From: Paraphysomonas bandaiensis
Taxonomy: Eukaryota > Protista > Chrysophyceae
DNA length: 64,000 bases
Direction: 5' to 3'
Assembly: GCA_965644295.1 (NCBI GenBank)
Contig: CBFFRP010000375.1
Location: 1 to 64,000 of the forward strand
Positions 1-64,000 of the stretch are shown piece by piece; position 1 is the stretch's first letter, and each line of letters opens with the position of its first letter. The notes under the pieces are model-generated. The model searched no databases. It saw nothing but the letters and a program-made list of their open reading frames with translations, and had not been told where the DNA came from. Position numbers and translations under genes: made by a program.

Positions 1-102
1 GCATTACGCACGACTATTGGATGTGTATTGCATGGTGGTTCTTATGAAAGTGAGTCGCGTGATTGTATAGATGTAGTGTTAATGCGATAGCATGATATAT
101 AT

Positions 103-182
103 AGTGTCGTTGATGTATACATATTTGCTACTCTTGAGTTACTCAATGACGACTCTCTAACTACCAAGATCACTGAGACACT
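103..182 (+). ncRNA. U24: Box C/D snoRNA U24 (SNORD24/snR24 family), copy 1
   Basis: Terminal stem AGTGTC(103-108)/GACACT(177-182); box C TGATGT (111-116, the U24-type variant); guide ATATTTGCTACT (121-132); D' TTGA (134-137); C' ATGACGA (146-152); guide CTACCAAGATC (161-171); box D CTGA (173-176). Both guides complement the conserved LSU rRNA segment GAUCUUGGUGGUAGUAGCAAAUAU targeted by human U24 and yeast snR24. Confidence 0.93.
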
Positions 183-402
183 TGATGATCATGCTTGATA
201 ATAGCCATCACTACATATAGTAATTTGTTTGTGTTTGACGGTATACTGTTACAGGGCTGTATATGGTGGTGGGCGATGATTGGTTTGAGTATGGCACTGG
301 GCATTACGCACGACTATTGGATGTGTATTGCATGGTGGTTCTTATGAAAGTGAGTCGCGTGATTGTATAGATGTAGTGTTAATGCGATAGCATGATATAT
401 AT

Positions 403-482
403 AGTGTCGTTGATGTATACATATTTGCTACTCTTGAGTTACTCAATGACGACTCTCTAACTACCAAGATCACTGAGACACT
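403..482 (+). ncRNA. U24: U24 snoRNA copy 2
   Basis: Identical to copy 1 (+300 nt). Confidence 0.92.
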
Positions 483-702
483 TGATGATCATGCTTGATA
501 ATAGCCATCACTACATATAGTAATTTGTTTGTGTTTGACGGTATACTGTTACAGGGCTGTATATGGTGGTGGGCGATGATTGGTTTGAGTATGGCACTGG
601 GCATTACGCACGACTATTGGATGTGTATTGCATGGTGGTTCTTATGAAAGTGAGTCGCGTGATTGTATAGATGTAGTGTTAATGCGATAGCATGATATAT
701 AT

Positions 703-782
703 AGTGTCGTTGATGTATACATATTTGCTACTCTTGAGTTACTCAATGACGACTCTCTAACTACCAAGATCACTGAGACACT
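703..782 (+). ncRNA. U24: U24 snoRNA copy 3
   Basis: Identical to copy 1. Confidence 0.92.
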
Positions 783-1002
783 TGATGATCATGCTTGATA
801 ATAGCCATCACTACATATAGTAATTTGTTTGTGTTTGACGGTATACTGTTACAGGGCTGTATATGGTGGTGGGCGATGATTGGTTTGAGTATGGCACTGG
901 GCATTACGCACGACTATTGGATGTGTATTGCATGGTGGTTCTTATGAAAGTGAGTCGCGTGATTGTATAGATGTAGTGTTAATGCGATAGCATGATATAT
1001 AT

Positions 1003-1082
1003 AGTGTCGTTGATGTATACATATTTGCTACTCTTGAGTTACTCAATGACGACTCTCTAACTACCAAGATCACTGAGACACT
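1003..1082 (+). ncRNA. U24: U24 snoRNA copy 4
   Basis: Identical to copy 1. Confidence 0.92.
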
Positions 1083-1302
1083 TGATGATCATGCTTGATA
1101 ATAGCCATCACTACATATAGTAATTTGTTTGTGTTTGACGGTATACTGTTACAGGGCTGTATATGGTGGTGGGCGATGATTGGTTTGAGTATGGCACTGG
1201 GCATTACGCACGACTATTGGATGTGTATTGCATGGTGGTTCTTATGAAAGTGAGTCGCGTGATTGTATAGATGTAGTGTTAATGCGATAGCATGATATAT
1301 AT

Positions 1303-1382
1303 AGTGTCGTTGATGTATACATATTTGCTACTCTTGAGTTACTCAATGACGACTCTCTAACTACCAAGATCACTGAGACACT
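1303..1382 (+). ncRNA. U24: U24 snoRNA copy 5
   Basis: Identical to copy 1. Confidence 0.92.
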
Positions 1383-1602
1383 TGATGATCATGCTTGATA
1401 ATAGCCATCACTACATATAGTAATTTGTTTGTGTTTGACGGTATACTGTTACAGGGCTGTATATGGTGGTGGGCGATGATTGGTTTGAGTATGGCACTGG
1501 GCATTACGCACGACTATTGGATGTGTATTGCATGGTGGTTCTTATGAAAGTGAGTCGCGTGATTGTATAGATGTAGTGTTAATGCGATAGCATGATATAT
1601 AT

Positions 1603-1682
1603 AGTGTCGTTGATGTATACATATTTGCTACTCTTGAGTTACTCAATGACGACTCTCTAACTACCAAGATCACTGAGACACT
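1603..1682 (+). ncRNA. U24: U24 snoRNA copy 6
   Basis: Identical to copy 1. Confidence 0.92.
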
Positions 1683-1902
1683 TGATGATCATGCTTGATA
1701 ATAGCCATCACTACATATAGTAATTTGTTTGTGTTTGACGGTATACTGTTACAGGGCTGTATATGGTGGTGGGCGATGATTGGTTTGAGTATGGCACTGG
1801 GCATTACGCACGACTATTGGATGTGTATTGCATGGTGGTTCTTATGAAAGTGAGTCGCGTGATTGTATAGATGTAGTGTTAATGCGATAGCATGATATAT
1901 AT

Positions 1903-1982
1903 AGTGTCGTTGATGTATACATATTTGCTACTCTTGAGTTACTCAATGACGACTCTCTAACTACCAAGATCACTGAGACACT
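1903..1982 (+). ncRNA. U24: U24 snoRNA copy 7
   Basis: Identical to copy 1. Confidence 0.92.
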
Positions 1983-2202
1983 TGATGATCATGCTTGATA
2001 ATAGCCATCACTACATATAGTAATTTGTTTGTGTTTGACGGTATACTGTTACAGGGCTGTATATGGTGGTGGGCGATGATTGGTTTGAGTATGGCACTGG
2101 GCATTACGCACGACTATTGGATGTGTATTGCATGGTGGTTCTTATGAAAGTGAGTCGCGTGATTGTATAGATGTAGTGTTAATGCGATAGCATGATATAT
2201 AT

Positions 2203-2282
2203 AGTGTCGTTGATGTATACATATTTGCTACTCTTGAGTTACTCAATGACGACTCTCTAACTACCAAGATCACTGAGACACT
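2203..2282 (+). ncRNA. U24: U24 snoRNA copy 8
   Basis: Identical to copy 1. Confidence 0.92.
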
Positions 2283-2502
2283 TGATGATCATGCTTGATA
2301 ATAGCCATCACTACATATAGTAATTTGTTTGTGTTTGACGGTATACTGTTACAGGGCTGTATATGGTGGTGGGCGATGATTGGTTTGAGTATGGCACTGG
2401 GCATTACGCACGACTATTGGATGTGTATTGCATGGTGGTTCTTATGAAAGTGAGTCGCGTGATTGTATAGATGTAGTGTTAATGCGATAGCATGATATAT
2501 AT

Positions 2503-2582
2503 AGTGTCGTTGATGTATACATATTTGCTACTCTTGAGTTACTCAATGACGACTCTCTAACTACCAAGATCACTGAGACACT
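2503..2582 (+). ncRNA. U24: U24 snoRNA copy 9
   Basis: Identical to copy 1. Confidence 0.92.
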
Positions 2583-2802
2583 TGATGATCATGCTTGATA
2601 ATAGCCATCACTACATATAGTAATTTGTTTGTGTTTGACGGTATACTGTTACAGGGCTGTATATGGTGGTGGGCGATGATTGGTTTGAGTATGGCACTGG
2701 GCATTACGCACGACTATTGGATGTGTATTGCATGGTGGTTCTTATGAAAGTGAGTCGCGTGATTGTATAGATGTAGTGTTAATGCGATAGCATGATATAT
2801 AT

Positions 2803-2882
2803 AGTGTCGTTGATGTATACATATTTGCTACTCTTGAGTTACTCAATGACGACTCTCTAACTACCAAGATCACTGAGACACT
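2803..2882 (+). ncRNA. U24: U24 snoRNA copy 10
   Basis: Identical to copy 1. Confidence 0.92.
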
Positions 2883-3102
2883 TGATGATCATGCTTGATA
2901 ATAGCCATCACTACATATAGTAATTTGTTTGTGTTTGACGGTATACTGTTACAGGGCTGTATATGGTGGTGGGCGATGATTGGTTTGAGTATGGCACTGG
3001 GCATTACGCACGACTATTGGATGTGTATTGCATGGTGGTTCTTATGAAAGTGAGTCGCGTGATTGTATAGATGTAGTGTTAATGCGATAGCATGATATAT
3101 AT

Positions 3103-3182
3103 AGTGTCGTTGATGTATACATATTTGCTACTCTTGAGTTACTCAATGACGACTCTCTAACTACCAAGATCACTGAGACACT
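3103..3182 (+). ncRNA. U24: U24 snoRNA copy 11
   Basis: Identical to copy 1. Confidence 0.92.
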
Positions 3183-3402
3183 TGATGATCATGCTTGATA
3201 ATAGCCATCACTACATATAGTAATTTGTTTGTGTTTGACGGTATACTGTTACAGGGCTGTATATGGTGGTGGGCGATGATTGGTTTGAGTATGGCACTGG
3301 GCATTACGCACGACTATTGGATGTGTATTGCATGGTGGTTCTTATGAAAGTGAGTCGCGTGATTGTATAGATGTAGTGTTAATGCGATAGCATGATATAT
3401 AT

Positions 3403-3482
3403 AGTGTCGTTGATGTATACATATTTGCTACTCTTGAGTTACTCAATGACGACTCTCTAACTACCAAGATCACTGAGACACT
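3403..3482 (+). ncRNA. U24: U24 snoRNA copy 12
   Basis: Identical to copy 1. Confidence 0.92.
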
Positions 3483-3702
3483 TGATGATCATGCTTGATA
3501 ATAGCCATCACTACATATAGTAATTTGTTTGTGTTTGACGGTATACTGTTACAGGGCTGTATATGGTGGTGGGCGATGATTGGTTTGAGTATGGCACTGG
3601 GCATTACGCACGACTATTGGATGTGTATTGCATGGTGGTTCTTATGAAAGTGAGTCGCGTGATTGTATAGATGTAGTGTTAATGCGATAGCATGATATAT
3701 AT

Positions 3703-3782
3703 AGTGTCGTTGATGTATACATATTTGCTACTCTTGAGTTACTCAATGACGACTCTCTAACTACCAAGATCACTGAGACACT
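3703..3782 (+). ncRNA. U24: U24 snoRNA copy 13
   Basis: Identical to copy 1. Confidence 0.92.
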
Positions 3783-4002
3783 TGATGATCATGCTTGATA
3801 ATAGCCATCACTACATATAGTAATTTGTTTGTGTTTGACGGTATACTGTTACAGGGCTGTATATGGTGGTGGGCGATGATTGGTTTGAGTATGGCACTGG
3901 GCATTACGCACGACTATTGGATGTGTATTGCATGGTGGTTCTTATGAAAGTGAGTCGCGTGATTGTATAGATGTAGTGTTAATGCGATAGCATGATATAT
4001 AT

Positions 4003-4082
4003 AGTGTCGTTGATGTATACATATTTGCTACTCTTGAGTTACTCAATGACGACTCTCTAACTACCAAGATCACTGAGACACT
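4003..4082 (+). ncRNA. U24: U24 snoRNA copy 14
   Basis: Identical to copy 1. Confidence 0.92.
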
Positions 4083-4302
4083 TGATGATCATGCTTGATA
4101 ATAGCCATCACTACATATAGTAATTTGTTTGTGTTTGACGGTATACTGTTACAGGGCTGTATATGGTGGTGGGCGATGATTGGTTTGAGTATGGCACTGG
4201 GCATTACGCACGACTATTGGATGTGTATTGCATGGTGGTTCTTATGAAAGTGAGTCGCGTGATTGTATAGATGTAGTGTTAATGCGATAGCATGATATAT
4301 AT

Positions 4303-4382
4303 AGTGTCGTTGATGTATACATATTTGCTACTCTTGAGTTACTCAATGACGACTCTCTAACTACCAAGATCACTGAGACACT
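4303..4382 (+). ncRNA. U24: U24 snoRNA copy 15
   Basis: Identical to copy 1. Confidence 0.92.
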
Positions 4383-4602
4383 TGATGATCATGCTTGATA
4401 ATAGCCATCACTACATATAGTAATTTGTTTGTGTTTGACGGTATACTGTTACAGGGCTGTATATGGTGGTGGGCGATGATTGGTTTGAGTATGGCACTGG
4501 GCATTACGCACGACTATTGGATGTGTATTGCATGGTGGTTCTTATGAAAGTGAGTCGCGTGATTGTATAGATGTAGTGTTAATGCGATAGCATGATATAT
4601 AT

Positions 4603-4682
4603 AGTGTCGTTGATGTATACATATTTGCTACTCTTGAGTTACTCAATGACGACTCTCTAACTACCAAGATCACTGAGACACT
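4603..4682 (+). ncRNA. U24: U24 snoRNA copy 16
   Basis: Identical to copy 1. Confidence 0.92.
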
Positions 4683-4902
4683 TGATGATCATGCTTGATA
4701 ATAGCCATCACTACATATAGTAATTTGTTTGTGTTTGACGGTATACTGTTACAGGGCTGTATATGGTGGTGGGCGATGATTGGTTTGAGTATGGCACTGG
4801 GCATTACGCACGACTATTGGATGTGTATTGCATGGTGGTTCTTATGAAAGTGAGTCGCGTGATTGTATAGATGTAGTGTTAATGCGATAGCATGATATAT
4901 AT

Positions 4903-4982
4903 AGTGTCGTTGATGTATACATATTTGCTACTCTTGAGTTACTCAATGACGACTCTCTAACTACCAAGATCACTGAGACACT
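4903..4982 (+). ncRNA. U24: U24 snoRNA copy 17
   Basis: Identical to copy 1. Confidence 0.92.
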
Positions 4983-5202
4983 TGATGATCATGCTTGATA
5001 ATAGCCATCACTACATATAGTAATTTGTTTGTGTTTGACGGTATACTGTTACAGGGCTGTATATGGTGGTGGGCGATGATTGGTTTGAGTATGGCACTGG
5101 GCATTACGCACGACTATTGGATGTGTATTGCATGGTGGTTCTTATGAAAGTGAGTCGCGTGATTGTATAGATGTAGTGTTAATGCGATAGCATGATATAT
5201 AT

Positions 5203-5282
5203 AGTGTCGTTGATGTATACATATTTGCTACTCTTGAGTTACTCAATGACGACTCTCTAACTACCAAGATCACTGAGACACT
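5203..5282 (+). ncRNA. U24: U24 snoRNA copy 18
   Basis: Identical to copy 1. Confidence 0.92.
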
Positions 5283-5502
5283 TGATGATCATGCTTGATA
5301 ATAGCCATCACTACATATAGTAATTTGTTTGTGTTTGACGGTATACTGTTACAGGGCTGTATATGGTGGTGGGCGATGATTGGTTTGAGTATGGCACTGG
5401 GCATTACGCACGACTATTGGATGTGTATTGCATGGTGGTTCTTATGAAAGTGAGTCGCGTGATTGTATAGATGTAGTGTTAATGCGATAGCATGATATAT
5501 AT

Positions 5503-5582
5503 AGTGTCGTTGATGTATACATATTTGCTACTCTTGAGTTACTCAATGACGACTCTCTAACTACCAAGATCACTGAGACACT
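5503..5582 (+). ncRNA. U24: U24 snoRNA copy 19
   Basis: Identical to copy 1. Confidence 0.92.
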
Positions 5583-5802
5583 TGATGATCATGCTTGATA
5601 ATAGCCATCACTACATATAGTAATTTGTTTGTGTTTGACGGTATACTGTTACAGGGCTGTATATGGTGGTGGGCGATGATTGGTTTGAGTATGGCACTGG
5701 GCATTACGCACGACTATTGGATGTGTATTGCATGGTGGTTCTTATGAAAGTGAGTCGCGTGATTGTATAGATGTAGTGTTAATGCGATAGCATGATATAT
5801 AT

Positions 5803-5882
5803 AGTGTCGTTGATGTATACATATTTGCTACTCTTGAGTTACTCAATGACGACTCTCTAACTACCAAGATCACTGAGACACT
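5803..5882 (+). ncRNA. U24: U24 snoRNA copy 20
   Basis: Identical to copy 1. Confidence 0.92.
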
Positions 5883-6102
5883 TGATGATCATGCTTGATA
5901 ATAGCCATCACTACATATAGTAATTTGTTTGTGTTTGACGGTATACTGTTACAGGGCTGTATATGGTGGTGGGCGATGATTGGTTTGAGTATGGCACTGG
6001 GCATTACGCACGACTATTGGATGTGTATTGCATGGTGGTTCTTATGAAAGTGAGTCGCGTGATTGTATAGATGTAGTGTTAATGCGATAGCATGATATAT
6101 AT

Positions 6103-6182
6103 AGTGTCGTTGATGTATACATATTTGCTACTCTTGAGTTACTCAATGACGACTCTCTAACTACCAAGATCACTGAGACACT
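6103..6182 (+). ncRNA. U24: U24 snoRNA copy 21
   Basis: Identical to copy 1. Confidence 0.92.
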
Positions 6183-6402
6183 TGATGATCATGCTTGATA
6201 ATAGCCATCACTACATATAGTAATTTGTTTGTGTTTGACGGTATACTGTTACAGGGCTGTATATGGTGGTGGGCGATGATTGGTTTGAGTATGGCACTGG
6301 GCATTACGCACGACTATTGGATGTGTATTGCATGGTGGTTCTTATGAAAGTGAGTCGCGTGATTGTATAGATGTAGTGTTAATGCGATAGCATGATATAT
6401 AT

Positions 6403-6482
6403 AGTGTCGTTGATGTATACATATTTGCTACTCTTGAGTTACTCAATGACGACTCTCTAACTACCAAGATCACTGAGACACT
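6403..6482 (+). ncRNA. U24: U24 snoRNA copy 22
   Basis: Identical to copy 1. Confidence 0.92.
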
Positions 6483-6702
6483 TGATGATCATGCTTGATA
6501 ATAGCCATCACTACATATAGTAATTTGTTTGTGTTTGACGGTATACTGTTACAGGGCTGTATATGGTGGTGGGCGATGATTGGTTTGAGTATGGCACTGG
6601 GCATTACGCACGACTATTGGATGTGTATTGCATGGTGGTTCTTATGAAAGTGAGTCGCGTGATTGTATAGATGTAGTGTTAATGCGATAGCATGATATAT
6701 AT

Positions 6703-6782
6703 AGTGTCGTTGATGTATACATATTTGCTACTCTTGAGTTACTCAATGACGACTCTCTAACTACCAAGATCACTGAGACACT
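6703..6782 (+). ncRNA. U24: U24 snoRNA copy 23
   Basis: Identical to copy 1. Confidence 0.92.
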
Positions 6783-7002
6783 TGATGATCATGCTTGATA
6801 ATAGCCATCACTACATATAGTAATTTGTTTGTGTTTGACGGTATACTGTTACAGGGCTGTATATGGTGGTGGGCGATGATTGGTTTGAGTATGGCACTGG
6901 GCATTACGCACGACTATTGGATGTGTATTGCATGGTGGTTCTTATGAAAGTGAGTCGCGTGATTGTATAGATGTAGTGTTAATGCGATAGCATGATATAT
7001 AT

Positions 7003-7082
7003 AGTGTCGTTGATGTATACATATTTGCTACTCTTGAGTTACTCAATGACGACTCTCTAACTACCAAGATCACTGAGACACT
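7003..7082 (+). ncRNA. U24: U24 snoRNA copy 24
   Basis: Identical to copy 1. Confidence 0.92.
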
Positions 7083-7302
7083 TGATGATCATGCTTGATA
7101 ATAGCCATCACTACATATAGTAATTTGTTTGTGTTTGACGGTATACTGTTACAGGGCTGTATATGGTGGTGGGCGATGATTGGTTTGAGTATGGCACTGG
7201 GCATTACGCACGACTATTGGATGTGTATTGCATGGTGGTTCTTATGAAAGTGAGTCGCGTGATTGTATAGATGTAGTGTTAATGCGATAGCATGATATAT
7301 AT

Positions 7303-7382
7303 AGTGTCGTTGATGTATACATATTTGCTACTCTTGAGTTACTCAATGACGACTCTCTAACTACCAAGATCACTGAGACACT
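7303..7382 (+). ncRNA. U24: U24 snoRNA copy 25
   Basis: Identical to copy 1. Confidence 0.92.
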
Positions 7383-7602
7383 TGATGATCATGCTTGATA
7401 ATAGCCATCACTACATATAGTAATTTGTTTGTGTTTGACGGTATACTGTTACAGGGCTGTATATGGTGGTGGGCGATGATTGGTTTGAGTATGGCACTGG
7501 GCATTACGCACGACTATTGGATGTGTATTGCATGGTGGTTCTTATGAAAGTGAGTCGCGTGATTGTATAGATGTAGTGTTAATGCGATAGCATGATATAT
7601 AT

Positions 7603-7682
7603 AGTGTCGTTGATGTATACATATTTGCTACTCTTGAGTTACTCAATGACGACTCTCTAACTACCAAGATCACTGAGACACT
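7603..7682 (+). ncRNA. U24: U24 snoRNA copy 26
   Basis: Identical to copy 1. Confidence 0.92.
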
Positions 7683-7902
7683 TGATGATCATGCTTGATA
7701 ATAGCCATCACTACATATAGTAATTTGTTTGTGTTTGACGGTATACTGTTACAGGGCTGTATATGGTGGTGGGCGATGATTGGTTTGAGTATGGCACTGG
7801 GCATTACGCACGACTATTGGATGTGTATTGCATGGTGGTTCTTATGAAAGTGAGTCGCGTGATTGTATAGATGTAGTGTTAATGCGATAGCATGATATAT
7901 AT

Positions 7903-7982
7903 AGTGTCGTTGATGTATACATATTTGCTACTCTTGAGTTACTCAATGACGACTCTCTAACTACCAAGATCACTGAGACACT
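7903..7982 (+). ncRNA. U24: U24 snoRNA copy 27
   Basis: Identical to copy 1. Confidence 0.92.
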
Positions 7983-8202
7983 TGATGATCATGCTTGATA
8001 ATAGCCATCACTACATATAGTAATTTGTTTGTGTTTGACGGTATACTGTTACAGGGCTGTATATGGTGGTGGGCGATGATTGGTTTGAGTATGGCACTGG
8101 GCATTACGCACGACTATTGGATGTGTATTGCATGGTGGTTCTTATGAAAGTGAGTCGCGTGATTGTATAGATGTAGTGTTAATGCGATAGCATGATATAT
8201 AT

Positions 8203-8282
8203 AGTGTCGTTGATGTATACATATTTGCTACTCTTGAGTTACTCAATGACGACTCTCTAACTACCAAGATCACTGAGACACT
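8203..8282 (+). ncRNA. U24: U24 snoRNA copy 28
   Basis: Identical to copy 1. Confidence 0.92.
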
Positions 8283-8502
8283 TGATGATCATGCTTGATA
8301 ATAGCCATCACTACATATAGTAATTTGTTTGTGTTTGACGGTATACTGTTACAGGGCTGTATATGGTGGTGGGCGATGATTGGTTTGAGTATGGCACTGG
8401 GCATTACGCACGACTATTGGATGTGTATTGCATGGTGGTTCTTATGAAAGTGAGTCGCGTGATTGTATAGATGTAGTGTTAATGCGATAGCATGATATAT
8501 AT

Positions 8503-8582
8503 AGTGTCGTTGATGTATACATATTTGCTACTCTTGAGTTACTCAATGACGACTCTCTAACTACCAAGATCACTGAGACACT
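8503..8582 (+). ncRNA. U24: U24 snoRNA copy 29 (last)
   Basis: Identical to copy 1; the downstream flank starts to diverge at 8654. Confidence 0.92.
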
Positions 8583-8988
8583 TGATGATCATGCTTGATA
8601 ATAGCCATCACTACATATAGTAATTTGTTTGTGTTTGACGGTATACTGTTACACGGCTGTATATGGTGATGGGCGATGATTGGTTTGAGAATGGCACTGG
8701 GCATTACGCACGACTATTGGATGTGTATTGCATGGTGATTCTTATGATAGGTAGACGTATTTGTCTTCTTTTGAAAGAAGAATTTTTTTTGTACTTTAAC
8801 TTTGAACGGTGGTGTGTTTCTCTTTAATTGTGTGATTTTAAGGAAGATTTTTACAATATTTGGTTTTAGAATTAAATCGAATAAATAAAAATAAGTTAGT
8901 TGTTGTCGCTAAGTACAAACGTATTATTGTGTTCAATATGCAGTCATCCAGCGTGCAAGCGAATGCCTATAGCGATGTCTTTCAAAAC

Positions 8989-9705
8989 CTAGTTCCAAGC
9001 AAATTCGTACTTTCCAGCCAGTAACAAGTCTTGTCTGAAATCTTCCAGTAGGGTTTTTATCCCAGGACGTGTGAATTCACGGTCTATGGATAGTGCACTA
9101 TCTGAACACCTCAACAACCCTCGCCATATGCATCCTAGGGAGTCCAAAAGCTTCTGAATTTCCTTTCTTTTAGACATTCCATTTTCTGGCTTTGAATTAC
9201 TCTGACATAAATTCCAGTACCATTCTGGATATTCCCATAACGTGTAAGTTAATCCAAGCATATGATCAAATCGCTGATCAATCCCCTTCATACTTCTTAT
9301 GGTTGAGAGCAGACACGGTGCCTGTGACAATACAAACTCAGATGAAGTCACATAAGTTGATATTTCGCTATTAATTTCATTTGATTCTTCTTCATCAACT
9401 ATAATAAACTTGTTTCTGATGTTATCCACACACTGACTGCGTCTCTCTGTCATAATAATATAACGTATCCTCGAGATCTCATCAACAGTCAACACATGAT
9501 CCTTATCAGACTCAATGAACTCCTCATTGTTATCATTATATCCTTTAATAATCATGTATCCTTCTGCTCTGTCTCTTGTGATGACATGCTTTAACTTACT
9601 GTGCAGTGAATCGATAGTACGGATCTTATCAGACACTGTCTTTTGTTCTCTTTTACGTCCTTTAATGACTTTCTTTGTTGGTTTTCCATTTCGAGCTCTT
9701 GCCAT
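8989..9705 (-). CDS. Hypothetical protein, 238 aa, basic (NLS-like) N-terminus, single exon
   Basis: Long clean ORF with ATG and stop and protein-like composition; no family recognised. Confidence 0.7.
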   Translation of the reverse strand: MARARNGKPTKKVIKGRKREQKTVSDKIRTIDSLHSKLKHVITRDRAEGYMIIKGYNDNNEEFIESDKDHVLTVDEISRIRYIIMTERRSQCVDNIRNKFIIVDEEESNEINSEISTYVTSSEFVLSQAPCLLSTIRSMKGIDQRFDHMLGLTYTLWEYPEWYWNLCQSNSKPENGMSKRKEIQKLLDSLGCIWRGLLRCSDSALSIDREFTRPGIKTLLEDFRQDLLLAGKYEFAWN

Positions 9706-10346
9706 TTTCTTTACAGTTAGATTGATATGATGGATGGCTTATATATATATATATATGTGTGTGATATCCATATGGTTTGAGTATGACTATTAACATACAC
9801 AGATTTCTATATATAAGATGATTGTGCTGTTTACATCTTCACTTCATCAATTCAATACACATATCAGCGAATCATATGGCTGTATTATACTTTTGTGAAA
9901 AATGATTGGTATGTAAATTATAATAGAAAGCACGAGTACCACAATTGGAAGTCTGAAGTTCAAACTCACTTCGAACTTTCATCAATTCACTTATCTTTAA
10001 GTGATACTGTGGGCTCATTCCATGTATGAAGTATCATATATAAGTATATGAAGTATAAAACTCTTTTACTTTAACTTCTACTTTACTTTAACTTCAACTT
10101 TCTTTTACTAGATCACTATGAAATTATACGTTCAGTTGTTTGTAAGAAGTGTACTTCACTCTTATGTAAAACACGCGAATCATATACATTCGTACGTACC
10201 ATATCTATCCCCTCATATATATATATGAAGATGCTTATATATGGAGATATACGTATAAGTTATCTTATATATACCTTAACATATATGTATATATATCACA
10301 ATGAGCCATACAGTTCCTCTATACATACCAACCTCATTAAGTACAC

Positions 10347-11894
10347 ATGGAAGCAGAACCAATAAACCCCTCTACCCCTTCTACAGTACGATGTGTTCAT
10401 CCTGGCAAAGAAGACCCTCGTCGATTCAATATTTTAGTAGTTGGAGAAAGCGGCATAGGTAACCCTCTTATCTCTAATGAACCCCTCTAACCCACCCCTT
10501 CAACCCTTCCATCAGGCAAAACAACCTTCCTTAATACTGTATTCAAAGCATATACAGAGAAAGATTGTAGTGTGGTACGTACAGACCGGACAGATGATAT
10601 AGTTGAAGTGGGACGTTTCTATGTGAAATCGGATGGAAATGCCTCTGATTTTGATGTAACGCTCTTTGATAGTCCTGGTTATGGTGATTTAGTGGACAAT
10701 CAGGTTAGTGAGAGGGGTATACAGTATATAATGAAGTGTATTATGGTTTTATGTATGCAGGTGTATATTGATACACTGTGTAATTTTGTTTCGGAGAGAC
10801 ATAGTCGATGGCTAGCACTTGAGAATGATCTGAGCGAAGCTGAACGACTTATTCGAGATGACCGAGTGCATTGTGTAATCCACTTCATCGCACCTCATCG
10901 ATTGAAGCGACTTGACATATCATGCATGCGTCAGCTTCATTGTCTTGCTCCTACGGTACCTGTGGTGGCCAAGGCAGATAGCATGACCCCCGATGAGCGT
11001 CGTAAGTTTCTAGAATATGCACACGAAAAGTTGAACGAATTTTCTATTTCTTCGCCGTTTGGTCTCTGTAATTTGGCCGGAGAGAACTCTGATAGTGGGA
11101 AAGATAGTGCAGGTAGTGAGTCGATAGCTTGTGATGATGAAATTGAAGACGAAGTCATATATCCGTCCTTACCAGCCGGAAGTCCACTGACGTCCTCTGA
11201 TGAGAGTCCATGGATCCCACCCATCAAGACGTCAACAACTTCCTCAATTAATGTACCAACAGCAAATGAAAAAAGAAGTAATGCTACCCTCAGCAACGTG
11301 GAATCATCCCATCAAAGTGATATGCCTGTCCCTGGAGGTAATCATTCCCCAGAATCCTCGAAATTTACTGATGGCCAGGTTACGCTTTTCTGTGTTGTGA
11401 GTGATCCTTCCTTTCATCGTGTTTATCCGTGGGGCACCTGCGAAGTAGAAAATGAAGAGCACTCAGACTTGATGCAACTACAGAGGATACTTTTTGAAGG
11501 TAACCTGTCACTTGTGTGGAACTGACAAGAAATATGTTTTGAGAATTCTATCTGGTTCTCATGTGAGTGAGCAGGTGGGTACATGAGACGCCTTGTACGC
11601 ATTACCGACAAAATGACTCTATCTCTCCGCAACCCCAATACACCAGTTTTGTCCAATTTGCTATCTTTTTATCGTTACTTGTGTTCACCTTCCAAATCTA
11701 TTAGACTGAAGTGTGATGACGACGTATCCGCTGTCTGGATTTTTATTCTTATAGGCTTGATGTGTATCTGCTTTGGGCTGATAGCTTTACAGACATCCAG
11801 AGACTCTGTGTCTACTGAACAAGGAGCCATTCTGCGCGCAATGCTTCATAATGAATTAAGTCTTGGTATGGGACGAGGGTTTTGCCATGAGTAG
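10347..11894 (+). CDS. Septin GTPase with predicted C-terminal transmembrane helix (multi-exon)
   Basis: FNILVVGESGI-G-KTT P-loop split by intron 10459-10515; G3 DSPGYGD; DDRVHCVIHFIAPHRL; G4 AKAD; RVYPWGTCEVENEEHSD septin-unique element; last exon encodes AVWIFILIGLMCICFGLIAL. Confidence 0.9.
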
Positions 11895-12595
11895 GGACTT
11901 TTTTCTTGTTTATTATCGAGACATTTTTTTATTCTCGTATTTGTATCATTGTTTACTATGTTTATTCTTTTTAGCTCTTCTGTCGTGTTTGATTTGAGTT
12001 CGCTGGTGTTTCTAACTGCAGCTTGATTTTTTTGTATCACTTTATTTGATGAGACCTATCGAAAATGTTTACTAAGATTGAATTACTGTTTTTTAATTAA
12101 TTGTCGCCAATTATATATATAATATGATATTATGTATACGTATATACACGGTCAACATATTTGAGGCAAGATCATCGAATCCTCAGCATAGCAAGTGATA
12201 CAGGTGTCAATTCTCTCGGTACTGATTATTAAGCTCGTCTAGATCATTACCGTTTTGTTGAATTTCTAGATCCGTAGTTCGATTTTATAATCCAACCCAG
12301 CTACTCTTGTTGGTGGATAGCTGCTATGGCAATTATTTCGATCAGGATATCAAACGACAATACGCTGCGTAGATAAGAAGTATAATATGCACCAAATCAA
12401 ATATATATATGCCCATCAAACTTAAGATTATATTTCAATACATTGAAAAATTCGGAATACAACAATTTATTACATCACGGTGACATACTTTCAATACTGC
12501 TATGTACCACTCTAATATATAAATTTGAACAACCACAAGTACTCTAAAAAAAGAGACTAAACTTCTATGTTCACAAAAAATAGCAAAGAGCTGTT

Positions 12596-15500
12596 TCAGA
12601 CATGGTGAAGTTGAAGGGCAAACGACAAAAGTTGAGATGCATGATCTGCATCCTTTTGCAACTGCCGTGACGTCTTAGCGTGACGTGGATCAAACAACTT
12701 TCTCAGGTGTGGCTCTCTTGCAAGCCTCATGGCAAAGACGGCATACTCCTCAGCTGTTGTTGGCCAAGAAAAGCTATTCTGATTGACTAATTCTAATTTT
12801 AAAGACTGGGCAACTCCTACTGCGTAACTATTTGTACACTCTTGTAAATGGGGGGCAGACACCTAGTCACGAATTTGCATTATCAAGTTAACATTGAATG
12901 TTCGCGAAATTCACTCACCACAGGAACACCAGCAGCCATGGACTCAAGCACCGGCAGGTGCATGCCCACAGGGAAGGAATCCAACACAGCAACAGCATAC
13001 GATCGGAGAATGTGGAAAGTATGGTCATCTATAGGCGGTAGAAACCTCAGTCGGCTACCACAAAAATAGTTAACACAAATAACCCAGAAAAAATCACAAA
13101 CATACTTCACGGCGTCCCCTAACAGGGGGATGAGACGAGCACGCAAGCGTGAGGTGGCAGCGGTGGGCATCACAGGGTGGGTTTGATCATGTCGTACAGC
13201 GGGGTGGAGGGGAGGTAGCATGTCTCTACCCATCAGGGGAGATGTGAAGATGATCTACTCAAAAAATTCATCTGCTGTTCAAGAGTAACTTCTAACAACT
13301 TACGATTGCTAAGTGGTCTGTTTTCAATAGGATTGATATCGCAGCGTCCATCTCAGGATGCAGGTATCTCACAGACCCCGGGAAAAGGTACAAATGTGAG
13401 CGATTAAGTGGTGGTAATAGGAGGCGATCCTTCAGAGAGCGGTGAATAGACTTTGCGTTTACGTGTGTAAGAGCTGTACCTGAAGTTTAAGCCAGTCACC
13501 AGGTGTCCTTGCAAAGGTTGGAGCCGACTCCTTCCGCATTCTAGCAACCGGAGGAAGCCCTTCCAAGAACACTACCTATAGCCACAGTCATATCTACAAA
13601 CTTCAATATACAAGTACGTACTTGTTCGCTATACAAATTCTGTGGATGCTTGACCAATCCACCAGGAAGGACACACTTTGATCCCGTCCACAACACCTCC
13701 GGAAATACATAGTGATCAATGGTTTTGACACCCAACGTTCCACCCCAACCCCAGAGAGCCATTTGATAGGGCGCTAGACGGTAGTGGGCGAGAGCGAAAG
13801 AGCGACAGTCCTGTCCAGCATCAGCAAATATCACCACGTCTAAATCTGTGCGTCGAATTCGATACAACGTCTCCGTTCTGATTTTTGCATGAGCTCTACA
13901 CAGGAAAGAAATACAAAAGATAACCTATTTCCGGGGTATAAATTGACATGACCATTGAAGAGACTTTTGGTTCGCTCTGTGATAGTATCTCGAGGAGTAG
14001 GAAAGCACATAGCAATAAGCTCCACTCGAGATCTTACTGACCCTCTACTGGCCTCCAACATACCTGTAGACAGGTGAGCACATGCGAAGCACATTCTTAC
14101 ACTAAAGTCAGTAATACACGCAGCATTCAATAGGAATAATTTAGATGTGACAACGTGGAGACACATACCCACAACTATTCGTCCAGAGAGACTATCAAAA
14201 GATCCTGATATCACTCCCACCCTTAGCTTCCTATCTGCCTTTCGTCCTCTATCTCGGTCGAGGTCCTCAATTAACACACCTTCTCTTTTTCGCTGCACAG
14301 AAAACATTTCAGCCGCAGTTGGAGGCGGTATGTAGTGTTTCGATTGTGGGGAATTCGTGCTACACATATTGACATAAAATTCACTCAGTAAGATCGGCAA
14401 GGCCACAGGAGAGTATCCCATAAGAGCTTCTCGGCGGGGTGCATTGTATCCTACCAAGTGGAGTAATGGGAGTACACCCAGAACAAACCCACTGTCTTCA
14501 AATGACTCGCAGATAGATACGACAGAGGGGGACTTGAGTGCATCTCGGAGAATATATTTCTCTATCTGCATAAACCCAAAGAGTTATCCACGAAACTTAC
14601 TGAGAGTACGCTTGTATCTGACCTGGTTCTCGAAGTTATCCACTGATAGAGCTAGGGCTCTAATAGAAGTGTGCACGGGAGGTAGAGAAAGGGTGTATCT
14701 CAATCGGTGGTACATGGGATCCCATGGGGTAGCCGACATGGCGACATGGTGCTGGGCAAGATCGTAAAGACTTAGTTTTGATAGACTTACACCAAGCTGA
14801 AAGTGCTGCGCCGTGGTCAATGGGCGAGAAAGGTCCGTTGCTGATAGGTGGGAATCGGAAAGCTTTGCCTGTACTCTCACTCCGCCCTGAGCCTCACTCA
14901 AGAGCATCTCGAGGTATAACGCCTCTGTCTCACTCGTTGGTGGTGACCGACGGACAGTATGTACGACAGTTAGATTCCCCACAGTAGTATTACTATCAGT
15001 GACATCATGATGTGACCGTTCAGGAAGTCCAGCAAACGGAGCTACAAGATCATAAAACCTCTCTCCAAGAAGTGTGGTGTAGTTGGAAAGGGCTCGCAGG
15101 CCTCCATCCTCTTGAGAGGCCATCAGTACCTCTTGCGCAGCCCTAGATCGCATTGACGTCACATCAGTGGGACTAAGTGCTGACCTGTAAAAATGTTACG
15201 AAACAAAAAGGGTTGTTATGCTATATAACAAATACCACAGCTCCCGAGCCTGCATGCAAAGTGTTACATAAGAGCAGTGAAAAAAGGTACAGCATTAAAA
15301 TTCTACCTTCTCATAGTGCCCCTGAGAAAAGAAAAGCACTGAAAGTACATGAGATAACTTTTTTCCTACTTCAGATGTTGGAGTTATATAATAAAAGGCT
15401 TCCATTATGATAGCCTCTGCACGATCATGTAACAGTAACGCAGCATGTTCATTAGACATCTTCACACTAAGCAAAGAGATCGTATGTAAATGCTCTTTAC

Positions 15501-15660
15501 AATAAGTTGAATTATCTCTACATTTATACATATATTGCCAAAACTCTCGTGTGAGTGGATGTGATGGAGTTAGTGATAATGTATCATAGTAGTTATCATG
15601 TGATCCAATCACTGAACTAATGCACACCACTGCTATCAATAGTGCTCTTGAACCCACCAT
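12596..15660 (-). CDS. GT41 (O-GlcNAc transferase/SPINDLY-like) protein with signal peptide, multi-exon
   Basis: Motifs LRVGVIS, LDVVIFADAG...RLAPYQMALWGWGGTLG..TIDHY and VLDSFPVG...ESMAAGVPVVS match the GT41 catalytic lobes; hydrophobic N-terminus MVGSRALLIAVVCISSVIG. Confidence 0.7.
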
Positions 15661-16164
15661 TATTCTCGTGTACTCAAGAGTAGTTGTTATTCAATCAATA
15701 CTTGATGTACATGAGTATGGTGGGATACATTCAGCTCATGGAAATACTGATATGTAAATATATATGTATATAGAGAGAGACTGAAGATCAAGCTGACAGC
15801 TACACATACACTGCTGCTCTACAGGGTACTGCTACAGTGTATATACTGCTGTATGTTATCCACTCTCTCCTTATAGAATTATGGGGTTTTAGTAGAAAAG
15901 TACATCTTTTTCATATTGAGTGAAAACACAAGAGTTGTTGCATAAAAACAGGGAGTTTTTCCATAGACAGGTGGTGGCTATAGTTTCCACTCATTTCTTC
16001 ACAACTCCCCTCAGTCTCATACACATTCCCACATCCATAACAAACACATACATAAGAGATAGTAGAGAGAAGAGGAACTCTTTCATATCAGATTTGAATA
16101 GGGTTGTTACTGGCTATTAATCTCCTCTATTGTAATATTATTCATTGTAATTAACGGCTTTCGA

Positions 16165-16506
16165 ATGCTTCGGTTTCGAGCTCTCTCTATCGGTGTAAAT
16201 ATCAGGCGTGTGGCTTCTAAACAGATCCAGACAGCCACTCCTGTCATTACCTCTCATTCTTCTATTCTCAGTTCATTGAGTTATACTGGAATTTCTTTGC
16301 CTGGAAGTTCTGTTATACGCTCTAAAATCAGTGGCGCTCTTGTCAGTTTCATCAGTGAAAGCATTTTATTTTTGAAACGAACATTTCAGCCATCACTTAT
16401 CCGTAGAAAGCGAAAGCATGGGTTTCTGACGCGAAATAGCACAAGAAATGGAAAAAAGATTTTATATAGACGACGTACTAAGCAGCGCAGATATGTTTCT
16501 GTATAG
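16165..16506 (+). CDS. MRPL34: Mitochondrial ribosomal protein L34 (bL34m) with presequence
   Basis: C-terminal KRTFQPSLIRRKRKHGFLTRNSTRNGKKILYRRR is the L34 signature; Arg/Ser-rich N-terminal targeting peptide. Confidence 0.93.
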   Translation: MLRFRALSIGVNIRRVASKQIQTATPVITSHSSILSSLSYTGISLPGSSVIRSKISGALVSFISESILFLKRTFQPSLIRRKRKHGFLTRNSTRNGKKILYRRRTKQRRYVSV

Positions 16507-17856
16507 ATAATGTCTGCACAGGTTAGCGTTTTGTAGTTGATTGTGTATTCTCCCTACTCTTTTGCAATTTGAACAGGCAAGATAGTGAAGCGTATTTAAG
16601 TAAATACTGTTATATCAATTGACAGATATGCTGAATAGATTTATTTGCAGTCGTTCAGACTACAATACCTACGTTTGACTAGTATTGTTCCTACAGAGTA
16701 CAGCGATATTGTAGGAAAGCAACTCCATATATGACGCTTTATACATCAACCCAAGGCAGATAAGAATTCATGGGTGATTCAATACGGAATAACTGCTAGT
16801 TTATTCTAACAATGTTCAGCGGAAGTGCACCGATGAAACAATCATAATGGTGTACTACCTGCTAGTAGTTTTGATTTTGGTATTCAATGCATTTTTTCAT
16901 TTATTTGAAAGAAATGAAGTTTTTTTTAGAAAATATTATGTCGTTGCACTTAGATATATCCATGTACCAAGCATTCGATACTCGATTATCCTTTAGATGG
17001 GTCTGAAGAATTGTGCTAGCAATGCTTGATGTATAAGGCATCATGTATCATTATCAATCGTATTTTCCAAACACTGATGTATCATAGGACGATACATACG
17101 TTATCATTATCAAGCTTATTCATCATTGCATCAAGCTATCACTTTTACGATCACTCAGCAGCCACATTTATATTAGTGCAGCCTATATGCTATCATTTTG
17201 GCCTATCTGTAAGGGACAGACACTAAACACTTATACTGGTGTAAGCACCATTATTCTACTTGTTTCCCGACTCAGATAAGGCACATTCTATACAAGCAAT
17301 CAGATTATCGTAGGTAAATTCCTAACGCTTCCGGTTGCGTTCATTGTTGTGTCGCCAATGGCGCTTGGATTCAAATTGCTGGAATCATCTGAGCTTCTAG
17401 ACTCCAAAGGAATATCTGTTGTTGGTGTGAAAGTTCTTTCAACCTGTCAATGACTCCTTCTCATCGCACTGCCCTGTCAATTGAGATCACGAAGAGATTG
17501 ACTTTCCGGAAGTGAAGAACAAATACAACACATCTAATATCAGTGTAGTAAAATACTTTTTTTAAATACTTTTTAAAGATTGGATTTACTCTGTTGCTTT
17601 TGTACGTAACTAACTATCGACAGTACATAGCTAGTTGAACACTCAAAATCTTTGTGATGATCATATATAGGCTTGTTGATTCAATTCATTAGAACGTTAC
17701 TCAATAAAGAAATATAAGTCAAATATTATACTGATAGAGACTCAAAATAAGAAGTCAACGCTATTTATACCAAAATCAATAACCGTACATAAGTAATAGT
17801 TATTCACATGGTTAACATGTAAGTCTGCTAAATATAGCTCACGTCTATTCCTTACG

Positions 17857-19398
17857 CTACTTCCTGTCATTTCCCGCGTCATTTTTCCCGGCATCGGGGC
17901 GCGATCGCTTATCATCCATTCTCCCTGAGCTAGTAAATTGCTGCAATGCTGCTTGCATGAGTGGGTCGCTCTGATCCACACCGACGGATCCTAGCAGCTC
18001 ATTTACAAAGCTCGGATCGCTGACAGCATTTTCCCTCCCACCAACAGACGGTGAATTTGCTTCAGACGATTGGTCTTCTGATGTATCTTCCACAGACTTT
18101 CGAAGAGCCATGCAAAGCGCATCATTCTCTTCCTTTTCATTCACACCACAGCCCTCCATCTATAAAGCATTCAAATTAACGACGCGGTTATATTTAGACA
18201 TGTGTCCTAAACTTCAATACCTTGACAGAAGTGACTTCATCTGAAGTTGGTTCAGTTATGTTTTCTGCGAGGGCCACAGGAGAGCCGAAGTCCTTCATAG
18301 AAAGCACTAAAGCGGCCTGTAGCAGTGCATCTTCGTCATCACCATCCGCAGCCAATGTTGACGAGGTTACAGTTGGAACAGAAGTAGATGTGGTATCCTT
18401 GGACGCTTCATTTGATGTTCCAGATGATGCGGAAAAACACACCCGGGAGTCTTCGTTCGTGCGAGCTTCTTCCGCAGACATACGGATAGCCATGGCCAGC
18501 TCAGGGTCAAGAGATGGATCAATTCCTCCATACTCGGCAAAAGGTCCTCCACCAGTAAAACTTCTTCTATCCGCTGCAGAAGCTGTCATTGCCTGTGCTA
18601 GACCTCTATCATCACCCTGGAAGATGGGTGAGGAGATGAGTGCGACCGAAGGAAGGACGCCGGACGGAATAACAATCAGGTGACTGTATCGATAGTCAGT
18701 TAGTGGCACACAGCTTTTTATCCTTAGCGGAAGATCTAAGAAAAGTTACCTGTTATTGTTGCTACTTGCAGCTTGGACAAACATCGTTAGCTTTTCTTGA
18801 ATATCATCGTGTTCGCCCATGATAACCACATCTACAGCTATGTTATTCTTCTTTAGCAATAGTCCAACCTTCTTCAACTCTTTTGGCTCTTCTTGTATTG
18901 GGCTCCCAACAAATATTATTATTCTTCGGCCACCGTTCTTGTTTTTCCTATGCTTCAGTGCCAGTTGAGCGATTTGAATGGAGGTGGAAAACTGTGTCTT
19001 CCCTGTCGATGTTATTCCTGCAAATGCAGCCAAAATTTTGCTAATATTCTCCGTCGGCGACACTAACATATCAACCCTACATGGAGTAAGCAGTGATATC
19101 AAGTACACCATAACTAATTTAATAACTTCTCACCCTTTCCCAGCCATAGTCAATAGCCCCACTGTATTCTCAGGATGTGAGTCTGTTCTGGACGTACAAA
19201 TCAAACTGACTGAATGAGAATATCACTATACTAATATGGCCATAAGGTCATGTTACCTGCATCTTGTTGAGCATCCAGACGAGTGGGTATAAAGTCTCCA
19301 TTACGCATCCATTCAGAGTTATCTAAACTACACATAGCATGACATACATACATAACAATACACATCACAAACCATATCATAGTCGCCTCTAAAACCAT
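17857..19398 (-). CDS. RPN10: 26S proteasome ubiquitin receptor RPN10/PSMD4, multi-exon
   Basis: Spliced start [29 protein letters not shown]; vWA motif [23 protein letters not shown]; [20 protein letters not shown] followed by further UIMs. Confidence 0.95.
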
Positions 19399-21146
19399 AG
19401 TAATGCTGTGGAAATAATAGACCAGGAGAAGGTAATTGAATACAGAGGATGGGTGTTCCTCTATGGGAGAAGGTGGAACAGTGGAGCAGCGGAGCAGCGG
19501 ATCTATTTATGATCTATCGACAGAAGTATCATCGGGCTGTTTATATCGTACACAAGTACACATACAGCAGCTGTGGAGGTGTGTCCATATGTGACCTCTC
19601 TGTACACCAGGTACAGACGTATATGGAGTCGTACAGTAGGAATTCCTACAATTGTCGGCAGTGTCGCCCACTATACAGCAGTATACGGTATACATGTATA
19701 TAAGATACAGTGCAAAGATATCACACCGCCCGTTGCTTGTATCTTTCCTCTAAGAGTAAATCCTTCGTATAGAGGAACGTCTTTCTCATCAACTGCGCTG
19801 TGTTAGACTACTAATTAATTAGATTATAGTATTACGTTACGACTGTTGTTGCATTGACACAATTTGAAGGTACCCTAAGACCACCGTTCATGTTGCAACA
19901 CCACACAGACACTTGTATTGCATTCCCAACAAGCGCTCGCTTCATGATATTGATGGTTACACTAGTTGCTTTTAAGACAATATATAGAATGATCAACACT
20001 CCGCGATACCTGTCACTAATACAGTTATGTACTATTCAGGTTTCTGACTCTCAGGGTGCATTTGGATTCTTCTGCAGGTATTGCAGAAAGACAAACTATG
20101 TAGACGGTTCTAATATGATAGCTAGCTTTTATGTCACAGATAGAATCACCTATAGTATGTACGAAAAGTAACGTAAATAACTTTGTTTCGACTTTGATAT
20201 AGCTTACTCGCTGTGCTCTATGCCATTGAAAGTCGCTATGGCATACTCCTCAATAAATGAGTTTTATCCCTCAAATCTATAATTAAATTCAACATGTAAT
20301 TTAGATGGTCAGTGTCTTAATTCCCATGTTGATCAGTATACCAATGCCTCTGGATCGAAGGACTAATAAAGGTAGTTGAAGGTAGAAGACTGCCTCGACT
20401 CCATTGTGCTCTCTCTTTGGAATGATGACCAAGCTAGTAATATACGTAACTGGATACTCATTGCCCGTTGAGACAGATGCCACACAGACTTAAATCAATA
20501 GTGGTCTGTGTGCCAGAGATAGTGGAGAGACTACCGTACTGGAGGAAGAAAGATCTATGTATCCGAACTTATACTGCACTGGCTGTCTCGAATAGCCTAA
20601 TCAGACTGACTCCATTGTCGGTAGTACAAACTATGTCGTGACCACTCATTAAAAGTGTTGTGATGAGACGCAGTACGTTATACTTTTAAATGCTTCTGAT
20701 GAATATTTTCAGTCTATATCTATTATATACTAGTATCTAAGACTGGACTCTGTTCAACACCTAATACAGTATCGTCCTACGAGTACGCCTCGTTTCATAA
20801 TTTGTGATTTATATGTTGTCGTTGATATAGCTATGTGTATAGAGTTCAATTTATGAATGCACCTTACATTCAAAGTTTTAAGTATACACTTGTGGTCGTA
20901 GAACAAGAGAATTCTTAAACGAAACCGCCAGAAACAGAACAGGGTGAATATATTGATTCTATATCGCAAATGTTAGCTATCAAAACGCAGCTGAACATCG
21001 CATCGACAACGGAATACCGATCAGCAATCATAAATGTTTAACACTATTATAAGTATATTAATTAAGTCGTTTTACAATACTTCCATATACTCTAATTTGC
21101 AGTCGCCACAATGAATGTCACATATAAATGATGTATTTTCTCTGTA

Positions 21147-21487
21147 TTATCCAGCTGTCCACTTCAAAGCGTTTTCACCTCCAGTCTCCCTGTTCTTTTT
21201 TTGAGCTTCCTCCAACTTCTTCTGCTTAGCTTTCAATTTTTCTCCGCCCCCTCCCTGTCTGGTGTAAGGCTAGAAAATAAAATATAGAAGCTATACAACC
21301 TGCGCAAAATTTTTACTTCTTGCTTCAGCGGCATCTGCTGCTTTCTTCCGTCTGTTTTCTTTCTCTTCATCTGTTAACTGCTGAGGCATGTACACCATAT
21401 TATGACCTTACTTTAATCGAATATATTTTCTTTTACCGGAACATAGTCATCAGATGATCCACAGCACGACGCACAAAGAGCTCCCAT
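21147..21487 (-). CDS. SVIP: Small VCP-interacting protein (SVIP)-like, 3 exons; not in the ORF track
   Basis: Spliced translation MGALCASCCGSSDDYVP|QLTDEEKENRRKKAADAAEARSKNFAQ|GGGGEKLKAKQKKLEEAQKKNRETGGENALKWTAG*: myristoylation Gly2 plus Cys, an Rx5AAx2R VIM motif, and a C-terminal LKW as in SVIP. Confidence 0.8.
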
Positions 21488-22742
21488 CGAAATGACTATA
21501 TGTGGACCTTCAGTGTATGTTTGTAAATAATCTAATTAACACACTTGTAATAATAATATTCACCCTTAAGATATTAAGAGGTCAAAGAATTTAATGGTAC
21601 GTGAAATGATGCAGCTGTGATTTTGCACAATGAAGATAGTGTCCGTGTTTTTAGGCTTTAGTTTTATGAGATATTTTTAGGTGAAAAAATTGGACTATAT
21701 AGAAATTCAGACTACAACACCTCAAAAAACAAAACATTTTTACAAGATTCTTGTTAATAATGTAAAAATCTTAGGGTTTTTGAGCAGCGTGAACAACACA
21801 GACACAAAAGTACTGCCTGCTGTGTAGATAGACGAGTACGAAGGAATCCTAGAGGATCTCAAGATACTGTTCGTTGAGTTGTTTTCCAACCAGTCTGTGT
21901 ATGCCTGTCACGCAGATGGGTGGTAAAGTTGTCCCCAATAATTATGTACAAGGTAGTATATGATTTATAACCACAACGTGCAATGATGTCCCAGCCCCTA
22001 CTGCGGACACCAGTAGAAGTGACAGATGATCTGATGTATTATTATTAATAAATCTATAGTATGAGTGTTGTAAGCTGGTCGCATTAAAACCGATAAGAAG
22101 TTACACTCCTACTAATGGAAAGACACAATCAGAGTGGTTGGAAGGAGAGTTATATTGTTGATATTAATCGAATGATAGTGAGGAAGAAGTATTCCAGAAT
22201 TGTAAACTTGAATCAAATTGCGAAAGAAATGGACACTTATTGTGAAAAGCTTTGGTTTCGTAATTATGTTGTGCTATAATGCAACAATCATGAAAGCTGT
22301 TTGTGACAATCGTGTTTGCAGTATTCTGACAGGACAATATAGCGAATTCAAGTATGAGTATATTGTTTGGAAAGTTACACTTCCATCAATACACGGAGCT
22401 AACTAGAAGCATTATTTTGATATTAGACGATATTAATTACTGTGATAGAGCTGTGCATGAATCATACTGCCCCATTCCGACTGTATGACCATTGTCTAGG
22501 CTTGCTGGTACATCATCTAACAACAACGTTTTGCGCTGCTTCTACACAGTCACCCACCCACCCATTCACCATCTTGGCTAACCATGCAGATCGCGCGCAT
22601 ATTCTATTAGAGCCATTCATACGCCTACTGAAAATGAAACATAAATAATCATTTGAATGTCAACAATATGCAATCTGTTTTGAGTTTTTTATTTCAGAAT
22701 TCATAATACAGAAAATGTGTGATGTTTATAATATAATATACT

Positions 22743-23085
22743 ATATAGTGTTACTAAGTTGCTACTAAGTGTGAATAGAAGTAAGTGTTACTAAGTAAGT
22801 GTCGAAAGGTTATGTAAGTAAAAGTTACGTTGTATCGAATATAATATAGTGTTACTAAGTTGCTACTAAGTGTGAATAGAAGTAAGTGTTACTAAGTAAG
22901 TGTCGAAAGGTTATGTAAGTAAAAGTTACGTTGTATCGAATGTTAGTTATGTAAGTAAAAGTTACGTTGTATCGAATATAATATAGTGTTACTAAGTTGC
23001 TACTAAGTGTGAATAGAAGTAAGTGTTACTAAGTAAGTGTCGAAAGGTTATGTAAGTAAAAGTTACGTTGTATCGAATGTTAGTT
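22743..23085. repeat. ~101-bp tandem repeat, 3 copies with an internal ~36-bp partial duplication
   Basis: Units starting ATATAGTGTTACTAAGTTGC at 22743, 22844 and 22981. Confidence 0.9.
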
Positions 23086-23966
23086 AATGGTAAAAATGAA
23101 ACAAACTAAGACTAAGGAACAGATAGCAAAAAATATTACTAAATAAGTAGAAACAAACGATGCAGGAAGCAGTGTTAAGTCAGCCGACGGAAATGAATTG
23201 GTTTCAGTGAGCTGGTCATGATACCGTGATGTCTCCGTTCGGCTGTTCGAGCTGCCACATGCTGCTGCTCGTTTAAAGTATCCATTCCCTTGCGGCGAAT
23301 ATTAGTAACGAATCATTTCATCCAGTGTATCTGGACAAGTAAGAGCATGCAATGTCTGATAGAAGGGATCAGGACTGCGGTCTTCCATGATCGAACACTC
23401 TGCAGGATCGTCAGGCAAGGGAGTAAAATCTTCCTCAAGCTCCAGAGCGCAAGTAAAACTCCAGGATTGTCAGGCAAGGGAGTTTTACTTGCGCTCTGGA
23501 GTATATTCTGGATACGAGTGTATGTATGGGAGTTCTATGAGCTCTACTGGGATGCCCTTCGCGCTAACGAGAACAAAAGCGTCGTTTTTCATCGTCTTGT
23601 CATGGAGCATGCCAATAAAGAAGTGTCACTCCAGGCAACACTCACTGTGAGGACACGAATCTTAGTCGTGATGATAACTCTGACTTGATTGCAGTGAAGT
23701 TGTGATTGTGTAGTAATCGCAAATGCTATGCGGCTGACTAAAGTGTGACGTCGAACAGAACATTGAAGTATGGGCAGGCACTGGTATATGAACAGCGTTT
23801 TGGAACTCCAAGAAGCAGATAGGGATGGTTTGAGGGAACAAGATACCATCATCCAGCTGAAATCTTGATGTCGTGCTGCAGAAACCGCAACTTCAATTAG
23901 ATAGTAGCGAATGCCACGCACTTAGATAGTGATTTCTTGGAATTCCAATAAGGCAACAATTCTGTG

Positions 23967-24124
23967 TGTGGGAATAAGATCCAGCAGAATATGTCGATCC
24001 AGCAAAAAAATCCAGGCTTTTTTGATGCATGTTGTTTTTTGACGAATATATTTCAGAGAAATAACGAAAAAAGGTCGATTTTTTTGCTGGATCGACATAT
24101 TCTGCTGATCGACTTATTCCCACA
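23967..24124. mobile_element. MITE-like element with ~45-50-bp terminal inverted repeats
   Basis: TGTGGGAATAAG..CAGCAGAATATGTCGATCCAGCAAAAAAATC at left; its reverse complement ends CTTATTCCCACA at right. Confidence 0.55.
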
Positions 24125-25119
24125 GAAGGAATTTGAGAGAGCGAATACACTGTGAATCGTGCCATTATTAACTGTGAGTTCGTATAGCAAGCTTCATCAC
24201 TATGCGGGAGAGCTATTGTGAAGGTTTATGCCTCATTATCGACAAAATGAGCGTGACAAGTGGGTTCCCGTGACCTGTAGAAAAGCGGAGAGTGTATGTC
24301 TCGAGGTTATTGAAGATGACGCAAGCAAGCAGAATGCCTATTAGTATTGGAGGGGAGAAAAGCATTTGAAATGCGCAGTGAAAGTTCAGTCCGAGTACGT
24401 CGTTGATTCATGTGCTGATTTACAGCATGAAACCGTGTTTGAAATGGAAAAAGAAGACCATTCAGGTGAGGTAGTGGATATGCTCGACTTACTGAGCAAT
24501 GCTCTCAGTCGTGGTAGAAAGAGAAATAATGTATCAGAAATGGCTTTAAGCTCCAGAGACTCCCGGCTAGTGTCAGGTAATAAGTATTGGTACTAGAGAC
24601 TAGAGTAGTAGAGTGTGTAGCTGGAGTACTATTGGGCTGTTGAGTAATAATCAGTTCATTCATTGGGGTACAGTTATTGCTTTTCTGTTACATGCGCAAG
24701 CAATAATGAGAACTAGATGGTGTACTGTAATGAACTATAAGATTAGGTGAAATTTAGCATATATCAAGATTTGTCGTTAATTTGCAGCAAACGCATGCAT
24801 GTGTATGTTATTGGGAATTCTAGATTCGAGAGCGATATATAGCGGCATGCGCCTTATACTTCACAGTTTTCTAGAAAGAGCTTCTCAGTACTTCACACCA
24901 TCACTATAAAGTAATTTAGTAATAAGTTGTTGAAGAAGTTATGGATATGTGCTTATTATACTGTAGCTGCATTATATAAGGACATGAAACTTAAATGCTT
25001 GATAGTAGAGTCAACCCATCATTACTATTGATGACAGCGTGTCAGTGAGTAAGCGGCAGATCTAACATTATCACTGGTTGTACACAAACAACAACAACTA
25101 ATTTCTACGTGAGCAGATG

Positions 25120-25734
25120 CTACAACTCCTCTTCATTCTTATAATCCTCATAAGATATGCCATTGTTGTGTATCGACCCGTGCACCTTGTACATCTCCAT
25201 TTTCGCACGGTGTGTTACAACTTCCTTAGAGTTTTGTCCGTACAAATTAATCAGTATATTCAGCGCTCTGTTCATAGCAGTTTCGCATTCTCTTAAATTG
25301 CCTACCTTGTAACTGACTGACCCGTAGTTTCCCAAAGCATATGCTGTATTAGGAGTCTCAGGCCCACTCACAATTTCATTTACATCAACCAATTCACGTG
25401 AAACTTCTAAAACGTCATCGAATCTTTTCTGTTTATACAGTACTTGGCCAAGTGCATTCAGCTTTACCATTCTTTCTTTTGAATATTTTCCATATTTCTC
25501 AGTCCACTCTCTCAATTCCCGAACTAGATTAGCCTCTTCTTCTTGTAGCTTCTTCACATCTGTTATACCTCGATTAACTTCTTGTCTAGCTCTCAATTCG
25601 TCTTTAAGCTTTTCCAGTTCACTTTCGTTAACAATGTTCTCATTGCCAGATGAGACTCTCTTTGAACGAGCATCCACTGTAATGAACATGTTCAGCATAC
25701 ATAAATACAGAACAAACCATGCTAGAAAATCCAT
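25120..25734 (-). CDS. Signal-peptide protein with coiled coil and kinesin-light-chain-type TPR repeats
   Basis: Hydrophobic N-terminus; LNALGQVLYKQKRFDD and TAYALGNYGSVSYKVGNL...RALNI TPR motifs. Confidence 0.75.
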   Translation of the reverse strand: MDFLAWFVLYLCMLNMFITVDARSKRVSSGNENIVNESELEKLKDELRARQEVNRGITDVKKLQEEEANLVRELREWTEKYGKYSKERMVKLNALGQVLYKQKRFDDVLEVSRELVDVNEIVSGPETPNTAYALGNYGSVSYKVGNLRECETAMNRALNILINLYGQNSKEVVTHRAKMEMYKVHGSIHNNGISYEDYKNEEEL

Positions 25735-26275
25735 GTAAGAGTGTTGTAAGATACAAGGTTAACAATGAAGAGGTCTGGCCTCTTCTCACTTAAACATACT
25801 ACAGTGCTGCATGCATCACTATTGCAGTGATATTGTACGAATGGGCAACTACATAAAATGGGACTTTTTGATAAAATGATCGCTTTATGAACTGTGGAAG
25901 TAGCAAAATGCGAGTTTTTTACAATGGATAGTAAGGCTTTCTACGTTTTTCCATATAACGAATATATTTCATGGGTTTCCTAAACTAAAAAATAAGAATA
26001 TAAAGAACATTACAAGTAAGTTCAAACAACAGATTTTTACCACTAAAAAATGTGAAGTAGACAAGAATACATGAATGTTTGCATGAATGTCGTGTGCATG
26101 TGTTTATATTGTCCAGAGAATCAACACAATGATCGAATTTTGAATTTGTAATTAGCATACTGGTTTAAGAACGGGTCGATGTACCTCTATATTGCATCCA
26201 GTACTCAATAGTTGATTATAGATTAAAGTTAGTGTTGACTGTGACTGATATATACATATACATACATACTGTACA

Positions 26276-28121
26276 ATGCCTCTTATAGAAGGAGATAGCG
26301 CTACAATTCCAAAAGACTTTGCCACTCTATCTGCTACAACTACCATATCATTAACTCTTCTTTCCTTTGGTGGTCATCTTGCTCGGAGTACATTACCTGT
26401 ACTGGAAGTGTTTTTTCTTGAAGATGGATTTGTAACATCGTCAGGATATGGTTTACTTCTTGCTGCCCAATCATTTCCCGCCCTCATATTGCCATTCTTC
26501 ATTGGTTATCTTTATGACACGTTTGACTATCGGCACGTCACAGTATGTCTGTTAGTTACAGCACTCATGGGGCAAGTTCTCTTTGCTCTTGCGGTAACGG
26601 TGAAATCTCTTCCCTGGGCTATTGCTGCACAGCTGATTTTTGGAAGTGGTGTGTCTGGTGTAATGGTAGCTCAACGAGCTCTTATATCTGAAAATCTCAA
26701 AGTAATCACATTTACCTGAGTTTCCGTTTTTATTCTTTTCTCTTCAGGGTAGAGAGGGATTGGGCACTGGGTGCACTGTTGCAGTTGCCAGCATCGCAAA
26801 GCTCATAGGGAAAGCGTCAATGGCTCCTATTGTGGTATATACATGAGCATATTACATGAATATATTCTACTTTTTTGTTAGTTATTCACACCTGAATAGC
26901 GTGTATCTCAACTCCTACATACACTGTGGCATCTAAGCGTGCTGTCCTTTAGATATGGCTACGGTCTTATAAACTGGCTCTATTTTGCTTCTGTCTGTAC
27001 TCACTATTCTCTCTCGTTGCTGGATTGGTGGCAATGTATTCAACCAAGTATAGCATATCCGCTCACGTTGCACTTCCTCTATCAGACCCTGATGAAGAAC
27101 CAGCGCCTAAGTATGGAGCACATTTTAATGTCACGTTGTGTATAGATTTTGTATTAATCGACCCAAAATAATGCCATTCAATTATCTAATTAGTATGTCT
27201 TCAGGAGAAGTTTATGTGATTCTCTGTCCCTCATGTCCTCCAGATTCTATTGTGTGGTATTTACGCACATGACATACTTACTGGTGCGTATATTTTACTT
27301 CAATCTACAACAACACTGACATGTCCGTGACATTATGCTTCACATATATCTATATCTGTTCGTGCGCTTTGGAATTCAGGTGAAATGTTGATTCACAGGT
27401 GTTTCATCTTCTGGGAAACTTCCTGCCTCACATTTTGACCGTGAGTTGGAATCAGGGCATTGTTGTAGCTGGGTTCATAGCCAGTTTATCATCGCTCTTT
27501 CCTATGCTTATTGCACCTGTAGTTGGCTACACTGTTGATCGATTTGGTTTTCGCATTGAGATATGCATATTGGCTGGGGTAAGTGCTCTTTTAAATCGGA
27601 TTGACTGTATTGCAGTATGACATGCTTGATATAACTTCGTTGTCATATATAGTCGATTAATCGTGCTGACGTTTCTGATGTCTGAATATTGTACATTTGC
27701 ATAATATATGTACCTTCAAGTATATACCTTATCACAGTCTTATCAGGTTGCCACCACTGTCGCTTACGCTCTATTCCTTTTCTCTTCTGTTGTTCCGGTT
27801 CTCCCGATTCTGTTAATTTCAGTCGCCCAGTCTCTGATTCCAACTATAACACTGGCGATGGTCCCGCTTTGCATCCCGAGTGTGGTCTTTGGGATAGGAT
27901 TTGGTATAGTAGAGTTCGTCGATCATCTCGGTAATCTGGTGGGAAACTTTGGGTTCGGATACCTGTATCAAGCGACAAGCTCGTATAAATTAGGAATGAT
28001 ATTACTATTTCTGTTGTCTATTCTGGGTTTGTTGTTATTGTCTATATTAACTGTGATAGACAGGAATTCAGATTTCAGAAGGAAAGAGAGTTTCAGATAC
28101 CTGTATGATGAAGTATTGTAA
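26276..28121 (+). CDS. Major facilitator superfamily transporter (MFSD1-like), multi-exon
   Basis: Many TM segments; MFS motif A-like GYLYDTFDYR and GYTVDRFGFR; GT-AG introns join the ORF pieces. Confidence 0.8.
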
Positions 28122-28485
28122 TATAGTTTTACGGATGGTTCTTATTTTTCACGTAGGACTTCTGCTTGTTATATAGTACATGATTCATGTCAATGAATAA
28201 AAATGGCATGTTATGATATGGAATTATAAAACTTTCAGGTGGTCGACAAGAAATATTTTATTTGCGTGTAGTAGCCATTGGGTCTCTGTAACCCTCTTTG
28301 TACTAACTGGAATATTGCACAGTGTGGGAGAAGTCATAGATAGAAAACAGCTCGTTGATATTGACTATATATTGATATTGTATGTTGGGGAATTATGAAC
28401 CGTTGGGGCGAATATAAAGTGCTGCTATGTATAGCACGCAATACTTTCCGGCACTGCTTTTCAGTACTTAGAAATTAGGTGTTAG

Positions 28486-29212
28486 GTAGTAGTGAAAGTC
28501 TGATTATTAGCAATAGGCGTGTAAGATTCATAACTAATGTAGCAAAACAATTTAATAACTAGTGCGTAACTCTGTTATCTTACTATTTGACACTACGAAA
28601 GCTGCTTGTGCGTCACCGCAAGCACCAAGGTGCAACCACTTTGGTTCTATCACTCAAAGCAAGCGCAGTGAGCAAACAGAATGTTGATATACCTGACATC
28701 TGCTGACTTCAGGATTTTGAGTCCTTAAGTGAGTGTGAGAGCTGTCCACGGATATGTAGTTCTTCAGTGTCAAGGTGTGAAGGAAATACGTATGCAATTC
28801 ACTGCGAGTACAGTTTCATGTCACGATTGTGGCAGCTATATTCCAATAGTGTTCATTGTTCATTCATCGTTGCTGCTGATAATTTCTATGCGTCTGTTGC
28901 TAGTTGCTATGTATAAGTATACTTCATGCTGAAATATTAATAAGTACGTGAGTTTTTTGGTGTTGTAGGCGTTTAATTGATTATATACTTAATTATTCAT
29001 AGTAGATTATTGAAGGTAATGCTTTGAATCTTAGGACTCCCATGATTTCGTAATGTTTATTCATGGAAGCTACTGTATATTGTAATAAACTATTTACTGG
29101 CACTGGGTGAGTTTCTTATCATGGTACTATAACTTCGTAATATTGGTGAATAGCTGCTTTGATATACATGGAATCTCATGCTTCGTACTTCACGCTCGTG
29201 TTAGTTCTTTGC
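28486..29212 (+). repeat. Left arm of ~725-bp inverted repeat
   Basis: Reverse complement of 31338-32060; the near-identical 67-aa ORF appears on both strands in the ORF track. Confidence 0.9.
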
Positions 29213-30050
29213 AAATACGTAATTTTCTTACTATATAGATAACTTACGTCTGCGTCGTGGGTATCATCGTGAAATCTTTCCACTCTTAGTAGATTAATTG
29301 TCGATACATACCTTGTATATATTTGGCAATTTAGAGCTATCCTGGAGCATGATACTCTAATAGACAGAAAAGAACTGCTCACACTTCTGTCTGTTCTTGG
29401 AGTGGAAGGAAGGAGAACTTACATATATCTTTGAGTTTTTATTTATTCTTTTAGATAATCTCAATCTTATGAGTCTCATCAGATTACATATCATTTCAGT
29501 CAGGTCAGTGGGCCTCCTAATTTTAAACTCTCATGGTACCCCTTAGAGATAGTATAAAATATGGAGCAATATATGTGTGTTTCACTTACAGCAGACGTGA
29601 ACTGTAACCTAAAATATATTCAGGTAATGAGTGCATACTGTGATGATGTAGTATGTTTACCGCTGGCTCATTCTCACGAATATGGATCTGATTACCCTCC
29701 CTGTGCTTAAGTATAACGTTGAAACATATCTATGTATGATTCTTCTTATGTGTCATCTAATGTTTGATGTGTCGGTATGGAGTTGTGGATGGCAAAACTA
29801 ACTCCTTGTGCATGCATCATCTTGTAAACCACCATGTCGGATATATATGTCCATATGTCCACACTCTGACATACTCCTGCTGTATTGTGTTGGTGGTGTC
29901 CATCATATCAGTGCTCCTAAAAGCGCAGGATTAGTCAAAATTCATAGGATTTCGGAATCAACAGTCTCAAAATAACGATATTTCTGAAAAACTCCTCTCA
30001 AACTCCACTCATTTCGGTGTTTGTCCAATAAAAGTAATAAAAAAAGGAAA

Positions 30051-30124
30051 TGCTCAATCGGGGGCTCGAACCCAGGACCTTAGGTTTATTAGACCTACGC
30101 TCTGACCAACTGAGCTAATCGAGC
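30051..30124 (-). tRNA. tRNA-Ile(AAT)
   Basis: Cloverleaf GCTCGAT..GCTC AGTTGGTCA GAGC..TAGGT CT AAT AA ACCTA..GGTTCGAGCCC..ATTGAGC A, followed by a T-run terminator. Confidence 0.95.
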
Positions 30125-31337
30125 ACTTGTTGATATTAAACTCATAAAAAATAATAAATATAATATCATATGTAATGAATGCAAAGTCCCCCATTTCCAC
30201 ACTAATGACACACTCAATTTACACTGCATCAGACACACATATCACACTCATATGCTCGATCATTGATATATGCCACTCAAACACGCTGGGTTATCAATAG
30301 AACATGCTATTTGGAGGTGCAGAGTCCAACTTTCACAAGTTTTGGTGGAAATTCGATTCTAATATTGCAAATATTATCCAGCATCAAAATTCACAGTTAT
30401 GGAGAGCTCCTGAACTCATTGTGAGGTACATAGCAGAGACCAGTTGCTGAAAACAATTTTATGATATCTAAGATGATATTTTGAATTCTGATTTTGGATT
30501 CATTGATAAACGGTCGAGAAATATGCACATGTCGTCCTAGGAGGATCTGTCCCAAATGGCACCCTCCTTGTTGCATTTAATGATCGAATATGCCCCCTAA
30601 TTCAAGTACTTAGTGATATGAAATCTTGATACTGAGTTTCAGTTTTTATTTCGTTGGAATTATGTTCTTTCATAGCTCTATGTTGTACAGACAACCGTGG
30701 CCCCAACCTTCCAACTACTAGTGTTGTCCTATTTTGCAAGTGAATTCAATCTCAACGACTGTTTATGATACTGTTTTGATTAATGGAAGTATGCTTTGAT
30801 GAAGTATTAGGGCCGTAATTGATGGAATTGCTGCTTTGCAGATGCAATATAATATGCACATATGTCACTGGTGACACATTGTGTATGATATGATGTCAAC
30901 ACTACCCAATCAAATTTAATGTTTGTAGTGAGTTATTATAACTAATTTAACTTCTTTTCCTTGTTCAAGTTATTATACCCTTCATTGTTGGTCTGAATTT
31001 GCGATAATAAATAGATCGTCTGAAAATGGAAGGCAACATTCGACTTGTAGAATACGTGACCCATTTATTATCCATCCTTAAATCATGCAATAAGCTACTG
31101 TGATTTACGATGCTAAGGACTACTACTACGCAGTTACATATTATCTCGGATAACTTCAACCAAATCCTATAACCTATATATACTATTGTTTTCCTCACCG
31201 ATTAGCTGATCACTTACGGTGCAAAACTAATCATCTTGCTGTGACCATAATATATTGTATGCGACACCGAGTTAATTACTCAATTGTGATATATATACTA
31301 CTGGGCGTCCCCCTGATTAACCGCACCCATTTTAATA

Positions 31338-32060
31338 GCAAAGAACTAACACGAGCGTGAAGTACGAAGCATGAGATTCCATGTATATCAAAGCAGCTAT
31401 TCACCAATATTACGAAGTTATAGTACCATGATAAGAAACTCACCCAGTGCCAGTAAATAGTTTATTACAATATACAGTAGCTTCCATGAATAAACATCAC
31501 GATATCATGGGAGTCCTAAGCATTACCTTCAATAATCTACTACGAATAATTAAGTATATAATCAATTAAACGCCTACAACACCAAAAAACTCACGTACTT
31601 ATTAATATGTCAGCATGAAGTATACTTATACATAGCAACTAGCAACAGACGCAAAGAAATTATCAGCAGCAACGATGAATGAACAATGAACACTATTGGA
31701 ATATAGCCACCGCAATCGTGACATGAAGCTGTACTCGCAGTGAATTGCATACGTATTTCCTTCACACCTTGACGCTGAAGAACTACATATCCGTGGACAG
31801 CTCTCACACTCACTTAAGGACTCAAAATCCTGAAGTCAGCAGATGTCAGGTATATCAACATCCTGCCTGCTCACGTGTGCTTTGAGTGATAGAGCCAAAG
31901 TGGTTGCACCTTGGTGCTTGCGGCTTGCGGTGACGCACAAGCAGCTTTCGTAGCGCTAAATATTAAGATATTAGAGTTAAGCACTAGTGTTCAATTGATT
32001 TGCGGCATTAATTCTGACTCTTACACGCCTATTGCTAATAATCAGGCATTCACTTCTACT
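31338..32060 (-). repeat. Right arm of ~725-bp inverted repeat
   Basis: Reverse complement of 28486-29212. Confidence 0.9.
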
Positions 32061-34122
32061 AAATAAATTTTGAAATAAGGGAGTATTATCAAATAACGCT
32101 ACAATACATATAAGTAATTTAAATACAAGTAATTATTACATAAAAAGTCGTAATTGAGCGATACAACTACAAACAAAATAAGATAGCAAATATAAAAAGT
32201 TTGATATTCAATAGTATATGCGCTAGAATTGATCCAAATTGTTGAGACGATATCTTATCCATTTTTGAAAGTCCTCCATTGTTTAGTATAATCAGCGCTG
32301 CTCTACACTTGGTCACACGCTCACATTGAGGTAAAGATAGAAGCGGGATATGAATGTGTCTGTGAGGTCCACCACCATTGATTCCTTTTATAGAAAATTA
32401 TTTTGGTTTCACCCTTGTTTTCTACGAAGCGCCGCACATTAGGTACGCCTCTGGATTGATCGAATCGGTTGATGTGATTTTAGTATGATACATATCATAC
32501 TAAATGTGGGTGTGCACATACATATCATAATGGTTCAGATTGCATAGATATATGTATAGAGATTAATATGACGAGAGAGCGACACAACCATATGCAGCAT
32601 AATTACATTACTGAGTGATTGAATGCTAGGTAATAACTTGAACTGTGAGACATGTAGTTAGTTGTTAAGGTTTACTACATGTAAGATTCCATATATAGTA
32701 ATGGCAAAGGGCTGTATATTATGGTTTGATACGGTATGATATGATATATGAATATGGTGGTATACAGAATGGTGTATGATGTTACCGGATGATGAATGCA
32801 TGATTTATACTATATGATGTACAAGATGATGCACGATGTGGCTGATCATAGTTATTATATATTATATATTGATATGTCGATACAGCTATATGGAGCGAAC
32901 ACGCACGCATTAGTGAATGCCAGGTAATAACATGTTCCTATCGTCTTACTTGATGAACTGCAGAAAGTGCATAATATTTCACATTTGCGGTGAGCATTGC
33001 ATGTATATCTACATATATTCGAAGGTGCAGGAATATAAGGCTGTGTTATAGAGTGGCGTACAGTATGGTGTTGTACTATGTTGTGTGATGGTGTATGTTA
33101 TAATTAGTAACTTGTACGATGTGACTACGTATTATTTGTAAGATATGATATATAAGATGATTCAGGATGTGGTAGATTATTATTACATAGAATATACATC
33201 CTATGACGTGTTCGACTTGTTGAAGTGAAGTAGAGATGCCCAATGACATCAATATAAACACCCTAGTAAATAGACTGAATCTACTGTAGTCATGAGAACT
33301 AAAAATCTATCAATACTTTTAAAGTAACAATCAGTATGTCAAATATATAAAGTAGCAGTGTGCAACATGAAATGTTAACATACAAGAAATTAATTCAGTG
33401 AATACCATTACATGATATGATATAACTGTCATATACGCAGTTGCAGCATTAACACATCATCCACACAGCATATAATAATCTACTAAGCAGTGATAGACCA
33501 ACATTACGATACATTCATGTCCATTGAACAACGAACAGGAAAGTCCTGCCATTACCCATAACGAGGTTTACTCGAGTTATATGCTCATGTCCTGGAGTTA
33601 AGCCTTCCCTCCCTCTCAATGCCAAATAAAAAGGTACCAGACAGCCGGTTCCGTTATTGCACTTACTTCATAAGAAGAGACCCAGGAATGACGTCATATT
33701 CATAGAATGAGACGCCTCTTCATTGATAGTCATATATAGGTCCGTTGCATACTCAAGTGTAACCCATGTGTGCAGTCTCGTCTACCCACAGCATAACATC
33801 TCAATTAGCCGCATTTCTTTTATAGATAAGACAGCAGAGGTGTGCAACTCCGTGCTAGTTATTATATGATAATGTATATATGTATACATAGCAGCTCTGT
33901 CTCAGTTAAAACGTATGAGCTGCTATGGATTGCTCATGAGATATAGTAGACATGTCTACCGGCAGTCGATCTGCAGTTCAATCCTCAGCTGTGTCTCTTC
34001 CAGCGCATTAATTCTTATACACATCCAGTCATCAAGTAAGAGTTATGTTATTCATATCCATACCTGTGAATTAATTTATGATATTATATTTATTATTTTT
34101 TATGAGTTTAATATCGACAAGT

Positions 34123-34196
34123 GCTCGATTAGCTCAGTTGGTCAGAGCGTAGGTCTAATAAACCTAAGGTCCTGGGTTCGAGCCCCCGATTGAGCA
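34123..34196 (+). tRNA. tRNA-Ile(AAT), second identical copy
   Basis: Identical to 30051-30124 in the opposite orientation; downstream TTTTTTT Pol III terminator. Confidence 0.95.
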
Positions 34197-34267
34197 TTTC
34201 CTTTTTTTGTCCATTCATCTTTTTTTTTTCTGGATGTATATGGACAACAGTGTATGTCGATATACCC

Positions 34268-34333
34268 TATAGTAACCCCGTACAGTAACCCGTATAGTAA
34301 CCCCGTACAGTAACCCGTATAGTATACCCGTAT
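34268..34333. repeat. Short tandem repeat of alternating 13/12-bp units (25-bp period)
   Basis: GTAACCCCGTACA/GTAACCCGTATA repeated ~2.5 times. Confidence 0.8.
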
Positions 34334-34546
34334 GTCGAATAATCTCTGAAAGTAATTGGATGGTGGAAACTTGAGTTAACGAATTCTATACCACAGAATA
34401 AACATTGAAGTTCAATTGCAACAATAGGACAGACAGATCGACCGCTCATCACAATCACTCTCAGTATATACATACACACATATATTATAAAATTCTTATT
34501 AAAGTATTGTTCTAATTAATTTATATTAATTACAATTAATTAAGAT

Positions 34547-35269
34547 ATGGAAAGCACAACTATTGAAGAGAGAAGACTACAGGAAGAAGTAATGAATTTG
34601 GCATTAAACCGTGGTGGAGCAGCCTCTGTAGCAGCATTTCTTGGTACAGGCATAGGTGTCTATGTCGCCCATATGAAACATGCTGGATTTCGCAAGAATT
34701 TTGGTGTGAGTGGAAAATCAGCTTTGCCAATCATGGCTGCACTGTTTGCTGGCTCTTTAGTGACTGAGTTGTATATGTTTGATGCTAAACGTAATCCGGA
34801 AGAATACGGTCTGCGTCCTTATGCTAATGGTGCTTCTCCCGCTCCCAAGAAGTACACTGCTCCTCTACATCACAAGATATTCAACGGAATTCACGACAAA
34901 CCTTTCTACTTTGTAACAGCTGCTGGAATACCTCTGGCTGGCAAGATATTGATGGATAGACTTAACAAGCCTCACTTGTCACTGTCCCAGGCGATATTGC
35001 AGTCTCGTGTGGTACGTGCAATATGTGCTTCTGAATATTGCAATATGTATTTAGTATTGCTGTAATTGTGTTCTATTTTTTTCCTTCGAGATCTATGATT
35101 TCGTTCGTGCTTGTGTCACCTTGCATTATACGCATTCGCTTCACTTGTTTTATTCATGTACTAATTATTTATATAGATGGCTCAGTTCGGAGTATTGAGT
35201 ATTGTCCTAACGACTATGTACACAAGATATTACGTAGCCAAAAATGGTCGTTTTCCTGATGACGAATAG
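34547..35269 (+). CDS. HIG1 (hypoxia-induced gene)/Rcf2-like mitochondrial inner-membrane protein, 2 exons
   Basis: TM pairs; spliced LSLSQAILQSRV|MAQFGVLSIVLT matches the HIG1 RVxAQ motif; ends NGRFPDDE*. Confidence 0.7.
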
Positions 35270-36327
35270 AGATGAGCAGCCTACCGTCGCCTAACGTCAT
35301 CTTGCAGGGTTATGCTCACAGAGAAACATCCTGTAGAGTAGAGAGTATTTTCATGTAGGTTAAGGTGGATACATATATCAGTATTGCTTTTGTCTCCTGA
35401 AGAACTCTGTTTACATATGTAGTATACGAAGTCTTATATAGGTAGCAGTCTTACAGCTTAGTGCTAAGTGATTAAAGATACACATACCAGTTTCGACCAC
35501 ATCGGCGGCTGTTATAGTGTAATAATCTAGAAAAAAGGAAATAATATGTGTCTATCGGGTCCCATTTTAGGAACCACGAAGCATGTCCGTGTGTAGAGTG
35601 TAGAGAGACGGTCAACACACAAAACGAGGAAATTATTTTCAATGTAACAACTTAGACTAACTCAACATTACATATGATCCGACATTCACTGCAAATAATT
35701 TATTGTTTTTCAATTATATTCTTACATTCATACGCACACAGCATACGCATCTGCTATGCTTAAGTTCTTGTTCGGAGATACACCATTACGAGTAAGAAAA
35801 TATAGAGCTAGAGTATACTAGAGATACTGCACAATTTGTCCAGGGTCTATTCATCCCGTTACTAATAACTAAACGGCAACAGCATTGATGCCAAATGAAT
35901 AGAACGAGTTGTATTGCTTTCTATTCATTGTCTACATTACCATTCTTTTCATAATATTTTAGTAAAGTTGCTTGCAACACACCACATAAATTTTAAACTC
36001 AAAGTGTAAATCTGTCTTGAAACAATGCAGGTTGGTTACTAATAAAGAAAACTATTCACAATAAGTAAATGATAAGTATAGTCATAAAAAGATTTACTTT
36101 TACATACATAAAAGACTGTCGTAATTTATATATACAAGTCTTTCCAATTAGAATATGATAAAGTAGTTAAAGAACTAAACTAAAAAGAACACGACAAGAC
36201 GTGTCGAAGTATATATATTCCCCTCAGTACTATCTTAAATGGAACTAATACGTAGTTTCTGTATTTTCGTGTTGTTATACACACAAGGTCGATCATACTC
36301 GCTCATATCAAATAAACATCTCCACAG

Positions 36328-37357
36328 TTACATATGCTGCTTTAGGGTGCTACCATTATGGCAGGAATCAAACCTCAGTCTCAGCTGCTCCATAATCAGG
36401 AATGTTATCATTATATTCGGTCCTATTCTGAGATAAGTCATCCAGAAACCCGACCAGAGCACCAATACTCCCTCTTTGCGAACACTTTCTGTTATACAAT
36501 GCAACATTCCCCTGTATACAGGTAGAGAAGGAGAGACGGAGGGGGATATACCGGCAGATGCATAGGCAACGGCGGTGCTTGGTGATAGTTGAGACATCAT
36601 CCTGCTCTTAGCGAAATCAAATGGGGTAGAGACCGCCGCGCTAATCAAACCAGATATGAGAGAGGAGGTAAAATGTAGATATATATTATCTTGGAATGGA
36701 TTCGGAAGAGAGAGTAGAGTCTCCTTGGCATGGTCATATGTGGACAGCTCAACTGCAGCTAGAGCCGTTGCACGCAATGCTGACGGTAAAACCCCTACAT
36801 ACAGTCCTGCGATTCCCTCTTGTCGCCATATTGTCTCCAGCGCCACTTTAACACTACTGTGTACTGCCGGTCCCCCAGCCTGCATTCGCACCTTGACCAA
36901 GTCCAGGGGTGTGATAAGCGCTGCTGTCAGACATCCACATAAACTCCCAGAGAACACCTTCTTCCACATAGGGAGAAGCTTCTCGTCTTCACTTCCCATC
37001 ATCTTCTTTATTGGAGCATAAAGGGCTGAATATGAAACTCACGACAACATAACATACACGTTTTTCTTCTCACCATATCTGATTCCGCCGTAAATACCCC
37101 TCATAAAGGCAGGTGTTATACCCCAGTACAAGGCCTGAAAGCCATTGCTTCGAACCAAGTTGACTAAGGTGGAAACTGGTGACGCATTAGATGCTCCTTG
37201 GATCTGGAGTCTTACTTTAATCGTGTCAATCGGATGTGTACACGAAGCGGCCACGGCCGATGCAACAGCAGCGAAGCCCTGAAAGTACCTTTACTGATGA
37301 TAAATCCATATATTTCACAAAGAATACCAGTCTTTTAGAGGCACTGTTGGATTCCAT
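36328..37357 (-). CDS. Mitochondrial carrier (SLC25; UCP/dicarboxylate-like), 3 exons
   Basis: Three PxDxxKxR repeats: HPIDTIKVRLQ, TPLDLVKVRMQ, TPFDFAKSRMM; C-terminal YLRIGPNIMITFLIMEQL. Confidence 0.92.
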
Positions 37358-37975
37358 AGCTAGCTATAACTGCCTTAATGACAATTCACGTTTCACTAAT
37401 GCAAGAAAAACGCTGTGACTTATTCTCATAAGCAGAGGTGAAATCCAATTTCACTTTTGCTGTTTATAGATATTAAACGATAGTTGAATAGCCACACATG
37501 AACAGTGACAAGTTCTACTTATACTGAAACATGTGTTCACTGTTTCAAGTATGGTATTACTGTGAAATCCAAACAACGCATATGCTTATAATAACGACTC
37601 CAATACTGCTATATGCTGCATATGATGCATGAAATTTTGAGAAGAAGAAGTAGCAGAATATTCCCGCTGTTCTGCTCCCACACTTCCACACTTCCAACGG
37701 ATCTCTACAATGAAATTCCCATATATGTATACTCTGTACTCTGATATATACAGCAGTACATGTACGTACAAGACATACCTACGTACCTTTGTACGTACAA
37801 CAGTACGTACATATGTATGTTCATAGTACTGTACTGCTGTATGTATCTTTTGTTATATTACAAGTGCAGAGTATGCATGTATTTGCCCACTCACACGACA
37901 TTCTTGGAGCCTCGACTGCTATATATATACAAGACAAGACACTTCCCCTCCAATTATTACCTTTTCATCCACATC

Positions 37976-39409
37976 ATGTTTCTTATCATGTCTCTATTTT
38001 TCTGCTTTGGTCATACCGTTCAATCGTTAGATTTTATTCAACTGCGCTCTCAAGTGACTCAGCAATACATAACTGTGTATTGGCCTGATGGTGTCGTACA
38101 TGTAGACTCCGTCCCCTACACCCATGCATCAACCTTTGAACTCCATAAGGTGTCTGGTACTGATAATCAAGTACAGTTGAGAGCAGTGAAGAACAATATG
38201 TTTCTAGTGGCTGAGGGCGGAGGGGGGAGTATATGTATGGCCAATCGAAGTGATGCATCAGGATGGGAAACATTTAATATCAATATTTTGTCTGATAATC
38301 GCATTCAATTGCAGAGTTTTTCTGGAAATTGGTTAGGAATCGATGGCACGAATGAGTCGACACTACTTGCCTCTGCAACGACGCCAAGCAAATATGAGAC
38401 TTTCATCATTGAGTATATCCCTCAACAACGGGGTGTTAATTTAGGAAGTTGGTTTGTTCCTGAGAAATGGATGTTTTCTGCTTCATCTCAACTATGGGAA
38501 GGTGCACAGGCTTCTGATTACTACTCTCTATGCATAGAGCTTGGCCCTGAAGAAATTGCTCGACGAATGGAAATACATTGGAGTACGTGGTTTACTGAGA
38601 CAGATATCCAGGCAATGTCTAATAATGGGGTAAATCACCTACGTATACCCATTGGATATTGGGATATGGAGCAAAATTACCCTTATGTGTACGGTGGCAT
38701 AACGTATATTGATCAAGCAATAGTGTGGGCCGAGAAGTATGGGATGACGGTACTTATTGACCTTCACGGTGCCCCTGGAAGTCAAAATGGCCAGGATCAT
38801 TCCGGTCATGCAGGAGAGATTAATTGGTCAGATCCCTCAAATGTGGCATACACTGTACAGATTTTGGATAAAATGGCAGCACGTTGGGCGAGTATTCCCA
38901 ATGTTTGGGGATTTGAGCTACTAAATGAACCGCACTATTCGTTGTCTCATGAGCTCCTCACGGATTTTTATCGGGATTCCTATGAAGTCATTCGTACACA
39001 CTCAAGTTCTACACATATTGTGATAAATTCTCTGTATGGTCCACATGATTGGACCGCCTCGGTATTTCCTGAACCACAATATCGGAACGCAATCTTGGAT
39101 TTGCACCTCTACACTGTCTGGTCTGGGCTATCCTCTCCAGAGGAACATTATGCACTAGCTGAACAATGGGGAGCTGATATTAGAGCGCTTACTCCGTATT
39201 ATCCGATCATTATTGGAGAAATGAGTCTGGCAACCGCTATTAATCCGTACACCGCGGATGAGAGGCAAATATTTGCTGACAGCGAAATGGTGTCATTTCG
39301 AGATAACGCCTTTGGATTCATATTCTGGAGTGATAAGCTCGAGTATGTGAGCGAAGATTGGGCTCTTGTCGATGGATTTTCCTACGTCAAACAATATTAC
39401 GACAAATAA
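37976..39409 (+). CDS. Secreted GH5 exo-1,3-beta-glucanase with N-terminal fascin-like beta-trefoil domain, intronless
   Basis: Signal peptide; QLRAVKNNMFLVAEGGGG..ANR...SGWETF fascin-type repeats; RGVNLGSWFVPEKWM, LRIPIGYW, IDLHGAPGSQNGQDHSG, ELLNEP (acid/base), IIGEMS (nucleophile). Start placed at MFLIMS rather than the ORF-track start. Confidence 0.9.
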   Translation: MFLIMSLFFCFGHTVQSLDFIQLRSQVTQQYITVYWPDGVVHVDSVPYTHASTFELHKVSGTDNQVQLRAVKNNMFLVAEGGGGSICMANRSDASGWETFNINILSDNRIQLQSFSGNWLGIDGTNESTLLASATTPSKYETFIIEYIPQQRGVNLGSWFVPEKWMFSASSQLWEGAQASDYYSLCIELGPEEIARRMEIHWSTWFTETDIQAMSNNGVNHLRIPIGYWDMEQNYPYVYGGITYIDQAIVWAEKYGMTVLIDLHGAPGSQNGQDHSGHAGEINWSDPSNVAYTVQILDKMAARWASIPNVWGFELLNEPHYSLSHELLTDFYRDSYEVIRTHSSSTHIVINSLYGPHDWTASVFPEPQYRNAILDLHLYTVWSGLSSPEEHYALAEQWGADIRALTPYYPIIIGEMSLATAINPYTADERQIFADSEMVSFRDNAFGFIFWSDKLEYVSEDWALVDGFSYVKQYYDK

Positions 39410-39994
39410 ACAGCGCTATTTTATTTGTCTGTATGTTTAATTTGAAAATTTAAATGCTTCGGTCCAAAATTAGTTTGGTCTATTGCGATGTTTTGAAAAC
39501 ACTAGTTTGTCGAGTATATGGTATCAATTACTGCATATCACTACATTGCAGAAACATTAACTTTTAATCATAATAAATGGAGAAACTTTTGTATCCGATA
39601 TAAGAAAGACTGTTTGTTTAAGATATGTAACAAACTGGGCTAAGAGGTATACAAATCTCTTCACTGAATTATTTCCAAAACGTAAATAGTGCATTGTAGT
39701 GACAACAAACTTGAGTAATCATACCCCAATCATGCTCGTTACTGCATGACATAATACTGTGTCTGCCGTAAATAACTACGTTGTTCACGAACATAAGGAA
39801 TGCTAAGAATGACGCTCTATTTTCCTCAAATCAATTTCTGAGCTTTGATATTGTTGTTACGTTGCTTGAATACCTGTGCTTCATTTCTACTCTAAAAAAA
39901 ATTATTCTGATATTCGTTATTGTAATTTTTCTAAATTACTATATCAGTTGACGGTAGTCATACAAAAAGAAATATTCACTCTTCATTACACAGA

Positions 39995-41026
39995 CTAACA
40001 TACAGTAAGTTTCCACAACACAACATCAGCTTGAGAAATAACTTTAGCACATTGAAATCCTTCAATCGAATTGACATCAACAGATCCCCTTGCATCACTT
40101 CCTCGTATCTTCTGGGCAATAAATATCACAGTATGCTGCGGTCGCGCAAGTGCCCTGATGACATGAAACAAGTTTGTGGCAATGGCGGGTTCATAGAGCA
40201 CATCAGCCGCAACTATGACGTCTGCATATCCTGACCCCATTTCTGACTGAAACCTACACAGACTAGTTTCAGATTTCCAATCCAGCTCATGAGCGGACAC
40301 TATGGTGTCACTCAGATCGTTAAGAAGTAAATTTTCACGTGACAGTGGCACTTGCATACTTAAATCAGTACAATATACGTGGGAAAATAGCTGCGATTTT
40401 GCTAACAAGATACTAGCCAGCGCACAGCCTGCACCGAGCTCAACAGCAATCCATCCTTCATGTCTACTATTACCTAACGCAGCTACACATTTCGATAAAA
40501 CATTATCGATGTGTCGACAAAACACCACACAACTATCCCATAAATGAGATCCCATTGTAATTCCTCTATCCTCCTTCACCAAAAGTGATACCGGCTTTCC
40601 TTCTATTTTCACATTCAATGGACGATATGTAGTGCAAAGGATATTGAAATTCGGAGGAGGACATTCATCATATATTGTAATTACATCGGTCAGTAGAGGG
40701 AGTATAACACAGCATTCAGGATATAATCGTCCATATATAAACAACTTATAGCTTCCAATAACCTCAGGCGGTCTCAACACTATATGACACACATCACCTT
40801 TTACAACAGCACTCTCTATATAATCAATATGTGTATCTATATTATCTATACTTTCATGAGGTGTGATAAAATAAGCCCCAAGAGTGCAGTCTTTGATTAA
40901 TCCAGACACCAATCCACTAAACTCTGAGCTTAAAGATACTGAAAACTTTAATGATTTACTATGTATGTAATCTTTAATACATCGATGAAAAACAATTCGT
41001 ACCACATTATCATTCGGATAGTTCAT
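39995..41026 (-). CDS. METTL21/EEF1AKMT-like lysine methyltransferase (Methyltransf_16)
   Basis: GSHLWDSC, VELGAGCAL, VYCTD, ELDW, DVIVAADVLYE motifs; start codon uncertain. Confidence 0.85.
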   Translation of the reverse strand: MNYPNDNVVRIVFHRCIKDYIHSKSLKFSVSLSSEFSGLVSGLIKDCTLGAYFITPHESIDNIDTHIDYIESAVVKGDVCHIVLRPPEVIGSYKLFIYGRLYPECCVILPLLTDVITIYDECPPPNFNILCTTYRPLNVKIEGKPVSLLVKEDRGITMGSHLWDSCVVFCRHIDNVLSKCVAALGNSRHEGWIAVELGAGCALASILLAKSQLFSHVYCTDLSMQVPLSRENLLLNDLSDTIVSAHELDWKSETSLCRFQSEMGSGYADVIVAADVLYEPAIATNLFHVIRALARPQHTVIFIAQKIRGSDARGSVDVNSIEGFQCAKVISQADVVLWKLTVC

Positions 41027-41239
41027 TGGTACAGAAGATGTAGATGGTTTGATATATGGATGTGGATATGTAGACAGAGCACATGCACAGAGACACATGC
41101 AGAGCACATGCATACCTACCAACCTACAAACTACTACAGAGTACCTACGCTGTGTATGGATAGTATACCTATACGGTATACTCGATATACGTCTGTATTG
41201 TGTTGCTATATATATAAGCACTGAAGCAACCTTCTCTCA

Positions 41240-42290
41240 CATGTATGTTATCGCAGCATTATATTTCCATGTATTCCGAGGCTTTCCGTCTTTAACTCTG
41301 GATGTGTTTGATCACTCTTTGGAGAGCACAAACTCGGTGGCTGCATCACTAGATCATGTATGCGAGAAATACGATGCGTCCCAAAGCACAGTTAGAAGGT
41401 GGTTGGACAAATATCTGGACACTGGATCAGTTAAACCAGAGTCTTAGTTCACATCACTCGCACCACACTGTCATTTCACTCGAACATATCAATTTTGTTA
41501 AAGAGTTGCTGGCAGAGAATTCATTTATTCCAACGAAGAATTATACCAAAAGGTTTTAACATGTACGGAGTGGCGTATACTTGGAACACCAAATGAAACG
41601 TACCATGAACACTGAGGGCTATTACAGTACAAGTTCGTCAAAGAATTTCCACAACTGAAATGAAGGCTTGAGGCGCTACTATAAGAATAATTTGGCCCGA
41701 TCATTGGATGAAATTCCAGCTGGCTGCTATGCTGTTGTGGACGAACCACATCTCAAGCCGGCAGAAGTTCTACGCCGATATGGGCGATCTCCACATGGCT
41801 ACCCTGCCTTCGTGAGTGGTGATGTTAAGGCCACTTAATCCCCAAGTTAGTTGTCGTGCCATTGCTGCGATGTCTATCGAAGGAATTTTTGTTGTTACTG
41901 TACACGAAGAAAATGTTGATCATAATATATTTTGATGCGCTATATCATTACATATTTCCAAGCATGAACCTTTTCCTGGGGATCGCAGTGCACTGCTCCT
42001 GGATAATGCTTCGACGGACGTGAAGATAAGTATTTATAATATGTGTGCAGAATTTGGCGTGATGGTTGTGTTCTCCCCCTTTATTCATATGATTTTTCAT
42101 TAATTGAACCTGTATTCCATCTTGCCAAAGCGCACATTAGAAAGAAGTGGGGAATTATGTACGCATATAAACCACTTGCAGCCTAACTACATGAAGCTTT
42201 GTGGTCATGCTGTACTGCCTAAACTGCATGCAATTTATTCAATCGAATGGATAGTGCCGTTACTTGGAAAGAACAGTGCGAAGCCTGTAA
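41240..42290 (+). pseudogene. Degenerate Tc1/IS630-family DDE transposase
   Basis: HTH ASQSTVRRWLDKYLDTGSV; frameshifted remnants VVDEP...RRYGRSP.GYPA, AIAAMSIEG, LLLDNAS and a P.YS.DF..IEPVFHLAK-like motif; many stops. Confidence 0.7.
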
Positions 42291-42544
42291 CTATTGATCA
42301 TTTCCAGACTATATTCTACTGTATACTCTACTCACTAGTTAGAAATATAGATGTACTGACGATTGAACTTGATATGTCTACTACTACCTTCGTGATATAA
42401 TTTGATTAACAATTATATGCAATAGATTCAAAAAATATTAATAAATCAAAAATAACAAAATTTTGAAAAGTTTGTGGAAATTTAAAATATTAGTTCATAC
42501 AGTTGCATGCTAGGAAAAACAAGAGTCGAAATCAAAAAGTGAGA

Positions 42545-44505
42545 CCAGACAGCTAACGATTGACTGTAATCGGTACTATTTAGTTAGAGGTGGCAGGGTA
42601 AGGAACATAATACTTGGCCTCATACGGCACCCACTCACCCCTCTCATCCTTTTGTATTTCTTCTCACCATTCATGCAGTTGCTGTTGGCAATAACGCGGT
42701 GCATAACCAAAACCCCTGTGTCCATATGGTAATATTCCGGTGGGTAACCATACAGCACGTGATGCGGATATACGTCCAGTATAACTGGAAGTACGGCACA
42801 GTAAGTTGTAGATGATTCAAAGCAATATAGAGTATAGAGTATTGTATCTATTTACTTCTTCTTACACGTTTTAATGTAATATCATTCATTCTTTCCTCGC
42901 GGTTTGCTTGGTTTAGAAGACAGTTTCACCGGGTTGGTGATCTGGACAGTGCATTCTCAGTTTAAAAAGCACTTTAAAATTACAGTGGAAACGTTGTAAA
43001 CACGGTCTTTCACATCAGACAGATTATAGAGCAGGGGGCGGTGGTAGTGGGTGTGATTCTTTTCAAACCGACGAGAAGATGATACTCTCACGTGCTCCAT
43101 GTATTGGCTTTTATCACCCCCTTGAGGTCACTATACTTTGGGAAACCTTGTCTCACCCAATCCAACAGGAGAACCCATGTATTGAGTGCAGGGTCATACT
43201 CCAACGGGTCTTCCGCTGCATGTTTTTCACCTTCTGGGATACTAAAGTGTATTCACATAAGAAGTATGTTCTCAACTGTGAGTAGGGAGAGCTCGAGTAG
43301 CTCTATCGAAATCAGTTTTTAGAAATCAAATCCTTCTTGCTCCAAGCTTTGGCACGACATCGCTCGATATGCAAACGATTCCTTTGTGCTTCCAAATGAG
43401 TCGATGTGTCCGCCACATCATCATGTTCACTTTACGTTGAAAGCTTAGACCTGTGATTGACTACCGTGACCAAATCCTCTCTGCTTGCGGATACCGCTTT
43501 GCATACGTTTTGGAGGAGAGTAAGCTCGAAGAGCTTTTGACCCTCTTCGCTACACTTGGTCACATGGCTCCTTTCATTGCCGGCGACCAGTACGTGTTTG
43601 TACTATCATTTCCTGGACGATGATTCAGGCCAACTTTGAAATGTTTCGAGTGCATGTATCGCACGGGGGAAGTTCATCCTGTTTATGTTTCATACTGCAG
43701 TGACAGCCTAGGTTTGTGAATTTTTCCCTTAAACAGGATGAACTTCCCCCGTGCGATACATGCACTCGAAACATTTCAAAGTTGGCCTGAATCATCGTCC
43801 AGGAAATGATAGTACAAACACGTACTGGTCGCCGGCAATGAAAGGAGCCATGTGACCAAGTGTAGCGAAGAGGGTCAAAAGCTCTTCGAGCTTACTCTCC
43901 TCCAAAACGTATGCAAAGCGGTATCCGCAAGCAGAGAGGATTTGGTCACGGTAGTCAATCACAGGTCTAAGCTTTCAACGTAAAGTGAACATGATGATGC
44001 GGCGGACACATCGAGTCATTTGGAAGCACAAAAAAAGATTTTATTTTGTGATAACTAATTTTGATAGAGCTACTCGAGATACTCCCGAGGGCAAGAAAGT
44101 AAAGAACTACTCACAGTTGAGAACATACTTCTTACGTTAATGTACTTTAGTACCCCAAAAGGTGAAACACATGCAGCTGAAGACCCGTTGAAGTATGACA
44201 AGCCAATACCTGGAGCACGTGAAAGTATCATCTTCTCGTCGGTTTGAAAAGGATCACACCCACCACCACCACCACCATCGCACCACGTACTGTATGATGG
44301 TTACCCGCCGGAATATTACCATATATGGACACAGGGGTTTTGGTTATGCACCGCGTTATTGCCAACAGCAACTGCATGAATGGTGAGAAGAAATGCAAAA
44401 GGACGAGAGGGGTGAGTGGGTGGCGTATGAGGCCGAGTATTAAGTTCCTTATCCTGTCACCCCTAACTAAATAAAACCAATTACAGTCAATCGTTATCTG
44501 CCCGG
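42545..44505. repeat. ~2-kb imperfect palindrome (long inverted repeat with 44-nt central spacer)
   Basis: 43383-43685 is the near-perfect reverse complement of 43730-44032; the outer arms align with substitutions and indels. Confidence 0.9.
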
Positions 44506-45691
44506 CACAAAATTCCTTCGATAGACTGTGGGCGTCTATATCTATGTTACGCTGTTTTTGTTTCAAAAGGATGGAATGGTTTCAAATGAATAGTTAAAGT
44601 ACGTTCAAGGATTGAGTATACTATGGTTGATACAACGAGTGATTGATGGTTGCACCAAGGTGCTTGCAGAAATACACAAGCAGTCCCGAGACAACTGAGC
44701 ATTTTGTAATCTGTGTTACCACTAGTCTAGAGTACAGTGTAATAGATAGATACATGCAATAAGTTCTCTCATGTAATAATCAGATCTTTATATACAACAA
44801 GTGATACTAAATTTGAGGATGAATCAATTCAAATGGTGTTTATCATTAGAATTTCGAAGAAGGTTATGGTTTATGCTCAGATATTTATTTGACGGCTGTT
44901 AATTTTTTGAATCTTGTTGTCATATATATATTATTTAAGAGAGAAAACATTCACCATAATGACAGACCATGAATATCAGATGGATGGAAACGTTGGTTGT
45001 TGATCGAATTGTGCGACTGTATTGTGGTTGTGCCACTGGTAGCTATTATGAATATGGTTATACAGTGAATACTCAAAAGTGAACTCAAATGGCGATAAAC
45101 CAGTTTCACAACTATAACTTCATCATTTTAAATCAACTGAATCAGTAAATAGCATTTTGGATCACCCCATACATCCTGTAATCGTTCATGCACCAAAGCA
45201 CGAATCTTAACGTCTCTTGATTTGTTCTCTCAACCATATTTGATTCATGTCGATCTACTAAAAAGACAACATACAAAAACACACACCAAACCATTGACGA
45301 CAACAATGCTCCATAAGTCAAGTGCTCTAATTGGCGCTTGTAACGAAGTACTCATACCCACACTCAGATTTTGACATATACGACAACGATCTATCAAATT
45401 TTGAATAACTTGTATGCTCAGGAAATACTTTAGACAATTTCAACTATGTCCGCTTTTTTAGTACCATGGTGGCCCCATACGACGTTGTGAACCAAATTAA
45501 AGGCTTCCTTAACTGATTTAGGCCGTAAATTTTGACTCGCTAGTTCGTCAAGAGTGTCACGCATACCTGTTATTACTGCTATACGTGGACGGAGTTATAC
45601 AGTGTTATATACGGCTGTGCTCTCGGGAGTAGGGTGTTATTGTATTTCATTTTCAGTTTTTGTCAGTACATTTTGCTGTGTTGAGTATCCT

Positions 45692-45949
45692 TGAAGGGAT
45701 ATACGTCCCGTATAACTGCAAGTATGATACGGTAGATTGTAGATGATTTATAGTGACTTAGAATAGCGTTGTTATATTCACTCTTTACACGTTTTAACAC
45801 GTAATTTTATTCATTCTATACTTGCGGTTTGCTTTTGTTAGGAGGCAGTCTCACCGGTTTGGTGACCTGGACAGTGTATTCTTGGGTTGGGAAGCACTTT
45901 AAATTCAGAAAACGTTGTAAGCACGATCTTTCTTATCATAATGATTACA
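45692..45949. repeat. LTR-like dispersed repeat (TG...CA); diverged second copy at ~42765-43030
   Basis: Shared GATATACGTCC..TATAACTG..TTACACGTTTTAA..TCACCGG.TTGGTGA.CTGGACAGTG..AAACGTTGTAA blocks; lies next to gypsy gag fragments. Confidence 0.5.
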
Positions 45950-47020
45950 GTGTTAATCCACCCTCAGCATTCATTTCCTTGAGGCATGGACTCTTCTTAT
46001 AAACTTCATCAAATCTTCATGAATACTCTTAAGGTCAAATTTCTTCAACTTATCTCCCACCTCATCCATATATGCCTTAGAAATAAAATTATCATTACTC
46101 GAACCGGAATCAAACAAAGCTACATCTACTATTATCTTATCATTATCATCACTAATAAGCATTCCTTTCCTGTGTGCTGCTCTCCAGTATTTGCTGGTGG
46201 ACATTCTGTATAAGAAGTTAAACTGGGCAGCATGAAATATTGAATTCGATCAAAGATCGTCGATGGGATCCATATCACCCTGATCTTCCTGAATACGCGT
46301 TGCGACTCGAATGCCCCCTTTGTCTTGTCCAAGTTTTTTCTGATACCATGGAACATTCTCTCGTGCCTGTTTTTGCTGAGGCCAAAAGGTGAAGGTCTCA
46401 ATGGAGCTTCGTTAATCCCAAACCTAGCATTCATAGCTCGCAGTGTTTCTTTAAGAATTTCCTTATCGTGAGAAAATTTACAACTCTTGTCCTTGCATCC
46501 ACCCTCAGCATTCATTTCCTTGAAGCATGGACTCTGCTAGTAAACTTCCGCAGCCATCAAATCTTCATGAATACTCTTAAGGTCATCATCCTTTGCATCG
46601 ACATTACTTTCCTTATTTTGTTTCTCATTCTCATCCGAATCGTCTTCCTCCATAGTAGCCAATATTGCAGCATTCAAATGTGGCTTTGTTTGAAAATTAA
46701 ACCTGCCCTTGAATTGTTGATACTTCTAGAAAGAGTTGTAAATTTTCTCACGATAAGGAAATTCTTAAAGAAATACTGCGAGCTATGAATGCTAGGTTTG
46801 GGATTAACGAAGCTCCATTGAGACCTTCACCTTTTGGCCTCAGCAAAAACAGGCACGAGAGAATGTTCCATGGTATCAGAAAAAACTTGGACAAGACAAA
46901 GGGGGCATTCGAGTCGCAACGCGTATTCAGGAAGATCAGGGTGATATGGATCCCATCGACGATCTTTGATCGAATTCAATATTTCATGCTGCCCAGTTAT
47001 ACAGAATGTCCACCAGCAAA

Positions 47021-47313
47021 TGTTGAGATCTGAAGATTCTATATACTTGCAATTGAGTGCAGTATTATGTGAGATGCAAGGATCGAAAGATATATATGTA
47101 ATTAGTACATTATATTATGTAGTATGAAACTGAAGTAGAAGTGGATGACTATACAGGATACGATCACTGAGTGGGTGGTTTGTACACTATAGTAGTAAAT
47201 GAATGGTGTTGAACACATCGAACACAACTTAGGTTCTTTATCATGTAATGTTTATAATTTCATCTTATCAGTTGAGAATAGTAAACCTTAGCAAATAATG
47301 TCAACTTCTGTTA
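47021..47313 (+). repeat. Copia 5' LTR
   Basis: TGTTGAGA...CTTCTGTTA, identical to 52020-52312. Confidence 0.95.
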
Positions 47314-50300
47314 TGGTAGCGAGTGATAGTTGTAGGGATGGGGAAGATGACAAGAAGCTACGGTTTGACAAGAACCAAGCAGACTATTCAGCGAGAAAAA
47401 TCAAGATGCATCTAATGAAGAAAAACCGAAACCATCTTGGCTTGGAGGACCCGCCAGCCGGAGGAAGGAATTTAGAGTCATGGAGAGAGCGTAATGATAC
47501 CTGTGTTAGTACTATTTGGGAGGCTTGCGAGCATGACCCTGATGTGTTGGAGGTAGCCAATCAATATTTGGAGGGGAAGGCAATTTTACCTGCTGATGAT
47601 CCTGCTAAGGAGGTGTTATCCAGTGAGCTCCTTCAGACACTGGTTGATAGGTTCAGAGGCGAGATTGGGACTGTATTGGAGAAGACTACGGCAGAATACC
47701 ATTCGTTCAAAATAAGGCCGGGGGAAAAGGTGTCTGTTGGGGTAGATCGACTGAACGGTATAATCCAGAAGCTCATAAAATTGGGACAACCGCAGACAGA
47801 GGCAAGTAAATTAGCAAAGATAAAAGCAGCGCTGCAGATAGAGGAATTACATGATTTATGGATGTCGGTAGCGATGATGCCTAAAGCAACAACTACATTT
47901 GATTCGGTGAAAGAGGCTTGTGAAGAGTATGACGAGGCTATGACGCAGCTGAAGAAACTAAAGGGAGACAAATCTGAAGAGATCAATTTTACGGCGTCGA
48001 AGGAGCCAGTGGTTTGTTCATTTTGTCGGAAGAAGGGACATGTAGCAGCGAATTGTTATGCTAAGGAACGACAAAGAAAAATGGATAAGTTCAAAAGAAA
48101 AGGGAAGACAAAGGAAAAGGCTTCGAAGAGTGTGCAGCAGCCAGGTTCAAAGGATTATACTGGTTGTCATATCTGTGGAGATTTTAGTCATAAAGCCCGA
48201 CAGTGCAAGTCGAAAAAACGGAAGAACATAAAAAACCCGGATAATGAGAATCCTCGAAAATCGAACAGGAAATTCGAGACAGAATGGAAGAAATACGTCA
48301 ACGACGGAGAGTCGTCGGATGATGAAGCGAATATGTTTGGAGAAGAGGTTTTGCTATCGGTGGATACGTCGGAAGAACCTCGTGTATATCTGGACAGTTG
48401 TGCAAGTAAAAGACTGTTTATAGTAAAGGATAAAATTGCACTGGAGTCATTTACTCCTGAGTTTGGGGCAATCCAACTAACTAGAAAGGGTTCTCAATTG
48501 GAGACACAGGGGGCTGGTACATTCGGGGAATGGAGAGACATCAGAGTTAGTGAAGAAGCGGTGAAGAACATTGTGTCAGGAGGGATGCTGAGATCAATGG
48601 GATACGGATTACAACTGCTTCGAAAGCCTAAAATCGTGGAATTGGACTCTGGAAACGAGGTGTTGACTGGAGAGTACGATGAGCATGGAGGGATGCCGTA
48701 TGTGGACTTGATGGAGGTGTTAAATCTGCCAAATGTGTCTATGTGCAATCAGATGGAGGAGGTAAATTTGTCGGATAATACAGGACAAGATGCGTTGGAT
48801 CGCTTACATGAGCGTACTGGACATGTCTCGAAATCGAAGTTATTAGAAGCTCACCGACACATGTTATTCAGAGGATCAGGACTACAACGACATCACCTTT
48901 CGAAGGCAAAGGAGAAGAGTTGCAAGAAACCCCTGTGTAAATGGTGTGCCAAGGCGAAGATAACCAGGCATTCGTTCAAATCACGGGACAACGAAGAGCT
49001 AAGCGCAGTCAGGTTTCTGGAACGAGTGACAGCGGACATCTCAGTCTACCTGAATTGTGAATCCAGACAAGGGTATAAGTACGTGCTCCTATTCACGGAC
49101 TTAGCAACAAAGATGATATGGGAATATGGATTGAGGACTCGAAGCGGAGAGGAGGTGTTCAAATGTCTACGACACTTGTGCGAGGTCCACTTAGTGAAGT
49201 ACGAGGGGTGGAACCGTATAGTGGAGTATCATGCCGATGGAGGATCCGAACTTATTAGTCAGCAGATAAGAGAGTATCTGTTGCAGCGATATGGGACTCG
49301 GGTGTCACATACAACACGAGACACGCCAGAGCTCAACGCGGTGTCTGAGAGGAAATTCCGAACAATTGGGGAGATGACACTGACGATGTTGACGGCATCT
49401 GGACTTCCAAAGTCGTTCTGGTTTGATGCTTATCAAACTGCATGTTACATTGTGCGACGAATGCCAACTCGGACGTGGCAAGGATGGATGTCTCCATATG
49501 AGTGTGTCCCAGGGGGAGCGTTCCCAGCCTATCGTGGCTACGGAAATGGGGGTGCAAAGCATATGTGCTAACACCCAAGGCCGACAGGAGGAAGGACTGG
49601 GAGGACAAAGCAATGACAGGTTATTTCATAGGGTATCCAGCTGATCGAAAAGGATACAAGGTGCTAGTGGGGGACACCGTAGTACACTCTGTACATGTAT
49701 TATTTGATGAATCGGTACCTGAGAGGTCTCAGGATTATTATAGAGAGCTGGAGGAGGCTCAAGTGGCTATAGATCCCGAGGCTCGTCAACCGGGTGAGTT
49801 TGAGTATCTTATCGGAAAGCACCATGAGGATGGTGGTCTGCTATACAAGACTAACAGAGTGGTGATAAGGAAGGGACTTATTGTGGGATACCGGTCGTTG
49901 GTTACTGGTAACCAGGTTCAAGTGGAGGATAAAACTCCTATTCATATTGCTGACATCAAGAAGATGACAGAGGATCTTGCGCAGAGGGTGGTTAGGGCCA
50001 GAGTTACTGACAACCGTGACGGCGGTATCAGCGGAGTGGTGCCACAGCAGTCGGAAAGTGGGCAGGTGCAGCCCCAGGCTGACTCAGCATTACCTTCGGG
50101 GGAAGGGACCCCTGCCGAGAATCATCCGCACGGCAAACGCGCAAGAACTCCAAGGACGGTAACGAATGTGTCGGTGTTAGGACAAATCCATCATTTGAGT
50201 GATGAGAGTGATGTGAGTGACCTTTTACAGGAGGCAGACTCAGTGTGGATGTCAGCGGAAGAGTCGACAGTGCCTCAGACACATCGTGAGTCCTTGGAGA

Positions 50301-51894
50301 GTGCCGAGCACAGGGAGTGGAGACGAGCTCGCCGTGTAGAGCGAGAGGGTTTGGCGAAGCGAGATACCATGGAGGTGACTCGTATACCGGACGGAGTCGT
50401 CCCACTGCACTCCAAGTACGTCTATGGAAAGAAGTACGATAAGGAGGGAGAGGTCCGCCGATATAAGGCTCGTCTTGTAGCAATCGGTTGTGGACAGCAG
50501 TCGAGTGGTTGGGCGAACCATTTCGCACCCGTTGTTAAGGGGGTAACAGTGCGACTGTTAATCGCCATAGCTTTCGTGATGAACATGGTAATTCATCAAC
50601 TGGATGTGTCTAACGCATTTCTATATGCAGATATAGAGGGGGATGTATATATGAAGGCAACTCCGGACTTTCAGCTGCCTGAGGGGTACTGCTTTAAGTT
50701 GAAGAAGTCGTTATACGGGCTTCGGAGTTCCCCGCGGTCGTGGTGGAAAACATTGGATAAATTCATACGATCTATGCATTTTAAACCATGTGTATTAGAC
50801 CCGTGTTTGTATTATCAGTATAAGGGCGATGAATTGATATTATTAACGATATATGTGGATGATATCCTAGTGTTAGGTCGTGATGTCAACATAGTGAAGG
50901 ATATTAAAGCTCAACTGTGTGCCCGGTTTGATATGAAGGATATGGGCGAGATGGAACATTTTCTGAATGTTCGAGTCACAAGAACGCCAGAGTATATTCG
51001 TCTTGACCAATCAGTATATGCGGCTAAGATCTTAGAAAAGTTTGAAAAGTATCTTGGGTCACCGCGAAAGGTACGGAAGAGTCCTCTACCGGCGGAAGCA
51101 ATGGATTTAGTGGCAAAAGGGGCACGGCATGAGCATACCGAGGAGGAACAGCTTATAGTAGATAACTTCCCATATCGGCCGCTGATAGGTGCATTACTAT
51201 ATCTATCGATGAACACGAGGCCGGATATTGCCTATGCAGTGGGAGTACTGTCTCGGTTCAGTAATAAGGTGAATATTGAAGTATGCAAGCTATTAACACA
51301 TGTATGGCAATATATTCGTGGTTCTATTGACAAAGGGATTCAATATGGGAGTAGACGGTTCGACTTCCATATGTTTACTGACGCGGATTGGGCGGGAGAT
51401 CAGCTCTCCAGGAAGTCCACGTCGGGGTACGTTGGGTTTGCAGCGGGAGGGCCTATAGTCTGGCAGTCCAAACTGCAGACGACAGTGGCAACGTCAAGCA
51501 TGCAGTCTGAGTATCAGTGTATTTACTCGGGTCTCCAAGAAGTGCTATGGGTTCGGGGGTGACGGGTGAGATTAAGTTGAGGCTCATCAAACCCACACCA
51601 TTCTTCATCGACAGTCAGAGTGCCCAGGATTTGGCCGAAAACCCAGTGTTTCACAAGAAGTCGAAGCACATTGAGATTAAGTATCACATGGTGAGAGAGC
51701 ACGTGGATCCCAATCAGTTCAATACGATTAAGTTAGTGCATGTGCATACATCGCAACAAGCAGCAGATATTTATACAAAGTCATTGGTTGGTTTATCATA
51801 TATGGAGCAGAGAAAGAGAAATCTTGGAGAGAAAGTTAAGAGTTCCACTGAAGTGATTAATGAGGGACCAAGGGATAAAAGAAGGCGCAAGTAG
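47298..51894 (+). CDS. Copia gag-pol polyprotein (two apparent frameshifts in G runs)
   Basis: Two CCHC knuckles (CSFCRKKGHVAANC, CHICGDFSHKARQC); PR LDSCAS; integrase HHCC and DDE; RT QLDVSNAFL, KKSLYGL, YVDD; RNase H FTDADWAG...KSKHIEIKYH. Confidence 0.9.
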
Positions 51895-52019
51895 GTACTG
51901 AGTTTTTTAGACAGAGGTTTAGACTTAGAGATGAGTCTATTTTACTGTCAAGAATTTTTTTATCTCAGGCATTCAATAGCTGGGAGGCGTCATAAGTACA
52001 ACACTCAATTGAGGGGGAG

Positions 52020-52312
52020 TGTTGAGATCTGAAGATTCTATATACTTGCAATTGAGTGCAGTATTATGTGAGATGCAAGGATCGAAAGATATATATGTAA
52101 TTAGTACATTATATTATGTAGTATGAAACTGAAGTAGAAGTGGATGACTATACAGGATACGATCACTGAGTGGGTGGTTTGTACACTATAGTAGTAAATG
52201 AATGGTGTTGAACACATCGAACACAACTTAGGTTCTTTATCATGTAATGTTTATAATTTCATCTTATCAGTTGAGAATAGTAAACCTTAGCAAATAATGT
52301 CAACTTCTGTTA
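52020..52312 (+). repeat. Copia 3' LTR
   Basis: Identical to the 5' LTR; preceded by the polypurine tract. Confidence 0.95.
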
Positions 52313-54335
52313 GCAAATACTGGAGAGCAGCACACAGGAAAGGAATGCTTATTAATGATGATAATGATAAGATAATAGTAGATGTAGTTTTGTTTGATTC
52401 CGGTTCGAGTAATGATAATTTTATTTCTAAGGCATATATGGATGAGGTGGGAGATAAGTTGAAGAAATTTGTTGTGGAAAGACCAATACGAGTCAGAGTA
52501 GCTAATGGGAAAGATGTGCATATACAAGGTTATATTCCTGTTATGGTGCAGTTTAAGGATTAGGAAAAGACTTACAGTGCAAAATTGAATCTATACATAC
52601 TGGATGGACTAACTAAGGAAATTATAATAGGCTTGCCGGCGATATGTGAACATTTTTCAGAGTTGTTTTGCAAGATGGTTCGGTCGACTAGTAGTGTAGA
52701 AACAACTACTACTATAATGTATTTGGATTTACCTACTGGTGGAGGGTGTGAAGTGAACTATGCTATAGAGGATTTTGAAACGAAATATGATCAAATCACT
52801 AGAGCTACAACACGTGAACCATGGGATAATCCAGTTCCAGTAATAGCTCCAGAGGATGAGATGATGCCTGAACCTTGTTCTTTTGGTGGTCTTGTAAACT
52901 TCATGGAGATGTCAGTTGAGGAAGCACAGGAGGAGTATCTGAATAATTTGGAACAAAAAAGTTAATCCTGAGTTTGCAAAACAGACGAAGTTTTAGAATT
53001 GTTAAAAACATTGGGCATACAAGTGTTTGTACCTAGGGAGTGGACTGGTATTAGAATGACTCCACTTAAACTCAAATGCAAGTCAACGATACCAGATCGC
53101 ATTAAGCCCATGCGAAGGGTTCCTCCGAAATTGTACGATAGGACCAAGCAGGAGTTTGAAAGAATGTTAAAATATTTCTACAAGAAGAGTATGAGTCCAT
53201 ATGCGTCGCCTATTGTAGTTGCACCAAAGGCAACAAAACCATTTATAAGAATTTGTGGTGACTATCATATTGTCAATCTACAGATGGAGAGCCCACACTA
53301 TCCTATTCCAGATGTTTCAAAGAGTTACATAAGGCAGCCGGTTTCAAAGTTTTTGTTGATCTTGATATATGTAATGCATTTCATGGTATACCTTTGGATG
53401 ACAGTACATCAGCGTTATTATCAGTGCAAACCCCGTGGGGGCAATTCGAACCGAAGTTCCTGCCGGCTAGTGGAGTGCTAATGATGGTGATGTCTGAAAT
53501 ATTCAGTGATTATACCGAATGGATGATTGTCATATTTGACAATATGCTGATATTAGCGAACGATTATGATGATGCCTACACTAAGTTGGAATTGGTCCTA
53601 TTACGTTGCAAAGAATATAATGTCGTGTTGAAGTTATCTAAGAGTAAGTTCGGATATTCTTCAGTGGAGTTCTTTGGATATTTGTGTTAGGATAATACTT
53701 ATGCGCTGACGCAAGAACGAAAGGATTCGGTCAATTCAATTACTTTTCCGGAAGGTTCGAACAAAACTAAACAAATGCAACGGTTCTTAGGAGCAGCAGT
53801 GTATTTCAAACCGTTTATAATGAACTACAGCCAACTAACTCATAGACTCATTGACATGACCAAAAAAGACTTTGATTGGACAGAAGCGAGTTGGAATGTT
53901 GACTACAGGAAGGAGTTTGAATTCTATATGTCCGGATTATAATTTACGATGGCTTTTGATGACTGATGCTTCAGACTATGCCTGTGGTGGAGTATTGATT
54001 CAAATTGCAATCTCAGGTGAGGGTGTTGAGTTGTTTCAAGTCAACCAATTCAATGAAATGGTCCATTATTGATAAGGAGTGTTTTGGAGCGTTCTATAGC
54101 ATGTATAAACTGTCATATTATGTTCGGGGTAAACACTTAAACAATGTGCTCATGGATCATGCCAATCTGAGACGTATTGGCATCCTTTGTATATTTTTGT
54201 TCAAAGATGCCTCTAATATTGAGATAACAATTATATGTATTCCAGCTCTAGTTGTACTTCAGGAATATAGAGAAATTTTGCTACAATTTATTTCCGAAAA
54301 ATAAGATGCTAAGGCTTTTTTGAGGTAGATTTTCC

Positions 54336-54468
54336 TTGATAACAGGGAATTTTGGTTAATAACAGGGATTTTTGGTTGATAACAGGGAATTTTGGTTAAT
54401 AACAGGGATTTTTGGTTGATAACAGGGATTTTTGGTTGATAACAGGGAATTTTGGTTGATAACAAGGG
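54336..54468. repeat. 20-bp minisatellite, ~6.5 copies
   Basis: AACAGGGAWTTTTGGTTRAT repeated. Confidence 0.92.
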
Positions 54469-54736
54469 TTTATAGGATTTCTTTTGGAGGACAACTACAG
54501 TACTGTTGATTTCGAAGTTTTCAAGTATTTTTCATGCATTCGTAAAAAAAACAGGATTTTGTACAAACATTCAAGGTATTTACAGCAGTACATTGAAGAA
54601 AATTCATGTTTTCTAGAGCTTTATGAATACGACATATGTGTACATGAGTGTGTACAATCACTTAACCATTCCTCAATAATATCCCCGTATATGTTAAGAT
54701 ATCACTATATATATGAGGTAAGTTACATATTTCTGA

Positions 54737-57692
54737 ATGGGCGATTTGCTAGTCAATAGCGACCCTAAGTCACTGCCTCCAGAGTCATACAGAGCACTGT
54801 ATAAGGACTTCTTAATGTACGTATGAATATATATATATACACACACGTTATTTATATATATAACATGCTATATATACATATTACAGACAATTTAAATACT
54901 CTGAAGTGACTGATATAACCAATCAAATCACTGGACCAGAAGAACACATATCGTTAATCATATCTGCTCAAGATTTAATATGTTTCGACTCCTCATTAGC
55001 GTTTCATACGATTCATTATCCGAATCTTTTAATACCTGTATTCGAAGAGGCTCTTATTGAGTTACAGTGTTCTCTTATCGATACATATCATTCAAATGAT
55101 TTGACTAAAAGAACAGTTAAACATCTCTGTCATATTCGGATAACTGAATTGCCCCCCATATCAGAGCTCTCGAAGATGACTATCGGACAGTTGAGATCAT
55201 TTGAAATAGAAAAGTTAGTCCAGATTACAGGTACAGTCATAAGGACAGGATCTGTTCAAATGCTGAAAGTTTCAAAGGAGTATGAATGTACGAATACGAA
55301 GTGTGGCTTCAGGTTTAGAGTGAGGGCAGATCCGGAGCAGGGAAATGTTTTGCCCCAACCCAGACGTTGCCCCTCCACTGCGATCCCGATAGATGATGGT
55401 GGGAACCGCAAGAGGTGTACTAGTACTAGTTTTCGGGAGGTGGAAGGATCTGGAGAGTGCGTGGACTACCAAGAGATTAAAATTCAAGACCAAATGGAGA
55501 GGTTAGCAGCAGGCCATTCTCCACAATCTATATATGTAGTACTGGAGGCGGACTTGGTCGACAAATGCAACCCAGGAGATGACGTTATAGTGGTAGGAAC
55601 ACTGGTGAGGAGATGGAGGTCAGTACGGACTGGCTCGCGATGCCAAGTCACAACCTCATTGAAGGCCAACAGGTCGTACCTTCTGTAAGTGCATCACACT
55701 GCTCACTCATTTTACAGTATACGGTCTTTACACGAAGGAAAAAGACGCAGCGTTGCTAAGTACGATTTTTCTGTATTCGCCAACCGTTGGAAAGCTAAAT
55801 GTAAAGATGGAATTGGAAGCACACTGCTGGAGCGGGATAGAATACTGCGTGCAGTATGTCCTCAGCTACATGGGATGGCTATAGTTAAGCTCTGTCTGCT
55901 ATTGACACTTATAGGGGGATCGACTGCGGCCGCCTCTGGACCCTCTCAATACCGCCGACGATGCCAGAGTCACATGCTCGTTGTAGGGGACCCCGGCAGT
56001 GGTAAGAGTCAACTCCTGCGGTTTGCTTCTTCGCTTCTTCCCAGATCTGTATGCACCACAGGGGTTGGTACTACAGGTGCAGGCCTTACATGCACTGCCG
56101 TCAGAGAGGGGAGCGAGTGGTCAGTGGAGGCAGGGGCTCTCGTGCTGGCAAACGACGGTGTATGTTGCATTGATGAGTTTTCAAGTATTAAGGAACAAGA
56201 TAGGGCAACAATACATGAAGCCATGGAACAGCAGACCTGCTCAGGTAGAGTACTTATAGTTGTTGTAGACATACTCTTTTTACACTGGCAATGCAGTGGC
56301 CAAAGCGGGGTTAGTAGTGAAGCTGAACACACGATGCTCTGTGATTGCGGTGTGCAACCCGAAGGGGTCCTATGATTTGTGTAGTGATGTCACAACCAAT
56401 ACGGCAATCGCGGCGCCCCTCCTGAGTAGGTTTGATCTGGTGCTGGTCCTTCTCGATATCCCACAGAAGGAGTGGGATAGGGACATTTCTACTGCGCTGC
56501 TATTGCAGGCGGTAAACGGGCCACGAAGTGCACAATCAGTTCCTGGGTCGGGTGACAATTTCTGGACCGTGGAAACACTGAGGAAGTACGTTATGGTTAT
56601 TCGAGACCGTCTGCAGCCCACGATGACCACTGAAGCGAGGTATTTCTTATATCTTTAGTAATATGACTGAAGTATTTTAGGTGCCTCTTGGTGAGTTAAA
56701 TATAACTTCAAACACGAAACTTATGGAAGCGTTATTTATTTGTTTAGATGCGGTACTATCAGATGCAAAGGCAGAAGACCGATCGCTCTTCTGCGCGCAC
56801 TACTGTTCGGCTTCTTGAAAGCTCTATGCGCCTTGCAGAAGCACATGCGAAGCTGATGTTTCGAGAGGAAGTTTTGGTACAGGTATGTCTCTCTTGTTTA
56901 CATGTAATGTGTCACATCGTTGATATAGGATGCTGTGGTGTCAATATACTGCATGGAGCTGTCCTCTCATCCGGGGTGCTCTCTTGGTGAGTGGCGCATC
57001 GAGAAACGTTTTTCTTATTGTCAAGCAATTGTCTTTACTTGCAGATAGGAGCAGGATATCGCCGTTGCGGGCTGATTTTCCTTCTGATCCTGAAGCTGAT
57101 TACGTGAATATCGAAGACAATGTGTTTTTGACTCTACAGTACACAAGGTACGGTGTTAGTCAGTACCTCGATGCTCTAATTTTGTCGATAGGGCGATGTT
57201 AAAAGTCGACGCTTTGAACATTGGAGGGTTAAATGACAATGACTTCGATACCAAATCCGAACGAGACACTACTTTGCCACATGAACGAAACAACTCGAAT
57301 GAGTGCTATTCTTCAAGGAATGGGGACCACTTGCATGCAGAATATTCTGACGAATGTAGACAAGGTACTCCAGTCAAATTTTTGTCAGGTGTTAATGATG
57401 TATTTCAGCGAAGCGACAAAGGTCTCAATCTGAGCGGACAAGTACGGAGCAGAGTACCCCCTCTGATTTCTTTCCAGCTACAGTTGACTCCAATGTCACT
57501 TCTGATTCGGGAGCCGTCTGTAACAGTCATTGTGAGATCCAACATACCGCTTCCAAGCTCCCTGTGAATAATGATGATAGTGGTACACAAGAAATACAAG
57601 CAACGCAAAAGGGTTCTATATGGGAAGCTGTGAAACCGTCATCTTCGGTCAGATTTATGATAGAAAATAGTGATGACGAGAATATATGGTAG
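54737..57692 (+). CDS. MCM9: DNA helicase MCM9, multi-exon
   Basis: Zn finger (C..C...C..C) followed by DYQEIKIQ; Walker [12 protein letters not shown]; [23 protein letters not shown]; LLSRFDL; [22 protein letters not shown] typical of MCM9; 3' end approximate. Confidence 0.88.
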
Positions 57693-58980
57693 CTGTTGTG
57701 GTTGTGAGAGAAATTCTCAGTCTAATTTTTGTATTTTTGGAATTTTTTGCTAATCGCTGTTGAGATCATATTGTTATCCCCATTTTCCAGAGCTCGTGGA
57801 TACCATTGGCGGTTATTCTCGGGCCCATCATGTTATGTCTTAAATTTAGGAATCATTAATAGTTGTGTCGACGAAGAAGTATTTGTAGAAGTTATAACAT
57901 TTCTCTTGTTCCGAATACTTATTTTGGAATGGGGCTTATTGATGAAGTTTAATGTGAGCCACGCAACCGTCAGCTCACTTCTTTGATCTTACTTCAAACA
58001 ATGAAATTGAAATATACCGAATGTTTATAACACAAAGCTCACGGATCACTTGTTCACTAGTAATCTTACAGCATCGTGATTATATTAGATAGTCGTTGAA
58101 ATTAAATATTAGTAACACTACAGTGAGCTCGCCCTGATCTTGTACACACCCTGAGACATGTATCATCACTACGCCTATCTTCAGGTACCTCCTGAATTAG
58201 ACCACAAACACTCCGTCATTCCCTACAAAATATGGAGCGTGCCACTAGCCTCCTACGATTTCGTACGATCCAGAAGACGTAATGAAGACCTGACATGACT
58301 AAACTTAGCATGCACTGTTCGGCTTATTGAAAGCGACATGCGCTTTCTTGCTGAAGCCCATGAGAGCTGATGTATCGAGGAAGGTATTGCTACAGGTATG
58401 TCTCTCTTATGTACGTACAATTGTCACAACCATTGTTGATTTAAATGAAACTTTGATACATTGCAACTGCAACCAATCAATAACAGTCAGGGTTTATACA
58501 TATACGGTCAAAGTACTTGGAAGTAGAATTATAATTACGTCCGTACTTATTTCTTCGGTTCCGTCTGTAACTTTCCACTCATGTTTGACTGAGAATATCT
58601 TTAGACAATCTACTTTTGATTATTGAAGCTCTTAGACATTCGCCTGGTGATTGCTATTCGCCTCTCATAACACCTCGACCACCTTCGGGTCAAAATTTTA
58701 ATGAATAGGGCCGAAGTTATCTCTCCGTTAAGAGATATATTGCAAAAAAAAAATGACACAACTTTATAATGGCATAGCTACTACTGTTATTGGTACAACA
58801 AGTATGATGTAAAGTATAGCAAATTAATAAACTTCATAAGCTCGTGGCAAGTGTCACTTCTCTACATATTACCAAATTGATAAAATATCAAACAAACAGA
58901 TGAGATAACTGAACAAAAAGTAATTACTATTCACACTACACTTCTCTTCAGTATCATACAAAATACACCTCCATAACTAT

Positions 58981-61900
58981 TTACATTCCATTCTCAAAAG
59001 TATGCAAGTGATCAAGCATCCAGTCCAACCGAGTAACAAATCTATCGGCAGATCCATCATCTGGCATATATGAAGAACATGACGAATTTTTCCCATTCAC
59101 TGTTTCTTCGGAAAGTTTTCTAGAATGCTCCATACAACTCTCCATGTATGACTCCGCATCAATATCCACTGAGTTACCCTAAATGTTCATCCAAATCATT
59201 ATAATATCCTGTTTGCAAAACAACTTTCATAACCCCTACCTTCAAAGAACTTCGAAATTCACGCGACCCTTTCAGGATTCTCTGATGTAGCCCGTGCACC
59301 CATTTCGATATAGTTTGCTCCTGAGTTCGCCCCAGTTTATCATTTGAAGACCGTGCCTTCGCAAGAGTTTCGCAAACAGCCTTTCCTAGTATTGCTTTAT
59401 CTTTCTGTAGTTTGTCCTGCAGCTGTCGTACGTTACGAGATCTCCGCTGGGCAAGTTTTTCCTACGAACAACATGTCAGTAATTAAATTCGGCAACAAAC
59501 ATCTTAACTTGTATTTTATCCGTGCGCTGATACACCGCCGGAAGCATTTTTGACACTTTGATTTTTAATTGTTCAACGCATTCCCTGAATATATGTCACA
59601 ACGACGAATAAATACACAACACAGACCTTTGTGCACTACTATTAAACCATTCAATAAAAGCAGAGGAGTCCATCGGAATCGCTATATCACGAATTCCTTC
59701 ACATTCTAATGTTGATTCGGATCCACAACTACCATCTCTTCCAGTACCAGCCTCTACTTCATCATCTGACTCGAAATTTTGAGATTCCTGCGCATCAAAG
59801 CGGATATCACGCGTTTGAGAATTGTCAACATCATCTGCCTTCGAAAAATCGCGGGATATAGAGCTCTCTGACTGCAATTTCTTTGATATATGCCTACTTG
59901 TACCTGGCGATGTCTTGGGGCTTAAATTAGTTGTAGGAGATGTGGACTCCGTTGGTGGCCCACTTCCCCAAGATCCCCACCACGACCGCTGTGTGGAAGT
60001 CGGTGGGGAGTAAGCCAAGTCATCAATCGGCGAGGAGCATGGGTTACGAGACCCAAAACTATTCGTAAAACCATCCAACAATATTTCTCGCTGATCATCA
60101 CTGAACTGTGATGAGAGGATCTTTTCAATAGTTCGATGGCATTCACCCGAGCTCTGAGTACTGTTTTGAACCAACACTAAAGCAGCGATTTGTAGATTTA
60201 CAACGTCGCCTACGTACGCATCACCGGCAGAATCGATGTATTGGTCACAAGCTTCCAAAAACATTTCTAGGAACAAGAGTAGAACGTGCTGGTCATGAAT
60301 CGTACGTGTTGGCGCCCCAGAAACGAGGAGATTTAAAACCGAGGAGTGTAATTCTGCCAGAGATGACACTCTGCTCCACACATTTTCTGAACGGTCCACA
60401 AGACATCTAGTAACGTAAGCATTTCTAACATCTGGCAGCAACGAGTCCTTTATTTTAGTGCGCGCTTCTGGGGGTGCGTGAAAAGTGAGAGAGTTCATCA
60501 CATGAACTGCCCTTACACAAAAATCGAGAGTAGTCTCGCATTTCTCAAGAACCTGGTCAAGAAGTGATGATAAATTGCGCATCAAATTTAGAGAACGCTC
60601 TGCATTAGCACTTTGAGACTGCTTCTCATAAGATTCGAGTATATCAAACAGCATAGCCAGTTGATAATCTCTTGCTTCAGGAACAGGAAGTCGCATAATA
60701 TCATACATTTTTCTAGAGGAATGTGGCTTCATTACTACGTCAAGTGCAAGGGCAGCTTGTACTAAGTTCAAGAGAGGATCAGTGTAGCGATCCAGTATAT
60801 TATTATGCCCGGAGAGTGAACGCACACCGTAGGCTTGTTGATAAGTTGTATAATGTCCTCCTTCCAGTGACTCATCTCCACTATCTAGACCAGAAGCACT
60901 TTCGCCTTCCGATGCACTTAAGAAAGCGCTATCACTTAATAAGTCCTGCAAGAAAATTAAAGTGAAACAAATACCTCTGTATAGCTGATCTACCTGGCTC
61001 GAACGTCTTCTAAAAAACAACAGACACTCACATATCCAGAGCAGCCAGTCCTTCTGCCCGCATAATATTTCTACATTTCGGGTGGCACGAGCCATCGCTT
61101 CGGCATCAGATTCATCTGTGCCGAAACTCGAGGGATTGATGCACTCTTCAAGAGGAATAATAGCCAAGCTAACTCTGTCAGGTGAATTCTCATTCTGTAA
61201 CACCGCCAATAGGGGCTGCAACAACTGGGGAAGAGCAATCATTTCAGCCTTCGAACAACACTTGCGAGAGGGACCACTGTTCTCAGCGCCATTACAACGA
61301 TTGAAGCTATAGGACTGTCTCGAATCTGTCACCGTTCCAGTGACTGCAAACTCCTGCTCGCCAACAATAGGGTGTGTTTCATATGCGCTTAATTTCTTAG
61401 AATCAGATATTTCTTTCGGTCCATCATCACCACTTTCTAAAACCATGGTGTCTTTTGAAGATTGTGAAGTACTCTTTTCATCAAGAGGGCTACTCAATTC
61501 CGCATCACGAGGAACATCTACTCCACCACTACTTGCCGATGTCGCATTAGTGTAGCTCGATCTACCCATCCAATTGAACATTGACATCAACCCTGAATTT
61601 TGCGGAGCAGCAATCTGCGACGCCTTCTGTTGAAGACCAGTTTCCTCGCCGTCAAACTTTCCACCATCAGAAGACCGATGAGATTCACACTCAATGCTTG
61701 CCTGTAATTTATCATGTGGTGGGAGTGCTGATTCATGAGCAGCACGATATACTTCATTCACACCGAAGCTGTGCGTTTCCAACACAGATTCCGAACTTGT
61801 TGCATGGAGGTCCTCATTCAAGCTCACAGTTGTGTTTACCCTTGATCTATGAGCATCAGATGTTCCCGTGACAGACTCAACCTGCAGTTCAATTACACTA

Positions 61901-64000
61901 CCAAACAAAAGAAGTGTACACAAACCTCATCAATGACATCTAGTTTGTGAAACATCGCAGATGTCGTGCTACCCTTGGATTGAGGTTTCTCTGCTATAAT
62001 ATTGCCTCGTTTCCCCATTCGCCAAAATAAAAGTGATAGAAGCGCATCCACAACTGGTTCGCTATCTCCACTGAAATCGCACATTCTAGAGGCAATACAG
62101 GCAAATCCCTGAATGCGGTCAAACTGTGACACCAATCGCTGGTCCAGCTGATGAGAACAAAATGTTGACGATGCAAACACGAACGGTATATCTAGCACAT
62201 ACCTCTCCGGTATTCGAGCTTAGAGATAATCCCAAAAGATGCAACCCTCTGGCTTTTATAGCCACGTGAGAGCACCCTAGGAGATCAAAGATAAAATACC
62301 AAAGCGCATTTCCTACAATCGATAAAAAAATTACCGAACAATACAATTCAACAATTGGTAAGAGCTACCAGGTAAAGCAGATCTGGACATTTGTAAGATC
62401 GTTCCCACAAGTGGTCCATCACAAGCATTCAAAATGCAATCTAATGCCAGCTGTTATTAGAAGAAAACGAAATTAACCAATATCTTGTGAGCGGTAAAAA
62501 TTTAGCCATAATACCTGTACAGCATGAAGTTTCCAAGCTGTATTATATTATACTATATGAGAGCGAATAGGTAGAGAATAAAAGACCTACCTTCTGGAGA
62601 TGTCGCCTTTTTCCCCGACACATACAAGGGCACGCTATGCGCTTCATCAGTGGATATTCCCTCACCTCTAGCAGACAAACACTTATCATGCGCAGGACTT
62701 TGAGTAGCACTTCGTGGTAGATGAGAAGGCAGCATATGTCCCTCAAATCTGCGAAGTCAAGAAATGAACAGCAAAAAGAAAAACGTACTACAGACACACA
62801 CCTCAATATGAGCTCAATAAATCGAAACAGGTCTTGCATGTAGTTTACTGAAAACCCGGACGGTGTGGTCATCGCTACTGGTATTGGGAGAGATGGTAAT
62901 TGCCCTGATGTACCTGTGATGATCAACTTCAGAAGTCGTGATACAGCCAACTGTAACTTATATGGAAGTGAAGCTGATTTGAGTAATCCAGGGTCTCCAG
63001 AGGCAGCGTTATCCGTAGCTTTGCGATGCCGCATTGAATGGGAACTTGCCTCCGGATTCGTGGACGTAGTTGGTAACTTAACTCCATACTCGACTCTTCC
63101 ACCGCAGAATGAATCTGTAAGTGCTTGAACACTCTGCACTTCATCGCATGTAATCCACAGAGACAGTATAATGAAAAAAGGCGTCATTCCAATCGCATCC
63201 AGAAGTTTCATAACATTTTCGGGACTATCATCGCACAATTCAATCAACCACTCCACAGTACTCCGAGCCAATTGCATACGCTTCGGAGAAGCCACAGAAA
63301 TATTCACGGCTAAAGACAAAAAATTGATACGTTGAATTTTATCAGGCGCCCTATGAGACTGAAGGGAGAAGCTTTGCAAATTTACAACACCTGGTACGGT
63401 TGCAGTTAAATCAAATAATACTTGCATGGATGCTTCTGAAGTTATCTGAGGAGTTGCTTGCAAGCAATATAAGATTACAGAATCCACATCACGACGGTTG
63501 TACTCGTCATATACATTTCCAGAAGACGTGATGAGACTTGCAATGATGCGCAACGTAGCCACTTGTCGAGGCCTATCTATTACAAGAAGAGGATACCACA
63601 CAACAAGGCCACCCAGCCGCGACATCTCACTGACAACCAACGACGCGCTGTGCACACGCACAGATCCATGGATCATTGTAGACGGGACGTTGTCTTTATC
63701 TTCATCTTTCGAAGGGCCAGAAAACATCGTCAAAAGCTCTGTGACTAATGACGACGAGTTCTGTTGTCCAGATGCAACTGCGCTAGGATCGTTGTAAGAA
63801 CCGGTTGTAGAGTCATGATTCTCATACATCGAAAATGAAGATAGCCCCATCTCATCGCGAGGCTGCGCAATGTTATCCATAGCGCGTGATACTGTAGCAG
63901 GTGAGAGTGATCGAGATATTCGCCGAGAAGATACAGATGGCACTCCAGGTTTGGAGCCACCTTTATCTGAAGCATCCAAATGATCAATTCCACTTGAACG
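58981..64000 (-). CDS. Large neurobeachin/LRBA N-terminal-like (ARM/DUF4704-like) protein, 5' part outside the window
   Basis: Long minus-strand ORFs joined by GT-AG introns; MSRLGGLVVWYPLL and NVEILCGQKDWLLWI resemble NBEA/LRBA SIGG.QVLFPLF and WQ.W blocks. Confidence 0.55.

What the first reader, a model, noticed from the sequence alone, without database searches (positions are those of the whole stretch)
1..8750. The 300-bp 'satellite' is a tandem array of at least 29 identical U24 box C/D snoRNA genes
Seen in sequence: each unit contains AGTGTC-gt-TGATGT(box C)-atac-ATATTTGCTACT-c-TTGA(D')-...-ATGACGA(C')-...-CTACCAAGATC-a-CTGA(box D)-GACACT. Established knowledge: this layout, the UGAUGU box C and both guides match human U24/SNORD24 and yeast snR24, which pair with LSU rRNA GAUCUUGGUGGUAGUAGCAAAUAU. 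The D+5 rule puts methylation on the equivalents of yeast Cm1437 and Am1449. Housekeeping rRNA-guide snoRNAs are usually present in one or a few copies, and the large tandem arrays I know (mammalian SNORD115/116, SNORD113/114) are mostly orphan snoRNAs. Inference: a conserved rRNA-methylation guide has been amplified into an rDNA/5S-like homogenised array, either for dosage or a second role, or as a satellite born from a snoRNA. Repeat maskers would hide it.
Basis: partly seen in the sequence, partly recalled or inferred. Interest (0 to 1): 0.92.

Follow-up and report, generated by a model that had tools for sequence, protein, structure and literature searches.

The report
Repeated spliced host gene for U24 snoRNA
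The 300-bp "satellite" is a real array of at least 29 identical copies (the reads suggest at least about a hundred) of the conserved ribosome-methylation guide RNA U24, and it is built like the mammalian Prader-Willi snoRNA locus, as one U24-bearing intron plus one short non-coding exon repeated over and over.

Summary
Window 1-8747 holds 29.2 head-to-tail 300-bp units, 28 of them identical. Each unit carries a SNORD24/U24 box C/D snoRNA that scores 53.2 bits against an Rfam cut-off of 41. The array starts at base 1 of its contig, so 29 is a lower bound. In DNA-like public runs the U24 core is about 100 times deeper than the single-copy flank in one run and over 1000 times in another.

The interpretation needs one correction. 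This is not a 5S/rDNA-like array of independent genes. Each unit is a 205-nt GT-AG intron carrying U24 plus a 95-nt non-coding exon.
- In two RNA-like runs the exon is 140-270 times deeper than the intron.
- Contigs in those runs carry the exact predicted exon-exon joint.
- The same exon and intron ends also frame a second array on contig C188. Its guide is SNORD45-like and pairs perfectly with this organism's own 18S rRNA.
- No other U24 exists in the 62.5-Mb assembly. One solo copy is broken.

Still untested: a mature U24 RNA, the methylations, and pairing with the organism's own LSU rRNA, because that part of the LSU is missing from the assembly.

The scan has met such repeated snoRNA host genes before on other DNA of this genome. 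I class it as a new variant of a known kind.

The parts
1..8747 (+). Tandem array of 29.2 units of 300 bp. It is cut by the start of contig C375, so it is longer in the genome.
105..180 (+). U24/SNORD24 box C/D snoRNA, copy 1. Copies 2-29 lie at 105+300k to 180+300k (k = 1..28). With the 6-bp terminal stem the RNA would span 103-182.
   Evidence: Rfam RF00069, 53.2 bits against a gathering score of 41; sequence
8505..8580 (+). U24 copy 29, the last copy. The snoRNA itself is identical to the others.
50..254 (+). Intron of the host gene, shown for unit 1 and repeated every 300 bp. It is 205 nt, with 5' splice site AAA|GTGAGT and 3' splice site TTACAG|G. U24 lies 55 nt from the 5' splice site and 74 nt from the 3' splice site.
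   Evidence: Sequence. In RNA-like runs the intron is 140-270 times less deep than the exon, and contigs carry the exon-exon joint.
255..349 (+). 95-nt non-coding exon, shown for unit 1/2 and repeated every 300 bp. Joined exons have stop codons in all six frames.
8355..8449 (+). Last exon copy that is followed by an intact 5' splice site. RNA-like contigs stop at 8449 or run on from 8450 into the first letters of the next exon.
   Evidence: tables 7 and 8 (records 13, 14, 29, 30)
8450..8654 (+). Last intron. Its 3' splice site is AC instead of AG (C at 8654). All other copies, and the reads, have G there.
   Evidence: table 3
8655..8749 (+). Degenerate last exon copy and the edge of the array. 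Unique sequence starts at 8750. RNA-like runs show no depth from 8731 to about 8860.

Best explanation
Window 1-8747 is the 3' part of a long, tandemly repeated, non-coding snoRNA host gene on the + strand. RNA polymerase II (inferred) transcribes through the repeats. The spliceosome removes a 205-nt GT-AG intron from every 300-bp unit and joins the 95-nt exons (shown at contig level). Each excised intron carries one U24 box C/D snoRNA. After snoRNP assembly on boxes C/D, debranching and exonucleolytic trimming release an RNA of about 76-80 nt (inferred from the standard pathway for intronic snoRNAs). [quoted passage not shown] The array is kept uniform by unequal crossing-over or gene conversion (inferred). 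It is the organism's only source of U24. The same exon and the same intron ends also frame a SNORD45-like 18S guide in a neighbouring or continuous array on contig C188. The module is therefore a splicing cassette into which different guides are set.
For: The array and the SNORD24 hits are established.

Splicing:
- In RNA-like runs X9 and X10 the exon bins have word depth 2895-3227 and 10801-12071, against 20.3 and 44.3 for the intron. The neighbouring gene's mRNA stands at 12 and 37.9, and the intergenic stretch 8731-8824 at 0.
- In DNA-like run X5 the same exon-to-intron ratio is only 3.4-5.5.
- In both RNA-like runs, contigs aligned up to 8450 continue with GCTGTATATG. That is exactly the start of the next exon if AAA|GT...AG|GGCTG is spliced.
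- One such contig has depth 1653, against 20 for the unspliced contig.

Gene structure:
- The splice sites are canonical, and they are intact in all 28 identical units and in all 12 exon copies on C188. Nearby intron positions vary there.
- The exons are non-coding.
- U24 units and the 322-bp units of C188 share exactly the exon plus 25 nt of 5' intron and 47 nt of 3' intron, at 97-100% identity. Only the snoRNA-bearing core differs.
- That second core is a C/D RNA whose D' guide pairs 11/11, with no G-U pairs, with the organism's own SSU rRNA 164-174. It has a weak SNORD45 hit of 25.4 bits.

Sole source of U24:
- All 30 U24-pattern matches in the assembly are these units.
- The only other relative, on C463, is split by an insertion and mutated.

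Guides:
- Both guides align with the conserved antisense elements of the Rfam SNORD24 consensus.
- The target assignment of U24 follows PMC8053127.
Against: - No read-level data were available. All runs were Logan contigs, so depth is one figure per contig and is inflated by the repeat.
- X9 and X10 are RNA only by the tool's guess. That guess is supported here by zero intergenic depth and by gene-limited contigs.
- The exon-exon joint rests on 10-letter overhangs, not on a listed joint.
- The mature U24 RNA, its abundance and the methylations are not shown.
- The organism's LSU beyond about nt 465 is absent from the assembly, so guide-target pairing could not be tested on its own rRNA.
- The promoter, the transcription start and the poly(A) site are unknown. 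RNA depth stops at about 8730 without a visible terminal exon.
- 100% identity among copies gives no signal of purifying selection, and it may owe something to assembly polishing.
Confidence: 0.8

Rival explanations
1. An array of independently transcribed U24 genes, in the style of 5S or U-snRNA genes. Each 300-bp unit would have its own promoter and terminator, and the snoRNA would be made without splicing.
For: The roughly 85 bp upstream and roughly 75 bp downstream of the snoRNA are conserved in three contexts: the U24 array, the SNORD45-like array and the C463 relic. A TATA-like run lies just 5' of the terminal stem.
Against: The conserved flanks are exactly an exon plus splice sites. RNA-like contigs carry the spliced joint and show the exon far above the intron. 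The TATA-like run ends 2-3 nt before the stem, which is too close to position a transcription start upstream of the mature 5' end. Unspliced precursor contigs span from exon into intron (records 15 and 31).
Confidence: 0.08
2. A selfish or neutral satellite born from a snoRNA-bearing intron-exon module. It would be transcribed and spliced incidentally, with copy number drifting and no dosage role.
For: The copies are identical, so selection cannot be read from them. Array size and make-up seem to differ strongly between the two source organisms. The U24 core stands at about 100 times the flank, with the exon 3.4-5.5 times the core, in X5. It stands at over 1000 times the flank, with exon and core about equal, in X1. 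The genome holds many such arrays (and earlier notes).
Against: The assembly has no other intact U24. At least some copies must therefore be the working genes of a guide that is conserved from yeast to plants and humans. All boxes, both guides and both splice sites are intact in every copy except the edge unit. This rival differs from the best explanation only on why there are so many copies, not on what they are.
Confidence: 0.1
3. An assembly artefact: one or two real copies expanded by the assembler.
For: The array lies at a contig end, and its units are perfectly identical.
Against: Contigs of independent public runs from several studies hold the unit. In those runs the unit-to-flank word depth is about 100 or far more. 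A second contig holds the same module in 12 copies that carry small differences.
Confidence: 0.02

Closest known systems
Mammalian Prader-Willi locus: SNORD116 (and SNORD115) arrays in the repeated non-coding IPW-A/SNHG14 exons (PMC4742849, PMC4063771). The SNORD113/114 arrays of DLK1-DIO3 are similar (my own knowledge).
   Same: Tandem units of one short non-coding exon plus one intron with one box C/D snoRNA. There are dozens of copies, and two snoRNA kinds lie in blocks with the same frame. The locus evolves by local duplication.
   Different: The mammalian snoRNAs are orphans without rRNA targets, and they are imprinted, brain-enriched and diverged between copies. Here the guides are universal housekeeping rRNA guides. 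The copies are identical, the number is probably far higher, and the organism is a unicellular marine protist.
Canonical U24: yeast snR24 in the ASC1 intron (PMC4848094), human SNORD24 in an RPL7A intron (my own knowledge), Arabidopsis U24.1/U24.2 in small clusters (PMC8053127).
   Same: The same RNA family (Rfam RF00069), the same two antisense elements and an intronic location. The predicted targets are the equivalents of yeast C1437 and A1449/G1450.
   Different: Those organisms have one or two copies, in a protein-coding host gene or in a small mixed cluster. Here there are at least 30 assembled copies, and probably at least about a hundred, in a repetitive non-coding host.
Tandemly repeated snoRNA genes and clusters of Euglena and trypanosomatids (Euglena U3 is multi-copy, PMC2784804; the modification-guide clusters are from my own knowledge).
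   Same: Housekeeping snoRNAs kept as many tandem copies in a protist.
   Different: Those arrays are, to my knowledge, polycistronic or independently transcribed and are not built of intron-exon modules removed by cis-splicing.
Other arrays in this same genome (earlier scan notes s1-443466, s1-439088, s1-439091, s1-440739; the U14-like array was checked here).
   Same: The same habit. One of them was read as a spliced host gene of 26 identical exons.
   Different: A different snoRNA and a different unit. This locus adds the shared exon cassette around two different guides and the evidence of the joint in RNA-like contigs.

Membership tests
SNORD24 / U24 (Rfam RF00069) | Covariance-model score at or above the curated gathering score over the whole model | tested here: met
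   53.2 bits against 41, model positions 1-76 of 76, in 29 copies here plus 1 on C188
SNORD24 / U24 (Rfam RF00069) | Box C, box D, internal D' and C' boxes, and a terminal stem | tested here: met
   TGATGT 111-116, CTGA 173-176, TTGA 134-137 (a degenerate D'), ATGACGA 146-152, and stem 103-108/177-182 (alignment)
SNORD24 / U24 (Rfam RF00069) | Two antisense elements complementary to the LSU rRNA stretch that holds yeast C1437 and A1449/G1450, with the fifth position upstream of D and D' on those sites | tested here: inconclusive
   Both elements match the conserved antisense blocks of the family consensus. By the +5 rule they fall on the C and the A described in PMC8053127. The organism's own LSU beyond about nt 465 is not in the assembly, so pairing with its own rRNA was not testable.
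SNORD24 / U24 (Rfam RF00069) | A stable RNA of about 75-80 nt, and the methylations themselves | not testable with these tools
   Only contigs of poly(A)-type or unknown libraries were on hand
Tandemly repeated intronic snoRNA host gene (SNORD116/SNHG14 type) | Unit made of one exon plus one intron carrying one snoRNA, repeated head to tail | tested here: met
   A 95-nt exon plus a 205-nt GT-AG intron carrying U24, 29 times
Tandemly repeated intronic snoRNA host gene (SNORD116/SNHG14 type) | Exons joined in RNA | tested here: met
   Overhang GCTGTATATG after 8450 in two RNA-like runs, and exon depth 140-270 times intron depth against 3.4-5.5 times in DNA. This is contig-level evidence only.
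Tandemly repeated intronic snoRNA host gene (SNORD116/SNHG14 type) | Exons without coding capacity | tested here: met
   Stop codons in all six frames of joined exons, counted in a script only
Tandemly repeated intronic snoRNA host gene (SNORD116/SNHG14 type) | Orphan snoRNAs, imprinting and tissue-specific expression | tested here: not met
   The guides are canonical rRNA guides, and the organism is unicellular. It works like this family but is not a homologue of it.
Independent multi-copy small-RNA gene arrays (5S or U-snRNA type) | Each unit has its own promoter and terminator, with no splicing | tested here: not met
   A spliced joint is present, and the conserved flanks coincide with the exon and splice sites
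SNORD45-like guide (the second unit type, on contig C188) | Rfam RF00279 score at or above the gathering score, and a guide complementary to 18S | tested here: inconclusive
   Only 25.4 bits against 42. However, the D' guide pairs 11/11 with the organism's own SSU 164-174, which puts the +5 position on U167.

The most novel reading that the evidence does not exclude
This protist makes its housekeeping rRNA-modification guides from giant, rapidly turning-over repetitive host genes, not from single genes. These host genes would hold hundreds to thousands of identical exon-intron modules, would be the sole source of each guide, would place different guides in one shared splicing cassette, and would differ sharply in size and make-up between near-identical strains. 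That would be an undescribed mode of snoRNA gene organisation for canonical guides and an independent, tractable counterpart of the Prader-Willi type of locus. A further possibility is that the abundant 95-nt-exon repeat RNA has a role of its own.
Probability: 0.35. Interest if true: 0.72.

Novelty: new variant of a known kind. Interest (0 to 1): 0.58.

Why it matters
Repeat maskers hide this locus, yet it appears to be the organism's only U24 gene set. An annotation of this genome would therefore wrongly report a universally conserved guide as missing.

It also shows that the exon-intron-snoRNA repeat design, known mainly from imprinted orphan snoRNAs of mammals, arose independently for ordinary rRNA guides in a unicellular eukaryote. 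That gives a simple system for three questions:
- why such arrays form;
- how they are kept uniform;
- whether copy number sets snoRNA dose or merely drifts.

The shared cassette around two different guides hints at how new guides spread through such arrays.

Tried and rejected
- **The organism's own LSU target.** The Rfam LSU search of the genome failed twice with tool errors. Two target patterns with 2-3 mismatches gave nothing above the control. A search with the LSU 5' end found five contigs, and none goes past about nt 465. Pairing with the organism's own LSU is therefore left open.
- **A second snoRNA in the other 224 bp of the unit.** There was no Rfam match better than E = 1 apart from overlaps with U24 itself.
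- **Single-sequence folding of U24.** The z-score was 0.08, which is uninformative, as expected for box C/D RNAs.
- **The C463 relative.** It has no SNORD24 hit even at E <= 1, and the alignment shows it split and mutated. I reject it as a working gene.
- **Comparison elsewhere.** A metagenome scan with a U24 pattern gave 77 of 80 listed contigs with one copy and three with 2-3 copies. None resembled this array. Metagenome assemblies collapse repeats, so this is a weak baseline.
- **Literature.** Six searches found no description of tandem snoRNA arrays in stramenopiles or of this genome's arrays. The library lacks many subscription papers.
- **Second guide of the SNORD45-like RNA.** It has no match of 9 bp or more in SSU, 5.8S or the LSU 5' end.
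- **Organism name.** The runs are coded. Earlier notes say Paraphysomonas (a chrysophyte), and I did not verify this.
Full report
**Observation**

The first 8747 bases of the window are a tandem array with period 300, 29.2 copies, 99% matches and no indels. Cutting the array into units shows that units 1-28 are identical to the base. Unit 29 (8401-8700) has three changes, and a 49-nt partial unit ends the array at 8749/8750.

Rfam's SNORD24 model (RF00069) matches once per unit on the + strand, at 105+300k to 180+300k. Each match scores 53.2 bits against a curated cut-off of 41 and covers the whole model. The alignment shows box C, both antisense blocks and box D matching the family consensus.

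The window is G000:C375:1-64000, so the array runs off the start of its contig and 29 is a minimum.

**Is the array real, and how large is it?**

Public runs from several studies hold the stretch. Only Logan contigs were available, so depths are rough and the tool warns that they are not copy numbers.

| Run | Likely kind | U24-specific core | Single-copy flank | Ratio |
|---|---|---|---|---|
| X5 | DNA-like (a 17.7-kb contig runs across intergenic DNA) | 11106 | 110 | about 100 |
| X1 | DNA-like, probably the source of the assembly | about 84000-87000, summed | 35.7 | over 1000 |

An artefact of one or two copies is excluded.

The make-up of the array seems to differ between the two sources. 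In X5 the exon is 3.4-5.5 times deeper than the U24 core, so other unit types share the exon there. In X1 the two are about equal.

**What each unit is**

The unit has a canonical 5' splice site, AAA|GTGAGT, at unit position 50. It has a 3' splice site, TTACAG|G, at 254/255. This gives a 205-nt intron with U24 at 105-180 and a 95-nt exon.

RNA-like runs X9 and X10 show zero depth over intergenic 8731-8824 and gene-limited contigs, as RNA should. Their depths are:

| Region | X9 | X10 |
|---|---|---|
| Exon bins | 2895-3227 | 10801-12071 |
| Intron | 20.3 | 44.3 |
| Neighbouring mRNA | 12 | 37.9 |

After correcting for the DNA ratio of 3.4-5.5, the intron is depleted roughly 26- to 80-fold in RNA.

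Decisively, contigs in both runs align up to 8450 and then continue with GCTGTATATG. These are the first letters of the next exon, exactly as predicted for the spliced joint. One such contig has depth 1653, against 20 for the contig that runs unspliced from exon into intron (tables 7 and 8).

Joined exons carry stop codons in all six frames (done in a script only, with no joined sequence sent to any search tool). High exon depth partly reflects many exon copies per transcript, so it does not by itself mean a very high transcript level.

**A shared cassette with a second guide**

A search of the whole assembly with the unit found a second locus on contig C188. Read on its minus strand, it holds these elements in order:
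- an AT-rich region divergent from a protein-coding gene;
- a decayed intron remnant;
- one U24 unit;
- eleven 322-bp units.

The 322-bp units share with the U24 unit exactly the exon, the first 25 nt of the intron and the last 47 nt of the intron, at 97-100% identity. Only the core differs. All 12 exon copies keep both splice sites, while positions a few bases upstream of the 3' splice site vary.

The alternative core is a 68-nt box C/D RNA with a terminal stem GGGCUU/AAGCCC, boxes AUGAUGU, CUGA and UGAUGU, and a variant D box AUGA. It gets a weak SNORD45 hit of 25.4 bits, below the cut-off. Its D' guide pairs 11 of 11, without G-U pairs, with this organism's own 18S rRNA at 164-174. That places the +5 position on U167.

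So the same splicing frame serves two different housekeeping guides. C188 may be the promoter-proximal end and C375 the 3' end of one gene, but this is inference.

**Is this the working U24?**

A pattern built from both U24 guides and box D finds 30 places in the 62.5-Mb assembly. All of them are these units: 29 here and one on C188.

The only other relative is on C463, at 80-83% identity. Its U24 is split by an insertion of about 290 bp flanked by the same 7 letters, its first guide and 3' stem are mutated, its 5' splice site reads GC, and it has no Rfam hit at E <= 1. The array copies are therefore the only intact U24 genes seen.

**Mechanism**

Shown:
- the array;
- family membership by score and motifs;
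- the canonical splice sites;
- the spliced joint and intron depletion, at contig level;
- non-coding exons;
- the sister guide's match to the organism's own 18S.

Inferred from established knowledge of intronic box C/D snoRNAs:
- snoRNP proteins bind the C/D kink-turn on the pre-RNA or lariat;
- the intron is debranched and trimmed by exonucleases to the terminal stem;
- U24 then guides fibrillarin.

U24 ends 74 nt before the 3' splice site. That is in the range known to favour splicing-dependent snoRNP assembly in vertebrates (Hirose and Steitz 2001, from memory).

By the +5 rule the D guide (161-171) places methylation on the C of GAUC. The D' guide (121-132) places it on the A of GUAGC. 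These are the equivalents of yeast C1437 and A1449, with G1450 possible as in yeast and Arabidopsis (PMC8053127; also PMC4848094).

The guide-target check on the organism's own LSU could not be done. Every rDNA-bearing contig stops within about 465 nt of the LSU 5' end, and target patterns find nothing.

**Why so many copies?**

Dosage and neutral or selfish amplification cannot be told apart here. Identical copies carry no selection signal, and size and make-up seem to differ between near-identical sources (2 differences in about 850 nt of flank). The last unit has lost its 3' splice site (AG to AC at 8654), which is typical decay at the edge of an array.

**Comparison with what is known**

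The architecture is that of the mammalian SNORD116/115 arrays in repeated non-coding exons (PMC4742849, PMC4063771). Those snoRNAs, however, are orphans, imprinted and diverged. U24 elsewhere is one or two copies in an intron of a protein-coding gene or in a small cluster (PMC4848094, PMC8053127).

In a metagenome scan, 77 of 80 listed contigs with a U24 pattern held one copy and three held 2-3. Protists such as Euglena keep snoRNA genes in many tandem copies (PMC2784804 for U3), but to my knowledge not as cis-spliced exon-intron modules. I found no paper on such arrays in stramenopiles.

Within this scan the phenomenon has been met before on other DNA of the same genome:
- s1-443466, read as a spliced host gene of 26 identical exons;
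- s1-439088, a U14 array;
- s1-439091 and s1-440739, further tandem snoRNA arrays.

I confirmed the U14-like array myself: 57 hits with a period of about 255 on C434, at 49 bits, which is below Rfam's cut-off of 64.

**Verdict**

The identification as U24 is supported. The gene model is corrected from a 5S-like array to a repetitive spliced host gene. I class it as a new variant of a known kind and of moderate to fairly high interest. Expression of the mature RNA, the methylations and the true size of the array remain to be shown.

Noticed in passing
L011 (G000:C188) 1-2040; also L033 (C438), L035 (C68), L036 (C420), L034 (C653): Five contigs end in rDNA that reads outward to the contig end. 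In four of them the first unit is truncated at a different point: SSU from about model position 760, 477 or 1172, or no SSU at all. On C188 the truncated SSU is joined directly to the last SNORD45-like intron. This may mean rDNA blocks at several chromosome ends or loci, or it may be chimeric assembly. No contig holds the LSU beyond about nt 465.
   Followed up: partly
L022 5406-5937 (G000:C463:87405-87936, minus strand): A solo copy of the unit at 80-83% identity. Its U24 is split by an insertion of about 290 bp flanked on both sides by CTAACTA. The guide and stem are mutated and the 5' splice site reads GC. It may be a relic of the single-copy state.
   Followed up: partly
L011 2041-5960 (G000:C188, minus strand): Eleven 322-bp units carrying a SNORD45-like box C/D RNA with a variant D box (AUGA). 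Its D' guide matches the organism's own 18S at 164-174. Its second guide has no target in the rRNA parts that are assembled.
   Followed up: yes
G000:C434:87990-102345 (minus strand; L154 holds part of it): An array of 57 U14-like snoRNA hits with a period of about 255, at 36-50 bits, below the Rfam cut-off of 64. The unit shows CAA|GTATGC and TTGCAG|G motifs. The snoRNA would end only about 30 nt before that AG, so the exon-intron reading there is uncertain.
   Followed up: partly
window 30051-30124 (-) and 34123-34196 (+): Two identical tRNA genes (63.8 bits, anticodon AAU) in inverted orientation about 4 kb apart.
   Followed up: no
window 47298-51562 (+) and 53520-53558: A retrotransposon-like ORF with an integrase core domain (Pfam rve, just under the cut-off). 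Earlier notes mention Gypsy and Copia elements in and beyond the window.
   Followed up: no
window 22743-23086: Perfect direct repeats of 101 and 137 bp (2.0 copies each, 100% identity) in an AT-rich stretch.
   Followed up: no
L048 847-1235, L095 1983-2684, L087 2231-3631 (metagenome contigs): Small clusters of 2-3 U24 genes in unrelated environmental eukaryotes. L087 also carries a snoR1-type snoRNA. These are ordinary polycistronic-style clusters.
   Followed up: partly
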